Below are positions 1 to 64,000 of a stretch of 64,000 bases of DNA, piece by piece. Each line of letters starts with the position of its first letter. Position 1 is the stretch's first letter. Source of the stretch: Pseudomonadota bacterium. Its GTDB lineage: Bacteria > Pseudomonadota > Gammaproteobacteria > Xanthomonadales > Xanthomonadaceae. The notes under the pieces are model-generated. The model saw only the letters and a list, made by a program, of their open reading frames with translations. It was not told the DNA's origin and made no database searches. The stretch is from positions 35,262-99,261 of the forward strand of contig JAFEFT010000002.1 of the NCBI GenBank assembly GCA_018240435.1, in the 5' to 3' direction. The position numbers were made by a program, and so were the translations under genes.

Positions 1-1011
1 CCGGTTCGGGCCGCGCAACTTGCGCACGAACAAGGCGAGCAGGGCGAAGCTGGTGGTGGCGCAGGACAGCACGAAGGCGAAGAGGGTCAGCGCGCGCAGG
101 CCGGGCGCGTCGCCCTTCTGCAAGGCGCCGAGCATCATCAGGAACACGATGACCAGGCCGGCGAAGGCGCATGGGGCCAGGTTGACCCACAGCACCCAGC
201 GTCGTGCAAGTTTGCCGTCGGCGGCGAGCAAGCCGCGGTCGACGCCGTGGCTGCCGAGCGCGGCGCCGGCGACGAAATACAGCAGGTACAGCGGCAGCCG
301 CGCGGTCTGCACGAACCATGGGCCGAACGAGTCCCAGCGCGACGGATCGACGAGCATCGCGATCGGCACGTACACCAGCGCGCTTGCCGTGACCAGAGCG
401 AGGAAAGCGCGCACCGGGCGCTGGCCGTCACCGAACAGCAGGCGGTTCGCGGTGGCGGCCCACGCCGGTGCGATCCGGTTGGCGAAGACGGCGAGCGCAG
501 CCAACGCCAGCAGCACCCACAGGAACCACGCCGGGCCGGCCGGCCACTTGCCGAGCGCGAGCCATTGCGAGGCGAAGCCGGCGAGCGTCGGCATGGCGGT
601 GATCTGCGTGTAGGTCGCGGCATACGCCAGCGGCGCCAGCACGCCGGCGCCGATCGCGAATGGCAACCCCAGGCGCAGTGCACGCTCGCGCAGGTAGCCG
701 CCACCGCCGCGACGGGCGATGCCGGCGGGGACGAACATGCCGGCGAGCAGGAACATCAACGCCATGAAGAACGAATCGTTGAAGCCGACGAAGAGGTCCG
801 CGCCTGCCATGTGCACGGCGTCGACCACCGGAAATGCGGCCCAGATCATCGCGCCGCCGGTCAGCGTCGCCGGCGGCTTCGGCGCGTTCGGATGGTAGGC
901 GAGCACCGCGTGATGGGCCACGACCAGCGCGGTCAGGAACGCGCGCAGGCGATCGATCGGCAACACGCGACTGGCGACCGGGGATGGCCCCGGCATGGGC
1001 AGGATACTCAT
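1..1011 (-). CDS. acyltransferase family 3 (OafA/OpgC-like) integral membrane protein; C-terminus lies outside the window
   Basis: Absent from the ORF track because it is open to the window edge. My reverse-strand translation starts at ATG 1011-1009, with GGAG about 8 nt upstream. It reads MSILPMPGPSPVASRVLPIDRLRAFLTALVVAHHAVLAY..., followed by many hydrophobic helices and no stop down to position 1. The IDRLR..VV..H N-terminal motif is typical of acyltransferase_3. Confidence 0.7.
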   Translation of the reverse strand, partial: MSILPMPGPSPVASRVLPIDRLRAFLTALVVAHHAVLAYHPNAPKPPATLTGGAMIWAAFPVVDAVHMAGADLFVGFNDSFFMALMFLLAGMFVPAGIARRGGGGYLRERALRLGLPFAIGAGVLAPLAYAATYTQITAMPTLAGFASQWLALGKWPAGPAWFLWVLLALAALAVFANRIAPAWAATANRLLFGDGQRPVRAFLALVTASALVYVPIAMLVDPSRWDSFGPWFVQTARLPLYLLYFVAGAALGSHGVDRGLLAADGKLARRWVLWVNLAPCAFAGLVIVFLMMLGALQKGDAPGLRALTLFAFVLSCATTSFALLALFVRKLRGPNR

Positions 1012-1076
1012 GGCTTGACTCCAGGTTGGGCGGCGACGAACGCAGCGTGCAATCCCCGCGCGCGCGGGGCGGCGTT

Positions 1077-1241
1077 CTAGGGAAGGTCTGAACAACTTTG
1101 TTTTTGATCATCATCGACCGGCTTCGCCGTTGTAAAGCGCTTCCGCGAAAGCGGGAATCCAGTGTCTTTTATTTCAACAACATAGAGTCACTGGATCCCT
1201 GCCTTCGCAGGGATGACAAGACTTATTCAGACCTTCCCTAG
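1077..1241. repeat. nested palindromic (MITE/BIME-like) element with an outer 16-bp perfect inverted repeat enclosing an inverted pair of REP hairpins around an AT-rich core
   Basis: The outer arms are CTAGGGAAGGTCTGAA (1077-1092) and TTCAGACCTTCCCTAG (1226-1241). The inner arms are ttccgcgaaagcgggaatccagtg (1141-1164) and cactggatccctgccttcgcagggatgac (1189-1217). The inner arms belong to the same cccgc-gaag-gcggg hairpin family found at 34686 and 35028. The right outer arm contains the stop codon of the sigma factor gene (1238-1240). Confidence 0.8.
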
Positions 1242-2851
1242 GACGTGGGTGGGCGCAGATTGGCGCGTGCGCGCCAGGCGAACAGCGCCGCCGGCAGCAC
1301 GCACAGCACGATCAGCAGCGCGAGCAGCAGCGGGACGAGAGGGTCGGGCAGGGCCCGTGCGAAGTACGCGCCGACCGCCGCATCGTTGGCGTGGGCGCCG
1401 AGCGCGAGGCCGCCAGCGGCGTAGTCGCGTGATACCGCCAGGGCGCCGGCAGCGCCGTGCCAGCCGGCAGCGAAACCGCCGACGGCATTCCACCCGTAGG
1501 CCGCGCCGCCGAGCGCGAGCAGGCCGAACGTGCAGCAGCCCAGCGCCAGCGGTGCGATGGCGACGGCACCAAAGGCGACGCCACCGATGGCGATACCGCC
1601 GATGGCAATGCCACCGCGGGCGACTCCGCCCATCGCGAACAGCACGCCGTCGGCGCGATCGCCGATCGCCACCCAGCCGCGCGCCGGCTCGGTGCCGGTC
1701 GTCGGCGTGTCGTAGCGCACGTGTATCAGCGGCAGGCCGAGCAGTGTCCAGCGCGAGCGATATTCGGGGCGGATGCGCAGCGCCTGTTCGCGCCGCGGAT
1801 CGAACAACTCCGGGCAGCGCAGGCGCTCGTCGGCACGCAATTGCCGCGATTCGCGCATCGCCCGCGCGATGTTCAGCGCCAGCCAGCACGCAAACCCCAG
1901 CGGCAGCAGTTGCGCGAATGCGGCGTACCACGTCGCGAACGGCAACGCGTACGGCGCCAGCACGAGCACCGCGAAGGTGGCGATCGTGTAGATCACGCTG
2001 GCGATGGCGAAACGGCGTGTCTGCGCCTGTACGGTCGCGCGCTCGCGCGGCGTGCGGGTGGCGTCGAGTTGGGCACGCACGCTGAAGTAGCTGCCGACGA
2101 AGGCGACCACGGGGCCGATCAGCGCGGTGGCGATCGCCGCCAGCCCGGTCGCCTTCGCCAGCGTGCCGCCCTGGGTGGTCGCCTTCACCGCCACCAACGC
2201 CGTCACCGTCGCCGGCGACGCCACCGGCAAGGCGGCGATCACCCCGGCGGTGAACGCTTCGGCAGGCGCCGAGCGCGCCAGCACGCCTTCGACGAACGCG
2301 CGCACCTGCTCATGCAACAGGCGACGGCCGCGCGACAGGCGTTGTTTCGCGGCGTCCTCGCTGATCGCCAACGCACTGGCGACGGTTTCGATCGACTGCT
2401 GCTCGCGGTAGAACAGCACCAGCGCTTCCCGGTAGGTCTCGGGAATGCGGTCGAGGGCGCGCCACAGCAGGGCCTGTTCCTCGGCGCTGATCGCCTGTTC
2501 GAGCGGTGCTGCCTCCGCCGTGTGCACGAACGCGGCGACGTCGATCGATTCGGCATCCTGCGTCGGCTCGCGCTGATCGCGACGCAGCGCCCCGTGGGTG
2601 CGGTTGCGCACGATGCCGCACAGCCATGCGCGCAGGCTGGCCGGTTCGCGCAGCGCCTTGAGTTGCGTCCACGCCTCGATGAAGGTTTCCTGGGCGAGGT
2701 CCTCGCTGCGGCTGAGCGATCCGGTCGCGGCATAGGCGATCGCGGCAACCAGCGACTGGTAGCGCGCGACGATCTTTCCGAACGCGGAGCGGTCACCGGC
2801 GAGCGAACGCCGGACGAGATCCTCATCGAGGGTGGTGGCGGTGGCGTCCAT
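1238..2851 (-). CDS. ECF-type sigma-70 family sigma factor fused to a long C-terminal polytopic membrane domain
   Basis: ORF track 1238..2881. The N-terminal roughly 190 aa carry sigma region 2 and region 4 signatures (LVRRSLAGDRSAFGKIVARYQSLV, ETFIEAW, ETYREALVLFYREQQSIETVASALAISEDAAKQRLSRGRRLL). About 340 aa of hydrophobic helices follow, including a Gly-rich GGIAIGGIAIGGVAFG stretch. The start is uncertain (GTG 2881, ATG 2872 or ATG 2851). Confidence 0.8.
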   Translation of the reverse strand: MDATATTLDEDLVRRSLAGDRSAFGKIVARYQSLVAAIAYAATGSLSRSEDLAQETFIEAWTQLKALREPASLRAWLCGIVRNRTHGALRRDQREPTQDAESIDVAAFVHTAEAAPLEQAISAEEQALLWRALDRIPETYREALVLFYREQQSIETVASALAISEDAAKQRLSRGRRLLHEQVRAFVEGVLARSAPAEAFTAGVIAALPVASPATVTALVAVKATTQGGTLAKATGLAAIATALIGPVVAFVGSYFSVRAQLDATRTPRERATVQAQTRRFAIASVIYTIATFAVLVLAPYALPFATWYAAFAQLLPLGFACWLALNIARAMRESRQLRADERLRCPELFDPRREQALRIRPEYRSRWTLLGLPLIHVRYDTPTTGTEPARGWVAIGDRADGVLFAMGGVARGGIAIGGIAIGGVAFGAVAIAPLALGCCTFGLLALGGAAYGWNAVGGFAAGWHGAAGALAVSRDYAAGGLALGAHANDAAVGAYFARALPDPLVPLLLALLIVLCVLPAALFAWRARANLRPPTS

Positions 2852-3052
2852 GGTCGTGTGCAGGGCAAGCATGCCGCACAAGTGGTCGAAAGCAGAAAAA
2901 AGGTGACAGGACCTGATCCGCGTTCGTCAACCGAAACCCTGGTGCAATCCGGGGATGGCCTCCGGCAGTCCCGTCGGCCACCTGCAATGCCCGGATCGGC
3001 GCTGTCACCGATACGACTTGCCGAGGTTTTCGTTAATCGACCCTGACCCCGT

Positions 3053-4678
3053 TCAGCGGTCGGGTTGGCCGGGGCGGATGCCTTGCTTGCGCATCTCCAG
3101 CACGATCGGTTTGAACGCTTCGATCAGCGCTTCCACCCGCGCCCGCTCGTAGTAGTCCAGGTCGGTGCGACGCTTGAGGCCTTCGAGCTGGTTGAGCGCG
3201 TCTTCGGCGCGGCCGTTGAGGAAGGTCGCCACCGCGTAGGCTTCGCCGGCGCGGGCGGTATCGCCGGCGATTTCGCAGGCGCGGGCGAAAGTCTGCTGGA
3301 ACTCGGGATCGTCGCCGCCGCCATCGGCCAGCGGTCGCAGGATGGCCTGGGCGCGGCGACCGGCATCGACGGTGCCGATCCGCCCGAGCGTGCCGGCATA
3401 GCTGAGAATCACCGCGCGGTTGCCGGGCCAGCGCGCGAGCAAGCGATCGTAATCGGCCAGCGCCGCTGCCTGCTGGCCGGCATGGAAGCGGGCGCTGGCA
3501 ATGGCCAGATCGAGCCAGGCCACGTTCGGGTGGCGCTGCGCCAGCTGTTGCAGATCGGCCAGCGCGGCATTCGCCTCGCCGTGGTCGATCAGGGCCAGAT
3601 CAAGTCCGTAGCGCTGGGCGTCGCCGAAGCGGGAGGGATCGGCGTCGCGAATCTTGCGGTATTCGCCGATGGCGGCGCTGGAGCTTTCGGCGCTGAGCAC
3701 GCGCAGGCGCTCGCGCGCCCAGAGGTAGTCGATGCCGCGGCGCAGTGTCGGTGCCGCAAGGGTGGCCGTGGCCACGCTCAGGTCGGCGGGCAACAACAGG
3801 TTGCCGGCCGACGGCAATGCCGCCGGCGGTGGCGTCGCCTGCTCGCGCAGCTTGATCTGGCGGGCGCGATCGAAGGCGTCGCTGATGCGCGTGCTGGTGA
3901 CCGGGTGGTCGATCAGGAAGTCGGGCACCTTGTATTTGCCCTGGCCCTCGTTGCTGCGATAGGCGGCCTGCAGGCGTTGGAAGAAGGTGGCCATCGCCAC
4001 CGGGTCGTAGCCGGATCGCGCCAGCGTCTGGATGCCCAGATGGTCGGCCTCGGTCTCGTTGTCGCGGGTGAAGTCGATGGCCTGCTGTGCCATCAGGCCA
4101 GTGCCGGCGGCGATCGCCGCTTCGCCGGCGTTGCCCGCCGAATCCGAACTGGACCGCGACGACAGCACGATCGCCGCCAGCATCGCCAGCACGATCGGCA
4201 CCTGCGCCTTGCTCTGCCTTTCGACCGCGCGCAATACGTGGTTCTGGGTGACGTGGGCGATCTCGTGCGCCATCACCCCGGCCAGTTCGTCCTCGCTGGT
4301 GGTGGCGATGATCAACCCGGCGTTGACCGCAACGTAGCCGCCCAGGGTGGCGAAGGCGTTGATGTCGCGCGATTTGACGATGAAGAAATGGAATTTCTGG
4401 GTCGGCTTGTTGCTGTGCGCTCCCAGCCGTTCGCCGATGCCTTGCAGCCAGTCCTCCAGCAATGGATCGTCGAGCACCAGCCCTTCCTTGCGCAATTCGC
4501 GAAAGGTCATCAGGCCGTACTGGTCCTGCTCGGCGGGGGTGATGATCTGCGCCGCCGACGAGCCCATGTCCGGCAGCGAGGTGCCGCCATCCTGCGCCCG
4601 TGCGGGCGTCGACACGCCGGCGCCGAGGGTGGCCAGGCAGGCGAGGATCGCGGTGTTCAACATGGCGCGTCGGAACAT
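3053..4678 (-). CDS. bepA: periplasmic M48 family metalloprotease with C-terminal TPR repeats (BepA/YfgC-like)
   Basis: This is the C-terminal 541 aa of track ORF 3053..5530, starting at MFRRAMLNTAILACLATLGAG (signal peptide). It carries the HEIAHVTQNH HEXXH motif and TPR-like helices at the C-terminus. The upstream part of the track ORF is Arg/Ala-rich shadow overlapping grxC. Confidence 0.85.
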   Translation of the reverse strand: MFRRAMLNTAILACLATLGAGVSTPARAQDGGTSLPDMGSSAAQIITPAEQDQYGLMTFRELRKEGLVLDDPLLEDWLQGIGERLGAHSNKPTQKFHFFIVKSRDINAFATLGGYVAVNAGLIIATTSEDELAGVMAHEIAHVTQNHVLRAVERQSKAQVPIVLAMLAAIVLSSRSSSDSAGNAGEAAIAAGTGLMAQQAIDFTRDNETEADHLGIQTLARSGYDPVAMATFFQRLQAAYRSNEGQGKYKVPDFLIDHPVTSTRISDAFDRARQIKLREQATPPPAALPSAGNLLLPADLSVATATLAAPTLRRGIDYLWARERLRVLSAESSSAAIGEYRKIRDADPSRFGDAQRYGLDLALIDHGEANAALADLQQLAQRHPNVAWLDLAIASARFHAGQQAAALADYDRLLARWPGNRAVILSYAGTLGRIGTVDAGRRAQAILRPLADGGGDDPEFQQTFARACEIAGDTARAGEAYAVATFLNGRAEDALNQLEGLKRRTDLDYYERARVEALIEAFKPIVLEMRKQGIRPGQPDR

Positions 4679-4844
4679 GGAGCAACCCGTGGGCATTTGA
4701 CCGCGCCAGCTTGCACCCGGCATCCCGGCTGGGGCGTGAACCGGCAACGGCTGGAAAAGGCCGGGCCCTGCCCCCATCATCCAGGGCAGGAGGCCGCGGC
4801 ACCCATGCGGCTGACCATCATTCCCGCCTGCGAGTTCCCCGACC

Positions 4845-5114
4845 ATGGCCGCTCCGCCCCGAATCACGTTGTACACCACCGCCGTCTGCCCGTACTGCGT
4901 GGCGGCCAAGAATTTCCTGCGCAGCCGCAGCCTCGATTGGGTCGAGGTGCGCGTCGATACCGATCCGGTGCAGCGCAAGACGATGATCGAACGCAGTGGC
5001 CGTACCAGCGTGCCGCAGATCTTCATCGGCCAGGTGCATGTGGGAGGGTTCGACGACATGGTGGCGCTGGATCGGCGCGGTGGCCTGACGCCGCTGCTGG
5101 CAGGTGCGGCGTGA
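4845..5114 (+). CDS. grxC: glutaredoxin 3
   Basis: An 89-aa ORF with the CPYC active site (TTAVCPYCVAAKNFL) and the TVPQIFIGQVHVGGFDD motif. Confidence 0.9.
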   Translation: MAAPPRITLYTTAVCPYCVAAKNFLRSRSLDWVEVRVDTDPVQRKTMIERSGRTSVPQIFIGQVHVGGFDDMVALDRRGGLTPLLAGAA

Positions 5115-5536
5115 GCGGCGGGAACGACGGTCGCGACGATCGCGTGGCCGAGTTCACGGCGTTCCGACAGCGCATGAACGAGCGCATTCTGGCCGAGGAC
5201 AATCAGGTCATCCGCCGCTTCTTCGCGCTCGACACGCAGACCTACAAGGCCGGCGCGCTGGACGTGAAAACCAAGGAACTGCTCGGCCTGGTCGCCTCGA
5301 TGGTGCTGCGCTGCGACGACTGCATCAGCTACCACATCGCCCAGTGTGCGGATGCCGGCGTGAGCCGCGAGGAATTTTTCGAGACCTTCTCGGTGGCGCT
5401 GGTGGTCGGCGGCAGCATCGTCATTCCGCACCTGCGGCGCGGCGTGGATTTTCTCGACACGCTTGAACGCGATCGCCACGGTGCGGACACCGCTTCGGCC
5501 GCTGGCACGGCCACGAGCCCGCATCCGCACGCTTGA
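5111..5536 (+). CDS. carboxymuconolactone decarboxylase (AhpD-like) family protein
   Basis: This is the C-terminal part of track ORF 3065..5536. A GTG at 5111 overlaps the grxC stop; an alternative start is the ATG of MNERIL. It has the LRCDDCISYH CxxC motif typical of the CMD/AhpD fold. Confidence 0.7.
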   Translation: MSGGNDGRDDRVAEFTAFRQRMNERILAEDNQVIRRFFALDTQTYKAGALDVKTKELLGLVASMVLRCDDCISYHIAQCADAGVSREEFFETFSVALVVGGSIVIPHLRRGVDFLDTLERDRHGADTASAAGTATSPHPHA

Positions 5537-5628
5537 TCGCGATCAACTCGGCGCGATGGTGGCCTCTGGCATAATGCGCGCCATCGCGGCGCCCGTTCGG
5601 CGCGCCGATCTTCCGGAAACTCCATCCC

Positions 5629-6633
5629 ATGACCCACACGATCGCAGTGATCCGCGGCGACGGCATCGGCCCCGAGATCATGGACGCCACCTTGCATGTG
5701 CTCGACGCGATGCAACTCGGCTTGAACTACGAGTTCGTCGAGGCCGGCATGAGCGCGCTGGAAAAGCACGGCAACCTGCTGCCGCAGGCCACCCTCGATG
5801 CCATCGCCAGGCACCGCATCGCGCTCAAGAGCCCGCTGACCACGCCGGTCGGCGGCGGCTTCGCCTCGATCAACGTCGAGCTGCGCAAACGCTTCGACCT
5901 GTACGCCAACGTCCGCCCGGCGATCAGTTTTCCGAACACGAAAGCGCGCTACGCCGACATCGACATCATCACCGTGCGCGAGAACACCGAAGGCGCCTAC
6001 ATCGGCGAGGGCCAGCAGGTGTCCGCCGACGGCGCCACCGCCACCTTGCAGCAGAAGGTCACCCGCAAGGGCTCCGAGCGCATCGTCCGTTACGCTTTCG
6101 ACATGGCGCGCCGGATCGGCCGCAAGAAAGTCACCATCGTGCACAAGGCGAACATCCTCAAGTCGACCTCGGGGCTGTTCCTGAAGGTCGCGCGCGAGGT
6201 GGCGGCGCAGTATCCGGACATCGCCTGCAACGAGATGATCGTCGACAACACCTGCATGCAGCTGGTGATGCGGCCCGAGCAGTTCGACGTGATCGTCACC
6301 ACCAACCTGTTCGGCGACATCGTTTCCGACCTGTGCGCCGGCCTCGTCGGCGGCCTCGGTCTGGCGCCGGGCGCGAACATCGGTGCCGATGCGGCGATCT
6401 TCGAGGCCGTGCACGGCTCGGCACCGGACATCGCCGGCCAGGGCATCGCCAATCCCTGCGCGCTGCTGCTGGGCGCGGCGCAGATGCTCGATCATCTGGC
6501 GCTGCCCGGCGACGCGGCGCGCTTGCGCAAGGCGATCCGCAGCACGCTGGCCGATCAGGATGCGCTTACCCCCGACCTCGGCGGCAGCGGCAACACGATG
6601 GGTTTTGCCAGGGCAATTGCGACGCGGGTGTGA
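5629..6633 (+). CDS. icd: isocitrate/isopropylmalate dehydrogenase family enzyme, most like NAD-dependent isocitrate dehydrogenase
   Basis: A 334-aa ORF with IRGDGIGPEI, RENTEGAYIGEG, NLFGDIVSDL and HGSAPDIAGQGIANP motifs. Confidence 0.8.
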   Translation: MTHTIAVIRGDGIGPEIMDATLHVLDAMQLGLNYEFVEAGMSALEKHGNLLPQATLDAIARHRIALKSPLTTPVGGGFASINVELRKRFDLYANVRPAISFPNTKARYADIDIITVRENTEGAYIGEGQQVSADGATATLQQKVTRKGSERIVRYAFDMARRIGRKKVTIVHKANILKSTSGLFLKVAREVAAQYPDIACNEMIVDNTCMQLVMRPEQFDVIVTTNLFGDIVSDLCAGLVGGLGLAPGANIGADAAIFEAVHGSAPDIAGQGIANPCALLLGAAQMLDHLALPGDAARLRKAIRSTLADQDALTPDLGGSGNTMGFARAIATRV

Positions 6634-6866
6634 GGGCGGAGGACAGAGGACAGAGGACAGAAGACAGAAGACAGAGGACAGAAGACAGAGGACAGAAGAC
6701 AGAGGACAGAAGACAGAGGGCAGAAGACAGAGGGCAGAGGACAGAGGACAGAGGACAGAGGACAGAGGACAGAGGGCAGAGGGCAGAGGGCAGAGGGCAG
6801 AAGGCAGAAGGCAGAGAGCAGAGAGCAGGAGGCAGAGGGCAGGAGGCAGAGGGCAGCAGGGCAGGG
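6634..6866 (+). repeat. tandem heptanucleotide array (GGACAGA)n of about 33 units, degenerating 3-prime into GGGCAGA/AGGCAGA/GAGCAGA variants
   Basis: Read directly from the sequence. The array starts at the base after the icd TGA (6631-6633) and is a pure purine+C tract on the + strand. It generates artefactual RTEDRGQ / SSVLCPL repeat ORFs in several frames. Confidence 0.95.
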
Positions 6867-6949
6867 GACGGAGCGCGGGCGGGCTGGAATTTCCGGTTTC
6901 CATTCGTGACAGCGGCGCCGCGCGCGTCCGCATGCGCGGTCGCCTGTCT

Positions 6950-7984
6950 TCAGCCAGCGTTCTCCAGCATCTGCCGCCAGCGCGGTGGCATCCAGCCGCG
7001 CATCCTTTCGCCCAGCGCCGCCTCGTTGCGCTGCCAGAGCACGCCCACGGCGATGATCGCCAGCCCGATCGCGGTGAGCGCGAACGGGAACAGCAGACTG
7101 TCCTTGAACACGCTGTAGGCCAGATGCCCCAGATACCCGGCCACGCCCAGCCCGCCGAAAACGACGAACACCCGCCGCGCCAGTGCCGCGCCGACTCCGA
7201 TCAGGCCGAGGTTGATGAGCAGGTAAATCACCTTGCGCCATTCTTCCTTCGAGTCCATCGAGGTCAGCCCGCCCCAGAACGCCATCGTGCCGAACAGGTA
7301 CAGCCAGAAGGCGAAGTCGGGATCGCGGCGGGTGCGCAGGTCCACCGCCAGCGCCAGCAGCAAGGTCAGCAGACCGCAGGCGACGGAGACATATTCGCGC
7401 TTGCGCCATTCCGGGTCGTCACCGAACAGGAAGGGGGTCAGGTCCATGCTCATGTACCACAGCGTCACCGCGATCGGCATCACCATGAACGGCAATCGGT
7501 AGCGATACAGCAGGACGGCGCCGCCGGCCAGCGTCGCCAGCTCCATGACGATCCAGCGCCAGTCGATCAGACGGTGATAGTCGCGGTAGCTCTTGCCGTC
7601 CTCGGCCCAGAAGCCCAGTCCGTGCTGCAGCCCGTAGACCGCCAGCGGAATCAGCACCACGACGAAGGTGGCGGTGATGCCGGCCGGCACCTGCAGTTGC
7701 TTGCCACGCAGAAAGAACTCGGTCAGCCACAGCCCGGCGATGCCGTAGCCGAGGGCGATGGCGAACAAGCCCCAGCCACCGAAGCTCTCCCAGCCCAGGG
7801 TCATGAACAGGCTCATCGCGCCGATCGCGATCAGGCCGCCGAGGTAGTAGAGGATATGGGTGAAGCCGAAGCGCGCGTGCTCGCTCTGGCCGGCGGCGAG
7901 GAAGGCCCACAGGCCGTCGGCCTGATCCGGGCGGAGGATGCCGGCGCCGACGGCATCGTCCAGACGCTTGCGATTGATGTCCAT
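6950..7984 (-). CDS. DUF2157-like polytopic membrane protein
   Basis: A 344-aa ORF with non-shadow composition. A soluble N-terminal segment (MDINRKRLDDAVGAGILRPDQADGLWAFL) is followed by about 9 hydrophobic helices. Confidence 0.6.
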   Translation of the reverse strand: MDINRKRLDDAVGAGILRPDQADGLWAFLAAGQSEHARFGFTHILYYLGGLIAIGAMSLFMTLGWESFGGWGLFAIALGYGIAGLWLTEFFLRGKQLQVPAGITATFVVVLIPLAVYGLQHGLGFWAEDGKSYRDYHRLIDWRWIVMELATLAGGAVLLYRYRLPFMVMPIAVTLWYMSMDLTPFLFGDDPEWRKREYVSVACGLLTLLLALAVDLRTRRDPDFAFWLYLFGTMAFWGGLTSMDSKEEWRKVIYLLINLGLIGVGAALARRVFVVFGGLGVAGYLGHLAYSVFKDSLLFPFALTAIGLAIIAVGVLWQRNEAALGERMRGWMPPRWRQMLENAG

Positions 7985-8077
7985 GATCGTGGCCGGTGGC
8001 TTGCCTGCGACGGATCGTGGGCGGGTGCGGGATGAGCGTCAAGCGAACACCGCCGCAACGGCAAAAGTAGCGCCGGC

Positions 8078-10705
8078 GTGTACCATGCCGGCATGAAAAA
8101 GAAGACCGGTCGCGGCCGTACCGCGCCTTCGTCCGCGGGTTTGCCGCCGTGGCTGCCTGACGCCCCAGCCACGCACGGTCGCGCGCAGCCACCACGACGC
8201 ATTGCGGGCCAGCCAGCCAGTGGGCACGGCCAGCCCGGCGGAGCTGCACGCGGACGACGAAGCGATGAACGGGCCGTGTCACCGCCCGCCCGCGGTGCGG
8301 GTGACCCGCACGCCGCCCGCGAGGCGGCGCGCTACGAACGTCCGATCGCCAGCCGCGAGGCGATCTTGCAATGCCTGGCCGGCAGCGACGGCCCGCAGAC
8401 GCTCGAACGCATCGCGCAGTCGCTGCGCATCGACGATCCCGAATTGCGCGAGGCGCTCGGCAAGCGGCTGGCGGCGATGCAGCGCGATGGCCAGGTGCTG
8501 GTCAATCGCCGTGGCGGTTATGCGCCGGCGCGCCAGCTCGACCTGCTGGCCGGCACCATCATCGCCAATCCGGAGGGGTTCGGCTTTCTGCGCCTGGATG
8601 CCGGTGGCGACGATCTGTTTCTGCCGCCGAACGAAATGCGCAAGGCGATGCACGGCGATCGCGTGCTGGCCTCGGTGACCGGCATCGACTGGCGCGGCCG
8701 GCGCAACGGTGCCGTGGTCGAGGTGCTCGAACATCGCCGGCAGCGTGTCACCGGCCGCTATGCGCGGCGCGGCGGCGTCGGTTACGTGATCCCCGACGAC
8801 AAGCGCGTGCTGCAGGACATCATCGTCCTGCCCGGCGCCGAGGCTGACGCCCGCGAGGGACAGCTGGTGGTCTGCGAGCTGGATTTCGGCGACGGTTCGG
8901 CGTCGCGTGCGCAACCGTTCGGGCGGGTGGTCGCGGTGCTCGGCGACAAGCTCACGCCATCGCTGGTGGTCGAGGCGGCAATCCACGGCCACGGTATCCC
9001 GCACGATTTTCCGCCCGAGGTGCTGGCCGAGGCGGCGGCGATTCCGGTCGAGGTCGATGCGCGCGCGGCCGCCGGTCGCGTCGATCTGCGTGCGCTGGCG
9101 TTGCTGACGATCGACGGCGAAGACGCCAGGGATTTCGACGATGCCGTGTATTGCGAAACCGAGCGCGACGGTTTTCGTCTGGTGGTGGCGATCGCCGATG
9201 TGTCGGCCTACGTCAAGCCGGACACCGCGCTCGACGCGCAGGCGCAACTGCGCGGCACCTCGGTGTATTTCCCGGGCTTCGTCGTGCCGATGCTGCCCGA
9301 GACGCTGTCCAACGGCATCTGCTCGCTCAAGCCCGCGGTGGATCGACTGTGCTTCGTCTGCGACATGCACATCGATCGTGCCGGGCAAACCCGCGACGCG
9401 CGCTTTTACGAAGCGGTGATGCGCTCGCAGGCGCGGCTGACCTACACCGAAGTCTGGAACGCGATCGGCGAGGGCATCGCCGACGATGCCCGTGCGCAGG
9501 CGCAGGCGAAAGTCGGCGCGCTGTTGCCGAATCTGCAACGACTGCACCAGTTGTATCGCATCCTGGCCAAAGCGCGTGGCAAGCGCGGTGCAATCGAATT
9601 CGAGTCGGGCGAGACGCGTTTCGTGCTCGGCCCAGCCGGCGAAGTCCTGCAGGGCGGAATGATCGAGCGCAACGATGCGCACAAGCTGATCGAGGAATGC
9701 ATGATCGCCGCCAACGTGCAGGCGGCGGTGTTTTTGCATGAGCACCGACTTCCGGCGCCATACCGCGTCCACGATCGACCACCGGAAAACAAATATTCCG
9801 ACTTGCTGGAGTTCCTCGCCGAATTCGGATTGACGCTGCCGCCGTGGGGCAAGGTGCAGCCGCGGGATTTCACCGCCTTGTTGAAGAAGATCCGCGAGCG
9901 CGCCGATGCCGCGCTGCTCGAATCGGTGCTGCTGCGCTCGCAGTCGCTGGCGGTGTATTCGACCGACGATCACGGCCACTTCGGGCTGGCGCTGGAGGCC
10001 TACGCGCACTTCACCTCGCCGATCCGGCGTTATCCCGATCTGCTGGTGCATCGGGCGATCAAGCATGGTCTGGCCGGCGGCAGCGCCGACGATTTCGTCT
10101 ACAGCGAGCACGCGATGGTGCAGTTGTCGCTGACGTGCTCGGAGCAGTCGCGGCGCGCCGACGAGGCCTCGCGCGAAGTCGATGAGCGCTACCGCGCGGC
10201 GTGGATGGAACAGCACGTCGGCAGCCAGTTCGACGGCACCATCAGCGGCGTGACCTCGTTTGGATTGTTCGTCGAGCTCGACGATTCCAAGGTCAACGGT
10301 TTGATCCACGTCACCCAGTTGCCGCACGACTATTACCACTTCGATCCTCTGCGGCGCAGCCTTTCCGGCGAGCGACGTGGCGTCGTGTTCCGGCTCGGCG
10401 AGCGCGTGCGGGTGCTGGTGCTGCGTGCCAGCGTCGAGGATCGGCGCATCGACTTCCGGCTGGTGGAAGTGCTGCCCGACACGGCGGAAGCAAAGCCAGC
10501 GTCTGCCGTTGCACCCTCATTGCCGTTGCTGTCGCCGCGCGGGAAAGCGGCACCGCCAGCGCCGGCGAAGCGCGGCGGCAAGGGTGCGCGTCGCGCCGAT
10601 GGCGATGCAGATTCCCGCAAGGCTGCGAACGGCGCGACGCGACGGCGTCCCGGTGAGTCGGTCAGCGCATTCGCCGCACGCAGCCGCGAGGAGAAAAAAC
10701 GATGA
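8078..10705 (+). CDS. rnr: ribonuclease R
   Basis: An 875-aa ORF. It has cold-shock/OB-like N-terminal domains (GFGFLRLDAGGDDLFLPPNEMRKAMHGDRV), an RNB catalytic core (DARDFDDAVYCE, HFGLALEAYAHFTSPIRRYPDLLVHR), an S1 domain (GTISGVTSFGLFVEL) and a basic tail. The true start may be the second Met at 8093 (MKKKTGRG). Confidence 0.9.
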   Translation: MYHAGMKKKTGRGRTAPSSAGLPPWLPDAPATHGRAQPPRRIAGQPASGHGQPGGAARGRRSDERAVSPPARGAGDPHAAREAARYERPIASREAILQCLAGSDGPQTLERIAQSLRIDDPELREALGKRLAAMQRDGQVLVNRRGGYAPARQLDLLAGTIIANPEGFGFLRLDAGGDDLFLPPNEMRKAMHGDRVLASVTGIDWRGRRNGAVVEVLEHRRQRVTGRYARRGGVGYVIPDDKRVLQDIIVLPGAEADAREGQLVVCELDFGDGSASRAQPFGRVVAVLGDKLTPSLVVEAAIHGHGIPHDFPPEVLAEAAAIPVEVDARAAAGRVDLRALALLTIDGEDARDFDDAVYCETERDGFRLVVAIADVSAYVKPDTALDAQAQLRGTSVYFPGFVVPMLPETLSNGICSLKPAVDRLCFVCDMHIDRAGQTRDARFYEAVMRSQARLTYTEVWNAIGEGIADDARAQAQAKVGALLPNLQRLHQLYRILAKARGKRGAIEFESGETRFVLGPAGEVLQGGMIERNDAHKLIEECMIAANVQAAVFLHEHRLPAPYRVHDRPPENKYSDLLEFLAEFGLTLPPWGKVQPRDFTALLKKIRERADAALLESVLLRSQSLAVYSTDDHGHFGLALEAYAHFTSPIRRYPDLLVHRAIKHGLAGGSADDFVYSEHAMVQLSLTCSEQSRRADEASREVDERYRAAWMEQHVGSQFDGTISGVTSFGLFVELDDSKVNGLIHVTQLPHDYYHFDPLRRSLSGERRGVVFRLGERVRVLVLRASVEDRRIDFRLVEVLPDTAEAKPASAVAPSLPLLSPRGKAAPPAPAKRGGKGARRADGDADSRKAANGATRRRPGESVSAFAARSREEKKR

Positions 10706-11466
10706 GCGCAGGACAATGGATCGCCGGCATCAACGCGGTGGCTGCCGCGCTCGAGCACGACAGCGAGCATGTGCTGGAAGTGCTGATCGAGGCCGGCGGC
10801 CGCAATCCACGGTTGACCGAGATCGAGCAGCGCGCGTTGCAGTTGGGTATCTCGGCGCGACGGGTGGCGCAGCAGGCACTCGATGGCGTCGCCGGTGGCC
10901 TGCGCCATCAGGGTGCGATCGCACGCTATGCCGGCGCGCGCAGCCACGATGAGAACGAGTTGCCGGCGTTGATCGAGGCGGCCGCCGGGCGCGCGCTGCT
11001 GCTGATCCTCGATGAAGTGCAGGATCCGCACAACCTCGGCGCCTGTCTGCGCAGCGCCGCCGCCGCCGGCGTCACCGCGGTGGTGATTCCCAAGGATAAA
11101 TCGGCACCGGTCAACGCCACCGTGCGCAAGACTTCATCGGGCGCGGCCGACCGCGTGCCGATCGTGCGCGTGACCAATCTGGCGCGAACGATGAAGGCGA
11201 TCCGCGATGCCGGCGTGTGGGTGTATGGATTGGCTGGCGGCGAGGGCGGCTCGCTGTACGCGCTGGATCTGACCGGTTCGGTCGCACTCGTGCTCGGCGG
11301 GGAAGCCGATGGCATGCGCCGGCTGACGCGCGAGAACTGCGATGCCCTCGCGCACGTCCCGATGCCTGGTGCCGATGCGGCGGGCGGGGTGGAGAGCCTC
11401 AACGTTTCCGTTGCCGCCGGCGTGGTGCTGTTCGAAGCGGTGCGGCAGCGCGCTCTACGGCCATGA
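10702..11466 (+). CDS. rlmB: 23S rRNA (guanosine-2'-O)-methyltransferase RlmB (SpoU family)
   Basis: A 254-aa ORF with a 4-nt overlap with rnr, which is the conserved rnr-rlmB arrangement. It carries LDEVQDPHNLGACLRSAAAAG and SLNVSVAAGVVLFE SpoU motifs. Confidence 0.85.
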   Translation: MSAGQWIAGINAVAAALEHDSEHVLEVLIEAGGRNPRLTEIEQRALQLGISARRVAQQALDGVAGGLRHQGAIARYAGARSHDENELPALIEAAAGRALLLILDEVQDPHNLGACLRSAAAAGVTAVVIPKDKSAPVNATVRKTSSGAADRVPIVRVTNLARTMKAIRDAGVWVYGLAGGEGGSLYALDLTGSVALVLGGEADGMRRLTRENCDALAHVPMPGADAAGGVESLNVSVAAGVVLFEAVRQRALRP

Positions 11467-11587
11467 TCGGCGCCGTTCGTGGTGAGGCGACGGCGTCGAG
11501 ATCGCAGATAGAGCGTCGGCGGGTCGAACCATTTCCCACGCGCGCAGCGACCAGCCGACCCATTGATTTCTCACGAGCACTCGCATC

Positions 11588-11860
11588 GTGAACCTGCACC
11601 TGCAATGGTGGGATTGGGTCGGCATCGCCGGCACGGTGGCGGTGCTGCTGGCGTTCTTCCTGCTGCAAGCCGGCCGCCTGCATGGCCGCGGCATCGTGTT
11701 CCAATTGCTCAATTTGCTCGGTTCGCTGGGCGTGCTGGTGTCGCTGTACGGCAGCTTCAACCTGTCGGTGTGCCTGCTCGAAGGGACATGGGCGCTGATC
11801 AGCGGCTACGGCATCAGGCGGCGCTTTGCGGTGCCGGCAAGCGGTGGCGAGAACGGCTGA
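11588..11860 (+). CDS. small membrane protein with 3 predicted helices; function unknown
   Basis: A 90-aa ORF with a GTG start and hydrophobic, non-shadow composition (WDWVGIAGTVAVLLAFFLLQ...). Confidence 0.5.
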   Translation: MNLHLQWWDWVGIAGTVAVLLAFFLLQAGRLHGRGIVFQLLNLLGSLGVLVSLYGSFNLSVCLLEGTWALISGYGIRRRFAVPASGGENG

Positions 11861-11924
11861 TGCGCGGCGCCGGGCGGCTTCGGTGGTCGCTGGCGTCGCG
11901 GTCGGCAACGATGCGGGCGTCGCC

Positions 11925-12506
11925 CTAGAGCGGCTTCGATGCAGCGACGAAGTCGATGTCGGCGCACGGCGAAATCCGCTCGCGCAATCGTGGGCAGTCG
12001 CGTTCGCACATTCCGTACAGCGCCAGGTGATCCCACATCGCGATCGCGTGGAATGTCAGGTACGACGATGCCGTCGGTATCAGCGAGTGGTTGTCCTCAA
12101 GCCATGCCAAGCCGTGGTCGATGCCGGCGCGCATCTTGTCGAAGCGCCGGTGCGCGCGGGTGTCCAGACCGGTACGCTCGGCCAGGATCAACTCGGCCTC
12201 GGCGCTCATCACCCCGTTCAGCACCGCCCGCACGTTGAGCGCATCGACGTCGGTGGTCAACACGTCGAAACGATCGGCCGGGTCGAGCTTGCGCACCAGA
12301 TAGGCGGCGATATGGTCGGACTCGACCACCCAGTGCTGGCCGTCGACCAGGGTCGGCACCTTCATCAGCGGATTGCCGCCAAAGCGCGCCGGATCGGCCT
12401 CGGCGGCGTTGCCGGCGTCGATCAGATCGACATCCACCTGCAAGCCGGCGAGCAGCAAGCGCACCTTGCGTGCGAAATGCGAGCGGGGCGTGTAATGGAG
12501 CTGCAT
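11925..12506 (-). CDS. glutathione S-transferase family protein
   Basis: A 193-aa ORF with a thioredoxin-like N-terminal domain (MQLHYTPRSHFARKVRLLLAGL..., NPLMKVPTLVDG) and a helical C-terminal domain. Confidence 0.7.
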   Translation of the reverse strand: MQLHYTPRSHFARKVRLLLAGLQVDVDLIDAGNAAEADPARFGGNPLMKVPTLVDGQHWVVESDHIAAYLVRKLDPADRFDVLTTDVDALNVRAVLNGVMSAEAELILAERTGLDTRAHRRFDKMRAGIDHGLAWLEDNHSLIPTASSYLTFHAIAMWDHLALYGMCERDCPRLRERISPCADIDFVAASKPL

Positions 12507-12530
12507 CGTGTGCCTGCGCGCTGGCGCGGT

Positions 12531-14177
12531 TCAGCCCATGAACGGATAGCGATAATCGCGCGGCGGCGCGAAGGTTTCCTTGATCGTGCGCGGGCTGATC
12601 CAGCGCAGCAGGTTGAGGATCGAGCCGGCCTTGTCGTTGGTGCCCGAGGCGCGACCGCCACCGAACGGCTGCTGGCCGACCACCGCGCCGGTGGGCTTGT
12701 CGTTGATGTAGAAATTGCCGGCGGCGTTGCGCAGCGCGTCCAGGCCTTGTTCGATGGCGTAGCGATCCTGCGCGAAGATCGCGCCGGTGAGCGCGTACGA
12801 ACTGGTGCGATCGACCACGTCGAGGGTTTCCAGCCACTGGTTCTCGTCGTAGACATGCACGGTCAGCACCGGCCCGAACAGTTCGTCGCACATGGTGCGA
12901 TAGGACGGGTTGCTGGTCTGGATGATGGTCGGGCGGACGAAATAGCCCTCGGTGTCGTCGCAGCCACCGCCGACGAGGATGCTGGCATCGCTGGCGGTGC
13001 GCGCCTGCTCGATGGCGTCGGCCTGGGTGCGGAAACTGTTGCCGTCGATCACCGCGCCCATGAAGTTGGAAAAGTCGGCGACATCGCCCATGCGGATGCC
13101 TTCGACCTCGGCCACGAGGCGATCGCGCACCTGCGGCCACAGATTGCTCGGGATGTAGGCGCGGCTGGCGGCCGAGCACTTCTGGCCCTGATACTCGAAG
13201 GCGCCGCGCACGATCGCGGTGACCAGTGCGGCCGGATCGGCGCTGCGATGGGCGACGATGAAATCCTTGCCACCCGTCTCGCCGACCAGGCGCGGATAGC
13301 TGGTGTACTTGTCGATGTTGTCGCCGACCATGCGCCACATCTGGTGGAACACGCGAGTCGAGCCGGTGAAGTGGATGCCGGCCAGATGCGGGCTTTCCAG
13401 CACCGGATCGCCGACCGCGCCGCCGCTGCCGGTGACGAGGTTGATCACGCCGTCGGGCAGGCCGGCCTCGCGGAAGATCTGCATGATGAAATGCGCGCTG
13501 TAGACCGCCGTGCTGGCCGGCTTCCACACCACCGTGTTGCCGCACAGCGCCACGCAACTGGGCAGGTTGCCGGCGATGGCGGTGAAGTTGAACGGCGAGA
13601 CCGCGAACACGAAGCCTTCCAGCGGCCGGTGCTCGCTGCGGTTCCACATGCCGGCCGAAGAACGCGGCTGCTCGCGCAGCAGTTGTTCGTAGAAGGACAC
13701 GTTGAAGCGCAGGAAGTCGATCAGCTCGCAGGCACTGTCGATCTCGGCCTGATGGCAGGTCTTGGACTGGCCCATCATCGTCGCCGCGTTGAGGGTGTCG
13801 CGCCACGGCCCGGCGAGCAGGTCGGCGGCCTTGAGGAACACCGATGCCCGCGCCTCCCACGGCAGCCGCGCCCAGTCGCGCTGCGCTGTCACCGCCGAGT
13901 CGATCGCCTGATTCACTTCGGCGGTGCCGGCCTGATGGAACTGCGCGATCGTGTGGCTGTGGCGATGGGGCATCACCGACTGGCCGAGCTTGCCGGTGCG
14001 CACTTCCTTGCCGCCGATGAACAGCGGGATGTCGATGACTTCACCCGACATCTGCTTCAGGCGCGCCTGCAGGCTGGCGCGTTCCTTCGACTGCGGCGCG
14101 TAGCTGCGCACCGGCTCGTTCATCGGCATCGGGCTGCGGGAAATGGCAAGCGACATGGCAAGGTTCCGGAGAGGCAA
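12531..14177 (-). CDS. pruA: L-glutamate gamma-semialdehyde (1-pyrroline-5-carboxylate) dehydrogenase
   Basis: A 548-aa ORF from the aldehyde dehydrogenase superfamily, with VGETGGKDF, EYQGQKCSAASR (catalytic Cys) and the C-terminal GASGTNDKAG motif typical of PruA. The start may be an internal Met (MSLAISR, 14156). Confidence 0.85.
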   Translation of the reverse strand: MPLRNLAMSLAISRSPMPMNEPVRSYAPQSKERASLQARLKQMSGEVIDIPLFIGGKEVRTGKLGQSVMPHRHSHTIAQFHQAGTAEVNQAIDSAVTAQRDWARLPWEARASVFLKAADLLAGPWRDTLNAATMMGQSKTCHQAEIDSACELIDFLRFNVSFYEQLLREQPRSSAGMWNRSEHRPLEGFVFAVSPFNFTAIAGNLPSCVALCGNTVVWKPASTAVYSAHFIMQIFREAGLPDGVINLVTGSGGAVGDPVLESPHLAGIHFTGSTRVFHQMWRMVGDNIDKYTSYPRLVGETGGKDFIVAHRSADPAALVTAIVRGAFEYQGQKCSAASRAYIPSNLWPQVRDRLVAEVEGIRMGDVADFSNFMGAVIDGNSFRTQADAIEQARTASDASILVGGGCDDTEGYFVRPTIIQTSNPSYRTMCDELFGPVLTVHVYDENQWLETLDVVDRTSSYALTGAIFAQDRYAIEQGLDALRNAAGNFYINDKPTGAVVGQQPFGGGRASGTNDKAGSILNLLRWISPRTIKETFAPPRDYRYPFMG

Positions 14178-14533
14178 ATGTCTATTGTACTGCCGTGCGT
14201 CGGGCGTCGGCGGTTCGGGCTCCGGTTCGGAGGCGTGACAACGGTGTGGCGTAAGCGCTTGCGGACATGACGGTTGCCATGCGCGATCCGCCTGCCACGG
14301 GCGGGAATGGTGTCCAGTCTGGATGTGTAACGTCGCCCTCGCGCGCGGACGACACGACGGCCAAGGTCTTGCAAAGCAGCATCGCGCGGGGGATGGCAGG
14401 GAATTGCGTCAGATCGCCGGGTGATCGTTGTGACAGCGCGATTTCAAGACGCAGGCAATCGCGCTGGCTGATGTCCTGCCCGCTTCGTGCTCCGCATACA
14501 ATGGGCGCTTCCTCCGTTCGCCGGTGACGCTCG

Positions 14534-15490
14534 ATGTCCTCTCCAGTTCCCCGTTCCAATCTCGCTTTCGTCTTTCCGGGCCAGGGTTCGCAGGCTGTCG
14601 GCATGATGGCCGAGCTGGCCGCTGCGCATCCGCAGGTGCGCGAGGCGTTCGCGGAAGCCTCCGCCGGCGCCGGCATCGACTTGTGGCAGCTCGCGCAGGA
14701 CGGCCCGGAAACCGAGCTCAACCGCACCGAGTTCACCCAGCCGGCGCTGCTGGCCGCAGGAATCGGCGGGTGGCGAGCCTGGCTGGCGGCCGGTGGCGCG
14801 CAGCCGGCGTTGCTGGCCGGCCACAGCCTTGGCGAGTACACCGCGCTGGTCGCCGCCGGGGCGTTGTCGCTGCACGATGCCGCCGGGCTGGTGCGCGAGC
14901 GCGGCAGGCTGATGCAGGACGCCGTGCCGACAGGCGTGGGTGCGATGGCGGCGGTGCTCGGCGCCGACGACGAATTGATCGCCGAAGTCTGCGCGCTGGT
15001 CGCCGGCGATGACGTGGTGGCGCCCGCCAACTACAACAGCCCCGGCCAGACGGTGATCGCCGGTCACGCCGCCGCTGTCGATCGGGCGCTGGCGCACTTG
15101 GCCGAGCGTGGCGTGCGCAAGGCGGTGAAACTGCCGGTTTCCGTGCCCTCGCACACGCCATTGATGCGCGGCGCTGCCGAAAAATTGGGTGAGCGGATGG
15201 CGACGATGAGCTGGCATGCGCCGTCGATTCCGGTGGTGCAAAACGCCGACGTGCGCAGCCACGACGATGTCGCGCAGATTCGTGACGCGCTGGTGCGCCA
15301 GCTGTACCAGCCCGTGCAGTGGACCGGCTGCGTGCAGGAATTGCGCGATCGCGGCGCCACCCGCGTGATCGAATGTGGCCCGGGCAAGGTGCTGGCCGGC
15401 CTGATCAAGCGTATCGACCGCGCGCTCGATGCACGCGCCATCGGCACACCACCGGATTTCGGCGCCGCTCTCGAGGAGTGCAAGGCATGA
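14534..15490 (+). CDS. fabD: malonyl CoA-ACP transacylase
   Basis: A 318-aa ORF with FVFPGQGSQ and GHSLGEYTALV active-site motifs. It lies upstream of fabG-acpP-fabF. Confidence 0.95.
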   Translation: MSSPVPRSNLAFVFPGQGSQAVGMMAELAAAHPQVREAFAEASAGAGIDLWQLAQDGPETELNRTEFTQPALLAAGIGGWRAWLAAGGAQPALLAGHSLGEYTALVAAGALSLHDAAGLVRERGRLMQDAVPTGVGAMAAVLGADDELIAEVCALVAGDDVVAPANYNSPGQTVIAGHAAAVDRALAHLAERGVRKAVKLPVSVPSHTPLMRGAAEKLGERMATMSWHAPSIPVVQNADVRSHDDVAQIRDALVRQLYQPVQWTGCVQELRDRGATRVIECGPGKVLAGLIKRIDRALDARAIGTPPDFGAALEECKA

Positions 15491-16236
15491 CTGCCGATCG
15501 CGTTCTTGCCGGCGAGATCGCCCTCGTCACCGGTGCCAGCCGCGGCATCGGTGCCGCCATCGCCGACGAACTGGCAGCGCGCGGTGCCACGGTGATCGGC
15601 ACCGCCACTACCGAGGCCGGCGTCGCCGCCATCGGCGCGCGACTGGCAGCGCACGGCGGGGCAGGGCGGCTGCTCGACGTCCGCGACGGCGCCGCCATCG
15701 ATGCCCTGATCGATGCGGTCGGCAAGGAGTTCGGCGCGGTCTCCATCCTCGTCAACAACGCCGGCATCACCCGCGACAACCTGCTGATGCGGATGAAGGA
15801 CGACGACTGGCAGGCGATCATCGACACCAATCTCACCTCGGTGTTCCGCGCCAGCAAGGCGGTGATGCGGGCGATGATGAAGGCGCGCCGCGGCCGCATC
15901 GTCAACATCGCCTCGGTGATCGGGGTGACTGGCAATCCCGGCCAGGCCAACTACGCCGCGGCGAAGGCCGGCATCATCGCGTTTTCGAAATCGCTGGCGC
16001 GCGAAATCGGCTCGCGCGGCATCACCGTCAATGTCGTTGCGCCCGGTTTCATCGACACCGACATGACCCGCGCCCTGCCCGAGGAAGGCAAGCAGGCGAT
16101 GCTGGCGCAGATCGCCCTGGGGCGTTTCGGCGATGCCACCGACATCGCCCGCGCCGTCGCCTTCCTCGCCGGCCCCGACGCCGCCTACATCACCGGCCAG
16201 ACCTTGCACGTCAATGGCGGGATGTACATGGGGTGA
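15487..16236 (+). CDS. fabG: 3-oxoacyl-ACP reductase
   Basis: Taken from Met57 of track ORF 15319..16236 ([22 protein letters not shown]), with an ATGA overlap with the fabD stop. It has the NYAAAKAG catalytic motif and ends HVNGGMYMG. Confidence 0.95.
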
Positions 16237-16295
16237 GGACGGAGGACAGAGGACAGAGGACAGAGGACAGAGGACAGAGGACAGAGGACAGAGGG
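16237..16295 (+). repeat. tandem heptanucleotide array (GGACAGA)n of about 8 units, followed by short GTATTCG x2 and TCCCGAY x3-4 heptamer runs (to about 16355)
   Basis: Read directly from the sequence. It starts at the base after the fabG TGA (16234-16236), in sense orientation, within the fabG-acpP spacer. Confidence 0.95.
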
Positions 16296-16447
16296 TATTC
16301 GGTATTCAGTTGTCTGTGGGCCGGCTTTCCCGACTCCCGATTCCCGACGCCCGGCTCCAGCCAACCAACCGTGTTGCCGGCGGAACTTTCCACTACAATA
16401 TGCCGCCGCGCCGCCGGCCGGCATTCAGAACCAAACGAGGCCAATAC

Positions 16448-16687
16448 ATGAGCACCATCGAAGAACGCGTCAAGAAGATCGTCGTCGAGCAGCTGGGCGT
16501 GAAGGCGGAGGACGTCACCAACAACGCCTCGTTCGTCGATGATCTCGGCGCCGACTCGCTCGACACGGTCGAGCTCGTGATGGCGCTGGAAGAGGAATTC
16601 GACTGCGAGATCCCGGACGAGGACGCCGAGAAGATCACCAACGTGCAGCAGGCGATCGATTACGTGAAGGCGCACGTCAAGGAGTGA
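16448..16687 (+). CDS. acpP: acyl carrier protein
   Basis: This is the last 79 aa of track ORF 16133..16687: [18 protein letters not shown]...[20 protein letters not shown] (phosphopantetheine Ser in DSLD). Confidence 0.97.
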
Positions 16688-16761
16688 GTTCGACGGCGCT
16701 GCCGGGCCGTGGCGGTCGCGCCCGGGGCTGTGCAGGTCGATGTCGTTTCCAGTGAACCCTG

Positions 16762-16794
16762 CCGGGGCCGCGCATGCGGCCCCGGACGTTTGTG
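16762..16794 (+). terminator. GC-rich stem-loop between acpP and fabF (possible attenuator or partial terminator)
   Basis: The stem is ccggggccgc (16762-16771) paired with gcggccccgg (16776-16785) around a 4-nt loop, followed by acgtttgtg. It has a 10-bp perfect stem but a weak T-tract. Confidence 0.45.
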
Positions 16795-16860
16795 CGGTGC
16801 CGTCGGCAACGGCGGCGCCGCGGGCATGGACAGCGCGCGTGGCGCGCGGTGGAGCAACCA

Positions 16861-18099
16861 ATGAATCGTCGTCGTGTCGTCGTCACGGGCCTTGGCATCA
16901 TCTCGCCGGTCGGCAATGACCTGGCCAGTGCCTGGGACAGCATCGTCCATGGCCGCTCCGGCATCGGCCCGATCACCCATTTCGACACCACGGGTTTTTC
17001 GACGACGATCGCCGGCGAGATCCGCGGCTTCGATCCGCTCAAGTACGTCGGTCCGAAGGACGTCAAGAAGATGGATCCATTCATCCATTACGGCGTCGCC
17101 GCCGGCATGGATGCAATGGCCGACGCCGGACTTGAAGTCACCGAGGCCAATGCCGAGCGCATCGGCGTGATCATCGGCTCGGGCATCGGCGGCATCGCCG
17201 GCATCGAGCGCACGGCGATCGCCTGGCACGAAGGCGGCGCGCGCAAGATCTCGCCGTTCTACGTGCCTTCGACGATCATCAACATGGTCTCTGGGCAGTT
17301 GTGCATCCTCAAGGGCTTGAAGGGTCCGAACTTCTCGGCGGTGTCGGCCTGCGCCACGTCCAATCACAGCATCGGCACGGCGATGCGGATGATCCAGTAC
17401 GGCGACGCCGAAGTGATGATCGCCGGCGGCGCCGAATACGGCGCCTCGCCGACTTCGGTCGGCGGATTTTGCGCGATGAAGGCGATGTCGACCCGCAATG
17501 ACGATCCCACCCGCGCCAGCCGGCCGTGGGATCGCGACCGCGACGGTTTCGTGCTCGGCGATGGCGCCGGCATCCTCGTGCTGGAGGAATACGAGCACGC
17601 CAGGGCGCGCGGTGCGCGCATCTATTGCGAGCTGGCCGGTTACGGCGCCACCTCCGATGCCTTCCACATGACCGCGCCCAGCGAGAACGGCGAGGGCGCC
17701 GCGCGCTGCATGGCGATCGCGATGCGCGATGCCGGCGTCACTGCCGAACAGGTCGACTACGTCAACGCCCACGGCACCTCGACGCCGCTGGGCGATCTGG
17801 CCGAAACGATGGCGCTCAAGCGCACGCTCGGCGAGCATGCGTATCAGACGATGGTCAGCTCGACCAAGTCGATGACCGGGCACCTGCTCGGCGCTGCCGG
17901 CGGCATCGAGGCGATTTTCAGCGTGCTGGCGCTGCATCACGGCATCATTCCGCCGACGATCAATCTCGATCATCCGGGTGAAGGCTGCGATCTGGACTAT
18001 GTGCCGAACGTCGCGCGCGAGAAAAAGATCCGCGTCGCGGTGTCGAATGGTTTTGGCTTCGGCGGCACCAACGGCACCTTGGTATTTCGCGCGATCTGA
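16861..18099 (+). CDS. fabF: 3-oxoacyl-ACP synthase II
   Basis: Taken from Met30 of track ORF 16774..18099 (MNRRRVVVTGLGIISPVGN). It has the ACATSNHSIG active-site Cys plus HGTSTPLGD and GHLLGAAG motifs. Confidence 0.95.
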   Translation: MNRRRVVVTGLGIISPVGNDLASAWDSIVHGRSGIGPITHFDTTGFSTTIAGEIRGFDPLKYVGPKDVKKMDPFIHYGVAAGMDAMADAGLEVTEANAERIGVIIGSGIGGIAGIERTAIAWHEGGARKISPFYVPSTIINMVSGQLCILKGLKGPNFSAVSACATSNHSIGTAMRMIQYGDAEVMIAGGAEYGASPTSVGGFCAMKAMSTRNDDPTRASRPWDRDRDGFVLGDGAGILVLEEYEHARARGARIYCELAGYGATSDAFHMTAPSENGEGAARCMAIAMRDAGVTAEQVDYVNAHGTSTPLGDLAETMALKRTLGEHAYQTMVSSTKSMTGHLLGAAGGIEAIFSVLALHHGIIPPTINLDHPGEGCDLDYVPNVAREKKIRVAVSNGFGFGGTNGTLVFRAI

Positions 18100-18154
18100 G
18101 GGCGTTTTCGTCCTCGCGGTGCGCTCGCCCGTTCACACATCATCGCGAGGATCG

Positions 18155-19564
18155 ATGTTGCCGCCGGCGTCACCATTGGACGAAGCGGTCGCCGCGCTGC
18201 GGCCGGTCGTGCGCGAGCTGCCATTATCCGTCGACTTGCTCGCCCTGCATCGCCGCTTCCCGCAGCGCTATCCGTTGCTGCTCGAAAGCGTTGCCGACGG
18301 CACCCCGCGGGCGCGTTGGGATTTGTTGCTGGTCACGAACGGGCAGGGCATCGTCGCCGATGCCGCCGGTGTGCATTCGCTGACCGGGCAGCCGGTGCCC
18401 GGCGGTTTTTTCGAAGCCCTCGATGCGGCCTGGCGACCGTGCGCGGCTCGATGGACAGGTGAATCGGCACACTGGCCGTTTCGTGGCGGCTGGGCGCTGT
18501 ACCTCGGTTACGAATTGGCCGGCGAGATCGAGCCGACGCTGCGCTTGCCACCGCCCGACACCTCGGCCATCCCGACGGCGCTGGCACTGCGTTGCCCGGC
18601 GGCCTTGCTGCGCGATCGCGAGCGTGGCGTGCTGGTCGCCGTCGCCGAGCCGGGCCATGAGGCGCTGCTCGATGGGCTGGCGCGCGACCTCGCGGTGCTC
18701 GCGGATGGCGAGGCGGCGCCGGACGAATGGCCGCCGCCGACGGCCGTCGAGGAAGACGATCCGCAAGGCTTTCTCGATGGCGTCGAGCGCGTGCACGAGC
18801 ACATCCGCGCCGGTGACACCTTCCAGGTCAACTTGTCGCGGCGGTGGCGGGCGCGCTTCGCAGCGCCACCGTCGCCCGGCGCGATCCATGCCCGCCTGCG
18901 TGCCGCCAATCCGGCACCGTTCGCGGCCTCGTTGATCCAGCCCGGCTGGGCGCTGGCCAGTTCCTCGCCGGAGCGCTTGCTGTCGGTGCGCGCCGGCATC
19001 GCGCAGACACGGCCGATCGCCGGCACCCGCCCGCGCCGCAGTGGCGAGGATGATGGCGAACGCGTGCGCGAGCTGATCGCGCATCCCAAGGAGCGCGCCG
19101 AGCACGTGATGCTGATCGACCTGGAGCGCAACGATCTCGGCCGCGTCTGCGTGCCGGGCAGCGTCGAGGTCGATGAGTTGATGGTGGTGGAGAGCTATGC
19201 GCACGTGCATCACATCGTCTCCAACGTGCGCGGCCGGCTGCGCGCCGAGGTGACGCCGGGGCAGGCGATCGCGGCGGTGTTTCCCGGCGGCACCATCACC
19301 GGCGCGCCGAAAGTGCGCTGCATGCAGATCATCGCCGCGCTCGAAGGCGTCGGTCGCGGCGAATACACCGGCGCCGTCGGTTATCTGGACCGCAATGGCG
19401 ATCTGGATCTCAACATCCTGATCCGCACCCTGCGCCAGGTCGGCGATGTCGTGTCGCTGCGCGCCGGCGCCGGCATCGTCGCCGATTCGGTGGGCGCGCT
19501 CGAACTCGATGAAACCCGCGCCAAGGCGCGCGGGATGTTGCGCGCGCTGAGTGTCGAAGAATGA
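18155..19564 (+). CDS. pabB: aminodeoxychorismate synthase component I
   Basis: Taken from Met60 of track ORF 17978..19564. It has chorismate-binding family motifs: SPERLL, IAGTRPR, KERAEHVMLIDLERNDLGRV, FPGGTITGAPKVRCMQII and YTGAVGY. Confidence 0.85.
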   Translation: MLPPASPLDEAVAALRPVVRELPLSVDLLALHRRFPQRYPLLLESVADGTPRARWDLLLVTNGQGIVADAAGVHSLTGQPVPGGFFEALDAAWRPCAARWTGESAHWPFRGGWALYLGYELAGEIEPTLRLPPPDTSAIPTALALRCPAALLRDRERGVLVAVAEPGHEALLDGLARDLAVLADGEAAPDEWPPPTAVEEDDPQGFLDGVERVHEHIRAGDTFQVNLSRRWRARFAAPPSPGAIHARLRAANPAPFAASLIQPGWALASSSPERLLSVRAGIAQTRPIAGTRPRRSGEDDGERVRELIAHPKERAEHVMLIDLERNDLGRVCVPGSVEVDELMVVESYAHVHHIVSNVRGRLRAEVTPGQAIAAVFPGGTITGAPKVRCMQIIAALEGVGRGEYTGAVGYLDRNGDLDLNILIRTLRQVGDVVSLRAGAGIVADSVGALELDETRAKARGMLRALSVEE

Positions 19565-20388
19565 GCGAAAACATGCGTATCTGGCGTGGCGAGGAACCAG
19601 TCGACGCGATTGATCCGGGCGATCGCGGCCTGGCCTACGGCGATGGCCTGTTCGAGACGATGCGCGTGCACGAGGGCCGTGTCGTCTGGTGGCAGGCGCA
19701 TCGGCAGCGGCTCGCGCGCGGCGGCGACGTGCTGCACATCGTCATGCCCGATGCGGATTTCCTTTGCCGGCAAGTCGATGCCATCGCTGCCGACTGCGCA
19801 GACGGCGTGCTGAAGTTGATCCTCACCCGCGGCATCGGCGAGCGCGGTTATGCGGTCTCCGCGGCCGCCAGGCCGACGCTCGTATTGGCGCTGTCCGATG
19901 TGCCGCCACCACTGCCGCCGGCCGGGCTGACGCTGCGCTGGTGCGACACGCGCTGGGCGATCCAGCCGCCGCTTGCCGGCATCAAGCATCTCAACCGCCT
20001 CGAACAGGTGCTGGCGCGCGCCGAGTGGAGCGATCCGGCGATCCACGAAGGACTGGTTTGCGATACCGCAGGCCGCGTCGTTTCGGCGACGGCAACCAAT
20101 CTGTTCGTGCTGCGCGACGGCCGCTGGCTGACGCCGCCGGTGCGCGATTGCGGCATTGCCGGCATCTGCCGCGACTGGCTGTTGCGGCACGTTCCGGGCG
20201 CGGCGGAAGCGGAATTGCGGCCGGCCGATGTCGAGTCGGCGCCGGCCATCATCCTTTGCAACGCGGTGCGCGGTATCCTTCCGGTGGCGGCGCTCGGCGA
20301 GCGGCGCTGGGTGCCACTCGATGAGGTGCGGCGGCTCGTCGCGGTGCTGGCGGAAGCCGAACCGGCGTTCGCGGCGATGCCGCAATGA
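19561..20388 (+). CDS. pabC: aminodeoxychorismate lyase (class IV aminotransferase fold)
   Basis: A 275-aa ORF with a 4-nt overlap with pabB. It carries RGLAYGDGLFET and GIKHLNRLEQVLA motifs, in the conserved position before mltG. Confidence 0.8.
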   Translation: MSENMRIWRGEEPVDAIDPGDRGLAYGDGLFETMRVHEGRVVWWQAHRQRLARGGDVLHIVMPDADFLCRQVDAIAADCADGVLKLILTRGIGERGYAVSAAARPTLVLALSDVPPPLPPAGLTLRWCDTRWAIQPPLAGIKHLNRLEQVLARAEWSDPAIHEGLVCDTAGRVVSATATNLFVLRDGRWLTPPVRDCGIAGICRDWLLRHVPGAAEAELRPADVESAPAIILCNAVRGILPVAALGERRWVPLDEVRRLVAVLAEAEPAFAAMPQ

Positions 20389-20443
20389 TTTTTCGCGGGG
20401 CGCGTGAACCCATGAACCAACGTTCCATTGCCACGGTGCCGAT

Positions 20444-21505
20444 GTGACCGACCAACCCAAGCGCAGCCTGTTCCGCCGCATCGTCTCGGCCTTCTTCAAG
20501 CTTTTGGTGCTGGCCGTGCTGGTCGCTGGCGGCTTGGGCTATGTGCATTTCCGGCGCTTCACCACGACGCCGGTCGGCGGTGCCGACACCCGCATCGAGA
20601 TCCGCCGTGGCGAGGCGCTCACCGGCGTGGTCAAGGGCTTGCGCGATGCCGGCGTGACGGCGGGCAACGACGTCGAATGGCAGCTGCTGGCGGCGAAGAT
20701 GGGCGTGCGTTCGAAGATGCAGGTCGGCGAATACGCCATCACCGCGAGCATGACGCCCGAGCAGATCCTGCGCGACATCGCCACCGGCAAGGTGATCCAG
20801 TACAAGTTCACCATCGTCGAAGGCTGGAACATGCGCGAGCTGCGCACGGCGCTGAAGACGGCCCCGCACCTGCAGCACCTGCTGGAGGCGACCAGCGACA
20901 AGGCCCTGATGCAGCAGCTGGGCAGGCCACGGCTGCAGCCCGAAGGGCGCTTCTTGCCCGAAACCTACCTGTACACCAACGGCAGCACCGACATCCAGCT
21001 GTTGCATCGTGCCGCCGCGGCGATGGACAAGGCGCTGGGCAATGCCTGGGATCATCGCGATCCGACGCTCACGCTCAAATCGCCCGACGAAGCGCTGATC
21101 CTGGCCTCGATCGTCGAGAAAGAAACCGCGCAGGCCGACGAGCGGCCGAAGATCGCCGGCGTATTCGTGCGCCGTCTGCAGCAGGGCATGAAGCTGGAGA
21201 CCGATCCGAGCGTGATCTACGGGCTGGGCGGCAGCTACAACGGCACCATCACCCGGCATGACCTGATCGTCGATACGCCGTACAACACCTACACGCGTTT
21301 CGGATTGCCGCCGACGCCGATCGCGATGCCGGGGCTGGCGGCATTGCGGGCGGCGACCCATCCCGAGCCGGGCAGCGCCTTGTTCTTCGTCGCCAGCGGC
21401 AATGGCGGCCATGTCTTTTCGGCGACGCTGGCCGAACACAACGTGGCCGTGGCGCGCTATGTGAAGCTGCAACGCGAGAAAAAGCAGCAACAAGCGCAGC
21501 CATGA
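20444..21505 (+). CDS. mltG: endolytic murein transglycosylase MltG (YceG family)
   Basis: A 353-aa ORF with an N-terminal TM anchor. ASIVEKET, DPSVIYG and YNTYTRFGLPPTPIAMPG are YceG hallmarks. Confidence 0.9.
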   Translation: MTDQPKRSLFRRIVSAFFKLLVLAVLVAGGLGYVHFRRFTTTPVGGADTRIEIRRGEALTGVVKGLRDAGVTAGNDVEWQLLAAKMGVRSKMQVGEYAITASMTPEQILRDIATGKVIQYKFTIVEGWNMRELRTALKTAPHLQHLLEATSDKALMQQLGRPRLQPEGRFLPETYLYTNGSTDIQLLHRAAAAMDKALGNAWDHRDPTLTLKSPDEALILASIVEKETAQADERPKIAGVFVRRLQQGMKLETDPSVIYGLGGSYNGTITRHDLIVDTPYNTYTRFGLPPTPIAMPGLAALRAATHPEPGSALFFVASGNGGHVFSATLAEHNVAVARYVKLQREKKQQQAQP

Positions 21506-22128
21506 GTGGGCGTCTGATCAGCGTCGAAGGCGGCGAGGGTGCCGGCAAGTCGAGCGTGATGGCGGCGATTCGCGCGGCCATCGAGAGTCGGAACGTCGAG
21601 GTCGTGCAGACGCGCGAGCCGGGCGGCACCGCGGTCGGCGAAGCGATCCGTGCCCTGCTGCTCGATCCGGCGCACACCATCGCCGCGCCGGCCGAGCTGC
21701 TGCTGATGTTCGCGGCGCGCGCGCAACTGGTGCGCGAACTCGTGCAGCCGGCGCTGGCGCGCGGTGCGTGGGTGCTCAGTGACCGCTTCAGCGATGCCAG
21801 TTTTGCGTATCAGGGTGGCGGTCGAGGCATCGATTCGGCGCTCGTTGCCGAACTGGAGCGAGGTTTCGTCGGAATCAAGCCCGACCTGACCTTCCTGCTC
21901 GATGTCGACGTGCGCCAGGGCCACGCGCGGCTGGCCGGGCGCGGCGGCGTTCGCGACCGCATCGAGCGCGAGCGCGAGGATTTCTTCGAGCGCGTGCGTC
22001 AGATCTATCTGCAACGGGCCGCCGCCGAGCCGGCACGGTTCCGGGTGATCGACGCCGGCGCCGAGCAGGCGGCGGTGGTGACGGCAGTGACGGCGGCGCT
22101 GGATGCGGCGATCGCGGCATGGACATGA
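21502..22128 (+). CDS. tmk: thymidylate kinase
   Basis: A 208-aa ORF with the P-loop ISVEGGEGAGKSS and the DRFSDASFAYQG motif. Confidence 0.92.
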   Translation: MSGRLISVEGGEGAGKSSVMAAIRAAIESRNVEVVQTREPGGTAVGEAIRALLLDPAHTIAAPAELLLMFAARAQLVRELVQPALARGAWVLSDRFSDASFAYQGGGRGIDSALVAELERGFVGIKPDLTFLLDVDVRQGHARLAGRGGVRDRIEREREDFFERVRQIYLQRAAAEPARFRVIDAGAEQAAVVTAVTAALDAAIAAWT

Positions 22129-23093
22129 CCGATCGTCCGCCGTGGCTGCAAGCGCCGTTGCAGCGCGCCGTGGCCGCGCTGGCGACCGGTCGGCTGGCGC
22201 ATGGCCTGCTGGTGTGCGGCGCCGAGCACATCGGCAAGCGCGCGTTCGCGGCGGCGCTGGCGGGCGCCGTGCTGTGCCGCCAGCGCGTCGACGGCGCCGC
22301 CTGCGGGCGTTGCCGCGATTGCGTGCTGGTCGCTGCCGGCACCCATCCGGATCTGCGCACGCTTTCATACGCCGAAAGCGAAAAGACCGGCGTGCTGCGC
22401 AAGGAAATCGTCATCGAGCAAGTACGCGAGCTTGCCGCGTGGCTGACCTTGACCGCGCAACGCGGCGGCGCCCTGGTGGCGATCATCGACCCGGCCACGG
22501 CGATGAACCACCATGCCGCCAATGCCCTGCTCAAGGCGCTCGAAGAGCCGTTGCCGGGTCGCTATCTGCTGCTGCTTTGCGTGGCGCCGGCGCAGCTGCC
22601 GGCCACCATCCGCAGCCGTTGCCAGCGCATCGTGCTGCAACCGCCACCGACGGCCGAGGCGCTGGCGTGGCTGCGCCGGCGCGGGCACGCCGAAACGACG
22701 GCAGCGGCGGCGCTGGCGGCGGCGCGCGGCCACCCGGGGCTGGCCGCGCATTGGTTGGATAGCGGCTTGATCGAGCTGCGCCAAGGCGTGCATGCCGACC
22801 TGGCGGCGATCGTGCAAGGTCGCAGCAGCCCGCTGGAAGTGGCCGCGCAGTGGCTGGGCGACGACCGCGCCGGCGAGCGTTTGCAGTTTGCCGCCGAGCA
22901 TGCGGTCGAACGTGCTGCCATTGCATTGGCGGCGACCACCGGCGCGGCGCGCAGCGCAAGCGGCGATGCCGACAAGCTGGCGACGTGGTTCGCTGCCGCC
23001 AACCGCACCCGCGAACTGCTGCGCACGCCGATCCGCGGCGACCTCGCGCTGGCCGGGCTGTTGCGGGAATGGCGGCTGGCGATGGCCGGATGA
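22119..23093 (+). CDS. holB: DNA polymerase III delta-prime subunit
   Basis: A 324-aa ORF overlapping tmk. It has HGLLVCGAEHIGKRAFA, a CGRCRDC zinc module and ANALLKALEEP. Confidence 0.85.
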   Translation: MDMTDRPPWLQAPLQRAVAALATGRLAHGLLVCGAEHIGKRAFAAALAGAVLCRQRVDGAACGRCRDCVLVAAGTHPDLRTLSYAESEKTGVLRKEIVIEQVRELAAWLTLTAQRGGALVAIIDPATAMNHHAANALLKALEEPLPGRYLLLLCVAPAQLPATIRSRCQRIVLQPPPTAEALAWLRRRGHAETTAAAALAAARGHPGLAAHWLDSGLIELRQGVHADLAAIVQGRSSPLEVAAQWLGDDRAGERLQFAAEHAVERAAIALAATTGAARSASGDADKLATWFAAANRTRELLRTPIRGDLALAGLLREWRLAMAG

Positions 23094-23178
23094 GGGCGCC
23101 GCAGCGACCGCCGGCGGTTGCGCCACGTCTGCCGGAACGGCGCTACACTGGCGGCAGTCGCAATCGGGGGCAACGACC

Positions 23179-23535
23179 ATGATGGGAGCAGGCGGCGCGC
23201 GGCAGGGCATCCTGTCGCTGGCCTTGAAGGACAAGAACGCGGTGTACGCGGCCTATCTGCCGTACGTGAAGAACGGCGGCATCTTCATCGCCACTCCCAA
23301 GCGCTACAACCTCGGCGACGAGGTGTTCGTGTTGATGACCCTGCCCGAGAGCAGCGAACGCCTGCCGGTGGCCGGCAAGGTGGTGTGGATCACGCCGAAC
23401 AATGCGCAGGGCAACCGCCCGGCCGGGATCGGCGTGCAGTTCTCCGAATCCAACGAGGCCGAAGCTGCGCGTGGCAAGGTCGAGGCCATCCTCGCCGGCC
23501 TGAGCAATTCCGACCGCCCCACCGCGACGATGTGA
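23179..23535 (+). CDS. pilZ: type IV pilus assembly PilZ-domain protein
   Basis: This is the last 118 aa of track ORF 22792..23535 (MMGAGGARQGILSLALKDKNAVYAAYLPYVKNGGIFI...GIGVQF). It occupies the conserved holB-pilZ position known from Pseudomonas and Xanthomonas. Confidence 0.85.
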   Translation: MMGAGGARQGILSLALKDKNAVYAAYLPYVKNGGIFIATPKRYNLGDEVFVLMTLPESSERLPVAGKVVWITPNNAQGNRPAGIGVQFSESNEAEAARGKVEAILAGLSNSDRPTATM

Positions 23536-23720
23536 TCGGCGTTGCGGGCGCAACGCGCCGGTCGCTGCGCCCGGGGGCCGTGAGCATCCACTTCCCGTGG
23601 AAACGATCGGCGCCGCATCCGGTGCATGCCCGGACGCGCCTTGCTGATCGATCACCTGCGCGATCGATCCGAGGCCGGTCGGCCGTGGCCGGCCGGCGCG
23701 GCTGAAAAACGCGCAACCTC

Positions 23721-25568
23721 TCAGACATCACGCGGATCGAACGCGTTTCCCGTTGCCATCATCGTCGCCGGCTCGCCCGCGCCGTGCACGGCCACGCGAT
23801 TGCGACCGTCGCGCTTGGCTTGATATAATGAGCGATCGGCGTGCGCCAGCACCACCTTCAGGTCGTGGCCGACATCGCGCGTGCTGGCGATGCCGAAGCT
23901 GGCGGTGACGGCAAACGGCAGGCGCGCCGGCAGATCGTGCAATGCCGCGATCCGCGCGCGCATCGTCTCGGCGAGTTCGGCGGCGCGTTCGCGGACGCAA
24001 TCGGGCAGCAGGATCGCGAATTCCTCGCCGCCCAGACGGCCGAAAATGGCGTCCGACCCCAGATGGGCCTTGCAGCAGTCGACCGTGTGGCGCAGCGCCG
24101 CGTCGCCGGCGGCATGGCCGTGCTCGTCGTTGACGCGCTTGAAGTGGTCCAGGTCGATGGTGAGCATGCTGGCCTCGCGGGCATCCTTCCGGCTGGCCGC
24201 CAACAACTGTTCGGCCCGTTCCATGAAGTGCTGGTGATTGCAGATGCCGGTCAGGCCGTCGCGCCGGGCGAGGTCGCGGAACTTGCGTTGTGCACGCCGG
24301 GTGCGGACGGCATACAAGGCTACCGATCCGACCAGGAGCAGCAACAGTGCGATCGCCAGCTGCACGGCCAGCAGGCTGCGCGCCTGGGCCTGCCGCTTGA
24401 GCGCGAGCAGCTGGTTCTGCTGCTGCAGTGCTGCGACCTGATCCTTCTTGCTCCGTACCCGTTGCGCCACCGTCTGGTAGGCCAGCGCGCTGGTGCTGAC
24501 GGCGTTGAGATAGCTCTTTTCCGCGGCGGCGGAACGTTCCAGGTAACCCAGCGCGGCGGCGTCGTCGCCTTGCTTGCGGGCGATCTGGTAGAGCACCTGC
24601 CAGGCGTCCGCAATCGCCTTGGAGTGCGCGCCGACGCCGGCGTGCTCGATGGCACTGCGGGCATATTGGCCCGCTCGCGCGAGATCGCCATGGCGCAGCA
24701 TGGCGGTGGCGAGCGTGGCGCGGAACGGCGGAATCAGCGCCGTCGATCCGGTCGCCATCGCTTCGGCGTCGAACGGCAGCAGCGATGCCAGCGCCGCTTC
24801 GACGTCGCCCCGCCCCAGGCGGACGTTCGCGACCGACACCCGGATGATGTTGGCGAAGATCGTCTCGCCGACGTCGCGGCAGGCCGCGATGCCATCGTCG
24901 ATCGCCGGTTCATCCAGGCCCAGCTTGCCGTTGCGCTCCAGGGCGTTGACCTTGGTCGCGCTCATGATGCAAGTCGACAACGCCCCGTGATCGAACGCCA
25001 GCGCCGCATCGATGTAGCGCATCGCCAGGTCGAACTGGCCGGCGTCGACGTACATCGAACTGGCCGACGCCAGCACGAGAAAGTGGGCATCGTGATCGGT
25101 AATCGTCGGCAGCCCGTCGAGCAGCGACTCGATGTTGGCGTAGGCGTCCACGAGATGATTGCTGTTGATCTGATCGTCGATCACGCTGATGCGCGCACGG
25201 GCGCGCACGGTCGGGTCGCGGGTGCGCGCCAGCAGGGCATTGAAGCGAATCAGCGCTTGCGGATAGTTGCCGTCGTATCCGGTTTGCCATGCATGCAGGT
25301 AATCGAGCCAGTCGCGTTGAACCGCCGTCATGCCGCCTGCATTGGCGTCGAGCTCGGCCAGCAGCGACTGGAACCCGGCGTTGTCGGTGCGCTTGATGCG
25401 GTCGGCGTGCTGCAGTCGTGCATCGATGGTGGAGGTTTGCGCGAGCGCTGCATCGGTGGGCGTGGGCGCCGCGTGCGCAATCGCGCAGGCCATCAGCATC
25501 GCGACGATCAGCCAGTGCCGCCACGAGCGGCGGCGATGGCGCCATTGCGTTGCGCTGGCGATGGACAT
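23721..25568 (-). CDS. membrane-anchored diguanylate cyclase (periplasmic TPR-like sensor, TM helix, GGDEF domain)
   Basis: Taken from Met83 of track ORF 23721..25814, because the upstream part of that ORF overlaps the tRNA. It has a signal/TM segment WLIVAMLMACAIAHA, helical repeats, the TM helix LLAVQLAIALLLLLVGSVALYAV, then RRDGLTGICNHQHF...RLGGEEFAILL. Confidence 0.85.
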   Translation of the reverse strand: MSIASATQWRHRRRSWRHWLIVAMLMACAIAHAAPTPTDAALAQTSTIDARLQHADRIKRTDNAGFQSLLAELDANAGGMTAVQRDWLDYLHAWQTGYDGNYPQALIRFNALLARTRDPTVRARARISVIDDQINSNHLVDAYANIESLLDGLPTITDHDAHFLVLASASSMYVDAGQFDLAMRYIDAALAFDHGALSTCIMSATKVNALERNGKLGLDEPAIDDGIAACRDVGETIFANIIRVSVANVRLGRGDVEAALASLLPFDAEAMATGSTALIPPFRATLATAMLRHGDLARAGQYARSAIEHAGVGAHSKAIADAWQVLYQIARKQGDDAAALGYLERSAAAEKSYLNAVSTSALAYQTVAQRVRSKKDQVAALQQQNQLLALKRQAQARSLLAVQLAIALLLLLVGSVALYAVRTRRAQRKFRDLARRDGLTGICNHQHFMERAEQLLAASRKDAREASMLTIDLDHFKRVNDEHGHAAGDAALRHTVDCCKAHLGSDAIFGRLGGEEFAILLPDCVRERAAELAETMRARIAALHDLPARLPFAVTASFGIASTRDVGHDLKVVLAHADRSLYQAKRDGRNRVAVHGAGEPATMMATGNAFDPRDV

Positions 25569-25774
25569 GAGGGCCGTTGCCTGTCGATCCGGGAGGGCGG
25601 GACTGCCACGCCCGGTGGTGATACTGCACCCGAACGCCGGGTCGGACAACGCCGCCGCGCCGGGCGCGTTCGCCGTTGCGGTGAGGCCGGCCGCCGTGTG
25701 CCCGGAGACGCCATCGCGGCCATCGAAGCTCGGTGCAGGGGCCGCTGATGCGGGGCTCGATGTGAGGCTCGATG

Positions 25775-25803
25775 TTGCAATCAGTCGCCAGCACCCCCAT
25801 AAT
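25775..25803 (+). promoter_or_regulatory. sigma-70 type promoter for the initiator tRNA gene
   Basis: TTGCAA (25775-25780), a 17-nt spacer, then CATAAT (25798-25803), which ends 14 nt before the mature tRNA 5-prime end. Confidence 0.55.
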
Positions 25804-25817
25804 TCGAGTTCCACTGC

Positions 25818-25894
25818 TGCGGGGTGGAGCAGTCTGGCAGCTCGTCGGGCTCATAACCCGAAGGTCGCAGGTTCAAATCCTGCCCCCGCTACCA
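25818..25894 (+). tRNA. initiator tRNA-fMet (anticodon CAT)
   Basis: A 77-nt cloverleaf: TGCGGGG-T-GGAGCAGTCTGGCAGCTC-GTCGGGCTCATAACCCGAAG-GTC-GCAGGTTCAAATCCTGC-CCCCGCT-A-CCA. It has the three consecutive G:C pairs in the anticodon stem and an unpaired 1:72 position, both characteristic of bacterial initiators, and an encoded CCA end. Confidence 0.93.
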
Positions 25895-26077
25895 TCGTCG
25901 ACATCGTTCCCGAGCGCGTGCGTGGTCCTGCCGCGCCCGGCGACGCGATTCCCACCTCGGAAGTCTCCGCCGCTCGCGCGTCTGGCGAGTGGATGGTCGC
26001 CGGGCACCGTCCGACCGTGCACGGTCCGGCCGGATTGGCTATCGTGCCAGCCTTGCGAACACGACAAGGCTTCGCCG

Positions 26078-28621
26078 ATGCGCCGTCAACGCCGTTTGGC
26101 CGAACCCCCGGGCATCGATCGCGCGCGGCCGTCGCGCGCGGGCAGAGCCTGGTTGCTGGCGCTGCTGCTGGCGGCGACGTGGCTGCCGGGCGCGGCGGCG
26201 GCGCCGGCCGATGCCGGCAAGGTATTCGCGAATGCGGTGGCGCTGGACGGCTTGCTGCCGGTGCATGTCGATCGCGGCCAAGGCCGCATCCTGATCACCT
26301 TGCCGGCGGCTGGCCGCGACGGCATCTGCGCGCGCTTTCTTTACACCACGGCGCTGCGCACCGGGCTGGGTTCGGCGCCGACGTTCCTCGATCGCGGCCG
26401 GGTCGGCAGCACGCAACTGCTCGCCTTCCGCCGCTATGGCGCGAAGATGGCGATCGTGTTCGAGAACCCGCGCTTTCGCGCCGCCGGCGCTTCGGCTGAG
26501 GATGCCAGCCCGGATTTCGCCACCTCGATCGTGTGGATGGGCGACATCGCCGCGACCCTGCCCGATGGCCGCACGGTGGTGAATCTGGCAAGTTTCCTGA
26601 CCAGCGACACGCTCGGCATCGCCGATGCGCTCGATCAGCGCGGCGATACCTTCGGCGTCGGCGGCGCGCAGGGCGCGGGCAAAGGGTTTGCGCTCGACGG
26701 CAAGCTCAGCGCGGTCGATCCGGCGTCGGTGAAGGTATTTCCCGACAACGTCGAGATCGATGCGGTGCAAACCTTTTCGAGCACGACGCCGGGCGACGAG
26801 GTCGCCAACATCGCGCCGCAGCCGCAGCAGGTCAGCTTCACCGTCCACCACAGTTTCGTGCGGCTGCCGCCGCCGGGATTCCACATGCGCCGTTTCGATC
26901 CGCGCGTCGGTGGATTTTCGACCCAGGTGGTCGAATACGGGCAACCACTGGGCGAGGACGTGGTGCGCGATTACGCCAATCGGTTCCGCCTCGACAAGAT
27001 CGATCCGGGCGCGGCGCGCTCGAAGGTGCGCAAGCCGATCGTGTTCTACATCGACCGCAACGCGCCCGAGCCGATCCGTTCGGCCTTGATCGAGGGCGCG
27101 AGCTGGTGGAGCAAGGCCTTCGATGGCGCCGGTTACATCGACGCCTTTCAGGTGAAGCTGCTGCCCGAAGGGGTCGATCCGATGGACGTGCGCTACAACG
27201 TCGTCAACTGGGTCGATCGCGCCACCCGTGGCTGGTCGTACGGGCAGGAGATCGTCGATCCGCGCACCGGCGAGGTGGTCAAGGGCATGGTCGTGCTCGG
27301 CTCGCTGCGGGCGCGGCAGGATGTGCAGATTTTCGAAGGTCTGGTCGGCGCGAAAATGCTCGGCAAGGGCGGGCCGAACGATCCGCAGCAGGCGGCGCTG
27401 GCGCGCTTGCGCCAGCTCGCCGCACACGAAGTAGGTCACACCCTCGGCTTCGCCCACAATTTTGCCGCCAGCACGCAAGATCGCGCTTCGGTGATGGACT
27501 ATCCGCCGCCGCGAATCGGGCTGGTCGATGGCCGTCCCGATCTCAGCGATGCCTACGCGGTCGGCGTCGGCCGCTGGGACATGGCGACGGTCGACTGGCT
27601 GTATGGCGAGCCGCCGCCGGGGCAGGATGCGCAGGCGTTCATCGACGCCAAGGCGAGCGCCGACATGGCCGCCGGCATGCGCTACATCGAAGACGCCAAT
27701 GCTCGCGCCGACGACACCGCGCAGCCGTGGGCGTCGCTGTGGGACGACGGCGCCGATGCGACCGCCGAGCTGACGCGGCTGCTGCGTGTGCGGCAGGCGG
27801 CGCTGGCGCGATTCGGGCTGGATTCGCTGGCACCCGGCGAGCCGCTGGCGAACCTGCCGCGCCGGTTCGTGCCGGTGTGGCTGCTGCATCGCTATCAGGT
27901 GGTGGCGGCGACCAAGGCGATCGGCGGCGTCGAGCTGTCGTACGCGGTCAATGGCGGCGGTCACGAAGCCGCGCCGCCGGTGCCGGCTACAGCGCAACGT
28001 GCCGCGCTCGCGTCGGTGCTGGCGACCTTGTCGCCGGATGTGCTGCGCGTTCCCGATCGCTTGCTGCCATTGCTGTCGGCAGCGCGCAATGGCAGCGGCA
28101 ACCGCCAGTACGACATCGAATTGTTCGACGGCCCCGGCGGGCCGGTGTTCGATCCGCTGGTCGCCGCCGACAGCGTCGCCGAGGTGACGCTCGATGCCTT
28201 GCTGGCACCGGCGCGGCTGGCCCGGGTGGATGCCCAGCACGCGATCGATCCTGCCACGCTCGGCGTCAACGAATTGCTCGACCGCCTGCTGGCGACCACG
28301 CTGCCGGCGCACACCGACGCACTGACGCGGCGCATCGCCTATCGCACCCTCATCACCATCGCGCAGGTGGCGCAGCGCCCGAAGACGCCGCCCGGTGTCG
28401 CGCTCGCCTTGAACCAGCGACTGCACACGGTGGCGCTGGCATTGGCGCAACGGTCGGGGGACGCCGCCGAACGCGACTGGGCGGCGAGCCTGTCGCGGCA
28501 ACTGCTCGATCCGCAGCAGCTCGACAAGCTGCTGGCCGAACGCCCACGCAAGGTTTCCGTGCCGCCCGGTTCACCGATCGGCGATCCAGGCGACTGGCTG
28601 GCGACGCCCGGCGACGAGTGA
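26078..28621 (+). CDS. secreted zinc-dependent metalloprotease (DUF5117/DUF4953-type large Zn protease)
   Basis: Taken from Met103 of track ORF 25772..28621 ([12 protein letters not shown]..., signal-like [17 protein letters not shown]). It has the [18 protein letters not shown] motif. Confidence 0.75.
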
Positions 28622-28695
28622 GTGGCGGCGATGGGTGCGTGACGGGCGAGCTCGGGGGCGCTGCTATCATCGGCTTTTGCCAACGCCATAGCGCC

Positions 28696-30531
28696 GTGCC
28701 CATCCAGCAACTCCCCGACACCCTGATCGACCAGATCGCCGCTGGCGAGGTCGTCGAGCGTCCGGCGTCGGTGGTCAAGGAACTGGTCGAGAACGCGCTC
28801 GATGCCGGTGCGACGCGGGTGGAGGTCGATCTCGAAGAAGGCGGTATCCGCCTGATCCGCGTGCGCGACGATGGCAGCGGCATGGCCGCCGAGGATCTGC
28901 CGTTGGCGGTGTCACGGCATGCGACCAGCAAGATCGCTTCGCTGGACGATCTGGAGCAGGTGCTGACGATGGGTTTTCGCGGCGAGGCGCTGCCGTCGAT
29001 CGCTTCGGTATCGCGCTTCAGCCTTGTTTCGCGCGATGAGGCAGGGGCGCATGGCGCGTGTTTGCAGATCGACGGTGGCAAGCCGCAGGCGGTGGCGCCG
29101 CATCCGCATCCGCGCGGCAGCACGGTCGAGGTGCGCGACCTGTTCTACAACGTGCCGGCACGGCGGCGTTTCCTCAAGGCCGAGCGCACCGAACTGGGCC
29201 ACATCGAAGAATGGCTGCGGGCGTTGGCGCTGGTGCGGCCCGACATCGATCTGCGCGTCGTCCACAACGGCCGTGCGCTCAAGCATTACCGGCCATTGCG
29301 CAGCGGCGAGGACGCGCTCGCGCGCATCGCGCAGGCGCTGGGCGAGGAGTTCGCCAACGCCTGTCTTGCGCTCGATCACGCGGCCGCCGGGCTGCGCCTG
29401 CATGGCTGGATCGGGCTGCCGACGACGGCGCGATCGAGCGCCGACCAGCAGTATTTCTTCGTCAATCGTCGCGCCGTGCGCGATCGCACCGTTGCCCATG
29501 CGGTGCGCCAGGCCTATGCCGATGTGCTGTATCACGGCCGGCATCCGGCGTTCGTGCTGTTTCTCGAACTCGATCCGCGTCGGGTCGACGTGAACGTGCA
29601 TCCGGCCAAGCACGAAGTGCGTTTCCGCGATGGCCGGCTGGTGCACGATTTCGTCTATCGCACGCTGCACGAGGCGCTGTCCGACACGCGCGCCGGCGCG
29701 GTGGCGTCGCCGCCACAGGACGCGACGATGGCGACGCCGGCGAGCGCGCCGCCGGGCAACGGCGGCAGTGCGGCGGCGCCGCTGGCGTGGTCGGGTCCGC
29801 GTCAAAGCGGCTTGCCGCTGAACGTGCGCGATCGCGCGGCGGCGTATGCCGGTGGCTTCGGCAGTGATGTCGCGCCGGCTTCGATGCTGACCTCGATGGC
29901 GACGACGGCGGCGGCGACATCGCCCGTTGCCGGCGAGGAAGGCGCGCCGCCGCCGCTGGGCTATGCGCTGGCGCAGTTGCACGGCATCTTCATCCTCGCC
30001 GAGAACGCGCAGGGTTTGATCGTCGTCGACATGCACGCGGCGCACGAGCGCATCACTTACGAGCGCCTGAAGGCGGCGCAAGAGGGCGTCGGCATCCGCG
30101 TGCAACCGCTGCTGGTGCCGCTGACGCTGGCCTTGTCCGAACGCGAGGCCGATGCCGCCGAAGAACATGCGCAGACATTGGCGGCGCTGGGTTTCGAAGT
30201 CGATCGCAGCGGCCCGCAATCGGTGACGCTGCGCGGTGTGCCGGCGCTGCTCGACGGCGCCGATCCGCGGCAGTTGCTGCTCGATGTGCTCACCGACTTG
30301 CGCGAGCACGGCCAGACCCGCCGCGTCGAAGAACAACGCAACGAACTGCTGTCGACGATGGCCTGCCACGGCTCGGTGCGTGCCAATCGCCGGCTGACGA
30401 TTCCCGAGATGAACGCCTTGCTGCGCGACATGGAGGCCACCGAGCGGTCGGCGCAATGCAATCACGGCCGCCCGACCTGGGTGCAACTCGGCCATGCCGA
30501 CCTGGATCGCTTGTTCATGCGCGGGCGGTAG
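28696..30531 (+). CDS. mutL: DNA mismatch repair protein MutL
   Basis: This is the in-frame C-terminal part of track ORF 26533..30531 from GTG 28696: (M)[38 protein letters not shown]. It has a GHKL ATPase N-terminus and, in the C-terminal domain, an ACHGSVRAN stretch. Confidence 0.92.
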
Positions 30532-30603
30532 AATCATCGCGGCGACGGGTGCTTCCAGCGTGAACGATGCTGGCCCCGGTCGCGTCCCCTCGTTCGCCCC
30601 ACC

Positions 30604-31614
30604 GTGGGTGCCCCACGCAACCCCAGCATGAGACGCCGCATGTCCATTCCTGAATTTCCGGTTCGTCAGACCGCCTGCGCCGCCGTCATCGCCTTGCTGG
30701 CAGGAGTTTGTGCCATGACCCAGCCTTCGGCCGCCGCCACGCCCGCCGCGAAAGCGCCATCGAGTTTCGAGCAGAGCAACCAGCAATGGCGCAGCCAGCG
30801 CGTCGAACGCCTGCGCGCGCCCGACGGCTGGCTGTCGCTGGTCGGCCTGCACTGGATCGATGCCGGCACGCACCACCTCGGCCATGCCGCCGGCAATGAC
30901 GTGCAGCTCAATACCGGCCCGGCGCGATTGGGCACGCTGGTGCTCAAGGCCGGCAAGATCACCTTCAAGGCCGAAGGTGCGGGCGTCACGATTGCTGGCA
31001 AGGCGATCAGCGGCGAGGTGAACTTGAAGTCCGATGCGGCCAGCGACGGCCCCACCATCGTTTCCTTCAACAACGGCACCGCCAATTTCCAGGTGATCGA
31101 ACGTGCCGGCAAGTTTGCGCTGCGGGTGAAGGATGCCAATGCACCCACGCGCACCGGATTTTCCGGCATCGATTATTTCGCTCCCGACCCCTCGTGGCGG
31201 GTCACGGCCCGCTTCGAGCCGCATCCCAAGGGCCGCACGATGCCGATCGCGTCGGTCATCAACACCGTCGAGCCGATGGCCAACCCCGGCGTGGTGGTGT
31301 TCGAGCATGGCGGCAAGAGCTATCGCCTCGAAGCACTCGACGAAGGCGACGGCCAGTTGTTCCTGATCTTCGCCGATCGCACCAGCGGCAAGACCACTTA
31401 CGGTGCCGGCCGCTTCCTGTATGCCGATCCGCCGAAGAACGGCGTCACCGTGGTCGATTTCAATCAGGCTTACAACCCGCCGTGCGTGTTCACCCATTAC
31501 GCGACGTGTCCGTTGCCGCCGCCGGAAAATCGCCTCGACGTGGCGGTGGAAGCCGGTGAGAAAAAATACCGTGGCCCCGTTGCGCAGGCGGCCAGCAAGA
31601 CGGGTGCCCGGTGA
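30604..31614 (+). CDS. DUF1684 domain-containing secreted protein
   Basis: A 336-aa ORF. The likely true start is Met9 or Met13 (30628 or 30640), ahead of a signal peptide. The C-terminal motif GAGRFLYADPP...VDFNQAYNPPCVFTHYATCPLPPPENRL is typical of DUF1684. Confidence 0.7.
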   Translation: MGAPRNPSMRRRMSIPEFPVRQTACAAVIALLAGVCAMTQPSAAATPAAKAPSSFEQSNQQWRSQRVERLRAPDGWLSLVGLHWIDAGTHHLGHAAGNDVQLNTGPARLGTLVLKAGKITFKAEGAGVTIAGKAISGEVNLKSDAASDGPTIVSFNNGTANFQVIERAGKFALRVKDANAPTRTGFSGIDYFAPDPSWRVTARFEPHPKGRTMPIASVINTVEPMANPGVVVFEHGGKSYRLEALDEGDGQLFLIFADRTSGKTTYGAGRFLYADPPKNGVTVVDFNQAYNPPCVFTHYATCPLPPPENRLDVAVEAGEKKYRGPVAQAASKTGAR

Positions 31615-32519
31615 GTCGCTGGCAGCGAACGCTGGCGCTCGTCCTCGGCCTGCTGCTGGCGGTCGGCGCAGCGTGGGGCAAGCCGCCGACGCCATTGCTG
31701 TGGAAGGCCACGCGCGGCGACACCACGATCTACCTGCTCGGTTCGTTGCACATCCTGCAGGCGAGCGATTACCCGCTTTCCGATGACGTCGAGCGCGCCT
31801 ACCACGATGCCGCGCAGGTGCTGTTCGAGATTCCGCCGGCGCAGATGGGAGCGCTGGGTGTGCTGGGGCCGACGCTCACGTACGGGATGTATCAGGATCC
31901 AGCGCACGGGCTGAAGGATGACCTGGATTCGGCAACGTGGCAGCGCGTGCAAAATTACGCGGCCAGGAACGGCATGTCCGTCTTCGCCCTGTCGCGCATG
32001 CGGCCGTGGCTGGTCTCGCTGACCATCATGGCGATGGAAACGAAAAAACTGGCCTACGACCCCGATCGCGGCCTCGACAAGCATTTCATGGATCAGGCCG
32101 TCGCCGACCGCAAGCGTACCGATGGGTTCGAGTCGGCCGAGCAGCAAATGCGCCTGCTCGCCGGTGCGCCGATGGCCGATCAGGTGCGCGATCTCAAGCA
32201 GATGCTCGACGACCTGCCGAAATTTTCCGAAAAGATGGGGCAGATGCACGACATCTGGCGTCGTGGCGACGCCACCGATCTGTACCGCGAAGCGGCCGGC
32301 GAGTTCAAGGATCAGCCCGGTGCGATGCGGCGCTTGATCGACGACCGCAATCGCGCCTGGGTGCCGCAGCTCGATGCCAAGGCGGCGGCGGTGCATGGCG
32401 AAACATTGGTAATCGTCGGCGCGATGCATTTACTCGGGCCCAACGGCCTGGTGCAGCTGCTGCGTCAGGATGGGTACAAGGTCGAGCGCGTGTGCACCGG
32501 TTGTGTCGGGGTGAAGTGA
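31611..32519 (+). CDS. TraB/GumN family protein
   Basis: A 302-aa ORF with a 4-nt overlap with the previous gene. It has a signal peptide, then PLLWKATRGDTTIYLLGSLHIL and a C-terminal VGAMHLLGPNGL motif. Confidence 0.75.
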   Translation: MSRWQRTLALVLGLLLAVGAAWGKPPTPLLWKATRGDTTIYLLGSLHILQASDYPLSDDVERAYHDAAQVLFEIPPAQMGALGVLGPTLTYGMYQDPAHGLKDDLDSATWQRVQNYAARNGMSVFALSRMRPWLVSLTIMAMETKKLAYDPDRGLDKHFMDQAVADRKRTDGFESAEQQMRLLAGAPMADQVRDLKQMLDDLPKFSEKMGQMHDIWRRGDATDLYREAAGEFKDQPGAMRRLIDDRNRAWVPQLDAKAAAVHGETLVIVGAMHLLGPNGLVQLLRQDGYKVERVCTGCVGVK

Positions 32520-32561
32520 CGCGGCGAGCTTGTGTTTCGCGGTGTCGACGGGCGTGGCGTT

Positions 32562-33305
32562 TCATTCCGGCGGCGGCACCATCTGAATGCAGTCGACCGG
32601 GCAGGGCGGCACGCACAGCTCGCAGCCGGTGCACAGATCGGCGATGACGGTGTGCATGCGCTGGCGTGCGCCGACGATGGCATCGACCGGACAGGCCTGG
32701 ATGCATTTGGTGCAGCCGATGCAATCGGCTTCGACGATGCGCGCCACCCGCGGTGGCTTTTCGATGCCGTGGGCCGGGTTCAACGGCTTGCGCGCGCGAC
32801 CCAGCAACTCGGCCAGCGCGGCGATGCCGGCGGCACCGCCGGGCGGGCACTGATCGATGTCGGCGACGCCATCGACGATCGCCGTGGCGTAAGGCCGACA
32901 GCCAGCGAAACTGCATTGACCGCACTGCGTCTGCGGCAGCAGACGGTCGATCGCTTCGATGCGCGCCTCGCGGTCCTTCGTGATCTCCGGCGCATGCGCG
33001 CGCCGCAGCAATCCGGGCAGCCATCCGAGCGCTGCCGCGAGCGCGCACCCAACCGCCGGTGCCGTGGTTGCCGCCAATGCGGCAAACGGTAGTGCGGCGG
33101 CGGCGGCGGCAAATACCCGCGGTCGCCACTCGCGGCGCTGGCCGGTGCTGGCGAATTCATCCAGACGCAACTGCATCGCCGGCCCGAGCGTGAGCCCGAG
33201 CACAAGTGCGATGGCGAAGGCGGCAAGCGCGAGCATGAATGCGGTCAGGCCGATGCCGGCGTCGATCGTTGCCCCACGGATTGCGCAGGCATGGCGGTTG
33301 CTCAA
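32562..33305 (-). CDS. RnfB/RsxB-like ferredoxin (one N-terminal 4Fe-4S binding module plus two 4Fe-4S ferredoxin motifs) with an extended hydrophobic N-terminus
   Basis: A 247-aa ORF with [39 protein letters not shown] and [16 protein letters not shown]. Its start codon overlaps the kmo stop by 4 nt. The true start could be an internal Met. Confidence 0.75.
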
Positions 33306-34675
33306 TCCGGATCGAGGGTGGACAGGCGATCGCGGACTGCCGCATCGAGCGCAGCAAGGTCGACATCGGCGAGACTGGTGTGTCCGCGCGTGGCCTCGAC
33401 CAGCAGTTCGCGCTGCACGCGACCGCGTGCCAGCGCCGTTGCGTACGGAATGCGCCTGAACGTGACCATGCTGTAGCGTGGCACGAAGCGTTCGGGATCG
33501 CGTTGCGCGAGCAGGCGTTCGAGTTCGCGTTGCAGCAGGAAGTCGGCGTCATCGACGCGATCGCGCATTTCCAGATAATTCTCCAGCGCCATCTGCTGGA
33601 TCGCGCAAGCGTTGGGCAGGCGCTGGGCCTGAAAGGCGGCGAAGGCCCCGGCGAAATCGTCGGCGCCGGCAATGCATGCGGCCAATGCCGCGCAGTCCTC
33701 GAAAGCGCAATTCATGCCCTGACCATGGAACGGCACCATCGCGTGCGCAGCGTCGCCGAGCAGCACCGCGCGACCGTCCAGGTGCCAGCGATCCAGATAC
33801 AGCGTCGCCAGCTGGCCGATCGGATGCGCGGCCCAGTCGGCATCGAAATCCGGGATATGCGCCAGTGCGCTGGCGAAGTCGCGTTCGAACAGCGCCCGCG
33901 CGGCGGCAGCGTCAGGCAGGGCGTCGAAGCCCGGCATGCCGTCGCTTGCCTGCAACGGCAGGAACAGGGTGACGGTGAACGTGCGTTCGGTATTCGGCAA
34001 GGCGATGCACATGTAGCGACCGCGCGGCCAGATGTGCAAGGCGTTGGGTTCGATGCGGAAGCCGCCGTCGGCGGATGGTTCTATCTCCAGTTCCTTGTAA
34101 CCGTGGCCGAGTGATTCGAAACGCTCGCCGAGCGGCGTGATTTGATCGATCGCGCCACGCAGCGCCGAGCCGGCACCATCGGCGCCGATCAACACGTCGA
34201 AGGCGTGGCCGATGCTGCTGCCGTCGCGGTCATCGACGAAGGTTGCGTGCTTCGCGTCGAAATCCACGCGATCCAGGCGTGCATGGAAATGCAGCCTGGC
34301 ACCCGCGGCTTCGGCGGCATCGAGCAACAGCAGGTTCAAGCGGCCGCGATGCACCGACCAGATCACCTCGCTGTCGTCCTTGCCGTAGCGTTGCAGGGCG
34401 GTGTGGCCGTCGGGGTGGTGGACCATGCGCCCGCGCATCATCACCGCCTGCGCCAGCACCGCCTCATGCAGCCCGGCCTGGCGCAGGGCGTGCAGGCCGC
34501 GTTCGGCCAGCGCCAGGTTGATCGAACGACCGCCTTCGTAGCCGACGCTGCGCGGATCGGCGCGTTTTTCGAATACCTCGACCTGCCATCCCGCGCGGGC
34601 GAGCAAGGTGGCAAGCAGCGCGCCGGCGAGGCCGGCGCCGGCGATGGTGAGGGTGTTCTGGGCTGATGGCTTCAT
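33302..34675 (-). CDS. kmo: kynurenine 3-monooxygenase (FAD-dependent)
   Basis: A 457-aa ORF with [20 protein letters not shown] (GxGxxG), [23 protein letters not shown] and [23 protein letters not shown] motifs. Confidence 0.85.
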
Positions 34676-35013
34676 GCTTTTGGCTCGTCATTCCCGCGAA
34701 GGCGGGAATCCACCCCATCGTTCTGACCGGTAATTTCGCACCACAAGTCCTTCCAGGAGCCATTGCGTTCTTCGATGAGGCGAATCTTCCAGTCGCGGTT
34801 CCACTTTTTCAGTTGCTTCTCGCGAACGATGGCGTTCTCCATCGTGTCGTACAGTTCGTACCAAACCAACCGTCGCACGTCGTAACGCGTGGTGAATCCC
34901 TCGACGAGGTGTTCGCGGTGCTGCCAGGTTCTCGTGACCAGGTCGCTGGTAACGCCGATGAACAAGGTGCCGGCTCTTTGACTGGCGAGTATGTAGACGG
35001 CGGGCTGCTTCAT
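34672..35013 (-). CDS. GIY-YIG (URI domain, COG2827/YhbQ-like) nuclease family protein
   Basis: A 113-aa ORF: VYILASQRAGTLFIGVTSDLVTRTWQH...REKQLKKWNRDWKIRLIEE. The last roughly 14 codons ([12 protein letters not shown]) translate the left REP arm plus flanking DNA. The stop overlaps the kmo ATG (ATGA). Confidence 0.85.
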   Translation of the reverse strand: MKQPAVYILASQRAGTLFIGVTSDLVTRTWQHREHLVEGFTTRYDVRRLVWYELYDTMENAIVREKQLKKWNRDWKIRLIEERNGSWKDLWCEITGQNDGVDSRLRGNDEPKA

Positions 35014-35055
35014 GGCTTCCGGTGGGAGTGGATTCCCGCCTTCGCGGGAATGACG
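34686..35055. mobile_element. 370-bp cassette bounded by perfect 28-bp terminal inverted repeats (REP hairpins) and carrying a GIY-YIG nuclease gene
   Basis: The left arm is CGTCATTCCCGCGAAGGCGGGAATCCAC (34686-34713). The right arm (35028-35055) is its exact reverse complement. The interior is visibly less GC-rich than the flanking genes, with many AAA/GAA/TTG codons. No target-site duplication is evident. Confidence 0.5.
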
Positions 35056-35097
35056 GCAAGAACAGATGCACGGAGCACGACGGCGAACAGGTTCAAG

Positions 35098-36405
35098 CTA
35101 GCCCGCCGTATCCCGCCACGTCGCTATCGATTCAACCAGCTTCCACGCATCGATGAAACGGTTGTACAGCGGCGTCGGTGCGACGCGGATCACGTCGGGT
35201 TCGCGCCAGTCGCCGATGATGCCTCGCGTTGCCAGGTGCTCGAACAGGGCGCGGCCGCGAGCGCGTCCACCGACCACGCGCAGGCTCAACTGGCAGCCGC
35301 GGCGATCGCGGTCGGACGGGGTGAGGATGTCGATGACGCCGTGCAATCGGCTGCGGATCAGCGCTTCGAGGTAGGCGGTCAGGTCGATCGCCTTGGCGCG
35401 CAGGCGATCCATGCCGGCGCGATGGAACACCTCCAGCGACGCGCGCAGCGGCGCCAGCGCCATGATCGGCGGATTGCTCAATTGCCAGCCATCGGCGCCC
35501 GGCGTGGGCACGAAGTCCGGGCCCATGCGGAAGCGGCTGGCCGGGTCGTGGCCCCACCAGCCGGCGAAGCGCGGGCGGTCGGTGCGGGCATGGCGCTCGT
35601 GGACGAAGCAGCCGGCGATCGCGCCCGGGCCGGCGTTGAGGTACTTGTAGCTGCACCACGCGGCGAAGTCGGCATCGGCATCGTGCAGCGCGAGCTTCAG
35701 GTTGCCGGCGGCGTGGGCGAGGTCGAAGCCGGCGACGGCGCCGCGGGCGTGCGCAAGTGCGGCGATGGCCTTCAGGTCGAAGGCCTCGCCGGTGCGGTAC
35801 TGCACGCCCGGCCACAGCACCAGCGCGATCTTCGAACCGTGCTCGGCCAATGCCCGCTCGATGCGTTCCATGCCGATCAGGCCGGTATCCGGATCGCCTT
35901 CCACTTCGATCAGCGAGGTGGCCGGATCGAAACCGTGGAAACGGATCTGCGAGGCCACCGCGTACTGGTCGGAGGGAAAGGCGCCGGCTTCGATCAGGAT
36001 CGCGTGGCGCTCGGCGGTGGGCCGGTAGAAGCCGACCATCATCAGGTGCAGGTTGGTGGTCAGCGAGTTCATCGCCACCACTTCCGAGGGCAGCGCGCCG
36101 GCGATTTCGGCCAGGTGTGCGCGGACTTCCTCGTGATAGGGCATCCACGGATGCCGGCCGTGGAAATGCGCCTCCACGCCGAGCCTGGCCCAGTCGTCCA
36201 GTTCGGTCAGCAGCGCTTCGCGGATGCCGCGCGGCTGCAGGCCCAGCGAGTTGCCGGTGAAGTAGAACTGGGTGTCTTCGCCGAGCGATGGATCGAGTGC
36301 CGGCGGGATCAGGAATTCGTCGCGAAAGCCGCGCAGCGGATCGGCGGCGTCGCGGGCGCGGGCGTCGGCTTCGGTGGCGGCCAGCGGAATGTGGGGGATG
36401 CTCAT
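35098..36405 (-). CDS. kynU: kynureninase (PLP-dependent)
   Basis: Taken from Met14 of track ORF 35098..36444 (MSIPHIPL...). It has YFTGNSLGLQP, FDLAHAAGN and the WCSYKYLNAGPG PLP-lysine region. Confidence 0.9.
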   Translation of the reverse strand: MSIPHIPLAATEADARARDAADPLRGFRDEFLIPPALDPSLGEDTQFYFTGNSLGLQPRGIREALLTELDDWARLGVEAHFHGRHPWMPYHEEVRAHLAEIAGALPSEVVAMNSLTTNLHLMMVGFYRPTAERHAILIEAGAFPSDQYAVASQIRFHGFDPATSLIEVEGDPDTGLIGMERIERALAEHGSKIALVLWPGVQYRTGEAFDLKAIAALAHARGAVAGFDLAHAAGNLKLALHDADADFAAWCSYKYLNAGPGAIAGCFVHERHARTDRPRFAGWWGHDPASRFRMGPDFVPTPGADGWQLSNPPIMALAPLRASLEVFHRAGMDRLRAKAIDLTAYLEALIRSRLHGVIDILTPSDRDRRGCQLSLRVVGGRARGRALFEHLATRGIIGDWREPDVIRVAPTPLYNRFIDAWKLVESIATWRDTAG

Positions 36406-37427
36406 GCGGTTATCCCGAAGCGCGAGGCGGGCAACCCCAGCCATTCCAGCGCGGTGCCGTGGTACAGACGCGCTTTGCCGCCATCATCCAGACCCAGGCC
36501 GTCGATGTAGCTGCCCGGCTGTTGCTCGCCAAGCGGGAACGGATAGTCGGTGCCCATCATCACCCGCTCGACGCCGACGGTGTCGAGCAGGTAACGCAGG
36601 GCGCGATCATCGGCCACCCACGAATCGAAATACATGCGCGGCAGGTACTCGCGCGGGTTGCGCGGGTTGTCGGTGGCGACGAGGTCGGGTCGCATCTTGA
36701 AGCCGTGTTCGATGCGGCCGATGGTGTACGGGAACGCGCCGCCGCCGTGCGCGAAACAAACCTTGAGTTTCGGCAGGCGCTCGAGCACGCCGCCGAAGAT
36801 CAAACAGCAGGCCGCGCGCGCCTGTTCGGCGGGCATCCCGACCAGCCACGGCAGCCAGTATTTGGGCATCGAATCCTTGCCCATCATGTCCCACGGATGC
36901 ACGAGGATCGCCGCGCCGAGTTCGCTCGCCGCGCGAAAAAAATCGAACAGCTCCGGCGCGTCGAGATTCCAGTCGTTGACGTGGCTGCCGATCTGCACGC
37001 CCTGCAGGTCGAGCTGATCCATGCAGCGTTCGAGTTCCTGGATCGCCAGCCGCGGCGATTGCAGCGGCACCGTGCCGATGCCCGCGTAATGGCGCGGGTG
37101 GCTGCGGCAGATCGCGGCGGTGTGGTCGTTGAGCGCCTGGTGCAGTTCGAGCGCGTGGTGCGGCTTGGCCCAGTAGCTGAACATCACCGGCACCGTGCTG
37201 ATCACCTGCACCTGCACGCCGAAGCGTTCGTAGTCGGCGATGCGTTCGGCCGGATCCCAAGTGTTGGACCAGATCTCGCGGAAGAATTTGCCGTCCTTGT
37301 AGATGCGGTGGCGGCCGTCGGCGGTGTGGTGGATGACCGCGAAGCGGTCGTCGCCGTACTTGGCCGCCAGATCGGGCCAGTCGCGCGGCAGGATGTGGGC
37401 GTGGACGTCGATTTTGAGCATGTTCAC
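36402..37427 (-). CDS. nbaD: 2-amino-3-carboxymuconate-6-semialdehyde decarboxylase (amidohydrolase_2 family)
   Basis: A 341-aa ORF with IDVHAHILP, ILVHPWDM, CFAHGGGAFPY and MMGTDYPFPLGE. It has a 4-nt overlap with kynU. Confidence 0.85.
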   Translation of the reverse strand: MNMLKIDVHAHILPRDWPDLAAKYGDDRFAVIHHTADGRHRIYKDGKFFREIWSNTWDPAERIADYERFGVQVQVISTVPVMFSYWAKPHHALELHQALNDHTAAICRSHPRHYAGIGTVPLQSPRLAIQELERCMDQLDLQGVQIGSHVNDWNLDAPELFDFFRAASELGAAILVHPWDMMGKDSMPKYWLPWLVGMPAEQARAACCLIFGGVLERLPKLKVCFAHGGGAFPYTIGRIEHGFKMRPDLVATDNPRNPREYLPRMYFDSWVADDRALRYLLDTVGVERVMMGTDYPFPLGEQQPGSYIDGLGLDDGGKARLYHGTALEWLGLPASRFGITA

Positions 37428-37777
37428 GACTCGGGTCGAAAGGACGCCAGCAGGTCATCGACCTGTGCCTGCAGCGGCGCCAGGCGCGTCTGGACGATGT
37501 CCCAGACCAGCCGGTCGTCTACCTCGGCGTACCCGTGGATCAGGATGTTGCGGAAAGCGATGATGCGACGGCAGTCGGTGATTCGCTCGGCCAGCGCTGC
37601 ATCGCGCCGCGCCCATTGTGCCAGCGCATCGCCGATGATCTCGAACTGGCGTTCGACCGCTGCACGCAGCATGGCGTCGTCGAGATAGCCCTGCAGGTCG
37701 CGTCCGGCGGTGAATTGCGCCAGCCTGCGGGCAGCCTGCTGGATGTCGAACAGATATTTGGCCTGCTCAAGCCGCAT
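37424..37777 (-). CDS. hepT: HepT-like (DUF86/HEPN) toxin of a type VII toxin-antitoxin pair
   Basis: Taken from Met95 of track ORF 37424..38059, giving a 117-aa protein. It has the Rx4HxY HEPN motif in AFRNILIHGY. Its stop overlaps the nbaD start by 4 nt. Confidence 0.8.
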   Translation of the reverse strand: MRLEQAKYLFDIQQAARRLAQFTAGRDLQGYLDDAMLRAAVERQFEIIGDALAQWARRDAALAERITDCRRIIAFRNILIHGYAEVDDRLVWDIVQTRLAPLQAQVDDLLASFRPES

Positions 37778-38063
37778 ACAAGGCGACCCGCTGGCGTTCG
37801 ATCGAACGGCGGAAGTAAGGATTGCGGATCGCGGCATCCACGACCAGATCGACCGGCGCGTCCAGCAGCCCCTGCAAGCCTTCGAGCAGGCCGAAATAGG
37901 CGTTGGCGTAGCCCTCCTGCAGCGCTCCGAAATCCACCAGGAAATCGTAGTCGGCGGGTGCTTCCTGCACCGTCGCCGAGCCGAACAGGTCGAGCCGGTG
38001 CACACCGTGGCGCTGGCAAAGATCCACGATGGCGGACCTACGGGACGACAGCAATGCATTCAT
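37767..38063 (-). CDS. mntA: MNT-domain nucleotidyltransferase antitoxin (MntA-like)
   Basis: A 98-aa ORF with the LFGSATVQEAPADYDFLV motif (GS...DxD nucleotidyltransferase signature). It overlaps hepT by 11 nt. Confidence 0.8.
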   Translation of the reverse strand: MNALLSSRRSAIVDLCQRHGVHRLDLFGSATVQEAPADYDFLVDFGALQEGYANAYFGLLEGLQGLLDAPVDLVVDAAIRNPYFRRSIERQRVALYAA

Positions 38064-38115
38064 GCACGGATTCTACCCGTTGCGATGGGGATGCGTGGCA
38101 ACGCATGGCGGCACG

Positions 38116-38652
38116 TCAAGCTTCGTCGTGCTCGTATCGCGCCGGTCGCGGATGCAGCGCGCCGCAGTGCGCGCAGGTGCGGTGCGCATCGCTGCGATAG
38201 AAGCGGTCGAACACCGGCGGGAAGTCATGCTCGACGCTGCCCAGGGTGAAGCGTTCTTCGTAAACCTTGTGGTTGCAGTTCTGGCAGTACCACTGCAGGC
38301 CGTCCAGCTCGTGCGCCAGGCGCCGGCGCTCGATCACCAGGCCGATCGAATCTTTCATGCGCTGCGGCGAATGCGGCACGTTCGGCGGCAGGTAGAAGAT
38401 TTCGCCGGCCTTGATCGGAATGTCGTGCACCTTGCCGTCCTCCTGGATGCGCAGGACCATCTCGCCCTCGAGCTGGTGGAAGAACTCCGGGCCTTCGTCG
38501 ACGTGGTAGTCGGTGCGTTCGTTGGGGCCGCCGACCACCATCACGATGAAATCGCCGTCGACGATGCACTTGTTGCCGACCGGCGGCTTGAGCAGGTGGC
38601 GGTGGTCGTCGATCCACTGCTGGAAGTTGAAGGCGGGGGGGAGGGTGGGCAT
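38116..38652 (-). CDS. nbaC: 3-hydroxyanthranilate 3,4-dioxygenase (cupin with C-terminal rubredoxin-like site)
   Basis: Taken from Met38 of track ORF 38116..38763 ([17 protein letters not shown]...). It has [18 protein letters not shown], plus CQNCNH and CAHCG Cys pairs. Confidence 0.9.
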
Positions 38653-38699
38653 GGCGGGCTCGGTTGGCGGAAAGTGTGCGACGGGGGGCGGGGCGCTCC

Positions 38700-39185
38700 G
38701 ACGATGGGTTGCGCGGTGCGCAACCCATCCTGCAGGCTGACTCTTTTCCGGCGCGGTGCGCAACCCCTCCTGCGGGATGACCCTTCTCCCTTCGGGAGAA
38801 GGTGGCGCGCAGCGCCGGATGAGGGGTCGTCGGCTCGTGGAGTTGGCGGGCGCTTCGGCCCCTCACCCCAACCCCTCTCCCGGTGGGAGAGGGGCTTTGT
38901 CCTTCTCCCTTCGGGAGAAGAGCCTGCCCCCGCGAAGGCGGGGGTGGCGCGCAGCGCCGGATGAGGGGCCGTCGCGCCGTGGAGTTGGCAGGTGCTTCGG
39001 CCCCTCACCCCAACCCCTCTCCCGGTGGGAGAGGGGCTTTGTCCTTCTCCCTTCGGGAGAAGAGCCTGCCCCCGCGAAGGCGGGGGTGGCGCGTAGCGCC
39101 GGATGAGGGGCCGTCGCGCCGTGGAGTTGGCAGGTGCTGCGGCCCCTCACCCCAACCCCTCTCCCGGTGGGAGAGGGGCTTCAGG
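38700..39185. repeat. mosaic of palindromic REP-type units, including about 2.7 tandem copies of a 142-bp composite repeat
   Basis: The phase marker cccctcacccc recurs at 38859, 39001 and 39143, giving a period of 142. Each unit contains the hairpins ccctctccc-ggt-gggagaggg, ccttctccc-ttc-gggagaagag and ctgcccccgc-gaag-gcgggggtgg. Two gcggtgcgcaaccc..tcctgc.gg.tgac units lie upstream at about 38712 and 38752. Confidence 0.9.
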
Positions 39186-39608
39186 TGCGGGGATGGCGGC
39201 GGTGCACTTGAGCTCGATCGCGATCGGCGTGGGCAGGGCGGTGATGCCCAGGGTGGTGCGGCAGGGCGCGCGTGCCGGGTCGGGGAAGTATTCCGCCCAG
39301 ACTGCGTTGTAGGCCTTGAAGTCGCGCGCCATGTCGGTCAGGAATACGGTGACATCGACCAGATCGTCCCAGCCCGCGCCGCAGGCTTCGAGCACGGCGC
39401 GGACGTTGGCGAACACCGAATGGCATTGGGCGACGATGTCGTAGCTGCACAGGCGGCCGTCGGCATCGTGGACGTTTCCGGGGATCGAGTCGTCGCGCGC
39501 GTCGCGCGGGCCGATGCCGGACAGGAACAGCAACTCGCCGACGCGCCGCGCGTGCGGGTAGGCGCCGACCGCTTTCGGCGCATTCGTGGCGTGGATGGCC
39601 TGGCTCAT
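39147..39608 (-). CDS. RidA/YjgF family protein (candidate 2-aminomuconate deaminase)
   Basis: This is the last 153 aa of track ORF 39147..41642 (MSQAIHATNAPKAVGAYPHARRVGELLFLSGIGPRD...). The final roughly 13 codons (PAPEAPLPPGEGLG) are read from the 142-bp repeat. Confidence 0.75.
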   Translation of the reverse strand: MSQAIHATNAPKAVGAYPHARRVGELLFLSGIGPRDARDDSIPGNVHDADGRLCSYDIVAQCHSVFANVRAVLEACGAGWDDLVDVTVFLTDMARDFKAYNAVWAEYFPDPARAPCRTTLGITALPTPIAIELKCTAAIPAPEAPLPPGEGLG

Positions 39609-40282
39609 GGCGTGGTGGCCTGCGCAGCCGCACGCGCATGCACGCCGGCGACCGCCGCCGCATGCACCGTGGCCAGCGATTCGCGCGAGCTCACGTCCAT
39701 GCCCAGTTCGCGGATGCGGCCGTCGAGCAGGTCGTAGACCCAGCCGTGCACCGCCAGCTTCTGACCGCGCGCCCACGCATCTTCGATCACCGTGCTCAAG
39801 CAGACATTGGCGGCCTGCTCGATGGCGTTGAGTTCGCACAAGATGGCGTGCCGGCGCGTTGGATCGGCGATGCCGTCGATCAGCGCGGCGTGCTTTTGCG
39901 CGACATCGCCGACGTGGCGGATCCAGTTGTCGGCCAGCCCGATGCGCGCGCCGGTCATGCAGGCGTGGACGCCGCCGCAACCGTAATGGCCGACCACGAG
40001 GATGTGCTCGACCTGAAGCTGATCGACCGCGAACTGGATCGTGCTCAGGCAGTTGAGGTCGGCATGGACGACGACGTTGGCGATGTTGCGATGGACGAAT
40101 ACCTCGCCCGGCGCCAGCCCCATGATCTGGTTGGCCGGCACGCGCGAATCCGAGCAGCCGATCCACAAGAATTTCGGCGCCTGCTGTTGCGACAGGCGCT
40201 GGAAGAAATGCGGGTCTTCGGCGCAGACGCGTGCGGCCCAATCGCGGTTGCTGGCGAGCAGTTCGGTGGTGGAATCGTGCAT
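39605..40282 (-). CDS. can: beta-class carbonic anhydrase
   Basis: A 225-aa ORF with CSDSRVPAN and VVGHYGCGGV zinc-ligand motifs. Its stop overlaps the RidA start by 4 nt. Confidence 0.88.
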   Translation of the reverse strand: MHDSTTELLASNRDWAARVCAEDPHFFQRLSQQQAPKFLWIGCSDSRVPANQIMGLAPGEVFVHRNIANVVVHADLNCLSTIQFAVDQLQVEHILVVGHYGCGGVHACMTGARIGLADNWIRHVGDVAQKHAALIDGIADPTRRHAILCELNAIEQAANVCLSTVIEDAWARGQKLAVHGWVYDLLDGRIRELGMDVSSRESLATVHAAAVAGVHARAAAQATTP

Positions 40283-40288
40283 GGCGTT

Positions 40289-41740
40289 TCAATCCATCCT
40301 GATGCAGATGTTTTTCGGTTCGGTGAAAAAGCGCATCGCGTCCTCGCCACCTTCGCGGCCGAGCCCCGACTGGCCGACGCCGCCGAATGGCGTGCGCAGG
40401 TCGCGCAGCAGCCAGGTGTTGATCCAGACGATGCCGACGTGCAGGCCGGCGGCGATGCGGTGGGCGCGGTCGAGCCGTTGGGTCCACACGCTGGCCGACA
40501 GTCCGTAGTCCGTGGCGTTGGCCAGCGCCAGCGCGTGGGCGTCGTCGTCGAACGCTTGCAGGGTGACGACCGGGCCGAAGATTTCCTCGGTGTTGCTGCG
40601 GCAGTCTGCACCCAGCCCGTCGATCACGGTCGGCGCGATGAACCAGCCGCCTTCGCATCCGAGCGGCTGCAACGATTCGCCGCCGCACAGCACGTTGCCG
40701 CCTTCGGCGCGAGCGAGCGCGAGGCAGGCCAGCACCTTGTCGAAATGCGCGCGTGACACCAGCGGGCCGAGGTCGGTTTGCGGATCGAACGGACCGCCGA
40801 CGCGCAGACGGCGCACGCGCGCGACGAAGGCCTCGCGGAAGGCGTCGAAGACGCGGCGCTCGATCAGGATGCGCGAGCCGCACAGGCAGATCTGGCCGCT
40901 GTTCTGGAACGCGGCGCGGACCACGGTGTCGAGCATCCGCTCGCGCTGGCCGGCGTCCTCGAAGGCATCGGCGAACACCACGGTGGCATTCTTGCCGCCC
41001 AGTTCGAGTGACGTTTTTTTCAGCGCCGGCCCGCAGTGCGCGGCGATCTGCTGCCCGACCGCGGTGCTGCCGGTGAAGCTGACTGCCTTGATGCGCGGGT
41101 GTTCGACCAGCGCCTTGCCGACCACCGGCCCGAGCCCGTGGACGATGTTCAGCACGCCCGGTGGAAAGCCGATCTCGCGCGCGAGTTCGCCGAGCATCCA
41201 CGCCGTCACCGGGGTGATTTCCGACGGTTTGGCGACCACGCAATTGCCGGTCGCCAGCGCCGGGGCGATCTTCCATGTGAACAGGTACAGCGGCAGATTC
41301 CACGGGCTGATGCAGCCGACCACGCCCAGCGGCTGGCGCAGGGTGTAATTCAAGCCGGCCTGGCCGTGGTGGGACTGGCTGGCGAACTGCTCGGCGGCGG
41401 CGGCGAAGAAACGCAGGTTGGCGACCGCGCGCGGGATCTCGACCTGGCGGGCGAGCTTGAGCGGTTTGCCGCCATCGTGCGACTCGGCCTGCGCGAAGTC
41501 GTCCACGCGCGCTTCCAGCGCATCGGCCAGGCGCCGCAGCCAGTGCGCACGGGCTTCGTTGGCCAGCCCCGACCACGCCGGGAATGCGGCCTGCGCGGCG
41601 TGCACCGCGGCATCGACATCGGCGGCGCTGCCGGCCGGGCAATGCGCGAATACCTCGCCGGTGGCCGGATCGTGGACGGCCAGCGAATCGGCGCTGGCGC
41701 GGGCCTGGCCGGCGATCAGATGGGACAGATGGAGGGGCAT
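40289..41740 (-). CDS. nbaE: 2-aminomuconate-6-semialdehyde dehydrogenase (aldehyde dehydrogenase family)
   Basis: Taken from Met35 of track ORF 40289..41842 (MPLHLSHLIAGQ...). It has WNLPLYLFTWKIAPALATGNCVVAKPSE, LELGGKN, GQICLCGSR and EEIFGPV motifs. Substrate assignment rests on operon context. Confidence 0.8.
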   Translation of the reverse strand: MPLHLSHLIAGQARASADSLAVHDPATGEVFAHCPAGSAADVDAAVHAAQAAFPAWSGLANEARAHWLRRLADALEARVDDFAQAESHDGGKPLKLARQVEIPRAVANLRFFAAAAEQFASQSHHGQAGLNYTLRQPLGVVGCISPWNLPLYLFTWKIAPALATGNCVVAKPSEITPVTAWMLGELAREIGFPPGVLNIVHGLGPVVGKALVEHPRIKAVSFTGSTAVGQQIAAHCGPALKKTSLELGGKNATVVFADAFEDAGQRERMLDTVVRAAFQNSGQICLCGSRILIERRVFDAFREAFVARVRRLRVGGPFDPQTDLGPLVSRAHFDKVLACLALARAEGGNVLCGGESLQPLGCEGGWFIAPTVIDGLGADCRSNTEEIFGPVVTLQAFDDDAHALALANATDYGLSASVWTQRLDRAHRIAAGLHVGIVWINTWLLRDLRTPFGGVGQSGLGREGGEDAMRFFTEPKNICIRMD

Positions 41741-41785
41741 GGGGGCGGAGAGAGCAGGGGGCGGGAAGCAGGAGGCAGGGGTGAG
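41741..41785. repeat. heptamer-periodic purine tract on the + strand (GCAGGRG-type), which is a pyrimidine tract on the operon mRNA directly abutting the nbaE start codon
   Basis: The sequence is gggggcggagagagcagggggcgggaagcaggaggcaggggtgag. It belongs to the same variant family as the 3-prime tail of the icd array (6800-6866), but in opposite orientation to the adjacent 41831-41893 array. Confidence 0.75.
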
Positions 41786-41830
41786 ACTACTCCAGCGCGT
41801 CCCGTTCATGGCATTGCAGGCGCACAACCG

Positions 41831-41893
41831 TCTTCTGCCCACTGCCTACTGTCCACCCTTTGTCCTCCGTCCTCTGTCTTCTGTCCTCTGACC
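41831..41893 (-). repeat. tandem heptanucleotide array (GGACAGA)n of about 9 partly degenerate units, in sense orientation relative to the minus-strand SDR gene
   Basis: The minus strand reads TGA-GGTCAGA-GGACAGA-AGACAGA-GGACGGA-GGACAAA-GGGTGGA-CAGTAGG-CAGTGGG-CAGAAGA. It starts at the base after the SDR stop codon (41894-41896). Confidence 0.9.
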
Positions 41894-42682
41894 TCACAGC
41901 GACCGCGTCCTGCCGCCATCCACCGGCAGGTTGATGCCGGTGATGTAGGACGCCGCCGGCGAGGCCAGGAAGGCCACCGCGGCGGCGATTTCGGCAGGTT
42001 CGGCGAAGCGACCCATCGGCACCTCCGATTCCATTTCCGCCGCGACCGTGCCGATGCTGCCGCCGGACTTGCTCGCGCGCGCGGCGATGATCTGCTCGAT
42101 CCGCGGCGTGCGGGTCGACCCGGGCAGCACGTTGTTGACGGTGATGCCGTGCGGCGCCAGTTCACGGGCCAGGGTCTTGGCCCAGCTCGCGACCGCGCCG
42201 CGGGTGACGTTGGAGACGCCGATGCCGGGGATGGGCTCTTTCACCGAAGTCGAGATCACGTTGACGATGCGGCCGTAGCCAGCTGCGATCATGCCGGGAA
42301 TCACTGCTTCGGCCAGCGTCTGATTGGCGAGCAGATGAGCGCGGAAGGCGGCGAGAAACGCATCCTCGCGAGCACCGCGCACCGTTCCGGGCGGTGGCCC
42401 GCCGCTGTTGTTGACGAGCACATGGACGGCGCGCTCGGCAACCAGCGCATCGACTTTCGCGCGCAGGTCGGCGGTGTCGCCGGCATCGGCGGCGAGCCAG
42501 CCGTGGCGCTGGGCTGCATGTGCGCGCGGCAATTGCCCGGCGAGCGATTCCAGTACCTCCGCGCGGCGCGCCAGCAAGGTCACGTCGGCACCGAGTGCGG
42601 CCAGTTCGATGGCGCAGGCCAGGCCGATGCCTTGCGAGGCGCCGCCGACGAGGGCGTGATGGCCGGTGAGGTCGAGTTGCAT
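41894..42682 (-). CDS. SDR family oxidoreductase
   Basis: A 262-aa ORF with ALVGGASQGIGLA (TGxxxGxG-like), VLVNNSGG, and a C-terminal ASPAASYITGINLPVDGG. Confidence 0.8.
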   Translation of the reverse strand: MQLDLTGHHALVGGASQGIGLACAIELAALGADVTLLARRAEVLESLAGQLPRAHAAQRHGWLAADAGDTADLRAKVDALVAERAVHVLVNNSGGPPPGTVRGAREDAFLAAFRAHLLANQTLAEAVIPGMIAAGYGRIVNVISTSVKEPIPGIGVSNVTRGAVASWAKTLARELAPHGITVNNVLPGSTRTPRIEQIIAARASKSGGSIGTVAAEMESEVPMGRFAEPAEIAAAVAFLASPAASYITGINLPVDGGRTRSL

Positions 42683-42759
42683 GCAGGAGCTCCGATGGCG
42701 ATGAGCGAGGATGATGACGGCAGCTGGACGATGCCCGGCTGCGAGCGGCGGCAGTGTCG

Positions 42760-43092
42760 CTAATGGCGGGATGGCAGGCGTTGCGTCATCAGCGCGCGCA
42801 GTTCATCGGCATCGCTGCCGTCGATGCCGTCGGGCGGGGTGATGGCATCGAGGTCCAGGCCCAGCTGCGCGGCATCGTCGGCGTCCAGGCCGTCCCAGGC
42901 GCGAAAATCGGCGTCGAGCAGGGCGGCGTGCGCGGAATCGGCGCTGTCGAAGGTTTCCGTGCGCGCGTCGTTGTCGAGGATTTCGGCGATGCCGCTGTCA
43001 TGCACGCGCAGGCGCGCCCACACCAGCAGGTTGCCGACCGTGGCCAGCCACCATTGCTCGAAAGCGCCACCCTCGTTGTCGTCGGCGTGCAT
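42760..43092 (-). CDS. acidic hypothetical protein
   Basis: A 110-aa ORF with non-shadow composition (Asp/Glu-rich, WWLATVGNLLVWARL). It is the first gene of the minus-strand operon block. I recognise no domain. Confidence 0.45.
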   Translation of the reverse strand: MHADDNEGGAFEQWWLATVGNLLVWARLRVHDSGIAEILDNDARTETFDSADSAHAALLDADFRAWDGLDADDAAQLGLDLDAITPPDGIDGSDADELRALMTQRLPSRH

Positions 43093-43120
43093 GAAGTGTC
43101 TCCTGGGGCTGCGATGGATT

Positions 43121-43585
43121 GCTGGAAGTGGAACGGTTGCCGTCCGTGGTTCGACAGGCTCACCACGAACGGTGCTTGGGGAATGCGGGACAGGCGCATC
43201 AGGGACGGCGATGGGCTCACCACGAGCGGCCTCTCCCTTCCACCGTTCGCCCTGAGCCTGTCGAAGGGTGAGCGGGCGAGGGGTTGATCGTGGTTCGACA
43301 GGCCTGTCCTGAGCTTGTCGAAGGGCTCACCACGAACGGTGCTTGGGGAATCCGGGACAGGCGCATCAGGGACGGTTGCCGTCCGTGGTTCGACAGGCTC
43401 ACCACGAACGGTGCTTGGGGAATGCGGGACAGGCGCATCAGGGACGGTTGCCGTCCGTGGTTCGACAGGCTCACCACGAACGGTATTCGGGGGAATGCGG
43501 TGCTTGGGGGAATGCGGGACAGGCTCACCACGAACGGTTTTCGGGGAAATGCGGGGTTGGCTCGCCACGAACGGAATGGAGTGCA
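43121..43585. repeat. array of palindromic repeat units (72-bp unit present 3 times, plus one 108-bp-family unit and degenerate copies)
   Basis: The 72-bp unit gacggttgccgtccgtggttcgacaggctcaccacgaacggtgcttggggaatgcgggacaggcgcatcagg starts at 43131, 43371 and 43443. A ccaccgttcgccctgagcctgtcgaagggtgagcgggcgaggggttgatcgtggttcgacagg unit lies at about 43240-43300 and matches the 53883-54300 family. Confidence 0.9.
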
Positions 43586-43612
43586 TCGACGGGCAGGAAC
43601 AAGTGTGCTGGA

Positions 43613-43933
43613 TCATGGTTTCACCAGCCACGCCACGGCGCCGAACGCGGCGGCGCTGCACAATCCCAGCAGCAATACCGCCAGTGCGATGCGGGCCGGG
43701 GTACCGAGGCCATTCACCGATGGGTCGTGCAAATCATGATGTCGGCCTGCCAGCAGCCACAGCAGCGTCGATGGCGCCAGCATGCCGGCGCCGCCGAGTC
43801 GTGCGTGCAGCGCGGGATGGCGATCGCGCAGGTGCACGACCGTCATCGGCCAGAAAAAGGTGAAGGCCATCATGCCGGTCAGGGCCAAGGCGACGCCGAG
43901 CAGCGAAAACGTGAGCGCCATCGAGTAGCTCAT
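43613..43933 (-). CDS. small membrane protein with 3-4 helices; function unknown
   Basis: This is the last 106 aa of track ORF 43613..44233 (MSYSMALTFSLLGVALALTGMMAFTFFWPM...). It lies immediately downstream of asnS. Confidence 0.5.
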   Translation of the reverse strand: MSYSMALTFSLLGVALALTGMMAFTFFWPMTVVHLRDRHPALHARLGGAGMLAPSTLLWLLAGRHHDLHDPSVNGLGTPARIALAVLLLGLCSAAAFGAVAWLVKP

Positions 43934-43946
43934 CACGCAATGGCCA

Positions 43947-45371
43947 TCAGAACGTCGCCAGGCCCGGCGCGCGCGGGTAGGGGATGGCGTCGCGGATGTT
44001 GGCCAGCCCACAGACGTACACCACCAGTCGCTCGAAGCCCAGGCCGAAGCCGGCGTGCGGCACCGTGCCGTAACGGCGGAAGTCGCGGTACCAGCCGTAA
44101 TGCGCCGGGTCGAGGCCGAACTGCGCCATGCGCGCGTCGAGCACGTCCAGGCGTTCCTCGCGCTGCGATCCGCCGATGATTTCGCCAATGCCCGGTGCCA
44201 GCACGTCCATCGCCGCGACGGTTTTCCCGTCATCGTTCAGGCGCATGTAGAACGCCTTGATCTGCTCGGGATAGTTCATCACCACCACCGGGCGGCCGAC
44301 GTGCTGCTCGGTCAGCCAGCGCTCGTGTTCGGTCTGCAAGTCCAGGCCCCATTCGACCGGGAAGTCGAACTTCTGCCCGGATTTTTGCAGCAGCGCCACC
44401 GCATCGGAGTAGTCGATGCGCTCGAACGGCTGCGCAATGAAGTTTTCCAGGCGGGTGATCGCGGTCTTCTCGACGCGCTCGGCAATGAAGGCGAGATCGT
44501 CGCCGCGCTCGTCGAGCACGGCCTTGAATACGTACTTCAGAAACGCTTCGGCCAGATCGGCATCTTCCTTCAGGCCGGCGAAGGCGATCTCCGGCTCGAT
44601 CATCCAAAATTCGGCCAGATGCCGCGAAGTATTGGAGTTTTCGGCGCGGAAGGTCGGGCCGAACGTATAGACCTTGCTCAGCGCCAGACAGTACGCCTCG
44701 ACATTGAGCTGGCCGGAGACGGTGAGGAAGGTTTCCTTGCCGAAAAAATCGCGCGAAAAATCGACCGCGCCCTTGTCGTCGCGCGGCAGGTTCATCATGT
44801 CCAGCGTGGACACGCGGAACATCTGCCCCGCGCCCTCGGCGTCGGACGTGGTGATGATCGGCGTGTTGATCCAGAAGTAGCCCTGCTCGTGGAAAAAGCG
44901 ATGGATGGCTTTCGCGAGGCAGTCGCGGATGCGCGCGACCGCGCCGAACAGATTGGTGCGCGGGCGCAGGTGCGCGACCTCGCGCAGGAACTCCAGCGAA
45001 TGCGCCTTGGGCTGGATCGGATAGGTTTCCGGATCCTCGACCCAGCCGACGACTTCGATCGCGCTGGCCTGGATTTCGAACGCCTGCCCTTGTCCCTGCG
45101 AGGCGACCAGGGTGCCAGTGGCGATCACCGCGCAACCGGCGGTGAGGCGCTTCACTTCGGATTCGTAATTGGGCAACGTCGCCGGTGCGACCACCTGGAT
45201 CGGATGGAAGCACGAACCATCGCTGACGTTGACGAACGACAATCCGGCTTTGGAATCCCGGCGCGTGCGCACCCAGCCGCGCACCCGCACGCAGGTGTCG
45301 GCCAGATCCTTGCCTGCCAGTGCGCTGGCGACGGAAATCGCCGTCATCGTTGCTGCTGCCGATGCTGCCAT
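43947..45371 (-). CDS. asnS: asparagine--tRNA ligase
   Basis: A 474-aa ORF that is near-collinear with E. coli AsnS motifs: [53 protein letters not shown], and [18 protein letters not shown] with FGLGFERL. The start is possibly Met9 (45347). Confidence 0.95.
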
Positions 45372-45470
45372 GCTCGCCTCGTTCGGTCATCGCACTGTGC
45401 GTGCGTCAAGCCCGACATGATAGCCGACCGCGCCGGCGCGACGGCGGCCAAGCGGCTCGGCGGCGCTATA

Positions 45471-45821
45471 ATGGCGGGCATGGAAGTCGCCTTCACGCCG
45501 GCCGCGCGAGCGCGCGTCGACCAGTTCCTCGCCAGCCACCCGGACAAGATCGGCCTGCGCTTTGGCGTGCGCCGGCGCGGTTGCTCGGGCTGGGGTTATG
45601 TCGTCGAATTGGCCGATGCCATCGCCGTCGGCGACACCGTGCTCGAGGTCGATGGCGTGCGCGTGCTGGTCGACGCCAACAGCCTGCCGCTGATCCGCGG
45701 CACCCGCATCGACTACGTGCGGCAGGGCTTGAACGCGCAATTCGTGTTCGACAACCCCAACGCCGTCGATGGCTGCGGTTGCGGCGAGAGTTTCACTACC
45801 GCCGCCGATCACGCCGGTTGA
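45471..45821 (+). CDS. HesB/IscA family iron-sulfur cluster insertion protein
   Basis: This is the last 116 aa of track ORF 44055..45821 (MAGMEVAFTPAARARV...GLRFGVRRRGCSGWGY...CGCGESF), with the three conserved Cys residues. Confidence 0.85.
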   Translation: MAGMEVAFTPAARARVDQFLASHPDKIGLRFGVRRRGCSGWGYVVELADAIAVGDTVLEVDGVRVLVDANSLPLIRGTRIDYVRQGLNAQFVFDNPNAVDGCGCGESFTTAADHAG

Positions 45822-45975
45822 GGCCGGATTGGCCCGGTACATCGCCTGCGCGCCCGATCGATTTGCGGTCGTGAAGGGCCGCTGCGGCGGCGGGGTGGGG
45901 CTGCGGCTGGCCGCGCGTGGTCGCGGCGGCAATTTTTCGACACTCTGCTAGGCTCGTGCTTCCGACGGGCCGGGT

Positions 45976-46656
45976 TTGCCGCGCATGGAGCACTGGCGTT
46001 CGCTGTTGATCCGGATCGAAAGCCTCGGCAGCGTCGATGCGACGGTGCTGGCGGCTGTGGGCGTGCTCGTTGCCCTGCTGGCGCGGCGCGCCCATGCCAT
46101 CGCGTTTCGCTACGCCTTCTGGCTGGCGCTGGCGATGGCGATCGGGGTGGCGACCAAGCTGGCCTACTACGGCTGGGGGATCCGCTTCGGCATGGGCGCC
46201 TATCACGGCATGAGCGGGCATGTGCTTCGCTCGTTCGCGGTTTATCCGGCGCTGGCGTTCGCGATCAGCACCGGCTGGTCGGATGCCTTGCGCATCGTCG
46301 GGGTGCTGCTGGGCGCAATCGTCGCGCTGGCGGTGACGGCGGTCATCGTCGGCTTGCGCGTGCATACGCCGGCCGAGGCGATCAGCGGCGGCATCATCGG
46401 CTGGCTGGTCTCGGTATGGCTGATCCGTCATGACTGGTTGGCACCGCTGTCGCGCTGGATTCTGTGGCCGCTGGCGCTGGCCTGCGTGCTCGCCTGTGGT
46501 CTGGCGGCATGGAAGCCCTACCTCGGCTACGATTTCGAGTCGAGGGTCGCCTTGCTTGCCCGGCAGATGCGTCATGTGATCGGCTCGCCGCCGTGCCGCG
46601 TACGCAATGGCCTGGTCGAGTGCCATCATCGCCAATACCGCAACAACGGGAATTGA
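45976..46656 (+). CDS. polytopic membrane protein with weak PAP2 (acid phosphatase) superfamily resemblance
   Basis: A 226-aa ORF with about 6 helices. MSGH and RVHTPAEAISGG resemble PAP2 motifs C2 and C3, but no clear KxxxxxxRP motif is present. Confidence 0.45.
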   Translation: MPRMEHWRSLLIRIESLGSVDATVLAAVGVLVALLARRAHAIAFRYAFWLALAMAIGVATKLAYYGWGIRFGMGAYHGMSGHVLRSFAVYPALAFAISTGWSDALRIVGVLLGAIVALAVTAVIVGLRVHTPAEAISGGIIGWLVSVWLIRHDWLAPLSRWILWPLALACVLACGLAAWKPYLGYDFESRVALLARQMRHVIGSPPCRVRNGLVECHHRQYRNNGN

Positions 46657-46659
46657 TCC

Positions 46660-48591
46660 ATGGCGCAGAAGAAGGGGGCACCGCCGGCGCCGCACCTGTT
46701 CGAGCGGGCCGCGCTGTACTTCACCCGCACCTGGGGCCTGTATGAGCGTGCGTTCGGCCGCACGATCAGCGCGATCGCGCGGCGGATGCGCTTTTCGTTC
46801 TTCCTGACGATGACGGTGATCGCGCTGGCCCTGCTGTATTGGGACTACTACGGCTTGGGGACGTGGCGCGGTGTCCAGCTCGGTGGCAACAAGAATCTCG
46901 TTTCCGTCGAAGATTCGGTGTTCGACTGGGCGGTGGCGCGACGGCCGGTGGATCCGCGCGAATCGGGCAAGGTGGTGATCGCGGAAATCGACGAATGCTC
47001 GATTTCCCATTTCGAGAAAAAGGGATTGCCCGGCTGGCCGTGGCCACGCGATCGCCACGCCGACCTGCTGGCCGCCCTGGGCGATGCCGGGGTGGCGGTG
47101 GTCGGCTACGACGTGCTGTTCCTCGACAAATCGACCGAGGCCGATTCGGACCAGATGCTGGGGCAGGTGGCGCAATTCGGCGTGCCCACCTACTTCGGCG
47201 CCAATTTCGGCGATGCCGGCGACGACACGCCGGCCACCAGCACCGTCAACCGCTGGCCGACCGCGCTGCCGGTGGTCGCCAAGCCGACCGACGCACCGAC
47301 CGCATCGATCCAGCTGCCCTACGCGCCCGCTCTTCGCGATCGCGCCGGTTTCATCAACATCGGCCGCTCCGGCGACGGCATGATCCGTGACTTCCCGTTG
47401 TGGAAGCAATCCGGCGACTGGGGCGTGCCGTCGATGGCCGCGCTGGTGGCGGCGAAGTACCTGCACCGCAAGTTCACCCGCTTTCCGCAGAGCATCCGCC
47501 TGAACTGGCGGCCCTCGCATCCGTTGCCGGTGGTGTCGGCGGTGGATCTGTTGCCCGACGAGCACACGCCTTGCCTCAAGCCGGGCCAGAAGCTGCCCGA
47601 CCTGAAGGGCAAGATCGTCATGGTCGGCTACGTCGCCGCCGGCATCAACGACTTCAAGCCGACGCCGATCGATCCGGAGATGGCCGGCGTGATGCTGCAG
47701 GGCGAGGCGGTGGAAAACCTCGTCGGCGACACCTGGATCCGCATGCCGCACGAGGGGTTGAAGTACCTGCTGTCGGCGCTGCTGATCGCCTTCATCGGCT
47801 TCGAGTTCTGGCGCGGCGAGCCCTCGCAGGACATCGACGCGATCTTCACCGCCACCAACCTCGTGCTGACCGCCACCGCGCTGCTGACGCTGACATTCAG
47901 CACCTTTTTCTTCGACATCTTCACCACCGTCGGCATCTCGCTGACGTTCTTCGGGCTGTGCCGCACCTACCTTGCCGGCATGCGCGGGCGGGCGCTGGGC
48001 AACGACGATCACGTCCCCGAATTGGGCGAGCACGGCCGCCTGCACGTGGTGCTGCTGATCGTGCGGGTGAGCGTGGGTGAGCACCTCGACGTCGCCGGCA
48101 AGAACCCGGAGCTGCGCCGGTTCTGGGAAACCAACGAATACCGCCGGCACATCCGGCGCGCGCTGTACGCGCACGGCTACGCCAAGATCCACGAGGGCCT
48201 GATCGAGCGCAAGACGTTCCTTGCTTCGGATTTCCGCGACGTGATCTTGATGATCTGCGACGCGCCATCGGTCGAGGAACTGCGCTGGGAGATCCTGCAC
48301 GACCTGAAATTGATCAACGATGTGCTGCACCATATCGCCGACGAGAATCGCATCGAGCAGGTGATCACCGCCAATGGCGCCTATGTCGACCTGAGCGATC
48401 TGGATCAGGCGACGCGCGCCATTTCGTTGCAGAATACCTTGGGGAAGGTGCTGCAGATGCCGGTCGATACCAGCTTGCGCGCATTCGTCGCGGCCGATGT
48501 GCCCTGTCTGCCGCGTTATGTCTACCCGGGTGATACGCCAAAATCCGCCACCGAGGAGCCGACGCCATGCGATACCCCGTCCGAGTCCTGA
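46660..48591 (+). CDS. CHASE2 sensor domain membrane protein with an unassigned C-terminal cytoplasmic domain
   Basis: A 643-aa ORF. Its CHASE2 hallmarks are VVIAEIDECSISHFEKKGLPGWPWPRDRHADLLAALGDAGVAVVGYDVLFLD and GKIVMVGYVAAGINDFKPTP. Three TM helices follow, then about 190 aa without GGDEF, kinase or canonical cyclase motifs. Confidence 0.8.
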   Translation: MAQKKGAPPAPHLFERAALYFTRTWGLYERAFGRTISAIARRMRFSFFLTMTVIALALLYWDYYGLGTWRGVQLGGNKNLVSVEDSVFDWAVARRPVDPRESGKVVIAEIDECSISHFEKKGLPGWPWPRDRHADLLAALGDAGVAVVGYDVLFLDKSTEADSDQMLGQVAQFGVPTYFGANFGDAGDDTPATSTVNRWPTALPVVAKPTDAPTASIQLPYAPALRDRAGFINIGRSGDGMIRDFPLWKQSGDWGVPSMAALVAAKYLHRKFTRFPQSIRLNWRPSHPLPVVSAVDLLPDEHTPCLKPGQKLPDLKGKIVMVGYVAAGINDFKPTPIDPEMAGVMLQGEAVENLVGDTWIRMPHEGLKYLLSALLIAFIGFEFWRGEPSQDIDAIFTATNLVLTATALLTLTFSTFFFDIFTTVGISLTFFGLCRTYLAGMRGRALGNDDHVPELGEHGRLHVVLLIVRVSVGEHLDVAGKNPELRRFWETNEYRRHIRRALYAHGYAKIHEGLIERKTFLASDFRDVILMICDAPSVEELRWEILHDLKLINDVLHHIADENRIEQVITANGAYVDLSDLDQATRAISLQNTLGKVLQMPVDTSLRAFVAADVPCLPRYVYPGDTPKSATEEPTPCDTPSES

Positions 48592-50003
48592 CCATCACCA
48601 TCCTTGCCGCACTGGTCGCCGGCCCTGCGGTGGCGGCAAGAAAGCCGGCCCACCCGGCACCGACACCGGCACCGGCACCGGCGGCGGCGCCGCAGCCCAC
48701 TGGCAGCACCGGCGCCAGCGTCTACAAGGACGGCGTCGCCGTGCATCAGGCGGCGTCGGCCAGTTCGGCGACCGTCGCCACCTTGAAGAAGGGCGCAACC
48801 GTCGAAGTCCAGCGCCAGGATGGCCTGTGGTTCAACGTCAAGGCGCAACCGGATGCCGTCGGCTTCGTCAAGATCAACGAAGTGCGGCTGGCGCGCGCCA
48901 GTGGCGGCGGCAACGACGGCTACTCGATGTTTGGTGGCCGCCCCAAGGCGGGCGAGACCGCCGGCGTGCGCGGCATCAACGTCGAGGATCTGCGCGGTGC
49001 CGGCTACAACCCGGCGGCGGTGGCGCAGATGGAGACGTTCCGCGTCGACGATGCCAGCGCCGAAGCCTATGCCGCGCGGATGCACCTGCAGAAATCCCAG
49101 GTCGCCTACAAGAAAGAGCCCGGCATCGGCCAGGGCCATCGCCAGGCGTCGGGCTCGTCGGAAGAGGTGCAGGCGCAGCAGGCCGAGAGCTCGGCCGCGA
49201 AGAAGGGCCTGTTCGGCATGGTCGGCGGTCACTTCGGCCTGGGCAGTTCGGTGACCGACAACGCCGCCGATGCCATGCCCAAGAGCGAGCAGGAAAAATA
49301 CGACGAGGAGATCGCGATGGGCCCGCAGGTGGCCGGTCGCGTGCTCAGCGTGATGCCGGTCTGGAACAACCCCGAGGCGCAGCGGCGGGTCAACACCATT
49401 GGCCATTGGGTGGCCTTGCAGACGCCGCGCGACGACCTGCCGTGGACTTTCGTGGTGGTCGACAGCCCGACCATCAACGCCTTCGCCGCGCCCGGCGGTT
49501 ACATCATGGTCACCCGCGGCCTGTACGAGGTGCTGGCCTCCGATGACGAGGTCGCCGCCGTGCTCGGCCACGAGATCAGCCATGTCGTCTCGCGCGATCA
49601 TTACAACGTCATCCGCAAGCAGGCGATGGCGTCGATCGCCCTCAACGTCGGCACCGACAAGTTCGTCGGCGCCCTCGGCAAGGCGGGCGCCAACCCGTTC
49701 GCGCAGCGACTGGCCGGCTATTTCGCCAAGGAAGGCGCGGCAGCGATCCTCACCACCTTCGACAAGGACGTGGAATACCGCTCGGACGTCGCGTCGATGA
49801 TCTACACCGCGCGCGCCGGCTACAACCCGCTGGCGATGTACGCCGTGTTGCAGAAGATCGAGGCCGCTGCCGACCCGGGCCGCACCAGCAACCTGTTCAG
49901 CACGCATCCGAACCCCGAACAACGCCTGGACAACCTCGACAAGAAGGGCCTTGCGGCCGTCCAGCCGTACGTCGATCGCGCCTACACGATGGCGGTGCGC
50001 TGA
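48567..50003 (+). CDS. secreted M48 family metallopeptidase with an N-terminal SH3-like domain
   Basis: A 478-aa ORF with a signal peptide, a Pro/Ala linker, an SH3b-like segment (SVYKDGVAVHQAASASSATVATLKKGATVEVQRQDGLWFNV), and the HEISHVVSRDH HEXXH motif. It overlaps the CHASE2 gene by 25 nt. Confidence 0.8.
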   Translation: MRYPVRVLTITILAALVAGPAVAARKPAHPAPTPAPAPAAAPQPTGSTGASVYKDGVAVHQAASASSATVATLKKGATVEVQRQDGLWFNVKAQPDAVGFVKINEVRLARASGGGNDGYSMFGGRPKAGETAGVRGINVEDLRGAGYNPAAVAQMETFRVDDASAEAYAARMHLQKSQVAYKKEPGIGQGHRQASGSSEEVQAQQAESSAAKKGLFGMVGGHFGLGSSVTDNAADAMPKSEQEKYDEEIAMGPQVAGRVLSVMPVWNNPEAQRRVNTIGHWVALQTPRDDLPWTFVVVDSPTINAFAAPGGYIMVTRGLYEVLASDDEVAAVLGHEISHVVSRDHYNVIRKQAMASIALNVGTDKFVGALGKAGANPFAQRLAGYFAKEGAAAILTTFDKDVEYRSDVASMIYTARAGYNPLAMYAVLQKIEAAADPGRTSNLFSTHPNPEQRLDNLDKKGLAAVQPYVDRAYTMAVR

Positions 50004-50096
50004 CGGGCAGGGGCGGCGATCGGTGCGGCCGGTCGCTCGCCCTGAGACGGGCAGGCTTTACCATGCGCTCTGCGAACGAAAAATCGCGGAGCGATC

Positions 50097-51485
50097 ATGG
50101 AATTGATGTTGGCAGTGCTGACGGTTTTCGTGCTGGCCGGTGGTGTGTTCGCCTATCTTGGCTGGCGGCGCGACCCGTCGACGGCGCTGGCGGCGGCACT
50201 CGAAGCACGCCTGGACACGCTGCGTCAGGATCTCGACCGCATCGAACGCAGCCTGCGCGAGGAGTTGCGTGCCGCGCGCGGCGAAAGCCAGAGCCTGCTG
50301 GCGGTATTCGATGGCCGCCTGGGCCAGTTCACCGAGCGCACCGAGGTCGGCTTGGGCAGCCTGCGCCAGAACCTCGGCGACGACGCCCGACGCGGACGCG
50401 AGGAATCTGCGGCGGCGCTGCAACGCGTGCGCGAGTCGATGCAGGCGCGGCTGGACACGCTCAATGAAAACACCGAGCGCCGCCTCGACGCGGTGCGCGC
50501 GACGCTGGAACAGCAACTGCGCGAGTTGCAGGCCGACAACGCCGGCAAGCTCGAACAAATGCGCGCCACCGTCGACGAGAAGCTGCAGACGACCTTGAAG
50601 ACGCGCCTGGACGAGTCCTTCCGGCTGGTGTCGGAGCGGCTCGAACAGGTGCATCGCGGGCTGGGCGAAATGCAGGGCCTGGCCGGCGGCGTCGACGATC
50701 TCAAGCGCGTGCTCGGCAACGTCAAGACCCGCGGCATCTTCGGCGAGGTGCAACTGGCCGGTATCCTCGAACAGATCCTCACCCCCGACCAGTACGCGAG
50801 CAACGTCGCGCTGCGGCCGGGCGCCGGCGAGCGGGTCGAGTTCGCGGTGCGCCTGCCTGGCGCCGGCGGCCGCGACGACGCGCCGGTGTGGCTGCCGATC
50901 GACGCCAAGTTTCCGCGCGAGGATTACGAGCGCCTGCTGGACGCGCAAGACAGCGCCGATGCCACCAAGGCGGCGGAAGCGGCGATGGCGCTGGAAAAGC
51001 GCTTGCGCGAGGAAGCGAAAACGATTCAGTCCAAATACATCGAGCCGCCGCACACCACCGATTTCGCGATCCTGTTCCTGCCCACCGAAGGGCTTTACGC
51101 CGAGGCGCTGCGTCGGCCCGGTCTGGTCGAGGGCCTGTTCCGCGAGCAACGGGTGGTGGTGTCCGGGCCAACCACGCTGGCGGCGACGCTCAGTGCGCTG
51201 CGCATGGGTTTTCGCACGCTGGCGATCGAAAAGCGCTCCGGCGAAGCCTGGCAGGTGCTCGGTGCGGTCAAGACCGAGTTCGGCAAGTTCGGCGACGTGC
51301 TCGCCAAGACACACAAGAAGCTGACCGAAGCGGCAGGCGTCATCGACTCCGCCGGTGCGCGCACCCGCGCCATCGAACGCAAGCTGCGCGGCGTCGAGGC
51401 GGCCAGCCCCGAGGACAGCCAGCGGTTGCTGGGCGATGCGCTTCCAGCTCTCACCGATGGCGGCAACGAAAACGGCGCGGACTAG
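50097..51485 (+). CDS. rmuC: DNA recombination protein RmuC
   Basis: A 462-aa ORF with an N-terminal TM helix, a long coiled coil, and the RmuC core GIFGEVQLAGILEQIL...FAILFLPTEGLYAEALR. Confidence 0.88.
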   Translation: MELMLAVLTVFVLAGGVFAYLGWRRDPSTALAAALEARLDTLRQDLDRIERSLREELRAARGESQSLLAVFDGRLGQFTERTEVGLGSLRQNLGDDARRGREESAAALQRVRESMQARLDTLNENTERRLDAVRATLEQQLRELQADNAGKLEQMRATVDEKLQTTLKTRLDESFRLVSERLEQVHRGLGEMQGLAGGVDDLKRVLGNVKTRGIFGEVQLAGILEQILTPDQYASNVALRPGAGERVEFAVRLPGAGGRDDAPVWLPIDAKFPREDYERLLDAQDSADATKAAEAAMALEKRLREEAKTIQSKYIEPPHTTDFAILFLPTEGLYAEALRRPGLVEGLFREQRVVVSGPTTLAATLSALRMGFRTLAIEKRSGEAWQVLGAVKTEFGKFGDVLAKTHKKLTEAAGVIDSAGARTRAIERKLRGVEAASPEDSQRLLGDALPALTDGGNENGAD

Positions 51486-51502
51486 CCGCGCCGTTTCGTT
51501 TC
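51470..51502. terminator. bidirectional Rho-independent terminator between convergent rmuC and the permease gene
   Basis: An 11-bp perfect stem: aaacggcgcgg (51470-51480), loop actag, then ccgcgccgttt (51486-51496). It is followed by cgtttc on the + strand and by TTTT on the - strand. The loop contains the rmuC stop codon. Confidence 0.65.
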
Positions 51503-51520
51503 ATGAGGCCGTGATTTTGC

Positions 51521-53056
51521 TTACGGGCCGGGCTCGGGGCCTTCGTGGATCAGTGGCGTCGGCTCCAGCGCATCGGCACCCAGTTCGGCATTGCCCGGCG
51601 CCAGCGCGCTGGTGCGACGGCTGAAGGTGAAGTAGATCACCAGCCCGATCACGGCCCAGATGCAGAAGAACTTGATGGTCGGGTTCCAGCCAAGGCTGAA
51701 GAACAGCAGCACGCAGCCGGCCATCGCCAGCGGCCCGACCACCCAGACGAACGGCGTGCGGAACGGGCGCTTGCGATCCGGCGCGGTCTCGCGCAGCACC
51801 ATCACGCCCAACGCCACTGCGAAGAATGCGAACAGGGTGCCGGCGTTGGAAATGTCGGCAAGGACATCGACCGGGAACAACGCCGCGAAGAAGGCAACGA
51901 AAATGCCGGTCGTCCAGGTCACCACGTGCGGCGTGTGGTACTTCGGGTGCACCTTGGCCAGGCCCTTCGGCAGCAGGCCGTCGCGGGCCATGGTGAACAG
52001 GATGCGGGTCTGGCCGAAGATCATCATCAGCACTACCGAGGGCAGTGCAATCATCGCCGCCGCCGCCACCGCGTCGCCGACCTTGCTCCAGCCGATTTGA
52101 CGAAGTACGAAGGCCAACGGCTCCTTGCTTTCCGACAGCGCGCCGTTGGGTTGCGCGCCGACCGCGCCAACCGCCGTGTACGACACCAACAGGTAGAACA
52201 CCGTGCACACCGCCAGCGAACCGATCAGACCGATCGGAATGTTGCGGTTGGGGTTGGTGGTTTCTTCCGACGCGGTGGAAACGGCATCGAAGCCGACGTA
52301 GGCGAAGAAGATCGACGCCGCCGCGCCAAGCACGCCGGTGCCCGAAAGCGGTGTACCCCAGCCATTGGGCAGGAATGGGTTGAAATTGGCATGATTCACC
52401 ACCGGGAAGGCCAGTGCGATGAACGCGATCAAGGCAGTGATCTTGACCAGCACCAGCGCGGCGGTGAACTTGGCCGACTTGGAGGTGCCCAGTACCAGCA
52501 ACAGCGTCACCAGCAGCGCAAGCACGAAGGCGATCAGATTGAAGCCGCCGATGTGGGTGACGCCATCGACGAGATGGACGGCCTGGGTCTTGTCCGGGAG
52601 TGTTTCGGTGTAGAACGGGCCGGCGGTGAGGAATCCGGGCAATCCCAACCCGTGGTTGGCAAGAAATCCGTTGGTGTACCCCGACCATCCGACGGCCACC
52701 GCACCGCCGGCGACGGCATATTCGAGAATCAGCGCCCAGCCGACCATCCACGCGATCAGTTCGCCGAGCACCGCATAGGAGTAGGTGTAGGCCGATCCGG
52801 CCACCGGTACCATCGCCGCAATTTCGGCATAGACCAGCGCTGTCAGTGCGCAGACGGCGCCGGCAATGATGAAGCTGTACATCATGCCCGGCCCGGCCTT
52901 CTGCGCAGCGACGGCGGTCAGCACGAAGATGCCGGTACCGATGATCGCGCCGATGCCGAGCATGGTCAGCGAGAATGCCCCGAGCTGCCGTTTCAGGCTG
53001 CGCTTCTCGGCGGTCGCCAGAATCAGATCCAGCGGTTTGACGCGCATCAACGACAT
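51521..53056 (-). CDS. amino acid permease (APC superfamily)
   Basis: Taken from Met17 of track ORF 51521..53104 (MSLMRVKPLDLILATAEKRSLKRQLGAFSLTMLGIGAIIGTGIFVLT), with about 12-14 TM helices. Confidence 0.85.
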   Translation of the reverse strand: MSLMRVKPLDLILATAEKRSLKRQLGAFSLTMLGIGAIIGTGIFVLTAVAAQKAGPGMMYSFIIAGAVCALTALVYAEIAAMVPVAGSAYTYSYAVLGELIAWMVGWALILEYAVAGGAVAVGWSGYTNGFLANHGLGLPGFLTAGPFYTETLPDKTQAVHLVDGVTHIGGFNLIAFVLALLVTLLLVLGTSKSAKFTAALVLVKITALIAFIALAFPVVNHANFNPFLPNGWGTPLSGTGVLGAAASIFFAYVGFDAVSTASEETTNPNRNIPIGLIGSLAVCTVFYLLVSYTAVGAVGAQPNGALSESKEPLAFVLRQIGWSKVGDAVAAAAMIALPSVVLMMIFGQTRILFTMARDGLLPKGLAKVHPKYHTPHVVTWTTGIFVAFFAALFPVDVLADISNAGTLFAFFAVALGVMVLRETAPDRKRPFRTPFVWVVGPLAMAGCVLLFFSLGWNPTIKFFCIWAVIGLVIYFTFSRRTSALAPGNAELGADALEPTPLIHEGPEPGP

Positions 53057-53266
53057 ATGTGTCCCCAGAGATCGCGTGGTGATCGGCGGCGCATGGCGCG
53101 CCACAAGGCCGTCCGCCGCGCGGACTGCGGGCTACCATAGCTTGCGCGGCCATCGCTCACAAGCGGGAATCGACGAAATCGGCGGGATTTTTCGCGCCCA
53201 TGCCTCGGCCCTGGCCGGGTATGCTGGCGCCCCCGAGCCGGTCGCCCCCGGCATGGAGCAAACGAC

Positions 53267-53809
53267 ATGACCGCGAACCGCCGCGCACTGGCGGCCGCCC
53301 TTGCCGATTACGAGCGGCGCTGGCCGCTGGAAGCCGCAGCGCCGTACTTTGGCGCATTCCTTGGGCAATCCGTCGATGCCTTCGAGCGAACGCTCGCGAT
53401 CGGCCATTTCACCGGCTCGGCGTGGCTGGTCAGCGGCGACGGCCAGCGCGTGTTGCTGACGCACCACCGCAAGCTCGGGCGCTGGTTCCAGCTCGGTGGT
53501 CATGCCGATGGTGATGACGATCTGATGCGCGTTGCGCTGCGCGAGGCAGAGGAAGAATCCGGGTTGCGCGGGCTGGCCGTCGAGCCGGGCATCTTCGACC
53601 TGGATCGCCACCGCATCCCGGCACGCGCGGGCGAACCCGAGCACTGGCACTACGACGTGCGCTACATCGTGCGCGCCGGTGCCAGCGAAGATTTCGTCGT
53701 CGGCGACGAATCGCATGCGCTGGCGTGGCGGGAGATCAGCGAAGTCGCCAGCGATGAAGGCGCGGATGCCTCGGTGCGCCGGATGGCAGTGAAGTGGCTG
53801 GCGCGGTGA
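53267..53809 (+). CDS. NUDIX hydrolase
   Basis: A 180-aa ORF with the Nudix box GGHADGDDDLMRVALREAEEESGL. Confidence 0.85.
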   Translation: MTANRRALAAALADYERRWPLEAAAPYFGAFLGQSVDAFERTLAIGHFTGSAWLVSGDGQRVLLTHHRKLGRWFQLGGHADGDDDLMRVALREAEEESGLRGLAVEPGIFDLDRHRIPARAGEPEHWHYDVRYIVRAGASEDFVVGDESHALAWREISEVASDEGADASVRRMAVKWLAR

Positions 53810-53834
53810 GGCGCAGCATCCGTTTGCGGCAGCG

Positions 53835-54305
53835 GGGCTCACCAAGAACGGGTCGGCGCGCCCGCCACGAGCGGCTTCGCCCTTCCGCCATTCGCCCTGA
53901 GCCTGTCGAAGGGTGAGCGGGCGAGGGGTTGATCGTGGTTCGACAGGCTCACCACGAACGGCAGTGGGCTCACCACGAACGGACTTGCCCTTCCACCGTT
54001 CGCCCTGAGCCTGTCGAAGGGTGAGCGGGCAAGGGATTGATCGTGGTTCGACAGGCTCACCACGAACGGCAATGGGCTCACCACGAATGGCCTTGCCCTT
54101 CCACCGTTCGCCCTGAGCCTGTCGAAGGGTGAGCGGGCAAGGGATTGATCGTGGTTCGACAGGCTCACCACGAACGGCAATGGGCTCACCACGAACGGCC
54201 TTGCCCTTCCACCGTTCGCCCTGAGCTTGTCGAAGGGTGAGCGGGCGAGGGACTGGTCGTGGTTCGACAGGCTGTCCTGAGCCTGTCGAAGGGCTCGCCG
54301 CGAAT
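53835..54305. repeat. about 4 tandem copies of a 108-bp composite palindromic repeat
   Basis: The phase marker ttcc(a/g)cc(g/a)tt recurs at 53883, 53991, 54099 and 54207. The unit contains ccaccgttcgccctgagcctgtcgaagggtgagcgggcaaggg and gatcgtggttcgacaggctcaccacgaacgg hairpins. It translates to the familiar FDRLRANG / SLSKGE shadow peptides. Confidence 0.92.
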
Positions 54306-54401
54306 GGTCGCGACATGGCGCGCATGCAACCCGGAAATGGATGCAGTCGTGTGCCGATCGCGCCAATTCAGTGAAGGACGATCGAACAATCGTTTCGCCG
54401 T

Positions 54402-54848
54402 TCAGTGCGAGCCTGAAGCGGTCGGCATATGCACTTGCAGGTGCGGTGCCGGGTGTACGCGCACCGGGCTGCCATCGCGCGATTGGACGTCGACGACGAT
54501 CGCCGTGGTGCCATCCGAATGCAGACGGATCGGCGCGTTGGCTGCGCGCGCATTCGCTGCGGCAGCGCGCACCTCGCGGGAGATGACGCCTTCGGTCGCG
54601 CCGTGGATGGTCACCTGCACGTCGCTGCCGACTGGATCGATAGTGATCGTATACACGCCGCCGGCTGGCAGTGTCGGCCACGCGCCGAAGTCGGCGTGGC
54701 CGCTGGCATCGGTGGTACGGGCTGCGCAACCGCCGCCGGGCACCTTGCCCAGACTGATGCCGACCCCCTTGATGGGAGCGCCGGCCGTGGCCACAGCGGC
54801 GCATGCCAGCGCCAGAATGACGAGCGGTAATGTGTGCAGACGATTCAT
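54402..54848 (-). CDS. small secreted hypothetical protein (beta-rich, carboxypeptidase-regulatory-like feel)
   Basis: This is the last 148 aa of track ORF 54402..55715. It has the signal peptide MNRLHTLPLVILALACAAVATAGA, then GISLGKVPGG...TTDASGHADF. The C-terminal extent is uncertain. Confidence 0.5.
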   Translation of the reverse strand: MNRLHTLPLVILALACAAVATAGAPIKGVGISLGKVPGGGCAARTTDASGHADFGAWPTLPAGGVYTITIDPVGSDVQVTIHGATEGVISREVRAAAANARAANAPIRLHSDGTTAIVVDVQSRDGSPVRVHPAPHLQVHMPTASGSH

Positions 54849-54970
54849 GGTAATGCTCCAGGCATTGATCGCGGCGACGGTGCCGCGAACGCGCGTGCCG
54901 TTGTAGGCGCGTGCGCATGAATCAAGAATGACTTGGCGCCAGCACCCCGATGCGACAGCGCAGCGCCGAT

Positions 54971-55534
54971 TCAGACGCGACCGGCAAACTCGCCCGTCAC
55001 CGTGTTCACCCACACCTTTTCGCCGGTGGCGATGTATTCGGGCACCTGGATTTCGATGCCGGTGTTCAGGCGCGCCGGCTTGGGGCGCTTGGTGGCGGTA
55101 CCGCCCTTGAGCTCGGGCGCGGTCTCGACCACGGTCAGCGCGACCGAGGTCGGCAGCAGCACGCCAACCGGGGCGTCGTCGATGATCTGCACGTAGCAGC
55201 CTTCCATGTCCTCGGTGATGAAATGCGCGGCGTCGCCGATGGCGTCCGGATCGAGTGCATAGGGCGTGTAATCCTCGGCATCGAGGAACACGAAGGCCTC
55301 GCCATCCTTGTACGAGAAGTTGGCCTGCCGGCGCACGAGGTCGACCTCGCGCAGTTCGTCGTCGGCATCGAAGCTGGCGTCGAGTTTGTTGCCGCCTGGC
55401 ACCGAGTACATCACGAAGCGGAAGCGGACGTTGCCGCCGCGACCCTGCGGCGAGCTGCGCTCGATGTCGCGGATTTGGTAGACGCCATTGTTGTATTCGA
55501 CGACGGTGGCTTTCTTGATTTCGGAGGCTTTCAT
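54971..55534 (-). CDS. yeiP: elongation factor P-like protein YeiP (EfpL)
   Basis: Taken from Met67 of track ORF 54971..55732: [40 protein letters not shown]...[11 protein letters not shown]...[13 protein letters not shown]. It is collinear with E. coli YeiP. Confidence 0.85.
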
Positions 55535-55782
55535 GGGAGGTCCGGGAGGCGGGAATCGGGAGGCGGGAGGTATCTCCTTCCGCCGCGAGAAGGTGCTGCG
55601 GCTGATGCGGATGCGGGCAGCCTGCGCCGGGTATCGGGCTTTGTCGGAGGCACGGTCCTGACCCGCGGCGCGATTCGGGGGCAGGACACCTGTGTTCGCT
55701 GGCTGGAAGAAACAATCGGGTTTTCGTGCCACGATAAAGCGTTGGCGCGCGCTGTCATCGATTCTCGATTGCCGATTCCCGG

Positions 55783-56553
55783 TTACTTCGGCGCCAAGCG
55801 CACCGCGCCATCCAGCCGAATCGTTTCGCCGTTCAAATAGCGGCTGCGCAGGATGAAGGCGACGAGGTCGGCGTACTCCTCCGGTTTGCCAAGGCGCGAC
55901 GGGAACGGGATCGACGCGGAGAGCGATTTCTGCACGTCGTCGGGCATGCCATCGACCATCGGTGTCCAGAAGATGCCCGGTGCCACCGCCATCACCCGGA
56001 TGCCGAAGCGCGCCAGCTCGCGCGCCATCGGCAAGGTCATGCCGACCACGCCGCCTTTGGACGCCGAATACGCGGCCTGGCCAATCTGGCCCTCGAAGGC
56101 GGCGACGCTGGCGGTGTTGACGATCACTCCGCGCTCGCCGTCCTCGCCCGCCTCGTTGTGCTGCATCAGCGCAGCGGCGGCCTTGGCGACGTTGAAGCTG
56201 CCGATCAGGTTGACGCCGACCGTCATCGAGAAGTTCTTCAGCGGCATCGCCGCGTCGCGGCCGAGCACGCGCCCGGCGCCGAGGATGCCGGCGCAGTTGA
56301 CGGCGACGTTGAGCCCGCCGAGAAAGTCCTTCGCGGCGGCGACGTTGGCCTGCACGCCGGCTTCGTCGGTCACGTCGGTGCGGAAATAGCGCGCGTTGGC
56401 ATCGCCGAGCTGCGCGACCGCGGCCGCGCCCTTGTCGTCGTTGACGTCGAACAGCGCGACCTTGCCGCCATGCGCGACCAGATGCGAGGCCACGGCGAAG
56501 CCGAGTCCGGATACGCCGCCGGTGACGATGGCGCGGGTGGAGTTGAGATGCAT
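55783..56553 (-). CDS. 3-hydroxyacyl-CoA dehydrogenase, SDR type (HSD17B10 / 3-hydroxy-2-methylbutyryl-CoA dehydrogenase-like)
   Basis: A 256-aa ORF with [56 protein letters not shown]. Confidence 0.8.
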
Positions 56554-56635
56554 GGGTGATCCGTGCGAGGGGAAACGCGCATTTTACCCGAGCGCCGGGC
56601 GCGCCGGCGTTGCGTCGCCGCCGTCACCCTGTCGA

Positions 56636-57124
56636 TCACAACTCCAGCAGATAAAAACGGTCGCAGCCACGATGCCCGGTGGCGCCCATCGGGTCTGCGA
56701 TGCGGTTGAAGCCGAAGCGTTCGTACAGACGCATCGCCGCGTCCATGCCGCGCAGGGTTTCGATGTAGCACCGACGAAAGCCTTGCAGGCGGGCGGTGTC
56801 GAGGCAGCGTTCCAGCAATGCGGCACCGGCGCCGAGGCCGCGCAGCTCGGGCAGGAAATACATCTTGCGCAGCTCGCACACGTCCTGCTCGGCGCCTTCG
56901 AGCGGGGCGATGCCGCCACCGCCACGCACCACGCCGTCTTTTTCGACCACGAAGTAGGCGCAACGCGGTGCCGCGTAGGCGCGGTGCATGTAATCCACTT
57001 CCGGATCGTTGATCGCGAATCCGTCCCCGCAAGCGCCGAATTCGGGCATCACGGCGCGAATGATGGCGGCGACGGTGGCGTTGTCGTCGAAATGGATGGG
57101 GCGGATGCAGAAGGATTCGGTCAT
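56636..57124 (-). CDS. GNAT family N-acetyltransferase
   Basis: This is the last 162 aa of track ORF 56636..57307 (MTESFCIRPIHFDD...). It has LRKMYFLPELRGLGAGAALLERCL (acetyl-CoA binding Q/RxxGxG/A). Its ATG overlaps the HMG-CoA lyase stop. Confidence 0.8.
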   Translation of the reverse strand: MTESFCIRPIHFDDNATVAAIIRAVMPEFGACGDGFAINDPEVDYMHRAYAAPRCAYFVVEKDGVVRGGGGIAPLEGAEQDVCELRKMYFLPELRGLGAGAALLERCLDTARLQGFRRCYIETLRGMDAAMRLYERFGFNRIADPMGATGHRGCDRFYLLEL

Positions 57125-58023
57125 GGCGGCGCGGTGCGGGCGCGGGTGACGCGGCTGGCGGTGTCCTTGTGCAGCTGCGCTGCCAGCCACGCGCCGGTGT
57201 CGATGAGTCGGTCGAGATCGATGCCGGTGACGATGCCCATGCCGTGCAGCATGTAGACGACATCCTCGCTGGCGACGTTGCCGCTGGCGCCCTTCGCATA
57301 CGGGCAACCGCCGGTGCCCGATACCGCCGAGTCGATCACCGCCACGCCTTCTTCGAGGCAGGCCAGGATGTTCGCCAGCGCCTGCCCGTAGGTGTCGTGG
57401 AAATGCACCGCCAGCGCGGCCATCGGCACCTCGTTTGCAACAGCCTTCAGCATCGCCTTCGCCTTGCCGGGAGTGCCGACGCCGATGGTGTCGCCGAGCG
57501 AGATTTCGTGGCAGCCCAGATCGTGCAGGCGACGCGCCACGCGCACCACGTCGGCCAGCGGCACCTCGCCTTGATAGGGGCAGCCGAGCACGGTGGAGAC
57601 GTAGCCGCGCACCTTCACGCCATCGGACTTGGCGCGCGCCAGCACCGGCTCGAAGCGGGCGATGGATTCGTCGATGCTGGCGTTGATGTTCTTGCGGCTG
57701 AAGGCTTCGGACGCTGCCGCGAACACCGCGATCTCGGTGACGCCGACCGCGCGTGCGCGCGCATAGCCTTGCTCGTTCGGCACCAGCACCGGATAGCTCA
57801 CGCCGGGCTTTTTGTTGATCGCGGAGAACACTTCAGCCGCGTCGGCGAGCTGCGGCACCCATTTGGGGCTGACGAAACTGGTGGCCTCGATGCTGCGCAA
57901 TCCGGTTGCCGACAGGCGGTCGATCAGCTCGATCTTGACCGCGGCAGGCAGCAGCGTCTTTTCGTTCTGCAAACCGTCGCGGGCGCCGACTTCGACGATG
58001 CGTACCTGCGAGGGCGTGGTCAC
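57121..58023 (-). CDS. liuE: hydroxymethylglutaryl-CoA lyase
   Basis: A 300-aa ORF with VRIVEVGARDGLQNE, ISLGDTIGVGTP, HFHDTYGQALAN and GGCPYAKGASGNVA motifs. Confidence 0.92.
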   Translation of the reverse strand: MTTPSQVRIVEVGARDGLQNEKTLLPAAVKIELIDRLSATGLRSIEATSFVSPKWVPQLADAAEVFSAINKKPGVSYPVLVPNEQGYARARAVGVTEIAVFAAASEAFSRKNINASIDESIARFEPVLARAKSDGVKVRGYVSTVLGCPYQGEVPLADVVRVARRLHDLGCHEISLGDTIGVGTPGKAKAMLKAVANEVPMAALAVHFHDTYGQALANILACLEEGVAVIDSAVSGTGGCPYAKGASGNVASEDVVYMLHGMGIVTGIDLDRLIDTGAWLAAQLHKDTASRVTRARTAPP

Positions 58024-58751
58024 GGTCGCGGCTCCCTCGGGTTGCGGCGAAATTCATATGCCGGTTGCGCCGCGAACACGATCAGCTGGCGAAACTGCGC
58101 CGGGTCGAGCGGGCCTTCGACGTGGATGGCGGTCTGCATGGCGCTGCCGGCATCGGCCGTGGTCGGGTGGCGGGTGATGGTCGCCGGCAACGATGCCGCC
58201 AGCAGGCGCCGGGCGCTGGCGTCGGCGTCGATCGGATACAGACGCAGGCGATCGTCGTCGATGGCATAGTGCAGCACGATGTAGTCGTGGATGGGCGGCG
58301 CCTGGCGATCATCGCCACCGTCGCCCGGCGGCGCATCACGCCCGGCCGGCGCGTGGGCGTCGTCGCCATCGGCCGCCTCGGCGTCGCCGGGTGCAGGTCG
58401 CATCGGTGGCGCGCCCTGATCGAGGTTGGCGGCGATCTGGCCACCATCCACCCAGGCCAGCGCGCCGGCCTCGTCGCGGCCGACGTGCAGGTCGATTGGG
58501 CCGATCAGGTGCATGCCATCGCCGTCGCGGCGGGTGACGACGAGCCGGCAACGGGCATCGATGCGCGCCTGTGTGCTGGCTGAGCGCTCGCGTGGATCGG
58601 TGCTGGCCGCCTGCAGCCAGTCGCCGGCCAGTCGTGCATCGCAAGCGGTTTCGGCCACCGGCGGGTAGGCGAGGGTGGAGGTTTCGCAGCCGGTCAGCAA
58701 CGCCGCGAGAATGAGCGGCAACGACGAAAACAGCGCAGTCTTTCGTTTCAT
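58020..58751 (-). CDS. hypothetical lipoprotein (paralog B) with an Asp/Pro/Gly-rich insert
   Basis: A 243-aa ORF with the lipobox LLTGC. It has 4-nt overlaps with both neighbouring genes. It shares CD....G.W, I.A.CR and DR..L motifs with the upstream paralog. Confidence 0.65.
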   Translation of the reverse strand: MKRKTALFSSLPLILAALLTGCETSTLAYPPVAETACDARLAGDWLQAASTDPRERSASTQARIDARCRLVVTRRDGDGMHLIGPIDLHVGRDEAGALAWVDGGQIAANLDQGAPPMRPAPGDAEAADGDDAHAPAGRDAPPGDGGDDRQAPPIHDYIVLHYAIDDDRLRLYPIDADASARRLLAASLPATITRHPTTADAGSAMQTAIHVEGPLDPAQFRQLIVFAAQPAYEFRRNPREPRP

Positions 58752-59458
58752 GGCATCGGCACACTCGGGTTCATCGACCCATCCCGCTGCAGGATCAGGA
58801 AGGGTTCGTCGGCGAAGAACTCGGGATGCTGCACGAGGATCTGGGTGATTTGCTCGGGCCCGCCGGCGATCAGGTTGTGGTAGGTCGGCACCTGCTTGTC
58901 GTCCCGTGCCGCGGCACGGGCCGCGATCAGGCCGGGTGGCACGGCCTGCGAACGGGTCTGGGTGCCGTTCACGTCGGTGCCCTGGGCTTCGATGCGCATT
59001 TCGGTGTAGCCGGACACGAGGTGTGCCTCCAGCGCTTCATGCACGCGGCGATGATCGGGCTTGAACAACTCGATGCGGTCGCCGTTGCGGACGTAACGCA
59101 TGAGGTCGATGCCGCAATGGGTGTTGCCGTCGCCGAAGCAGGATTTGTCGGCGTCGCCGGGATTGGCGAAGGTGACGAAGTCGCCGGCCCGGCTGCGGAT
59201 CACGCGCAGCACATGCGGTTCGGTCTGGGTCTTGTCGGCGTCGCTGAAGGTGAACTGCCGGCAATCGGCGGAGATGACCACGCGAGCGCTCTGCGCGGCC
59301 CGGCCCACGCCATGCTCGACCGCGCGCCAGGCGCCAGGCCAGGCCGGATCGCAGGTGGTTGCCGCTCCGGTCGGCAGCGATTCGACCAGGGTCATCGAGC
59401 AGCCGGGAAGCACGAGCAGCAGCCCGAGCAGCATCAGCAATCCCAGTGCGCGGGCCAT
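58748..59458 (-). CDS. hypothetical lipoprotein (paralog A)
   Basis: Taken from Met12 of track ORF 58748..59491 (MARALGLLMLLGLLLVLPGC, lipobox LPGC). It starts 4 nt after the liuD stop. Confidence 0.65.
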   Translation of the reverse strand: MARALGLLMLLGLLLVLPGCSMTLVESLPTGAATTCDPAWPGAWRAVEHGVGRAAQSARVVISADCRQFTFSDADKTQTEPHVLRVIRSRAGDFVTFANPGDADKSCFGDGNTHCGIDLMRYVRNGDRIELFKPDHRRVHEALEAHLVSGYTEMRIEAQGTDVNGTQTRSQAVPPGLIAARAAARDDKQVPTYHNLIAGGPEQITQILVQHPEFFADEPFLILQRDGSMNPSVPMP

Positions 59459-59462
59459 CGCC

Positions 59463-61457
<1,995 letters not shown>

Positions 61458-61520
61458 GAGTACACGTCTCGCCGCGCGATGGCGGCACCGTAGAGGGAAA
61501 TGGCGGCAGGCATCGCCGAT

Positions 61521-62336
61521 TCAGGCGTCCGGAATCGACGGCGCGGGCTCGCGCAGGATCCAGTTCGGCCGACGTTTGTCGAGAAAGGCCGCCAACCCCT
61601 CCTGGCCTTCCGGCGAGACGCGCAGATGGGCGATCAACTCGGCATTGGCGGCGTCGATGGCCTCGGCGTCGGCGTTGCCGGCGATACGGCGTACCAGCGC
61701 CTTGGCTTGCTTGACGGCGATCGGGCCGTTCTTGCGCAGCAAGTCGCACTGGTGCTGGACGGCTGCATCGAGGGCGTGCGGGGTGGCGGTTTCGTGGACC
61801 AAGCCGATCCGCCGGGCGGTATCGCCCTTGAAGATTTCCCCGCTCAGGAACCAGCGCCTCGCTTCGCGCGCGCCAATGGCGGCGATGACATATGGCGAGA
61901 TCACCGCCGGCACCAGGCCCAGCTTGACCTCGCTGAGCGCGAAGGTGGCCGTTTCCACGGCGACGGCGATGTCGCAGCAGGCGATCAGGCCGACGCCACC
62001 CCCGAAGGCGGCGCCGTTGATGCGCGCCACGGTCGGCTTGGCCAGGCCATCGAGGGTGCGCATCAGCTTGGCCAGGCGCAGGGCGTCGGCCCGGTTCTCC
62101 GCGGGATTGGCCTGCGCCATCTGGCGCATCCAGCCCAGATCGGCGCCGGCAGAAAAGCTGGCGCCGCTGCCGGTGAGCACCACCACGCGCACGCCATCGT
62201 CGGCCTCCAGCGTCGTCAGGGCGGTGGTGAGTTCGGCGATCAGAGCATCGTCGAAGGCGTTGTGTACCTCGGGCCGGGACAGGGTGATGCGGGCGATGCC
62301 GGACTCGCACTCCACATGCAATGCAGTCGGGGTCAT
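61521..62336 (-). CDS. liuC: enoyl-CoA hydratase family (methylglutaconyl-CoA hydratase)
   Basis: Taken from Met43 of track ORF 61521..62462 (MTPTALHVECESGIARITLSRPEVHNAF...). It has the GSGASFSAGADL and INGAAFGGGVGL crotonase motifs. Confidence 0.85.
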   Translation of the reverse strand: MTPTALHVECESGIARITLSRPEVHNAFDDALIAELTTALTTLEADDGVRVVVLTGSGASFSAGADLGWMRQMAQANPAENRADALRLAKLMRTLDGLAKPTVARINGAAFGGGVGLIACCDIAVAVETATFALSEVKLGLVPAVISPYVIAAIGAREARRWFLSGEIFKGDTARRIGLVHETATPHALDAAVQHQCDLLRKNGPIAVKQAKALVRRIAGNADAEAIDAANAELIAHLRVSPEGQEGLAAFLDKRRPNWILREPAPSIPDA

Positions 62337-62461
62337 GGCGGTCGATGAGCAGTGGGCGAAGGTGCATCGTAACCGTGAACGCCGCTGCCGTCGCGCGCGA
62401 CGGCGCAAGTGGCGGCAGCCGCGTCGGCAGGTCGGCGGTCGGTGGTCGGCGCCACCGCGCA

Positions 62462-62489
62462 TTGCAATCTAAACGAGAACGATTATACT
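62462..62489 (+). promoter_or_regulatory. putative sigma-70 promoter with an overlapping Fur-box-like sequence upstream of the FTR1 permease gene
   Basis: TTGCAA (62462-62467), a 16-nt spacer, then TATACT (62484-62489). CTAAACGAGAACGATTATA (62469-62487) matches 11 of 19 positions of the Fur consensus GATAATGATAATCATTATC. It is the only AT-rich patch in this spacer. Confidence 0.4.
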
Positions 62490-62552
62490 TTGCAGCCGAT
62501 GGATCGGCTCCGGCCCGTGCGGGCGACCGATCGCCTCGCGAGGACTGATTCG

Positions 62553-63386
62553 ATGATCGCAACCTTGCTGCTGGTGTTCCGGGAAGTGCTCGAAGCGGCG
62601 CTGGTGGTCGGCATCGTCGCCGCGGCGACCCGCGGCGTGGCCGGGCGTGGGCGCTGGATCGGCGGCGGCATCGCGCTCGGCGTCGCCGGCGCGGTGCTGG
62701 TGGCGCTGGGTGCCGGGCGCATCGCCGAGGCGCTGAGTGGTTCGGGCCAGGAGTGGTTCAACGCCTCGGTGCTGCTGGCGGCGGTGGCGATGCTCGGCTG
62801 GCACGTCGTGTGGATGGCCAAACATGGCCGCGAACTGGCGCGGCAGATGAAGGCCGTCGGGCACGACGTGATCTCCGGCGCGCGCCCGCTGACGGCGCTG
62901 ATGGCGGTGGTAGCGATCGCGGTGCTGCGCGAAGGCTCGGAGATCGTGCTGTTTGGTTACGGCCTGTTCGCCAGCGGATCGTCGGCCGGCGCGCTGGCGG
63001 TCGGCGCGGTGCTGGGCCTGCTGGCCGGTGTCGCGCTCGGCGTCGGCATGTATCTGGGTCTGCTGAAGATCCCGATGAAGTATTTCTTCAGTTCCACCAA
63101 TGGCCTGCTGGTGCTGCTGGCGGCTGGCATGGCCAGCAATGCCGCCAACTTCCTGATCCAGGCCGATGTCTTGCGGCATTGGACGCAGCCGCTGTGGAGC
63201 ACCGACTGGCTGCTCAGCGACGATTCCACGTTCGGCCGCGCCCTGCATGTGCTGATCGGCTATTCGTCGCAGCCTTGCGGCATGCAGGTGCTGTTCTACC
63301 TGACCACGCTGGCCTTGCTGCTGGCCGGGATGCGCTTTGCCGGTCGCGCTGGCGCGCCGCGGGCGGTCGTGGCCACGGCCGCCTGA
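62553..63386 (+). CDS. FTR1 family high-affinity iron permease
   Basis: Taken from Met49 of track ORF 62409..63386 (MIATLLLVFREVLEAALV...). It has two REXXE motifs (REVLE, REGSE) and 7 TM helices. Confidence 0.85.
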   Translation: MIATLLLVFREVLEAALVVGIVAAATRGVAGRGRWIGGGIALGVAGAVLVALGAGRIAEALSGSGQEWFNASVLLAAVAMLGWHVVWMAKHGRELARQMKAVGHDVISGARPLTALMAVVAIAVLREGSEIVLFGYGLFASGSSAGALAVGAVLGLLAGVALGVGMYLGLLKIPMKYFFSSTNGLLVLLAAGMASNAANFLIQADVLRHWTQPLWSTDWLLSDDSTFGRALHVLIGYSSQPCGMQVLFYLTTLALLLAGMRFAGRAGAPRAVVATAA

Positions 63387-63414
63387 TCCATCCGTCCTTC
63401 CATCGGGATCGCCC

Positions 63415-63741
63415 ATGTCGCGCCTGTTGCTCGCCCTCGCCCTGGCCCTCGCACCGCTGGCCGCCCACGCGGCGGACATGCCCGAGTTCACCCTGACCAT
63501 CCAGAACCATCGCTTCAGCCCGACCGAAGTGACCATTCCGGCCAACACCAGGGTCAAGCTGATCGTGGTCAACAAGGACGCGACCGCCGAGGAGTTCGAG
63601 AGCCACGAGCTCAATCGCGAGAAGATCGTCGCCGGCGGCTCGACCATCAACGTCTACGTCGGCCCGCTCAAGGCCGGGCGCTACCCGTTCTTCGGTGATT
63701 TCAACCAGGCCACCGCGCAGGGCGTGCTGATCGCGCGCTGA
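63415..63741 (+). CDS. periplasmic cupredoxin-like domain protein associated with FTR1 permeases
   Basis: This is the last 108 aa of track ORF 63337..63741. It has the signal peptide MSRLLLALALALAPLAAHA, then FTLTIQNHRFSPTEVTIPANTRVKLIVVNKDATAEEFESHELNREKIV...YPFFGDF. Confidence 0.75.
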   Translation: MSRLLLALALALAPLAAHAADMPEFTLTIQNHRFSPTEVTIPANTRVKLIVVNKDATAEEFESHELNREKIVAGGSTINVYVGPLKAGRYPFFGDFNQATAQGVLIAR

Positions 63742-63820
63742 CTGCCGCACTCCGCGAATGCCCACCTGCACCGGGTCGCAAGCCGATCCGGCACGCATCC
63801 ACTTTGTCCGGAAACGCCCC

Positions 63821-64000
63821 ATGACCCCGCAAGCCATGCGCAATCCCGTCATCGCCGCCTTGCTCGGCGCCAGTCACGCCGTTGCCGGCGCCGCCCACGC
63901 CGGCCCGGCCAGCAGCATCCACACTCCCGTCGTCGAAAACGGCGAGACCGAGTTCGAGTTGAAAAACGGCTGGCGCGAATTCGATGGCGGTCTGGAGGAA
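63821..64000 (+). CDS. secreted protein of unknown function; N-terminal fragment that runs off the window
   Basis: My own translation from ATG 63821 reads MTPQAMRNPVIAALLGASHAVAGAAHAGPASSIHTPVVENGETEFELKNGWREFDGGLEE, with a signal-peptide-like start and no stop before the window end. Confidence 0.4.
   Translation, partial: MTPQAMRNPVIAALLGASHAVAGAAHAGPASSIHTPVVENGETEFELKNGWREFDGGLEE

Follow-up and report, generated by a model that had tools for sequence, protein, structure and literature searches.

Three tandem arrays of a 7-nt unit, GAGGACA (GGACAGA in another phase), lie in the window, the 64-kb stretch of DNA analysed here, and each begins on the stop codon of a different gene: icd, fabG and a gene for an SDR-family oxidoreductase (Table 1). 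Direct reading and Tandem Repeats Finder agree on the arrays, which are where the sequence-only reading had put them, and a two-unit match scan over both strands of the window returned these three arrays only; the identities given to the upstream genes are borne out by profile matches. The genes neighbouring the arrays are housekeeping genes. The next gene after icd is convergent, while acpP and a gene for aldehyde dehydrogenase lie downstream of the fabG and SDR arrays, respectively.

Table 1. Genes, heptamer arrays and other heptamer tracts in the window.
Feature	Position	Strand	Remarks
icd, isocitrate dehydrogenase, 334 aa	5629..6633	+	NF006529, 603 bits; residues 1-333 on profile 2-334/335; TGA at 6631-6633
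Heptamer array 1	6632..6866	+	~33 units, GAGGACA and transition variants; unit 1 GAGGGCG opens with GA of icd TGA; Tandem Repeats Finder 6639-6873, period 7, 33.4 copies
Single unit AGACAGG	6943..6949	-	directly 3' of TGA (6952-6950) of convergent gene
Gene convergent with icd	6950..7984	-	
fabG, 3-oxoacyl-ACP reductase	15493..16236	+	NF004197, 412 bits; residues 2-246 on profile 2-248/249; TGA at 16234-16236
Heptamer array 2	16235..16297	+	GAGGACG, GAGGACA x7, GAGGGTA; starts with GA of fabG TGA; Tandem Repeats Finder 16235-16294, period 7, 8.6 copies
(GTCGGGA)4.4	16328..16358	-	TCCCGAC on + strand; second heptamer array of fabG-acpP spacer
acpP	start at 16448		
Aldehyde dehydrogenase gene	ATG at 41740	-	
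G-rich heptamer-like tract	41741..41783	+	5' end adjoins aldehyde dehydrogenase ATG; Tandem Repeats Finder 41741-41776, period 14
Heptamer array 3, degenerate	41835..41895	-	starts with GA of SDR TGA (41896-41894); Tandem Repeats Finder 41857-41895, period 7, 5.6 copies
SDR-family oxidoreductase	41894..42682	-	NF006212, profile 3-261/263 by residues 2-261; Pfam adh_short
EF-P-family gene	ATG at 55534	-	
(CCTCCCG)4-5	55535..55570	-	+ strand G-rich; G-rich-strand 5' end adjoins ATG of EF-P-family gene
GGGAATC GGCAATC GAGAATC GA	55758..55780	-	2 nt past TAA of second SDR gene
Second SDR gene	55783..56553	-	

The units are exactly 7 nt long and run head to tail, as in the heptameric SSR/VNTR class of repeats. 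The earlier description of about 33 tandem heptamers after icd is right as to a period-7 array, but exact GAGGACA accounts for only 11 of the 33 units, the remainder being transition variants (GAGGGCA in eight units, GAAGACA in six, plus others), and the SDR array is degenerate, with about five good units (GAGGTCA, GAGGACA, GAAGACA, GAGGACG, GAGGACA, AAGGGTG, GACAGTA, GGCAGTG and GGCAGAA, in order). Unit variants are mostly purine transitions and are grouped in blocks. Inside the arrays, no stop codon occurs in any frame.

All three arrays stand in one register with the upstream gene. The junction reads GTGAGG in 3/3 and, in the phase GAGGNCN, the GA of the TGA supplies bases 1-2 of the first unit (GAGGGCG, GAGGACG and GAGGTCA), so that each array overlaps the stop codon by 2 nt on the sense strand; as had been noted, purine-rich strand and sense strand of the upstream gene coincide in every case. 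The G ahead of the TGA is a GC3-biased last codon base and therefore gives no evidence that the motif reaches further upstream. Under uniform placement within its own intergenic region and in either orientation, the chance that all three arrays begin at the first base on the sense strand is ~1e-7, or ~3e-6 with a tolerance of ±2 nt. Two arrays are G-rich on the plus strand and one on the minus strand; since GC skew is positive over the whole window, the orientation of the minus-strand array follows the gene and not the direction of replication. As in the heptameric class, the three window arrays have no leading- or lagging-strand preference and are oriented by the neighbouring ORF.

Comparison with orthologous loci indicates that the stop codons were there without the arrays. 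At icd orthologs of 78-84% identity (80 loci fetched, 75 readable), the array is absent in 75/75, and the array-less genes mostly end in ..SRV, SRL or SRI plus stop, at the same residue as here, with the stop often followed by a hairpin and T-run terminator. The icd, FabG and SDR proteins all extend to the ends of their family profiles. Since the orthologs end alike and the profile ends are reached, the TGA is native and the array simply shares its last two purines. This disposes of the earlier suggestion that an insertion supplies the stop codon, because the array-less orthologs have their own; of the related idea that the stop codon is part of the element, what stands is that its GA forms the start of unit 1, but the TGA is native and the preceding G adds nothing in its favour. 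The arrays were added in particular lineages, each 3' of a native TGA codon.

The perfect runs are unstable, whereas the degenerate array is stable. By whole-unit indels between near-identical strains, the icd array has 32 units in the window and 36 and 35 in two other contigs, and the fabG array has eight or nine units depending on the contig, though these contigs encode identical proteins. The imperfect SDR array is identical in six independent contigs. The proposal of a hypermutable SSR is thus upheld by the strain comparison (icd 32/35/36 and fabG 8/9 units), which shows VNTR behaviour; like other members of the class, the arrays vary in copy number among related genomes and are not kept at orthologous loci.

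Other heptamer tracts lie in the window. A single AGACAGG unit sits directly after the stop codon of the gene convergent with icd, possibly a proto-array or a product of chance; it pairs with the first units of array 1 in the predicted fold, which is not above shuffles. The fabG-acpP spacer holds (GTCGGGA)4.4, convergent with array 2 and ending just before a conserved block upstream of acpP that is probably a promoter. G-rich tracts adjoin the start codons of the aldehyde dehydrogenase and EF-P-family genes, the latter constant in copy number and spacing in 10 contigs. The run at 55758..55780 is a short stretch of the published Xanthomonas GGGAATC heptamer family (PMC4692102). An Rfam search of the whole window returned one tRNA only, with no match at the arrays, and promoter and terminator scans around the three arrays found neither, including no intrinsic terminator (GC-rich hairpin plus U-tract) in the three array regions.

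Stop-codon anchoring is real and general across phyla. In 103 GGACAGA arrays from many phyla, with mirror placement as the control, the purine-strand 5' end has a sense-ORF stop no more than 12 nt away in 23 arrays versus 4 in the control (p=1.6e-4), and no more than 30 nt away in 34 versus 6 (p=4e-6); together with the ~1e-7 chance in the window, the 23 versus 4 confirms the earlier view that the phasing is not random. An opposite-strand ATG lies within 30 nt of 12 arrays versus 2 in the control. Nine of ten abutting ORFs tested are bona fide genes, of unrelated Pfam families, and inverted array pairs are convergent in six cases and divergent in none. The 5' end of the purine- or G-rich strand is pinned to an ORF boundary, usually the stop of the sense gene and sometimes an opposite-strand start. 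With placement defined as 0-50 bp from the stop on the coding strand, overlap allowed, the three window arrays are all intergenic with the G-rich-strand 5' end beside the 5' ORF. In small samples, polarity did not reach significance for other heptamer families in the fetched loci (n=21) or for viral arrays.

Across phyla, the median array has five units, and in 111 arrays variation within the unit is greatest in GGA, at positions 1-3, with CAGA as the conserved core; beyond a partial CAGA unit, no conserved flank or insertion-site motif was found at the arrays. The period itself stands out, with 239 period-7 arrays in the fetched loci versus 13-26 for periods 6, 8 and 9. We considered GGACAGA as a special, horizontally spread unit and rejected this, since in viral contigs it forms 15 stretches versus 20, 7, 8 and 5 for four control heptamers of the same composition; independent births are the simpler reading given these similar frequencies. 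A rule that the array stands between stop codon and terminator was also rejected, a canonical terminator being found within 150 nt of only 4 of 33 stop-abutting arrays.

The closest known systems are the G-rich heptameric SSRs GGGAATC of Xanthomonas and GGGGAYT of Nostoc (Rehm et al. 2015, PLoS One; PMC4692102). These are 7-nt head-to-tail units, nearly all intergenic, with the G-rich-strand 5' end near the 5' ORF (mean 28 nt vs 160 nt), convergent inverted pairs and no leading- or lagging-strand preference; their copy number differs among related genomes and their neighbours are ordinary metabolic genes. That an ORF-adjacent placement rule had already been published for this sister family in Xanthomonas (PMC4692102) was absent from the sequence-only reading. 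The arrays described here have in common with them the period, intergenic site, 5'-end polarity, convergent pairs and copy-number variation. They differ in having G2 rather than G3 runs, such that most units are unable to form a three-tetrad quadruplex, and in lacking the four-unit preference of the GGGAATC family (33, 8 and ~6 units here); moreover, the host is not a Xanthomonas species and the GGACAGA unit occurs in many phyla. With GAGGACA as the unit in place of GGGANTN with G3, and no four-unit preference, we do not assign the arrays to the GGGAATC quadruplex family sensu stricto.

Long SSRs with 5-11 bp units (LSSR5-11) occur in large, GC-rich, free-living bacteria (Mrazek et al. 2007, as cited in PMC4692102), and 7-bp intergenic VNTR loci serve in MLVA typing of Xanthomonas (PMC8002079). 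The heptamer period, intergenic position and stepwise whole-unit polymorphism are alike; these works, the former as represented in the paper citing it, treat the loci as markers or statistics and do not address stop-codon abutment of this unit. The TAACTGA direct repeats of Beggiatoaceae mostly precede start codons at close range, and each of their units contains a stop codon (PMC4679880). They too are tandem intergenic heptamers a few nucleotides from ORF boundaries and patchy across phyla, whereas the arrays here have a different unit, are placed after stop codons and are stop-free in every frame. Tandem intergenic heptamers near ORF boundaries, again patchy across phyla, are also known as the STRR heptanucleotide repeats of heterocystous cyanobacteria, which have different units.

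We consider it probable that each tract is a heptanucleotide microsatellite (VNTR) of the heptamer-SSR class over-represented in Xanthomonadales and other large GC-rich genomes, with no dedicated trans-acting partner needed; the arrays add a member to a class that is known and functionally unexplained. Slipped-strand replication together with point mutation would yield whole-unit gain and loss and blocks of transition variants. The array would presumably be transcribed as the opening part of a 3' UTR or intercistronic spacer, where the T-free, C-poor purine orientation, without stop or start codon, hairpin or U-tract, may be the tolerated one. RNA in this orientation should load Rho poorly, which may be relevant to read-through from fabG to acpP and from the SDR gene to aldehyde dehydrogenase. 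A stop codon is a T with two purines behind it, and these purines can serve at once as the opening bases of a purine-rich unit; purifying selection on the protein would fix the array edge at the T. If copy number influenced expression, it would do so only incidentally. The part played by selection in orientation and anchoring is one that we infer; pure slippage by itself leaves the 5'-end-only pinning and the 7-nt preference unaccounted for, and the C-rich mRNA leader that results where an array abuts a start codon is a misfit with a simple 'Rho-proof spacer'.

Several other explanations must be weighed. The arrays could be strand-asymmetric punctuation for transcription, which we regard as unlikely: transcription into the ORF would give (UCUGUCC)n, a C-rich, G-poor and ideal Rho loading site that halts antisense or read-in transcripts, transcription out of the ORF would give Rho-resistant, G-rich RNA able to form G-quadruplexes or R-loops, and convergent array pairs would extend bidirectional terminator stems. 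In support of this, the antisense RNA would have a C content of 46% against 14% G, the icd array giving 91 YC dinucleotides, the G-rich strand is always directed away from the adjacent ORF at stop- and start-abutting arrays alike, every inverted pair is convergent, in some cases with a GC hairpin between the two arrays, and icd orthologs have intrinsic terminators where this genome has an array and no terminator. Transcript starts and stops are also commoner at G4-capable repeats than at controls (Rehm et al., PMC4692102). Yet only one of the three window arrays stands at a convergent junction, canonical terminators back few stop-abutting arrays (4/33), and a C-rich leader ahead of a start codon would dampen the very gene it precedes. 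In most units the G runs go no further than G2; the canonical quadruplex motif (G3N4 x4) occurs in one block only, at 6774-6797 (GGGCAGA x4), where four consecutive GAGGGCA units are present here but three in other strains. The arrays are not themselves intrinsic terminators, having no GC-rich hairpin and U-tract at the three sites (4/33 elsewhere, within 150 nt), nor REP/BIME or MITE elements, given a purine-only strand that cannot self-pair and no conserved flank. Phase-variation (contingency) SSRs, which switch expression from inside an ORF or between promoter or RBS elements, were also rejected, as the arrays follow stop codons, the fabG array lies ~75 nt upstream of the conserved block before acpP and the neighbours are housekeeping genes. 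It is scarcely credible that the arrays are artefacts of assembly or sequencing, or copies of a mobile element that went into stop codons; metagenome contigs do break frequently inside arrays, but the arrays recur with identical junctions in independent NCBI, ENA, JGI and Logan assemblies, and there are no terminal inverted repeats, target duplication, conserved flank or associated gene.

It is decidedly unlikely that single-stranded (A)GGA motifs of the transcribed tract sequester RsmA, or draw it to the icd, fabG and SDR mRNAs, with copy number as dose. All three arrays carry multiple GGA motifs (14, 9 and 5 in the icd, fabG and SDR arrays) in RNA predicted to be unpaired, and there is a precedent in RsmU, an RsmA-sequestering RNA of X. 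campestris that is produced by processing of the comEA 3' UTR (PMC7694677). The earlier statement that no Rsm sponge RNA is established in Xanthomonadales is thus out of date. The arrays share many GGA motifs with CsrB, RsmZ, RsmY and RsmU and, if transcribed as assumed, would resemble RsmU in being 3'-UTR-derived. The known sponges, however, have defined ends, present GGA in stem-loops and are conserved as genes or 3' UTRs, whereas the arrays are unconserved, variable in copy number between strains, missing at orthologous loci and predicted to be unstructured. Folds of the three spacers are not above shuffles (z = -0.3, +2.2 and -1.6), with the arrays essentially unpaired and no GGA in the hairpin loops of a structured RNA, and base composition accounts for the pairing that the SDR array seems to make with the C-rich leader of the following gene (z = -0.3). 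GGA is freely lost, being the most variable part of the unit next to the conserved CAGA in the 111 arrays and kept in only 14 of 33 icd units (lost in 19, including GAAGACA, GAGGGCA and others), and the variants have propagated; the arrays thus lack GGA under purifying selection as well as defined RNA ends. Neither a promoter or terminator of their own nor an Rfam CsrB/Rsm match was found, and the identical array type occurs in phyla with very different regulators. A Shine-Dalgarno-like standby array, holding 30S subunits or terminating ribosomes past the stop and feeding acpP and aldehyde dehydrogenase, is highly improbable. SD-like 4-mers (GAGG/GGAG/AGGA) number 38, 18 and 8 in the icd, fabG and SDR arrays, and a co-directional gene lies downstream of two of the three. 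But the gene after icd is convergent, leaving nothing to feed, the next start codon is 152 nt beyond the end of the fabG array and ~95 nt beyond that of the SDR array, and acpP is preceded by its own conserved block, the probable promoter, which lies downstream of array 2. GAAGACA-type units do not contain the motif, and SD-poor phyla, Planctomycetota and Bacteroidota among them, have the class as well. On balance, the sequence evidence speaks against both the CsrA-sponge and SD-standby ideas. Quite unlikely, too, is that the arrays form a functional, tunable VNTR rheostat on central metabolic genes with an anchoring rule common to many phyla, either as a 3'-UTR pad that holds RsmA/CsrA (or another single-strand RNA binder) or as a polar Rho/R-loop insulator. 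If the pad were true, copy number would set the amount of RsmA/CsrA held on icd and fabG-acpP transcripts; if the insulator were true, gene ends would be shielded from read-in transcription.

Few unexplained repeats are as abundant as heptamer microsatellites in Xanthomonadales, cyanobacteria and other large genomes, and the strict polarity that places their G-rich-strand 5' end at an ORF boundary has lacked a mechanism since its description in 2015. The window offers a clean example, in which three arrays share their first two bases with a native TGA. In practical terms, such tracts can be used as VNTR markers to type strains, and they make contigs break in metagenome assemblies. The cross-phylum count shows that the rule extends beyond Xanthomonas and beyond G3 (quadruplex) units. 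This makes a quadruplex explanation weaker and suggests a broader cause, candidates for which are mutational polarity or selection on untranslated RNA beside ORFs.

We demonstrate that the GAGGACA/GGACAGA heptamer arrays following icd, fabG and an SDR gene are of recent origin, show slippage-type instability and have a polarity anchored to the upstream ORF, independent of replication direction. In all three arrays, the GA of the TGA opens the first unit, and the sense strand is the purine-rich one. Assuming uniform placement within the three spacers, the chance of all three placements is about 1e-7, or about 3e-6 allowing ±2 nt. The abutment described in the sequence-only reading is real and clearly non-random. 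GC skew is positive over all 64 kb, indicating that the + strand is the leading strand throughout the window and, therefore, that the minus-strand SDR array is oriented by its gene and not by replication. Of the 33 icd units, just 11 match the consensus exactly, and the SDR array is degenerate; a two-unit scan of both strands revealed no further arrays of this family in the window.

Coordinates of the heptamer arrays, their upstream genes and other repeats in the window
Feature	Position	Strand	Remarks
icd	5629..6633	+	NF006529, 603 bits; TGA at 6631-6633
Array 1 (icd)	6632 to about 6866	+	about 33 heptamers: GAGGGCG, GAGGACA x3, GAAGACA x2, and so on
fabG	15493..16236	+	
Array 2 (fabG)	from 16235	+	GAGGACG, GAGGACA x7, GAGGGTA
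(TCCCGAC)4 array	fabG-acpP spacer		
REP-like palindromic tandem block	38801-39181		142 nt x2.7
Heptamer-like tract	41741-41783		G-rich on + strand, C-rich on sense; abuts ATG (41740, -) of aldehyde dehydrogenase gene
SDR gene	41894..42682	-	
Array 3 (SDR)	from 41895	-	GAGGTCA GAGGACA GAAGACA GAGGACG GAGGACA, then a few decayed units
REP-like palindromic tandem block	43324-43500		72 nt x2.4
REP-like palindromic tandem block	53865-54273		108 nt x3.8
C-rich heptamer tract (CCTCCCG)4-5	55535-55570 (region to 55580)	-	abuts ATG (55534) of EF-P-family gene
GGGAATC-type triple	55758-55780	-	TAAcc GGGAATC GGCAATC GAGAATC GA; 2 nt after TAA of second SDR gene (55783..56553, -)

The tracts behave as microsatellites. 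Among contigs from independent assemblies that encode an identical Icd protein, the icd array comprises 36 (L001), 35 (L002) or, in the window, 32 units, the differences being whole-unit indels within homogeneous runs. At fabG, contigs carry 8 or 9 units, and the imperfect SDR array does not differ among six. Unit variants are mostly purine transitions grouped in blocks, the pattern left by point mutation and subsequent local slippage. Copy number thus bears out the earlier suggestion of a hypermutable VNTR. Assembly breaks recur at these arrays, with many short-read metagenome contigs beginning or stopping inside them (L003, L004, L213, L019, L020, L025, L076, L088).

The proposal that the stop codon is itself part of the element did not survive comparison of C-termini. 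Of 80 icd loci obtained from metagenomes (78-84% protein identity), the stop was readable in 75, and none of these 75 carries an array after icd. Most end at the same residue with a stop of their own (...SRV/SRL/SRI), many with a classical hairpin and T-run terminator beyond it, and the Icd, FabG and SDR proteins align through to the ends of their family profiles. An array-supplied stop codon is therefore rejected, and the arrays are recent, lineage-specific additions against native stops.

Scanning GTDB species genomes for (GGACAGA)3 returned at least 119 stretches, with hosts among the matches listed in Planctomycetota, Verrucomicrobiota, Accumulibacter, Gallionella, Lysobacterales, Desulfobacterota, Actinomycetota and others. 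For the 103 arrays among the matches listed with sufficient flank on both sides, we recorded purine-strand stops that end an ORF of 100 codons or more near the array 5' end, with the opposite end as a mirror control. Such a stop lay within 12 nt in 23 arrays versus 4 in the mirror (p=1.6e-4), and within 30 nt in 34 versus 6 (p=4e-6). The stop overlaps unit 1 in any phase that keeps a stop (T followed by GAGGACA, GACAGA, AGACGGA, AAACAGA or GATCAGA), and 9 of 10 abutting ORFs encode identifiable proteins that are unrelated to one another, among them an ABC ATPase, Na/H exchanger, Nramp, acyl-CoA dehydrogenase and L,D-transpeptidase. The ATG of an opposite-strand ORF at the array 5' end is a second enriched setting (12 versus 2 within 30 nt, among the matches listed). 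Inverted array pairs within 200 nt of each other were convergent in six cases (L005, L028, L057, L061, L081, L096) and divergent in none; the two arms are separated by a GC hairpin in L028/L057 and in L061/L081, so that the arrays would extend a stem resembling a bidirectional terminator. The icd-array 5' junction, ...GGGCGGAGGACAGAGGACAGA, recurs after unrelated genes of distant phyla in L114 (Hyphomicrobium MAG), L108 (Kiritimatiellia MAG) and L081, the L114 junction being identical over 27 nt, GTGTGA included. CGGA-type first units are about threefold enriched at the 5'-most position.

GGACAGA is probably not a special element. The arrays have no common flanking sequence but a partial unit, and a viral collection held 15 stretches of (GGACAGA)3 compared with 20, 7, 8 and 5 for four controls of identical composition. 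Since the control heptamers are similarly frequent, independent births of purine-rich arrays most simply explain the wide distribution.

The best explanation, and in our judgement a reasonably probable one, is that these are microsatellites without a dedicated partner, which would persist only at places and in orientations that cause no harm. RNA of the sense orientation would have no U and little C and, therefore, no stop or start codon, hairpin or U-tract; Rho would be expected to load poorly, so that transcription could run on unimpaired into acpP or the aldehyde dehydrogenase gene. The 5' edge would be fixed by the protein-coding sequence that begins at the next base, and two bases can be shared since stop codons consist of a T and then two purines. 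This explanation accounts neither for pinning at the 5' end only nor for the preference for 7 nt. A strand-asymmetric transcription element, in which inward transcripts would carry a C-rich site for Rho loading and outward ones a quadruplex or R-loop, would agree with array polarity, convergent pairs and loss of the ancestral icd terminator, but specific support is weak and we regard it as unlikely.

Less likely still is that the transcribed tract acts as a candidate RsmA/CsrA sponge, although the three arrays hold 14, 9 and 5 GGA motifs and their RNA is predicted to be unstructured. Across 111 arrays, conservation within the unit is lowest at GGA, with CAGA as the core; GGA is gone from 19 of 33 icd units, the arrays are unconserved at icd orthologs and variable between strains, and searches of the three arrays for a promoter, terminator or Rfam match were all empty. 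The accompanying remark that Xanthomonadales have no established Rsm sponge is outdated, as RsmU derives from the comEA 3' UTR (PMC7694677). Shine-Dalgarno-like standby sites after stop codons are very improbable, given that the gene facing icd is convergent and that the arrays end 95-152 nt short of the next start codon.

The EF-P-family tract sits between a Shine-Dalgarno-like GGAAGGAG, about 36 nt from the start, and the ATG, a spacing unchanged in 10 independent contigs. No Shine-Dalgarno motif is visible at the aldehyde dehydrogenase tract, which forms with array 3 a convergent G-rich pair filling the spacer. The fabG-acpP spacer (16298-16372) has two unrelated alleles among contigs encoding identical AcpP (L207-L212); the sequence common to both, from CAACCGTGTTGCCGG (~16372), is probably the acpP promoter block, and the alternative allele has a duplicated AGGCTCATGTGTCGTTGGAA element. 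A single AGACAGG (region 6943-6952) lies directly 3' of the TGA of a convergent gene (6950..7984, minus strand) that has no family match; it may be a proto-array or chance, with about 0.07 such cases expected per window. The last two REP-like blocks have GTGGTTCGACAGGCTCACCACGAACGG in common. The icd/acpP and SDR genes, 25-35 kb apart here, lie on separate contigs in GCA_039807195.1 (JBDHQS010000012, JBDHQS010000006), so the window stems from another, less fragmented genome belonging to the same species or one very close to it.

The tracts add a new unit family to a widespread, already known heptanucleotide VNTR class. Further representatives of this class in the window are the GGGAATC-type triple, which is a short stretch of the published Xanthomonas family, the (CCTCCCG)4-5 and G-rich tracts at the two start codons, and the (TCCCGAC)4 array. 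GGGAATC repeats in X. campestris and X. citri, and GGGGAYT in Nostoc, are intergenic, 'almost exclusively' closer to the 5' neighbouring ORF (28 vs 160 nt), convergent without exception when inverted pairs, and lack leading-/lagging-strand bias; GGGAATC repeat length differs between the two species, neighbouring genes are ordinary and a search for function came up empty (Rehm et al. 2015; PMC4692102). Large GC-rich genomes have a general excess of heptamer SSRs (Mrazek 2007, as cited in PMC4692102), 7-bp intergenic VNTRs are the main basis of Xanthomonas MLVA schemes (PMC8002079), and period 7 was by far the commonest short period in the loci we fetched, even without GGACAGA arrays. The GGACAGA arrays share the polarity, convergent pairs, ordinary neighbours and replication-independence of the Rehm repeats, and sense-oriented stop abutment has already been reported for this sister family, from the same order of bacteria. 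The new point is, therefore, a modest one: the placement rule also holds in many phyla, and for a unit that, unlike GGGAATC, is unable to form a three-tetrad quadruplex.

What the first reader, a model, noticed from the sequence alone, without database searches (positions are those of the whole stretch)
34672..35055. GIY-YIG nuclease gene bracketed by perfect 28-bp inverted REP hairpins, inserted between kynU and kmo
**What the sequence shows**
- CGTCATTCCCGCGAAGGCGGGAATCCAC occurs at 34686-34713. Its exact reverse complement occurs at 35028-35055.
- Together they enclose only a 113-codon GIY-YIG (YhbQ/COG2827-type) ORF.
- Each arm is itself a stem-loop (cccgc-gaag-gcggg).
- The interior is visibly less GC-rich than the flanking catabolic genes.
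- The ORF runs through the left arm, which encodes DSRLRGNDE, and stops in flanking DNA on an ATGA that overlaps the kmo start.

**Why it matters**
- REP elements are known to be mobilised by RAYT (Y1) transposases.
- A REP-bounded GIY-YIG unit would be a different pairing, and I am not aware of it being characterised.
- It looks like either a selfish homing-type cassette or a domesticated insertion now translationally coupled into a metabolic operon.
- An apparently empty version of the same inverted REP pair sits at 1141-1217.
Basis: partly seen in the sequence, partly recalled or inferred. Interest (0 to 1): 0.62.

Follow-up and report, generated by a model that had tools for sequence, protein, structure and literature searches.

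The report
Ssn hairpin-cutting nuclease cassette in kynurenine operon
The small GIY-YIG gene and its two inverted hairpins are real and belong together, but they are a new example of the Ssn nuclease and NTS hairpin pair described in 2025, here inserted between two kynurenine-pathway genes and carrying an unusual change at a catalytic tyrosine.

Summary
A perfect 28-nt inverted repeat (34686-34713 / 35028-35055) brackets one 113-codon GIY-YIG ORF (34672-35013, minus strand) between kynU and kmo.

- **Identity.** The arms match the published NTS motif at 27 of 28 positions. The protein is 77% identical to N. meningitidis SsnA. This is therefore an NTS-ssn-NTS module of the Ssn family (Chenal et al. 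2025, PMC11893778): a single-domain nuclease that binds this hairpin in single-stranded DNA and cuts just 5' of it. The pairing is already characterised.
- **Generality.** 43 of 74 homologous loci from many phyla show the same bracket.
- **Insertion.** The nearest relatives without the cassette have a kynU stop overlapping the kmo start, so the cassette is a lineage-specific insertion. The same junction is occupied in four separate Lysobacterales clades, twice by pseudogenes.
- **Selection.** In the window's lineage the gene was under purifying selection (dN/dS about 0.1) and now ends on an ATGA shared with kmo.
- **This allele.** It has Phe at the otherwise near-invariant second catalytic Tyr (F18), so cleavage may be lost.

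Whether the cassette moves by its own nuclease remains open.

The parts
34672..35013 (-). ssn gene: 113-aa single-domain GIY-YIG nuclease of the Ssn family. The core is residues 1-96 (34726-35013). The tail, residues 97-113, is translated from the downstream hairpin and spacer.
   Evidence: - ORF listed; Pfam PF01541 at E 4.4e-14.
- 77% identity over 92 aa to the 94-aa N. meningitidis protein P0085, E 2e-54.
- AF2 model has pLDDT 81 in the core and about 50 for the last ~14 residues (from about 100).
- Best fold matches are GIY-YIG domains: 1ZG2, Slx1, UvrC.
- dN/dS is 0.10 against the L169 orthologue.
35028..35055 (-). Upstream NTS/SRM hairpin. It reads CGTCATTCCCGCGAAGGCGGGAATCCAC on the gene (minus) strand, with the CGTCA tag pointing outwards.
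   Evidence: It matches the NTS consensus CGTCATTCCCGCGMAVGCGGGAATCYRG at 27 of 28 positions (consensus from PMC11893778).
34686..34713 (+). Downstream NTS/SRM hairpin. It is the same 28-mer read on the plus strand, with the tag pointing outwards. It lies inside the 3' end of the ssn ORF and encodes DSRLRGND.
   Evidence: -.
- The hairpin DNA is identical in the L169 orthologue, although ssn there has dS of about 0.9.
34960..34962 (-). Codon 18, TTC = Phe, at the second tyrosine of the GIY-YIG motif (Y17 of SsnA).
   Evidence: - Tyr in 82 of 84 genome loci and in 120 of 120 best database hits.
- The 97%-identical sister allele P0001/L170 has TAC.
- SsnA Y17A binds but does not cut.
- SLX1 Y29F is used as a nuclease-dead control (PMC8287910).
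34672..34675 (-). ATGA overlap: the ssn stop codon TGA and the kmo start codon ATG share these bases.
   Evidence: -.
- The same overlap is present in L169 and L170.
- The kmo ATG is the ancestral one: the N-terminus has the same 12 codons as in the empty-site relative L081.
35056..35097 (-). 42-nt spacer between the kynU stop codon and the upstream hairpin. It is part of the inserted DNA.
   Evidence: -.
- It is absent from the empty junctions of L081 and L082.
- The corresponding spacer is only 3 nt in L169.
35098..36444 (-). kynU (kynureninase), upstream neighbour in the operon.
   Evidence: TIGR01814 at E 1.3e-134.
33302..34675 (-). kmo (kynurenine 3-monooxygenase), downstream neighbour in the operon.
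   Evidence: E 3e-155 to the Pseudomonas fluorescens KMO structures 6FOX/5FN0.
1140..1222 (.). Gene-less, diverged NTS-like doublet of the same polarity as the cassette. The arms are 1140-1162 and 1194-1222, with a 31-nt spacer. It is nested inside an outer 23-nt inverted repeat (1073-1095 / 1223-1245).
   Evidence: (I8).

Best explanation
This is an NTS-ssn-NTS module. It consists of a gene for a member of the Ssn family of small single-domain GIY-YIG nucleases, flanked on both sides by that family's cognate recognition hairpin (NTS/SRM) in inverted orientation, with the CGTCA tags outwards.

**Shown elsewhere for SsnA and three homologues.** The protein binds the hairpin only when the DNA is single-stranded. 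It binds only the tagged strand. It cuts a few nucleotides 5' of the tag.

**Inferred for this locus.**
- Each strand of the cassette carries one cuttable site at its own 5' edge: near 34680-34685 on the plus strand and near 35056-35061 on the minus strand.
- The nuclease also acts on other NTS copies in the genome, or on incoming single-stranded DNA.

**Shown here by comparison.**
- The cassette was inserted into an ancestral kynU/kmo stop-start overlap, in the ancestor of the window's lineage.
- It lies in the operon's orientation. No sigma-70-type promoter or intrinsic terminator was found in it.
- It stayed under purifying selection.
- Its ORF now ends on an ATGA shared with kmo. Translation of kmo is therefore probably coupled to ssn rather than to kynU.
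- This strain's allele has Phe at the second catalytic tyrosine (inferred consequence: it may bind the hairpin but cut poorly or not at all).
For: **Identity**
- The arm matches the published NTS motif at 27 of 28 positions. The match includes the GTC just 5' of the palindrome and the C just 3' of it, which the paper found critical for cutting and binding.
- The protein is 77% identical to the 94-aa N. meningitidis protein whose Y6/Y17/E64 numbering fits the published mutants.
- It matches the Pfam GIY-YIG domain and the model has a GIY-YIG fold.

**Gene and hairpins as a unit**
- Of 74 homologue loci with both flanks available, 54 have a forward tagged hairpin within 200 nt upstream. 56 have a reverse one within 200 nt downstream, and 43 have both.
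- The background density is 0.15 per kb.

**Insertion**
- (window, L170), L169 form a cassette-bearing clade (support 100/99).
- Its sister L081, and also L082, carry the identical empty junction TGGCGCGATGCGACCTGA.

**Function retained over time**
- dN/dS is 0.10 (0.07 in the core) at dS of about 0.9-1.4 against L169.
- The hairpin DNA and the ATGA overlap are conserved in L169.

**Co-transcription**
- No sigma-70-like promoter, and no terminator on the gene strand, was found in the cassette.

**F18**
-.

**Other NTS sites probably in the same genome**
- Gene-less doublets have contig depths that track the organism's depth across runs. One gives 160.7/168.7, 20/20.9 and 10.8/12.2. Another gives 141.9/168.7 and 8.81/8.84.
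Against: - No biochemistry was done on this protein.
- F18 removes a hydroxyl that is essential in SLX1. The alanine mutant at this position is dead in SsnA. The nuclease step may therefore not operate in this strain.
- The biological role outside Neisseria is unknown. The paper's role is restriction of NTS-bearing transforming DNA, and natural competence of this activated-sludge Lysobacterales bacterium is not known.
- Only two perfect NTS copies and one diverged doublet lie in the 64-kb window.
- CDD cd10448 membership could not be computed.
Confidence: 0.85

Rival explanations
1. The cassette is, or recently was, a self-mobilising element. In this reading Ssn nicks each strand at the outer edge of its hairpin, and replication or repair copies or excises the unit. 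The gene-less doublets would be its non-autonomous derivatives, as MITEs or REPINs are.
For: - The same kynU-kmo junction is occupied in four separate clades of the kynU+kmo tree. The alternative needs nine or more losses, several of them restoring an exact stop/start overlap.
- The cassette's GC content is 8-15 points below its flanks.
- The protein is 77% identical to the one in Neisseria, across classes.
- The contexts of homologues differ widely.
- Convergent gene-less doublets (40) outnumber divergent ones (22).
- The paper's authors note the resemblance to insertion sequences.
Against: - There is no target-site duplication at the window's ends.
- The exact protein occurs in one context only, on 14 contigs from several studies.
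- The gene shows long vertical inheritance under purifying selection.
- A hydrolytic GIY-YIG nuclease has no strand-transfer chemistry.
- The inverted arms give only one cut per strand.
- The family is almost absent from plasmids (33 of 72,556 records, mostly chromids or chromosomes) and absent from phages.
- Monophyly of the junction-borne ssn genes is not rejected (p-AU 0.68), so one old insertion remains possible.
- Empty junctions show no resemblance to an NTS half-site.
Confidence: 0.25
2. In this strain the gene no longer works as a nuclease. The ORF persists as a hairpin-binding protein, or merely as the translated spacer that keeps kmo translationally coupled.
For: - F18 replaces a tyrosine present in 120 of 120 and in 82 of 84 relatives.
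- The window also departs from the majority residue at N14, H55 and P85, and sits on a long terminal branch (0.44 against a median of 0.22).
- Against the 97% sister allele there are 3 nonsynonymous changes to 1 synonymous.
- SsnA Y17A binds but does not cut. SLX1 Y29F is nuclease-dead.
- Orthologous cassettes in L. soli (L137, in-frame stop) and P. yeongjuensis (L134, frameshift) are pseudogenes, so the gene is dispensable.
- A stop or frameshift here would uncouple kmo.
Against: - Tyr to Phe has not been tested in any Ssn protein.
- Four differences are too few to show relaxed selection.
- The ORF is intact and identical in at least five independent studies.
- The other catalytic residues (Y7, R28, H32, E65, N72) are kept.
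Confidence: 0.35
3. Ssn is a domesticated, single-copy host enzyme that disperses or maintains the NTS hairpins. This would parallel RAYT transposases and their REP/REPIN repeats. The flanking hairpins would mark the gene as the family's source.
For: - The gene is flanked by inverted copies of its own repeat, as RAYT genes are.
- The published figure is that 81% of genomes with more than 200 SRM repeats have an ssn gene.
- NTS arms reach 6-60 times the local depth in metagenomes where the organism is abundant.
- Gene-less doublets probably lie in the same genome.
Against: - The protein is a GIY-YIG hydrolase, not an HUH/Y1 transposase.
- No mechanism for copying hairpins is known.
- Some genomes carry several ssn copies: Neisseria viridiae L019/L020/L044, and two copies in L080.
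- The summed metagenome depth includes other organisms.
Confidence: 0.15
4. The hairpins are ordinary intergenic palindromes, such as terminators, mRNA stabilisers or regulatory sites, that happen to lie next to an unrelated small nuclease gene.
For: - The hairpins sit in an operon's intercistronic spaces.
- The paper's authors first considered a regulatory role.
Against: - The arms are oriented and tagged, and they are conserved around homologues from many phyla at about 50-fold over background.
- No T-tract follows them.
- Direct binding and cutting are shown for four homologues.
- No Rfam family reaches its threshold.
Confidence: 0.03

Closest known systems
Ssn nuclease family with NTS/SRM hairpins (SsnA of Neisseria meningitidis, NMV_0044; CDD cd10448; Chenal et al., Nat Commun 2025, PMC11893778)
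   Same: - A single-domain GIY-YIG protein, 77% identical to SsnA over 92 aa.
- The same tagged hairpin, matching at 27 of 28 positions.
- The same NTS-gene-NTS architecture.
- The same wide taxonomic spread.
   Different: - The host is a Lysobacterales bacterium from activated sludge.
- The cassette sits inside a kynurenine-degradation operon.
- The ORF is extended by 17 codons through the downstream hairpin to an ATGA overlap with kmo.
- The hairpin polarity around the gene (tags outwards) is the reverse of that in the Neisseria loci L019/L020.
- The Y17-equivalent residue is Phe.
RAYT (REP-associated Y1 transposase) with REP/REPIN/BIME repeats
   Same: - A small gene flanked by inverted copies of a dispersed hairpin repeat.
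- The hairpin is recognised as single-stranded DNA.
- Gene-less inverted doublets exist elsewhere.
   Different: - Unrelated protein fold and chemistry: a GIY-YIG hydrolase versus an HUH tyrosine transposase with a covalent intermediate.
- Dispersal of the hairpins by Ssn has not been shown.
IS200/IS605 'peel and paste' single-strand transposons
   Same: - Subterminal hairpins are recognised on one strand.
- No target duplication.
- Seamless empty sites would be expected.
   Different: - IS200/IS605 has both hairpins on the same strand and a Y1 transposase.
- Here the hairpins are on opposite strands, and the enzyme only hydrolyses.
GIY-YIG homing endonucleases (I-TevI, Seg proteins)
   Same: - A GIY-YIG catalytic domain.
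- A small selfish-looking gene inserted between host genes.
   Different: - No DNA-binding or linker domains.
- No hits in phages or PHROGs.
- The characterised relatives do not cut double-stranded DNA.
UPF0213 / YhbQ-type stand-alone GIY-YIG proteins (e.g. BH0048, PDB 1ZG2) and Slx1
   Same: They are the best structural matches, with a stand-alone domain of about 95 aa.
   Different: - Only 24-25% identity.
- No sequence-level PDB hit.
- They are not known to be paired with flanking hairpins.

Membership tests
Ssn family (cd10448) | Single-domain GIY-YIG protein of about 94-100 aa, with no accessory DNA-binding domain | tested here: met
   - PF01541 is the only Pfam hit, covering residues 5-77.
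- The AF2 core spans residues 1-96, with GIY-YIG fold matches.
- The tail from about residue 100 has low confidence and is translated hairpin DNA.
Ssn family (cd10448) | Close homology to experimentally characterised SsnA | tested here: met
   - 71 of 92 residues identical, E 2e-54, to the 94-aa N. meningitidis protein P0085.
- Y6, Y17 and E64 of P0085 fit the paper's mutants.
Ssn family (cd10448) | Assignment to CDD cd10448, or placement inside the Ssn clade of a GIY-YIG superfamily tree | not testable with these tools
   - No CDD library is on hand.
- NCBIfam gives no hit.
- Only a within-family tree was built.
Ssn family (cd10448) | Gene flanked by oriented NTS/SRM hairpins | tested here: met
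   - Both sides carry the hairpin, as a perfect 28-nt inverted pair matching the NTS consensus at 27 of 28 positions.
- 43 of 74 homologue loci show the same arrangement.
Ssn family (cd10448) | Complete catalytic set (GIY Tyr, YIG Tyr, Arg, His, Glu, Asn), as needed for cleavage | tested here: not met
   - Y7, R28, H32, E65 and N72 are present, but the YIG tyrosine is F18.
- This bears on the activity of this allele, not on its descent. The 97%-identical allele P0001, in the same locus of a sister strain, has Y18.
Ssn family (cd10448) | Binds the NTS only as single-stranded DNA and cuts a few nucleotides 5' of it | not testable with these tools
   This needs purified protein and labelled oligonucleotides.
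RAYT / REP system | HUH Y1 transposase (Y1_Tnp) encoded between the repeats | tested here: not met
   The only domain present is GIY-YIG.
Insertion sequence | A transposase of a known class, a target-site duplication, and several near-identical copies | tested here: not met
   - No transposase domain.
- The flanks GCTTTTGGCT and GCAAGAACAG share no direct repeat.
- The exact protein is found in a single context.
- The copy number in the genome itself could not be tested.
GIY-YIG homing endonuclease | A nuclease domain joined to a DNA-binding domain, carried in an intron or a phage intergenic region | tested here: not met
   Single domain, no phage matches, no PHROG family.

The most novel reading that the evidence does not exclude
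NTS-ssn-NTS is a mobile cassette of a mechanistically new kind. A hydrolytic, single-strand-specific GIY-YIG nickase marks the 5' edge of the unit on each strand. Host replication or repair then copies the unit in, or removes it seamlessly. Under this reading, the occupancy of one and the same kynU/kmo stop-start overlap in four separate Lysobacterales clades would reflect repeated precise insertion or excision. The exact ancestral overlaps in their sister lineages would fit the same picture. The gene-less convergent doublets would be its non-autonomous form.
Probability: 0.22. Interest if true: 0.7.

Novelty: new member of a known kind. Interest (0 to 1): 0.3.

Why it matters
The finding does not reveal a new system. 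It does add three useful things to a family described only in 2025, whose role outside Neisseria is unknown.

1. **A dated insertion with defined empty sites.** The cassette entered a translationally coupled gene pair, and the same junction is occupied or empty in a patchwork across related genera. This is the kind of comparative evidence needed to test the published, untested idea that NTS-ssn-NTS behaves like a mobile element.
2. **Long-term integration into a host operon.** The cassette shows purifying selection, a conserved ATGA overlap with kmo and co-orientation with the operon. Domestication need not involve the nuclease function alone.
3. **A natural variant at a catalytic tyrosine.** The Tyr-to-Phe change occurs in a strain seen in many wastewater, wetland and soil data sets. 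It offers a ready-made pair of alleles (F18 and Y18) for separating binding from cutting.

Tried and rejected
- **Whole-genome tools.** The copy numbers of ssn and NTS in the window's own genome are therefore unknown.
- **Literature search.** 'GIY-YIG' plus 'repetitive extragenic palindromic' found nothing. The lead to the Ssn paper came from earlier notes and was then checked in the paper itself. No later paper on Ssn mobility was found.
- **Faulty hairpin scan.** My first regular-expression scan for tagged hairpins failed because of greedy loop matching. It was redone correctly.
- **Pseudo-NTS target idea.** I asked whether the junction is targeted because the kynU 3' end resembles an NTS half-site. 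One empty site (L105) matches at 12 of 13 positions. Across 29 empty junctions, however, the mean best match is 8.3, against 8.2 for control positions. Rejected.
- **Recent sweep of the cassette between strains.** Against L170 the cassette has 4 differences in 376 nt. Other 200-nt bins of the locus also have 0-2 differences, and the locus is heterogeneous throughout. Not supported.
- **N. viridiae short contig.** The 432-nt, high-coverage contig L019 is not evidence of recent transposition. It is 94.7% identical, not identical, to the copy in L020.
- **ssn tree.** With only 96 columns it cannot decide between one origin and several origins for the junction-borne copies.
- **Database searches that returned nothing.** No PDB sequence relative, no defence-system family, no PHROG family, and no Rfam family above threshold (the FtrB hit scored 25.9 bits against a gathering score of 66).
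Full report
**1. The observation**

The 28-mer CGTCATTCCCGCGAAGGCGGGAATCCAC lies at 34686-34713 on the plus strand. Its exact reverse complement lies at 35028-35055. No such pair is expected by chance, and the repeat extends to 31 nt at 97%. Each arm folds as single-stranded DNA into an 8-bp stem with a 4-nt loop, at about -8.9 kcal/mol.

Between the arms lies one credible gene, the 113-codon ORF 34672-35013 on the minus strand. Its only Pfam domain is GIY-YIG (E 4.4e-14). The interior has 56-59% GC against 65-74% in the flanks. The ORF reads through the 34686-34713 arm, and its TGA shares an ATGA with the next start codon.

The neighbours are kynureninase (TIGR01814, E 1.3e-134) and kynurenine 3-monooxygenase (E 3e-155 to PDB 6FOX/5FN0). 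The 'empty pair' at 1141-1217 is a diverged doublet of the same polarity. One arm has lost the CGTCA tag, and the other has compensated stem changes.

**2. The bracket is general**

A scan of one genome per species found more than 575 relatives. The best 80 come from Lysobacterales, Neisseria, Pseudomonas, Planctomycetota, Nitrospirota, Chloroflexota, Acidobacteriota and others. I searched these for an oriented motif: GTCNT followed by a perfect 6-bp GC-rich stem.

Of the 74 loci with both flanks available:
- 54 have a forward copy within 200 nt upstream;
- 56 have a reverse copy within 200 nt downstream of codon 96;
- 43 have both.

The background density is 0.15 per kb more than 300 nt away (the raw inverted repeats are). 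Gene and hairpins therefore belong together.

**3. It is a known system**

Earlier notes of this scan pointed to Chenal et al. 2025 (PMC11893778), which I then read. The paper makes these points:
- It defines the NTS motif CGTCATTCCCGCGMAVGCGGGAATCYRG.
- It shows that homologues of N. meningitidis SsnA (94 aa, single GIY-YIG domain, CDD cd10448) are flanked by such motifs: 71% on at least one side and 42% on both.
- SsnA and three homologues bind the hairpin only as single-stranded DNA, only on the tagged strand, and cut a few nucleotides 5' of it.
- Y6A, Y17A and E64A abolish cutting but not binding.
- In N. meningitidis the enzyme lowers transformation by NTS-bearing DNA.
- The authors remark that NTS-ssnA-NTS looks like an insertion sequence and resembles the RAYT/REP pairing. 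They do not test mobility.

The window's arm matches the motif at 27 of 28 positions. The match includes the bases the paper found critical. The window protein is 77% identical over 92 residues (E 2e-54) to the 94-aa N. meningitidis protein P0085, whose numbering fits the published mutants.

An AlphaFold model has pLDDT 81, with a well-predicted core (residues 1-96) and a low-confidence tail. Its best structural matches are GIY-YIG domains: UPF0213 BH0048, Slx1 and UvrC. No sequence relative has a solved structure. No later paper on the family's mobility was found.

**4. The cassette is an insertion into a coupled gene pair**

The exact protein is encoded on 14 contigs from several studies. 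It is always between kynU and kmo, and the eight loci shown are 100% identical wherever they overlap the 3.1-kb kynU-ssn-kmo stretch. Two closer relatives exist:
- P0001 (97% identical) lies in the same context (L170).
- P0002 (82% identical) also lies in the same context (L169). It too is 113 aa long and ends on the ATGA overlap with kmo.

On a kynU+kmo tree, (window, L170), L169 form a clade (support 100/99). Its sister L081, and also L082, lack the cassette. Both have the identical junction TGGCGCGATGCGACCTGA, in which the kmo ATG lies 8 nt before the kynU stop. Other empty relatives have ATGA or TGATG overlaps. The kmo N-terminus in the window has the same 12 codons as in L081, so the kmo ATG is ancestral. 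The insert sits immediately upstream of it, replacing the last kynU codons.

**5. Selection and decay**

- Against L169, ssn has dN/dS of 0.10 (0.07 in the core) at dS of about 0.9-1.4. The downstream hairpin DNA is unchanged. The gene has therefore been functional while resident in the operon.
- No sigma-70-like promoter and no terminator on the gene strand were found inside the cassette. All junction-borne copies are co-oriented with the operon.
- The window allele is odd. It has A14, F18, Y55 and G85 where 70-82 of 84 genome-locus relatives have N, Y, H and P. F18 is unique among the 120 best database hits.
- Its 97% sister allele has Y18. The two differ by three nonsynonymous changes and one synonymous change.
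- The equivalent Tyr-to-Phe mutant of yeast SLX1 (Y29F) is used as a nuclease-dead control (PMC8287910). This allele may therefore bind but not cut. That is an inference.

**6. A patchy junction**

Among 80 kynU loci, the junction state varies:
- Most junctions are empty.
- Several carry unrelated inserts, such as a GGDEF-domain (diguanylate-cyclase-type) gene in one Arenimonas locus (L095).
- In L120 the insert is an NTS-like hairpin followed by a lysozyme-like (glycoside hydrolase family 25) gene.

An ssn cassette sits at the same junction in four separate clades:
1. the window's clade;
2. Chiayiivirga L091, whose sister L105 is empty;
3. Lysobacter arvi and L. soli;
4. Pseudoxanthomonas L121 and L134.

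Two further Pseudoxanthomonas loci (L021, L073) also carry ssn at this junction, but were not on the kynU+kmo tree.

Two of these copies are pseudogenes: L137 has an in-frame stop and L134 a frameshift.

The host-gene tree needs four gains. Alternatively it needs one old gain with nine or more losses, several of which would have to restore an exact overlap. The ssn tree has only 96 columns. On it the junction-borne copies cluster (0 of 500 shuffles reach as few changes), and their monophyly is not rejected (p-AU 0.68).

I cannot decide between repeated insertion, seamless loss and allele replacement by recombination. A pseudo-NTS target at the junction is not supported.

**7. Mobility in general**

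For mobility:
- low GC content of the cassette;
- near-identical proteins across classes;
- diverse contexts among homologues;
- an excess of convergent gene-less doublets (40 against 22).

In metagenomes where the organism is abundant, the arms reach 6-60 times the local depth. Two gene-less doublets have depths that track the organism's depth across runs. They are therefore probably in the same genome.

Against mobility:
- no target duplication at the ends;
- a single context for the exact protein;
- a long vertical history under selection;
- near-absence from plasmids and absence from phages;
- a hydrolytic enzyme with no strand-transfer chemistry;
- one cuttable site per strand only.

**8. 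Verdict**

This is a new member of the Ssn/NTS kind. It has three locally interesting features: a datable insertion into a coupled gene pair, translational capture by kmo, and a natural Phe at a catalytic tyrosine.

Noticed in passing
window 1073-1245: The diverged NTS-like doublet (1140-1162 / 1194-1222) is nested inside an outer 23-nt inverted repeat: CGTTCTAGGGAAGGTCTGAACAA / TTATTCAGACCTTCCCTAGGACG, 91% complementary. The result is a composite palindromic element of about 170 bp in an intergenic region.
   Followed up: partly
window 43150-43484 and 53887-54178: A second, unrelated hairpin repeat family (TTCGACAGGCTCACCACGAACGG and its complement CCGTTCGCCCTGAGCCTGTCGAA) forms arrays at two places in the window.
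   Followed up: no
window 38899-39085: There are two copies, 142 nt apart, of a unit holding the hairpins GTCCTTCTCCCTTCGGGAGA and CCCCGCGAAGGCGGGGG. The latter shares the GAAG loop with NTS but has a different stem.
   Followed up: no
window about 37424-38063 (-): A MntA-like nucleotidyltransferase and a HepT-like gene, a toxin-antitoxin-type pair, sit inside the operon between the 3-hydroxyanthranilate dioxygenase gene and the Amidohydro_2 (ACMSD-like) gene. This is another small insert in the same operon.
   Followed up: no
L120:2436-3373: A relative has, at the same kynU-kmo junction, an NTS-like hairpin (CCGTCATGCCCGCGAAGGCCGGCATCCAG) with a leader resembling the window's (…CACCGAACCATG). 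It is followed by a 937-nt insert encoding a GH25 lysozyme-like protein, with no downstream hairpin.
   Followed up: partly
L137:4335-4655 and L134:4355-4683: The ssn copies at the kynU-kmo junction of Lysobacter soli (GAA to TGA, an in-frame stop) and Pseudoxanthomonas yeongjuensis (a frameshift) are pseudogenes. Their hairpins are kept.
   Followed up: partly
L019, L020, L024 (Neisseria): Around the Neisseria ssnA copies the nearest hairpins have the opposite polarity to the window's: a reverse arm about 120 nt upstream and a forward arm right after the stop codon. About a fifth to a quarter of the 74 loci also hold an arm of the opposite polarity near the gene.
   Followed up: partly
window 34352-35058, in runs X10 and X11: An 822-nt metagenome contig at depth 69 (the window organism is at about 9 in these runs) carries a cassette with no differences listed. 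The adjoining kmo 5' region is about 3% diverged (34496-34631) and then about 30% diverged (34391-34495). This is either a recombination mosaic or an assembly chimera at the repeat.
   Followed up: partly
window 34654/35185, in runs X5 and X13: Contigs of a roughly 80%-identical relative join kmo codon 8 directly to the kynU 3' end. This is an empty junction present in the same communities.
   Followed up: no
P0001-P0120: About a fifth of the best homologues (25 of 120) also read through the downstream hairpin in the same frame, giving an ...SRLRGND... tail. The tail is therefore a common by-product of the hairpin and not special to this locus.
   Followed up: yes
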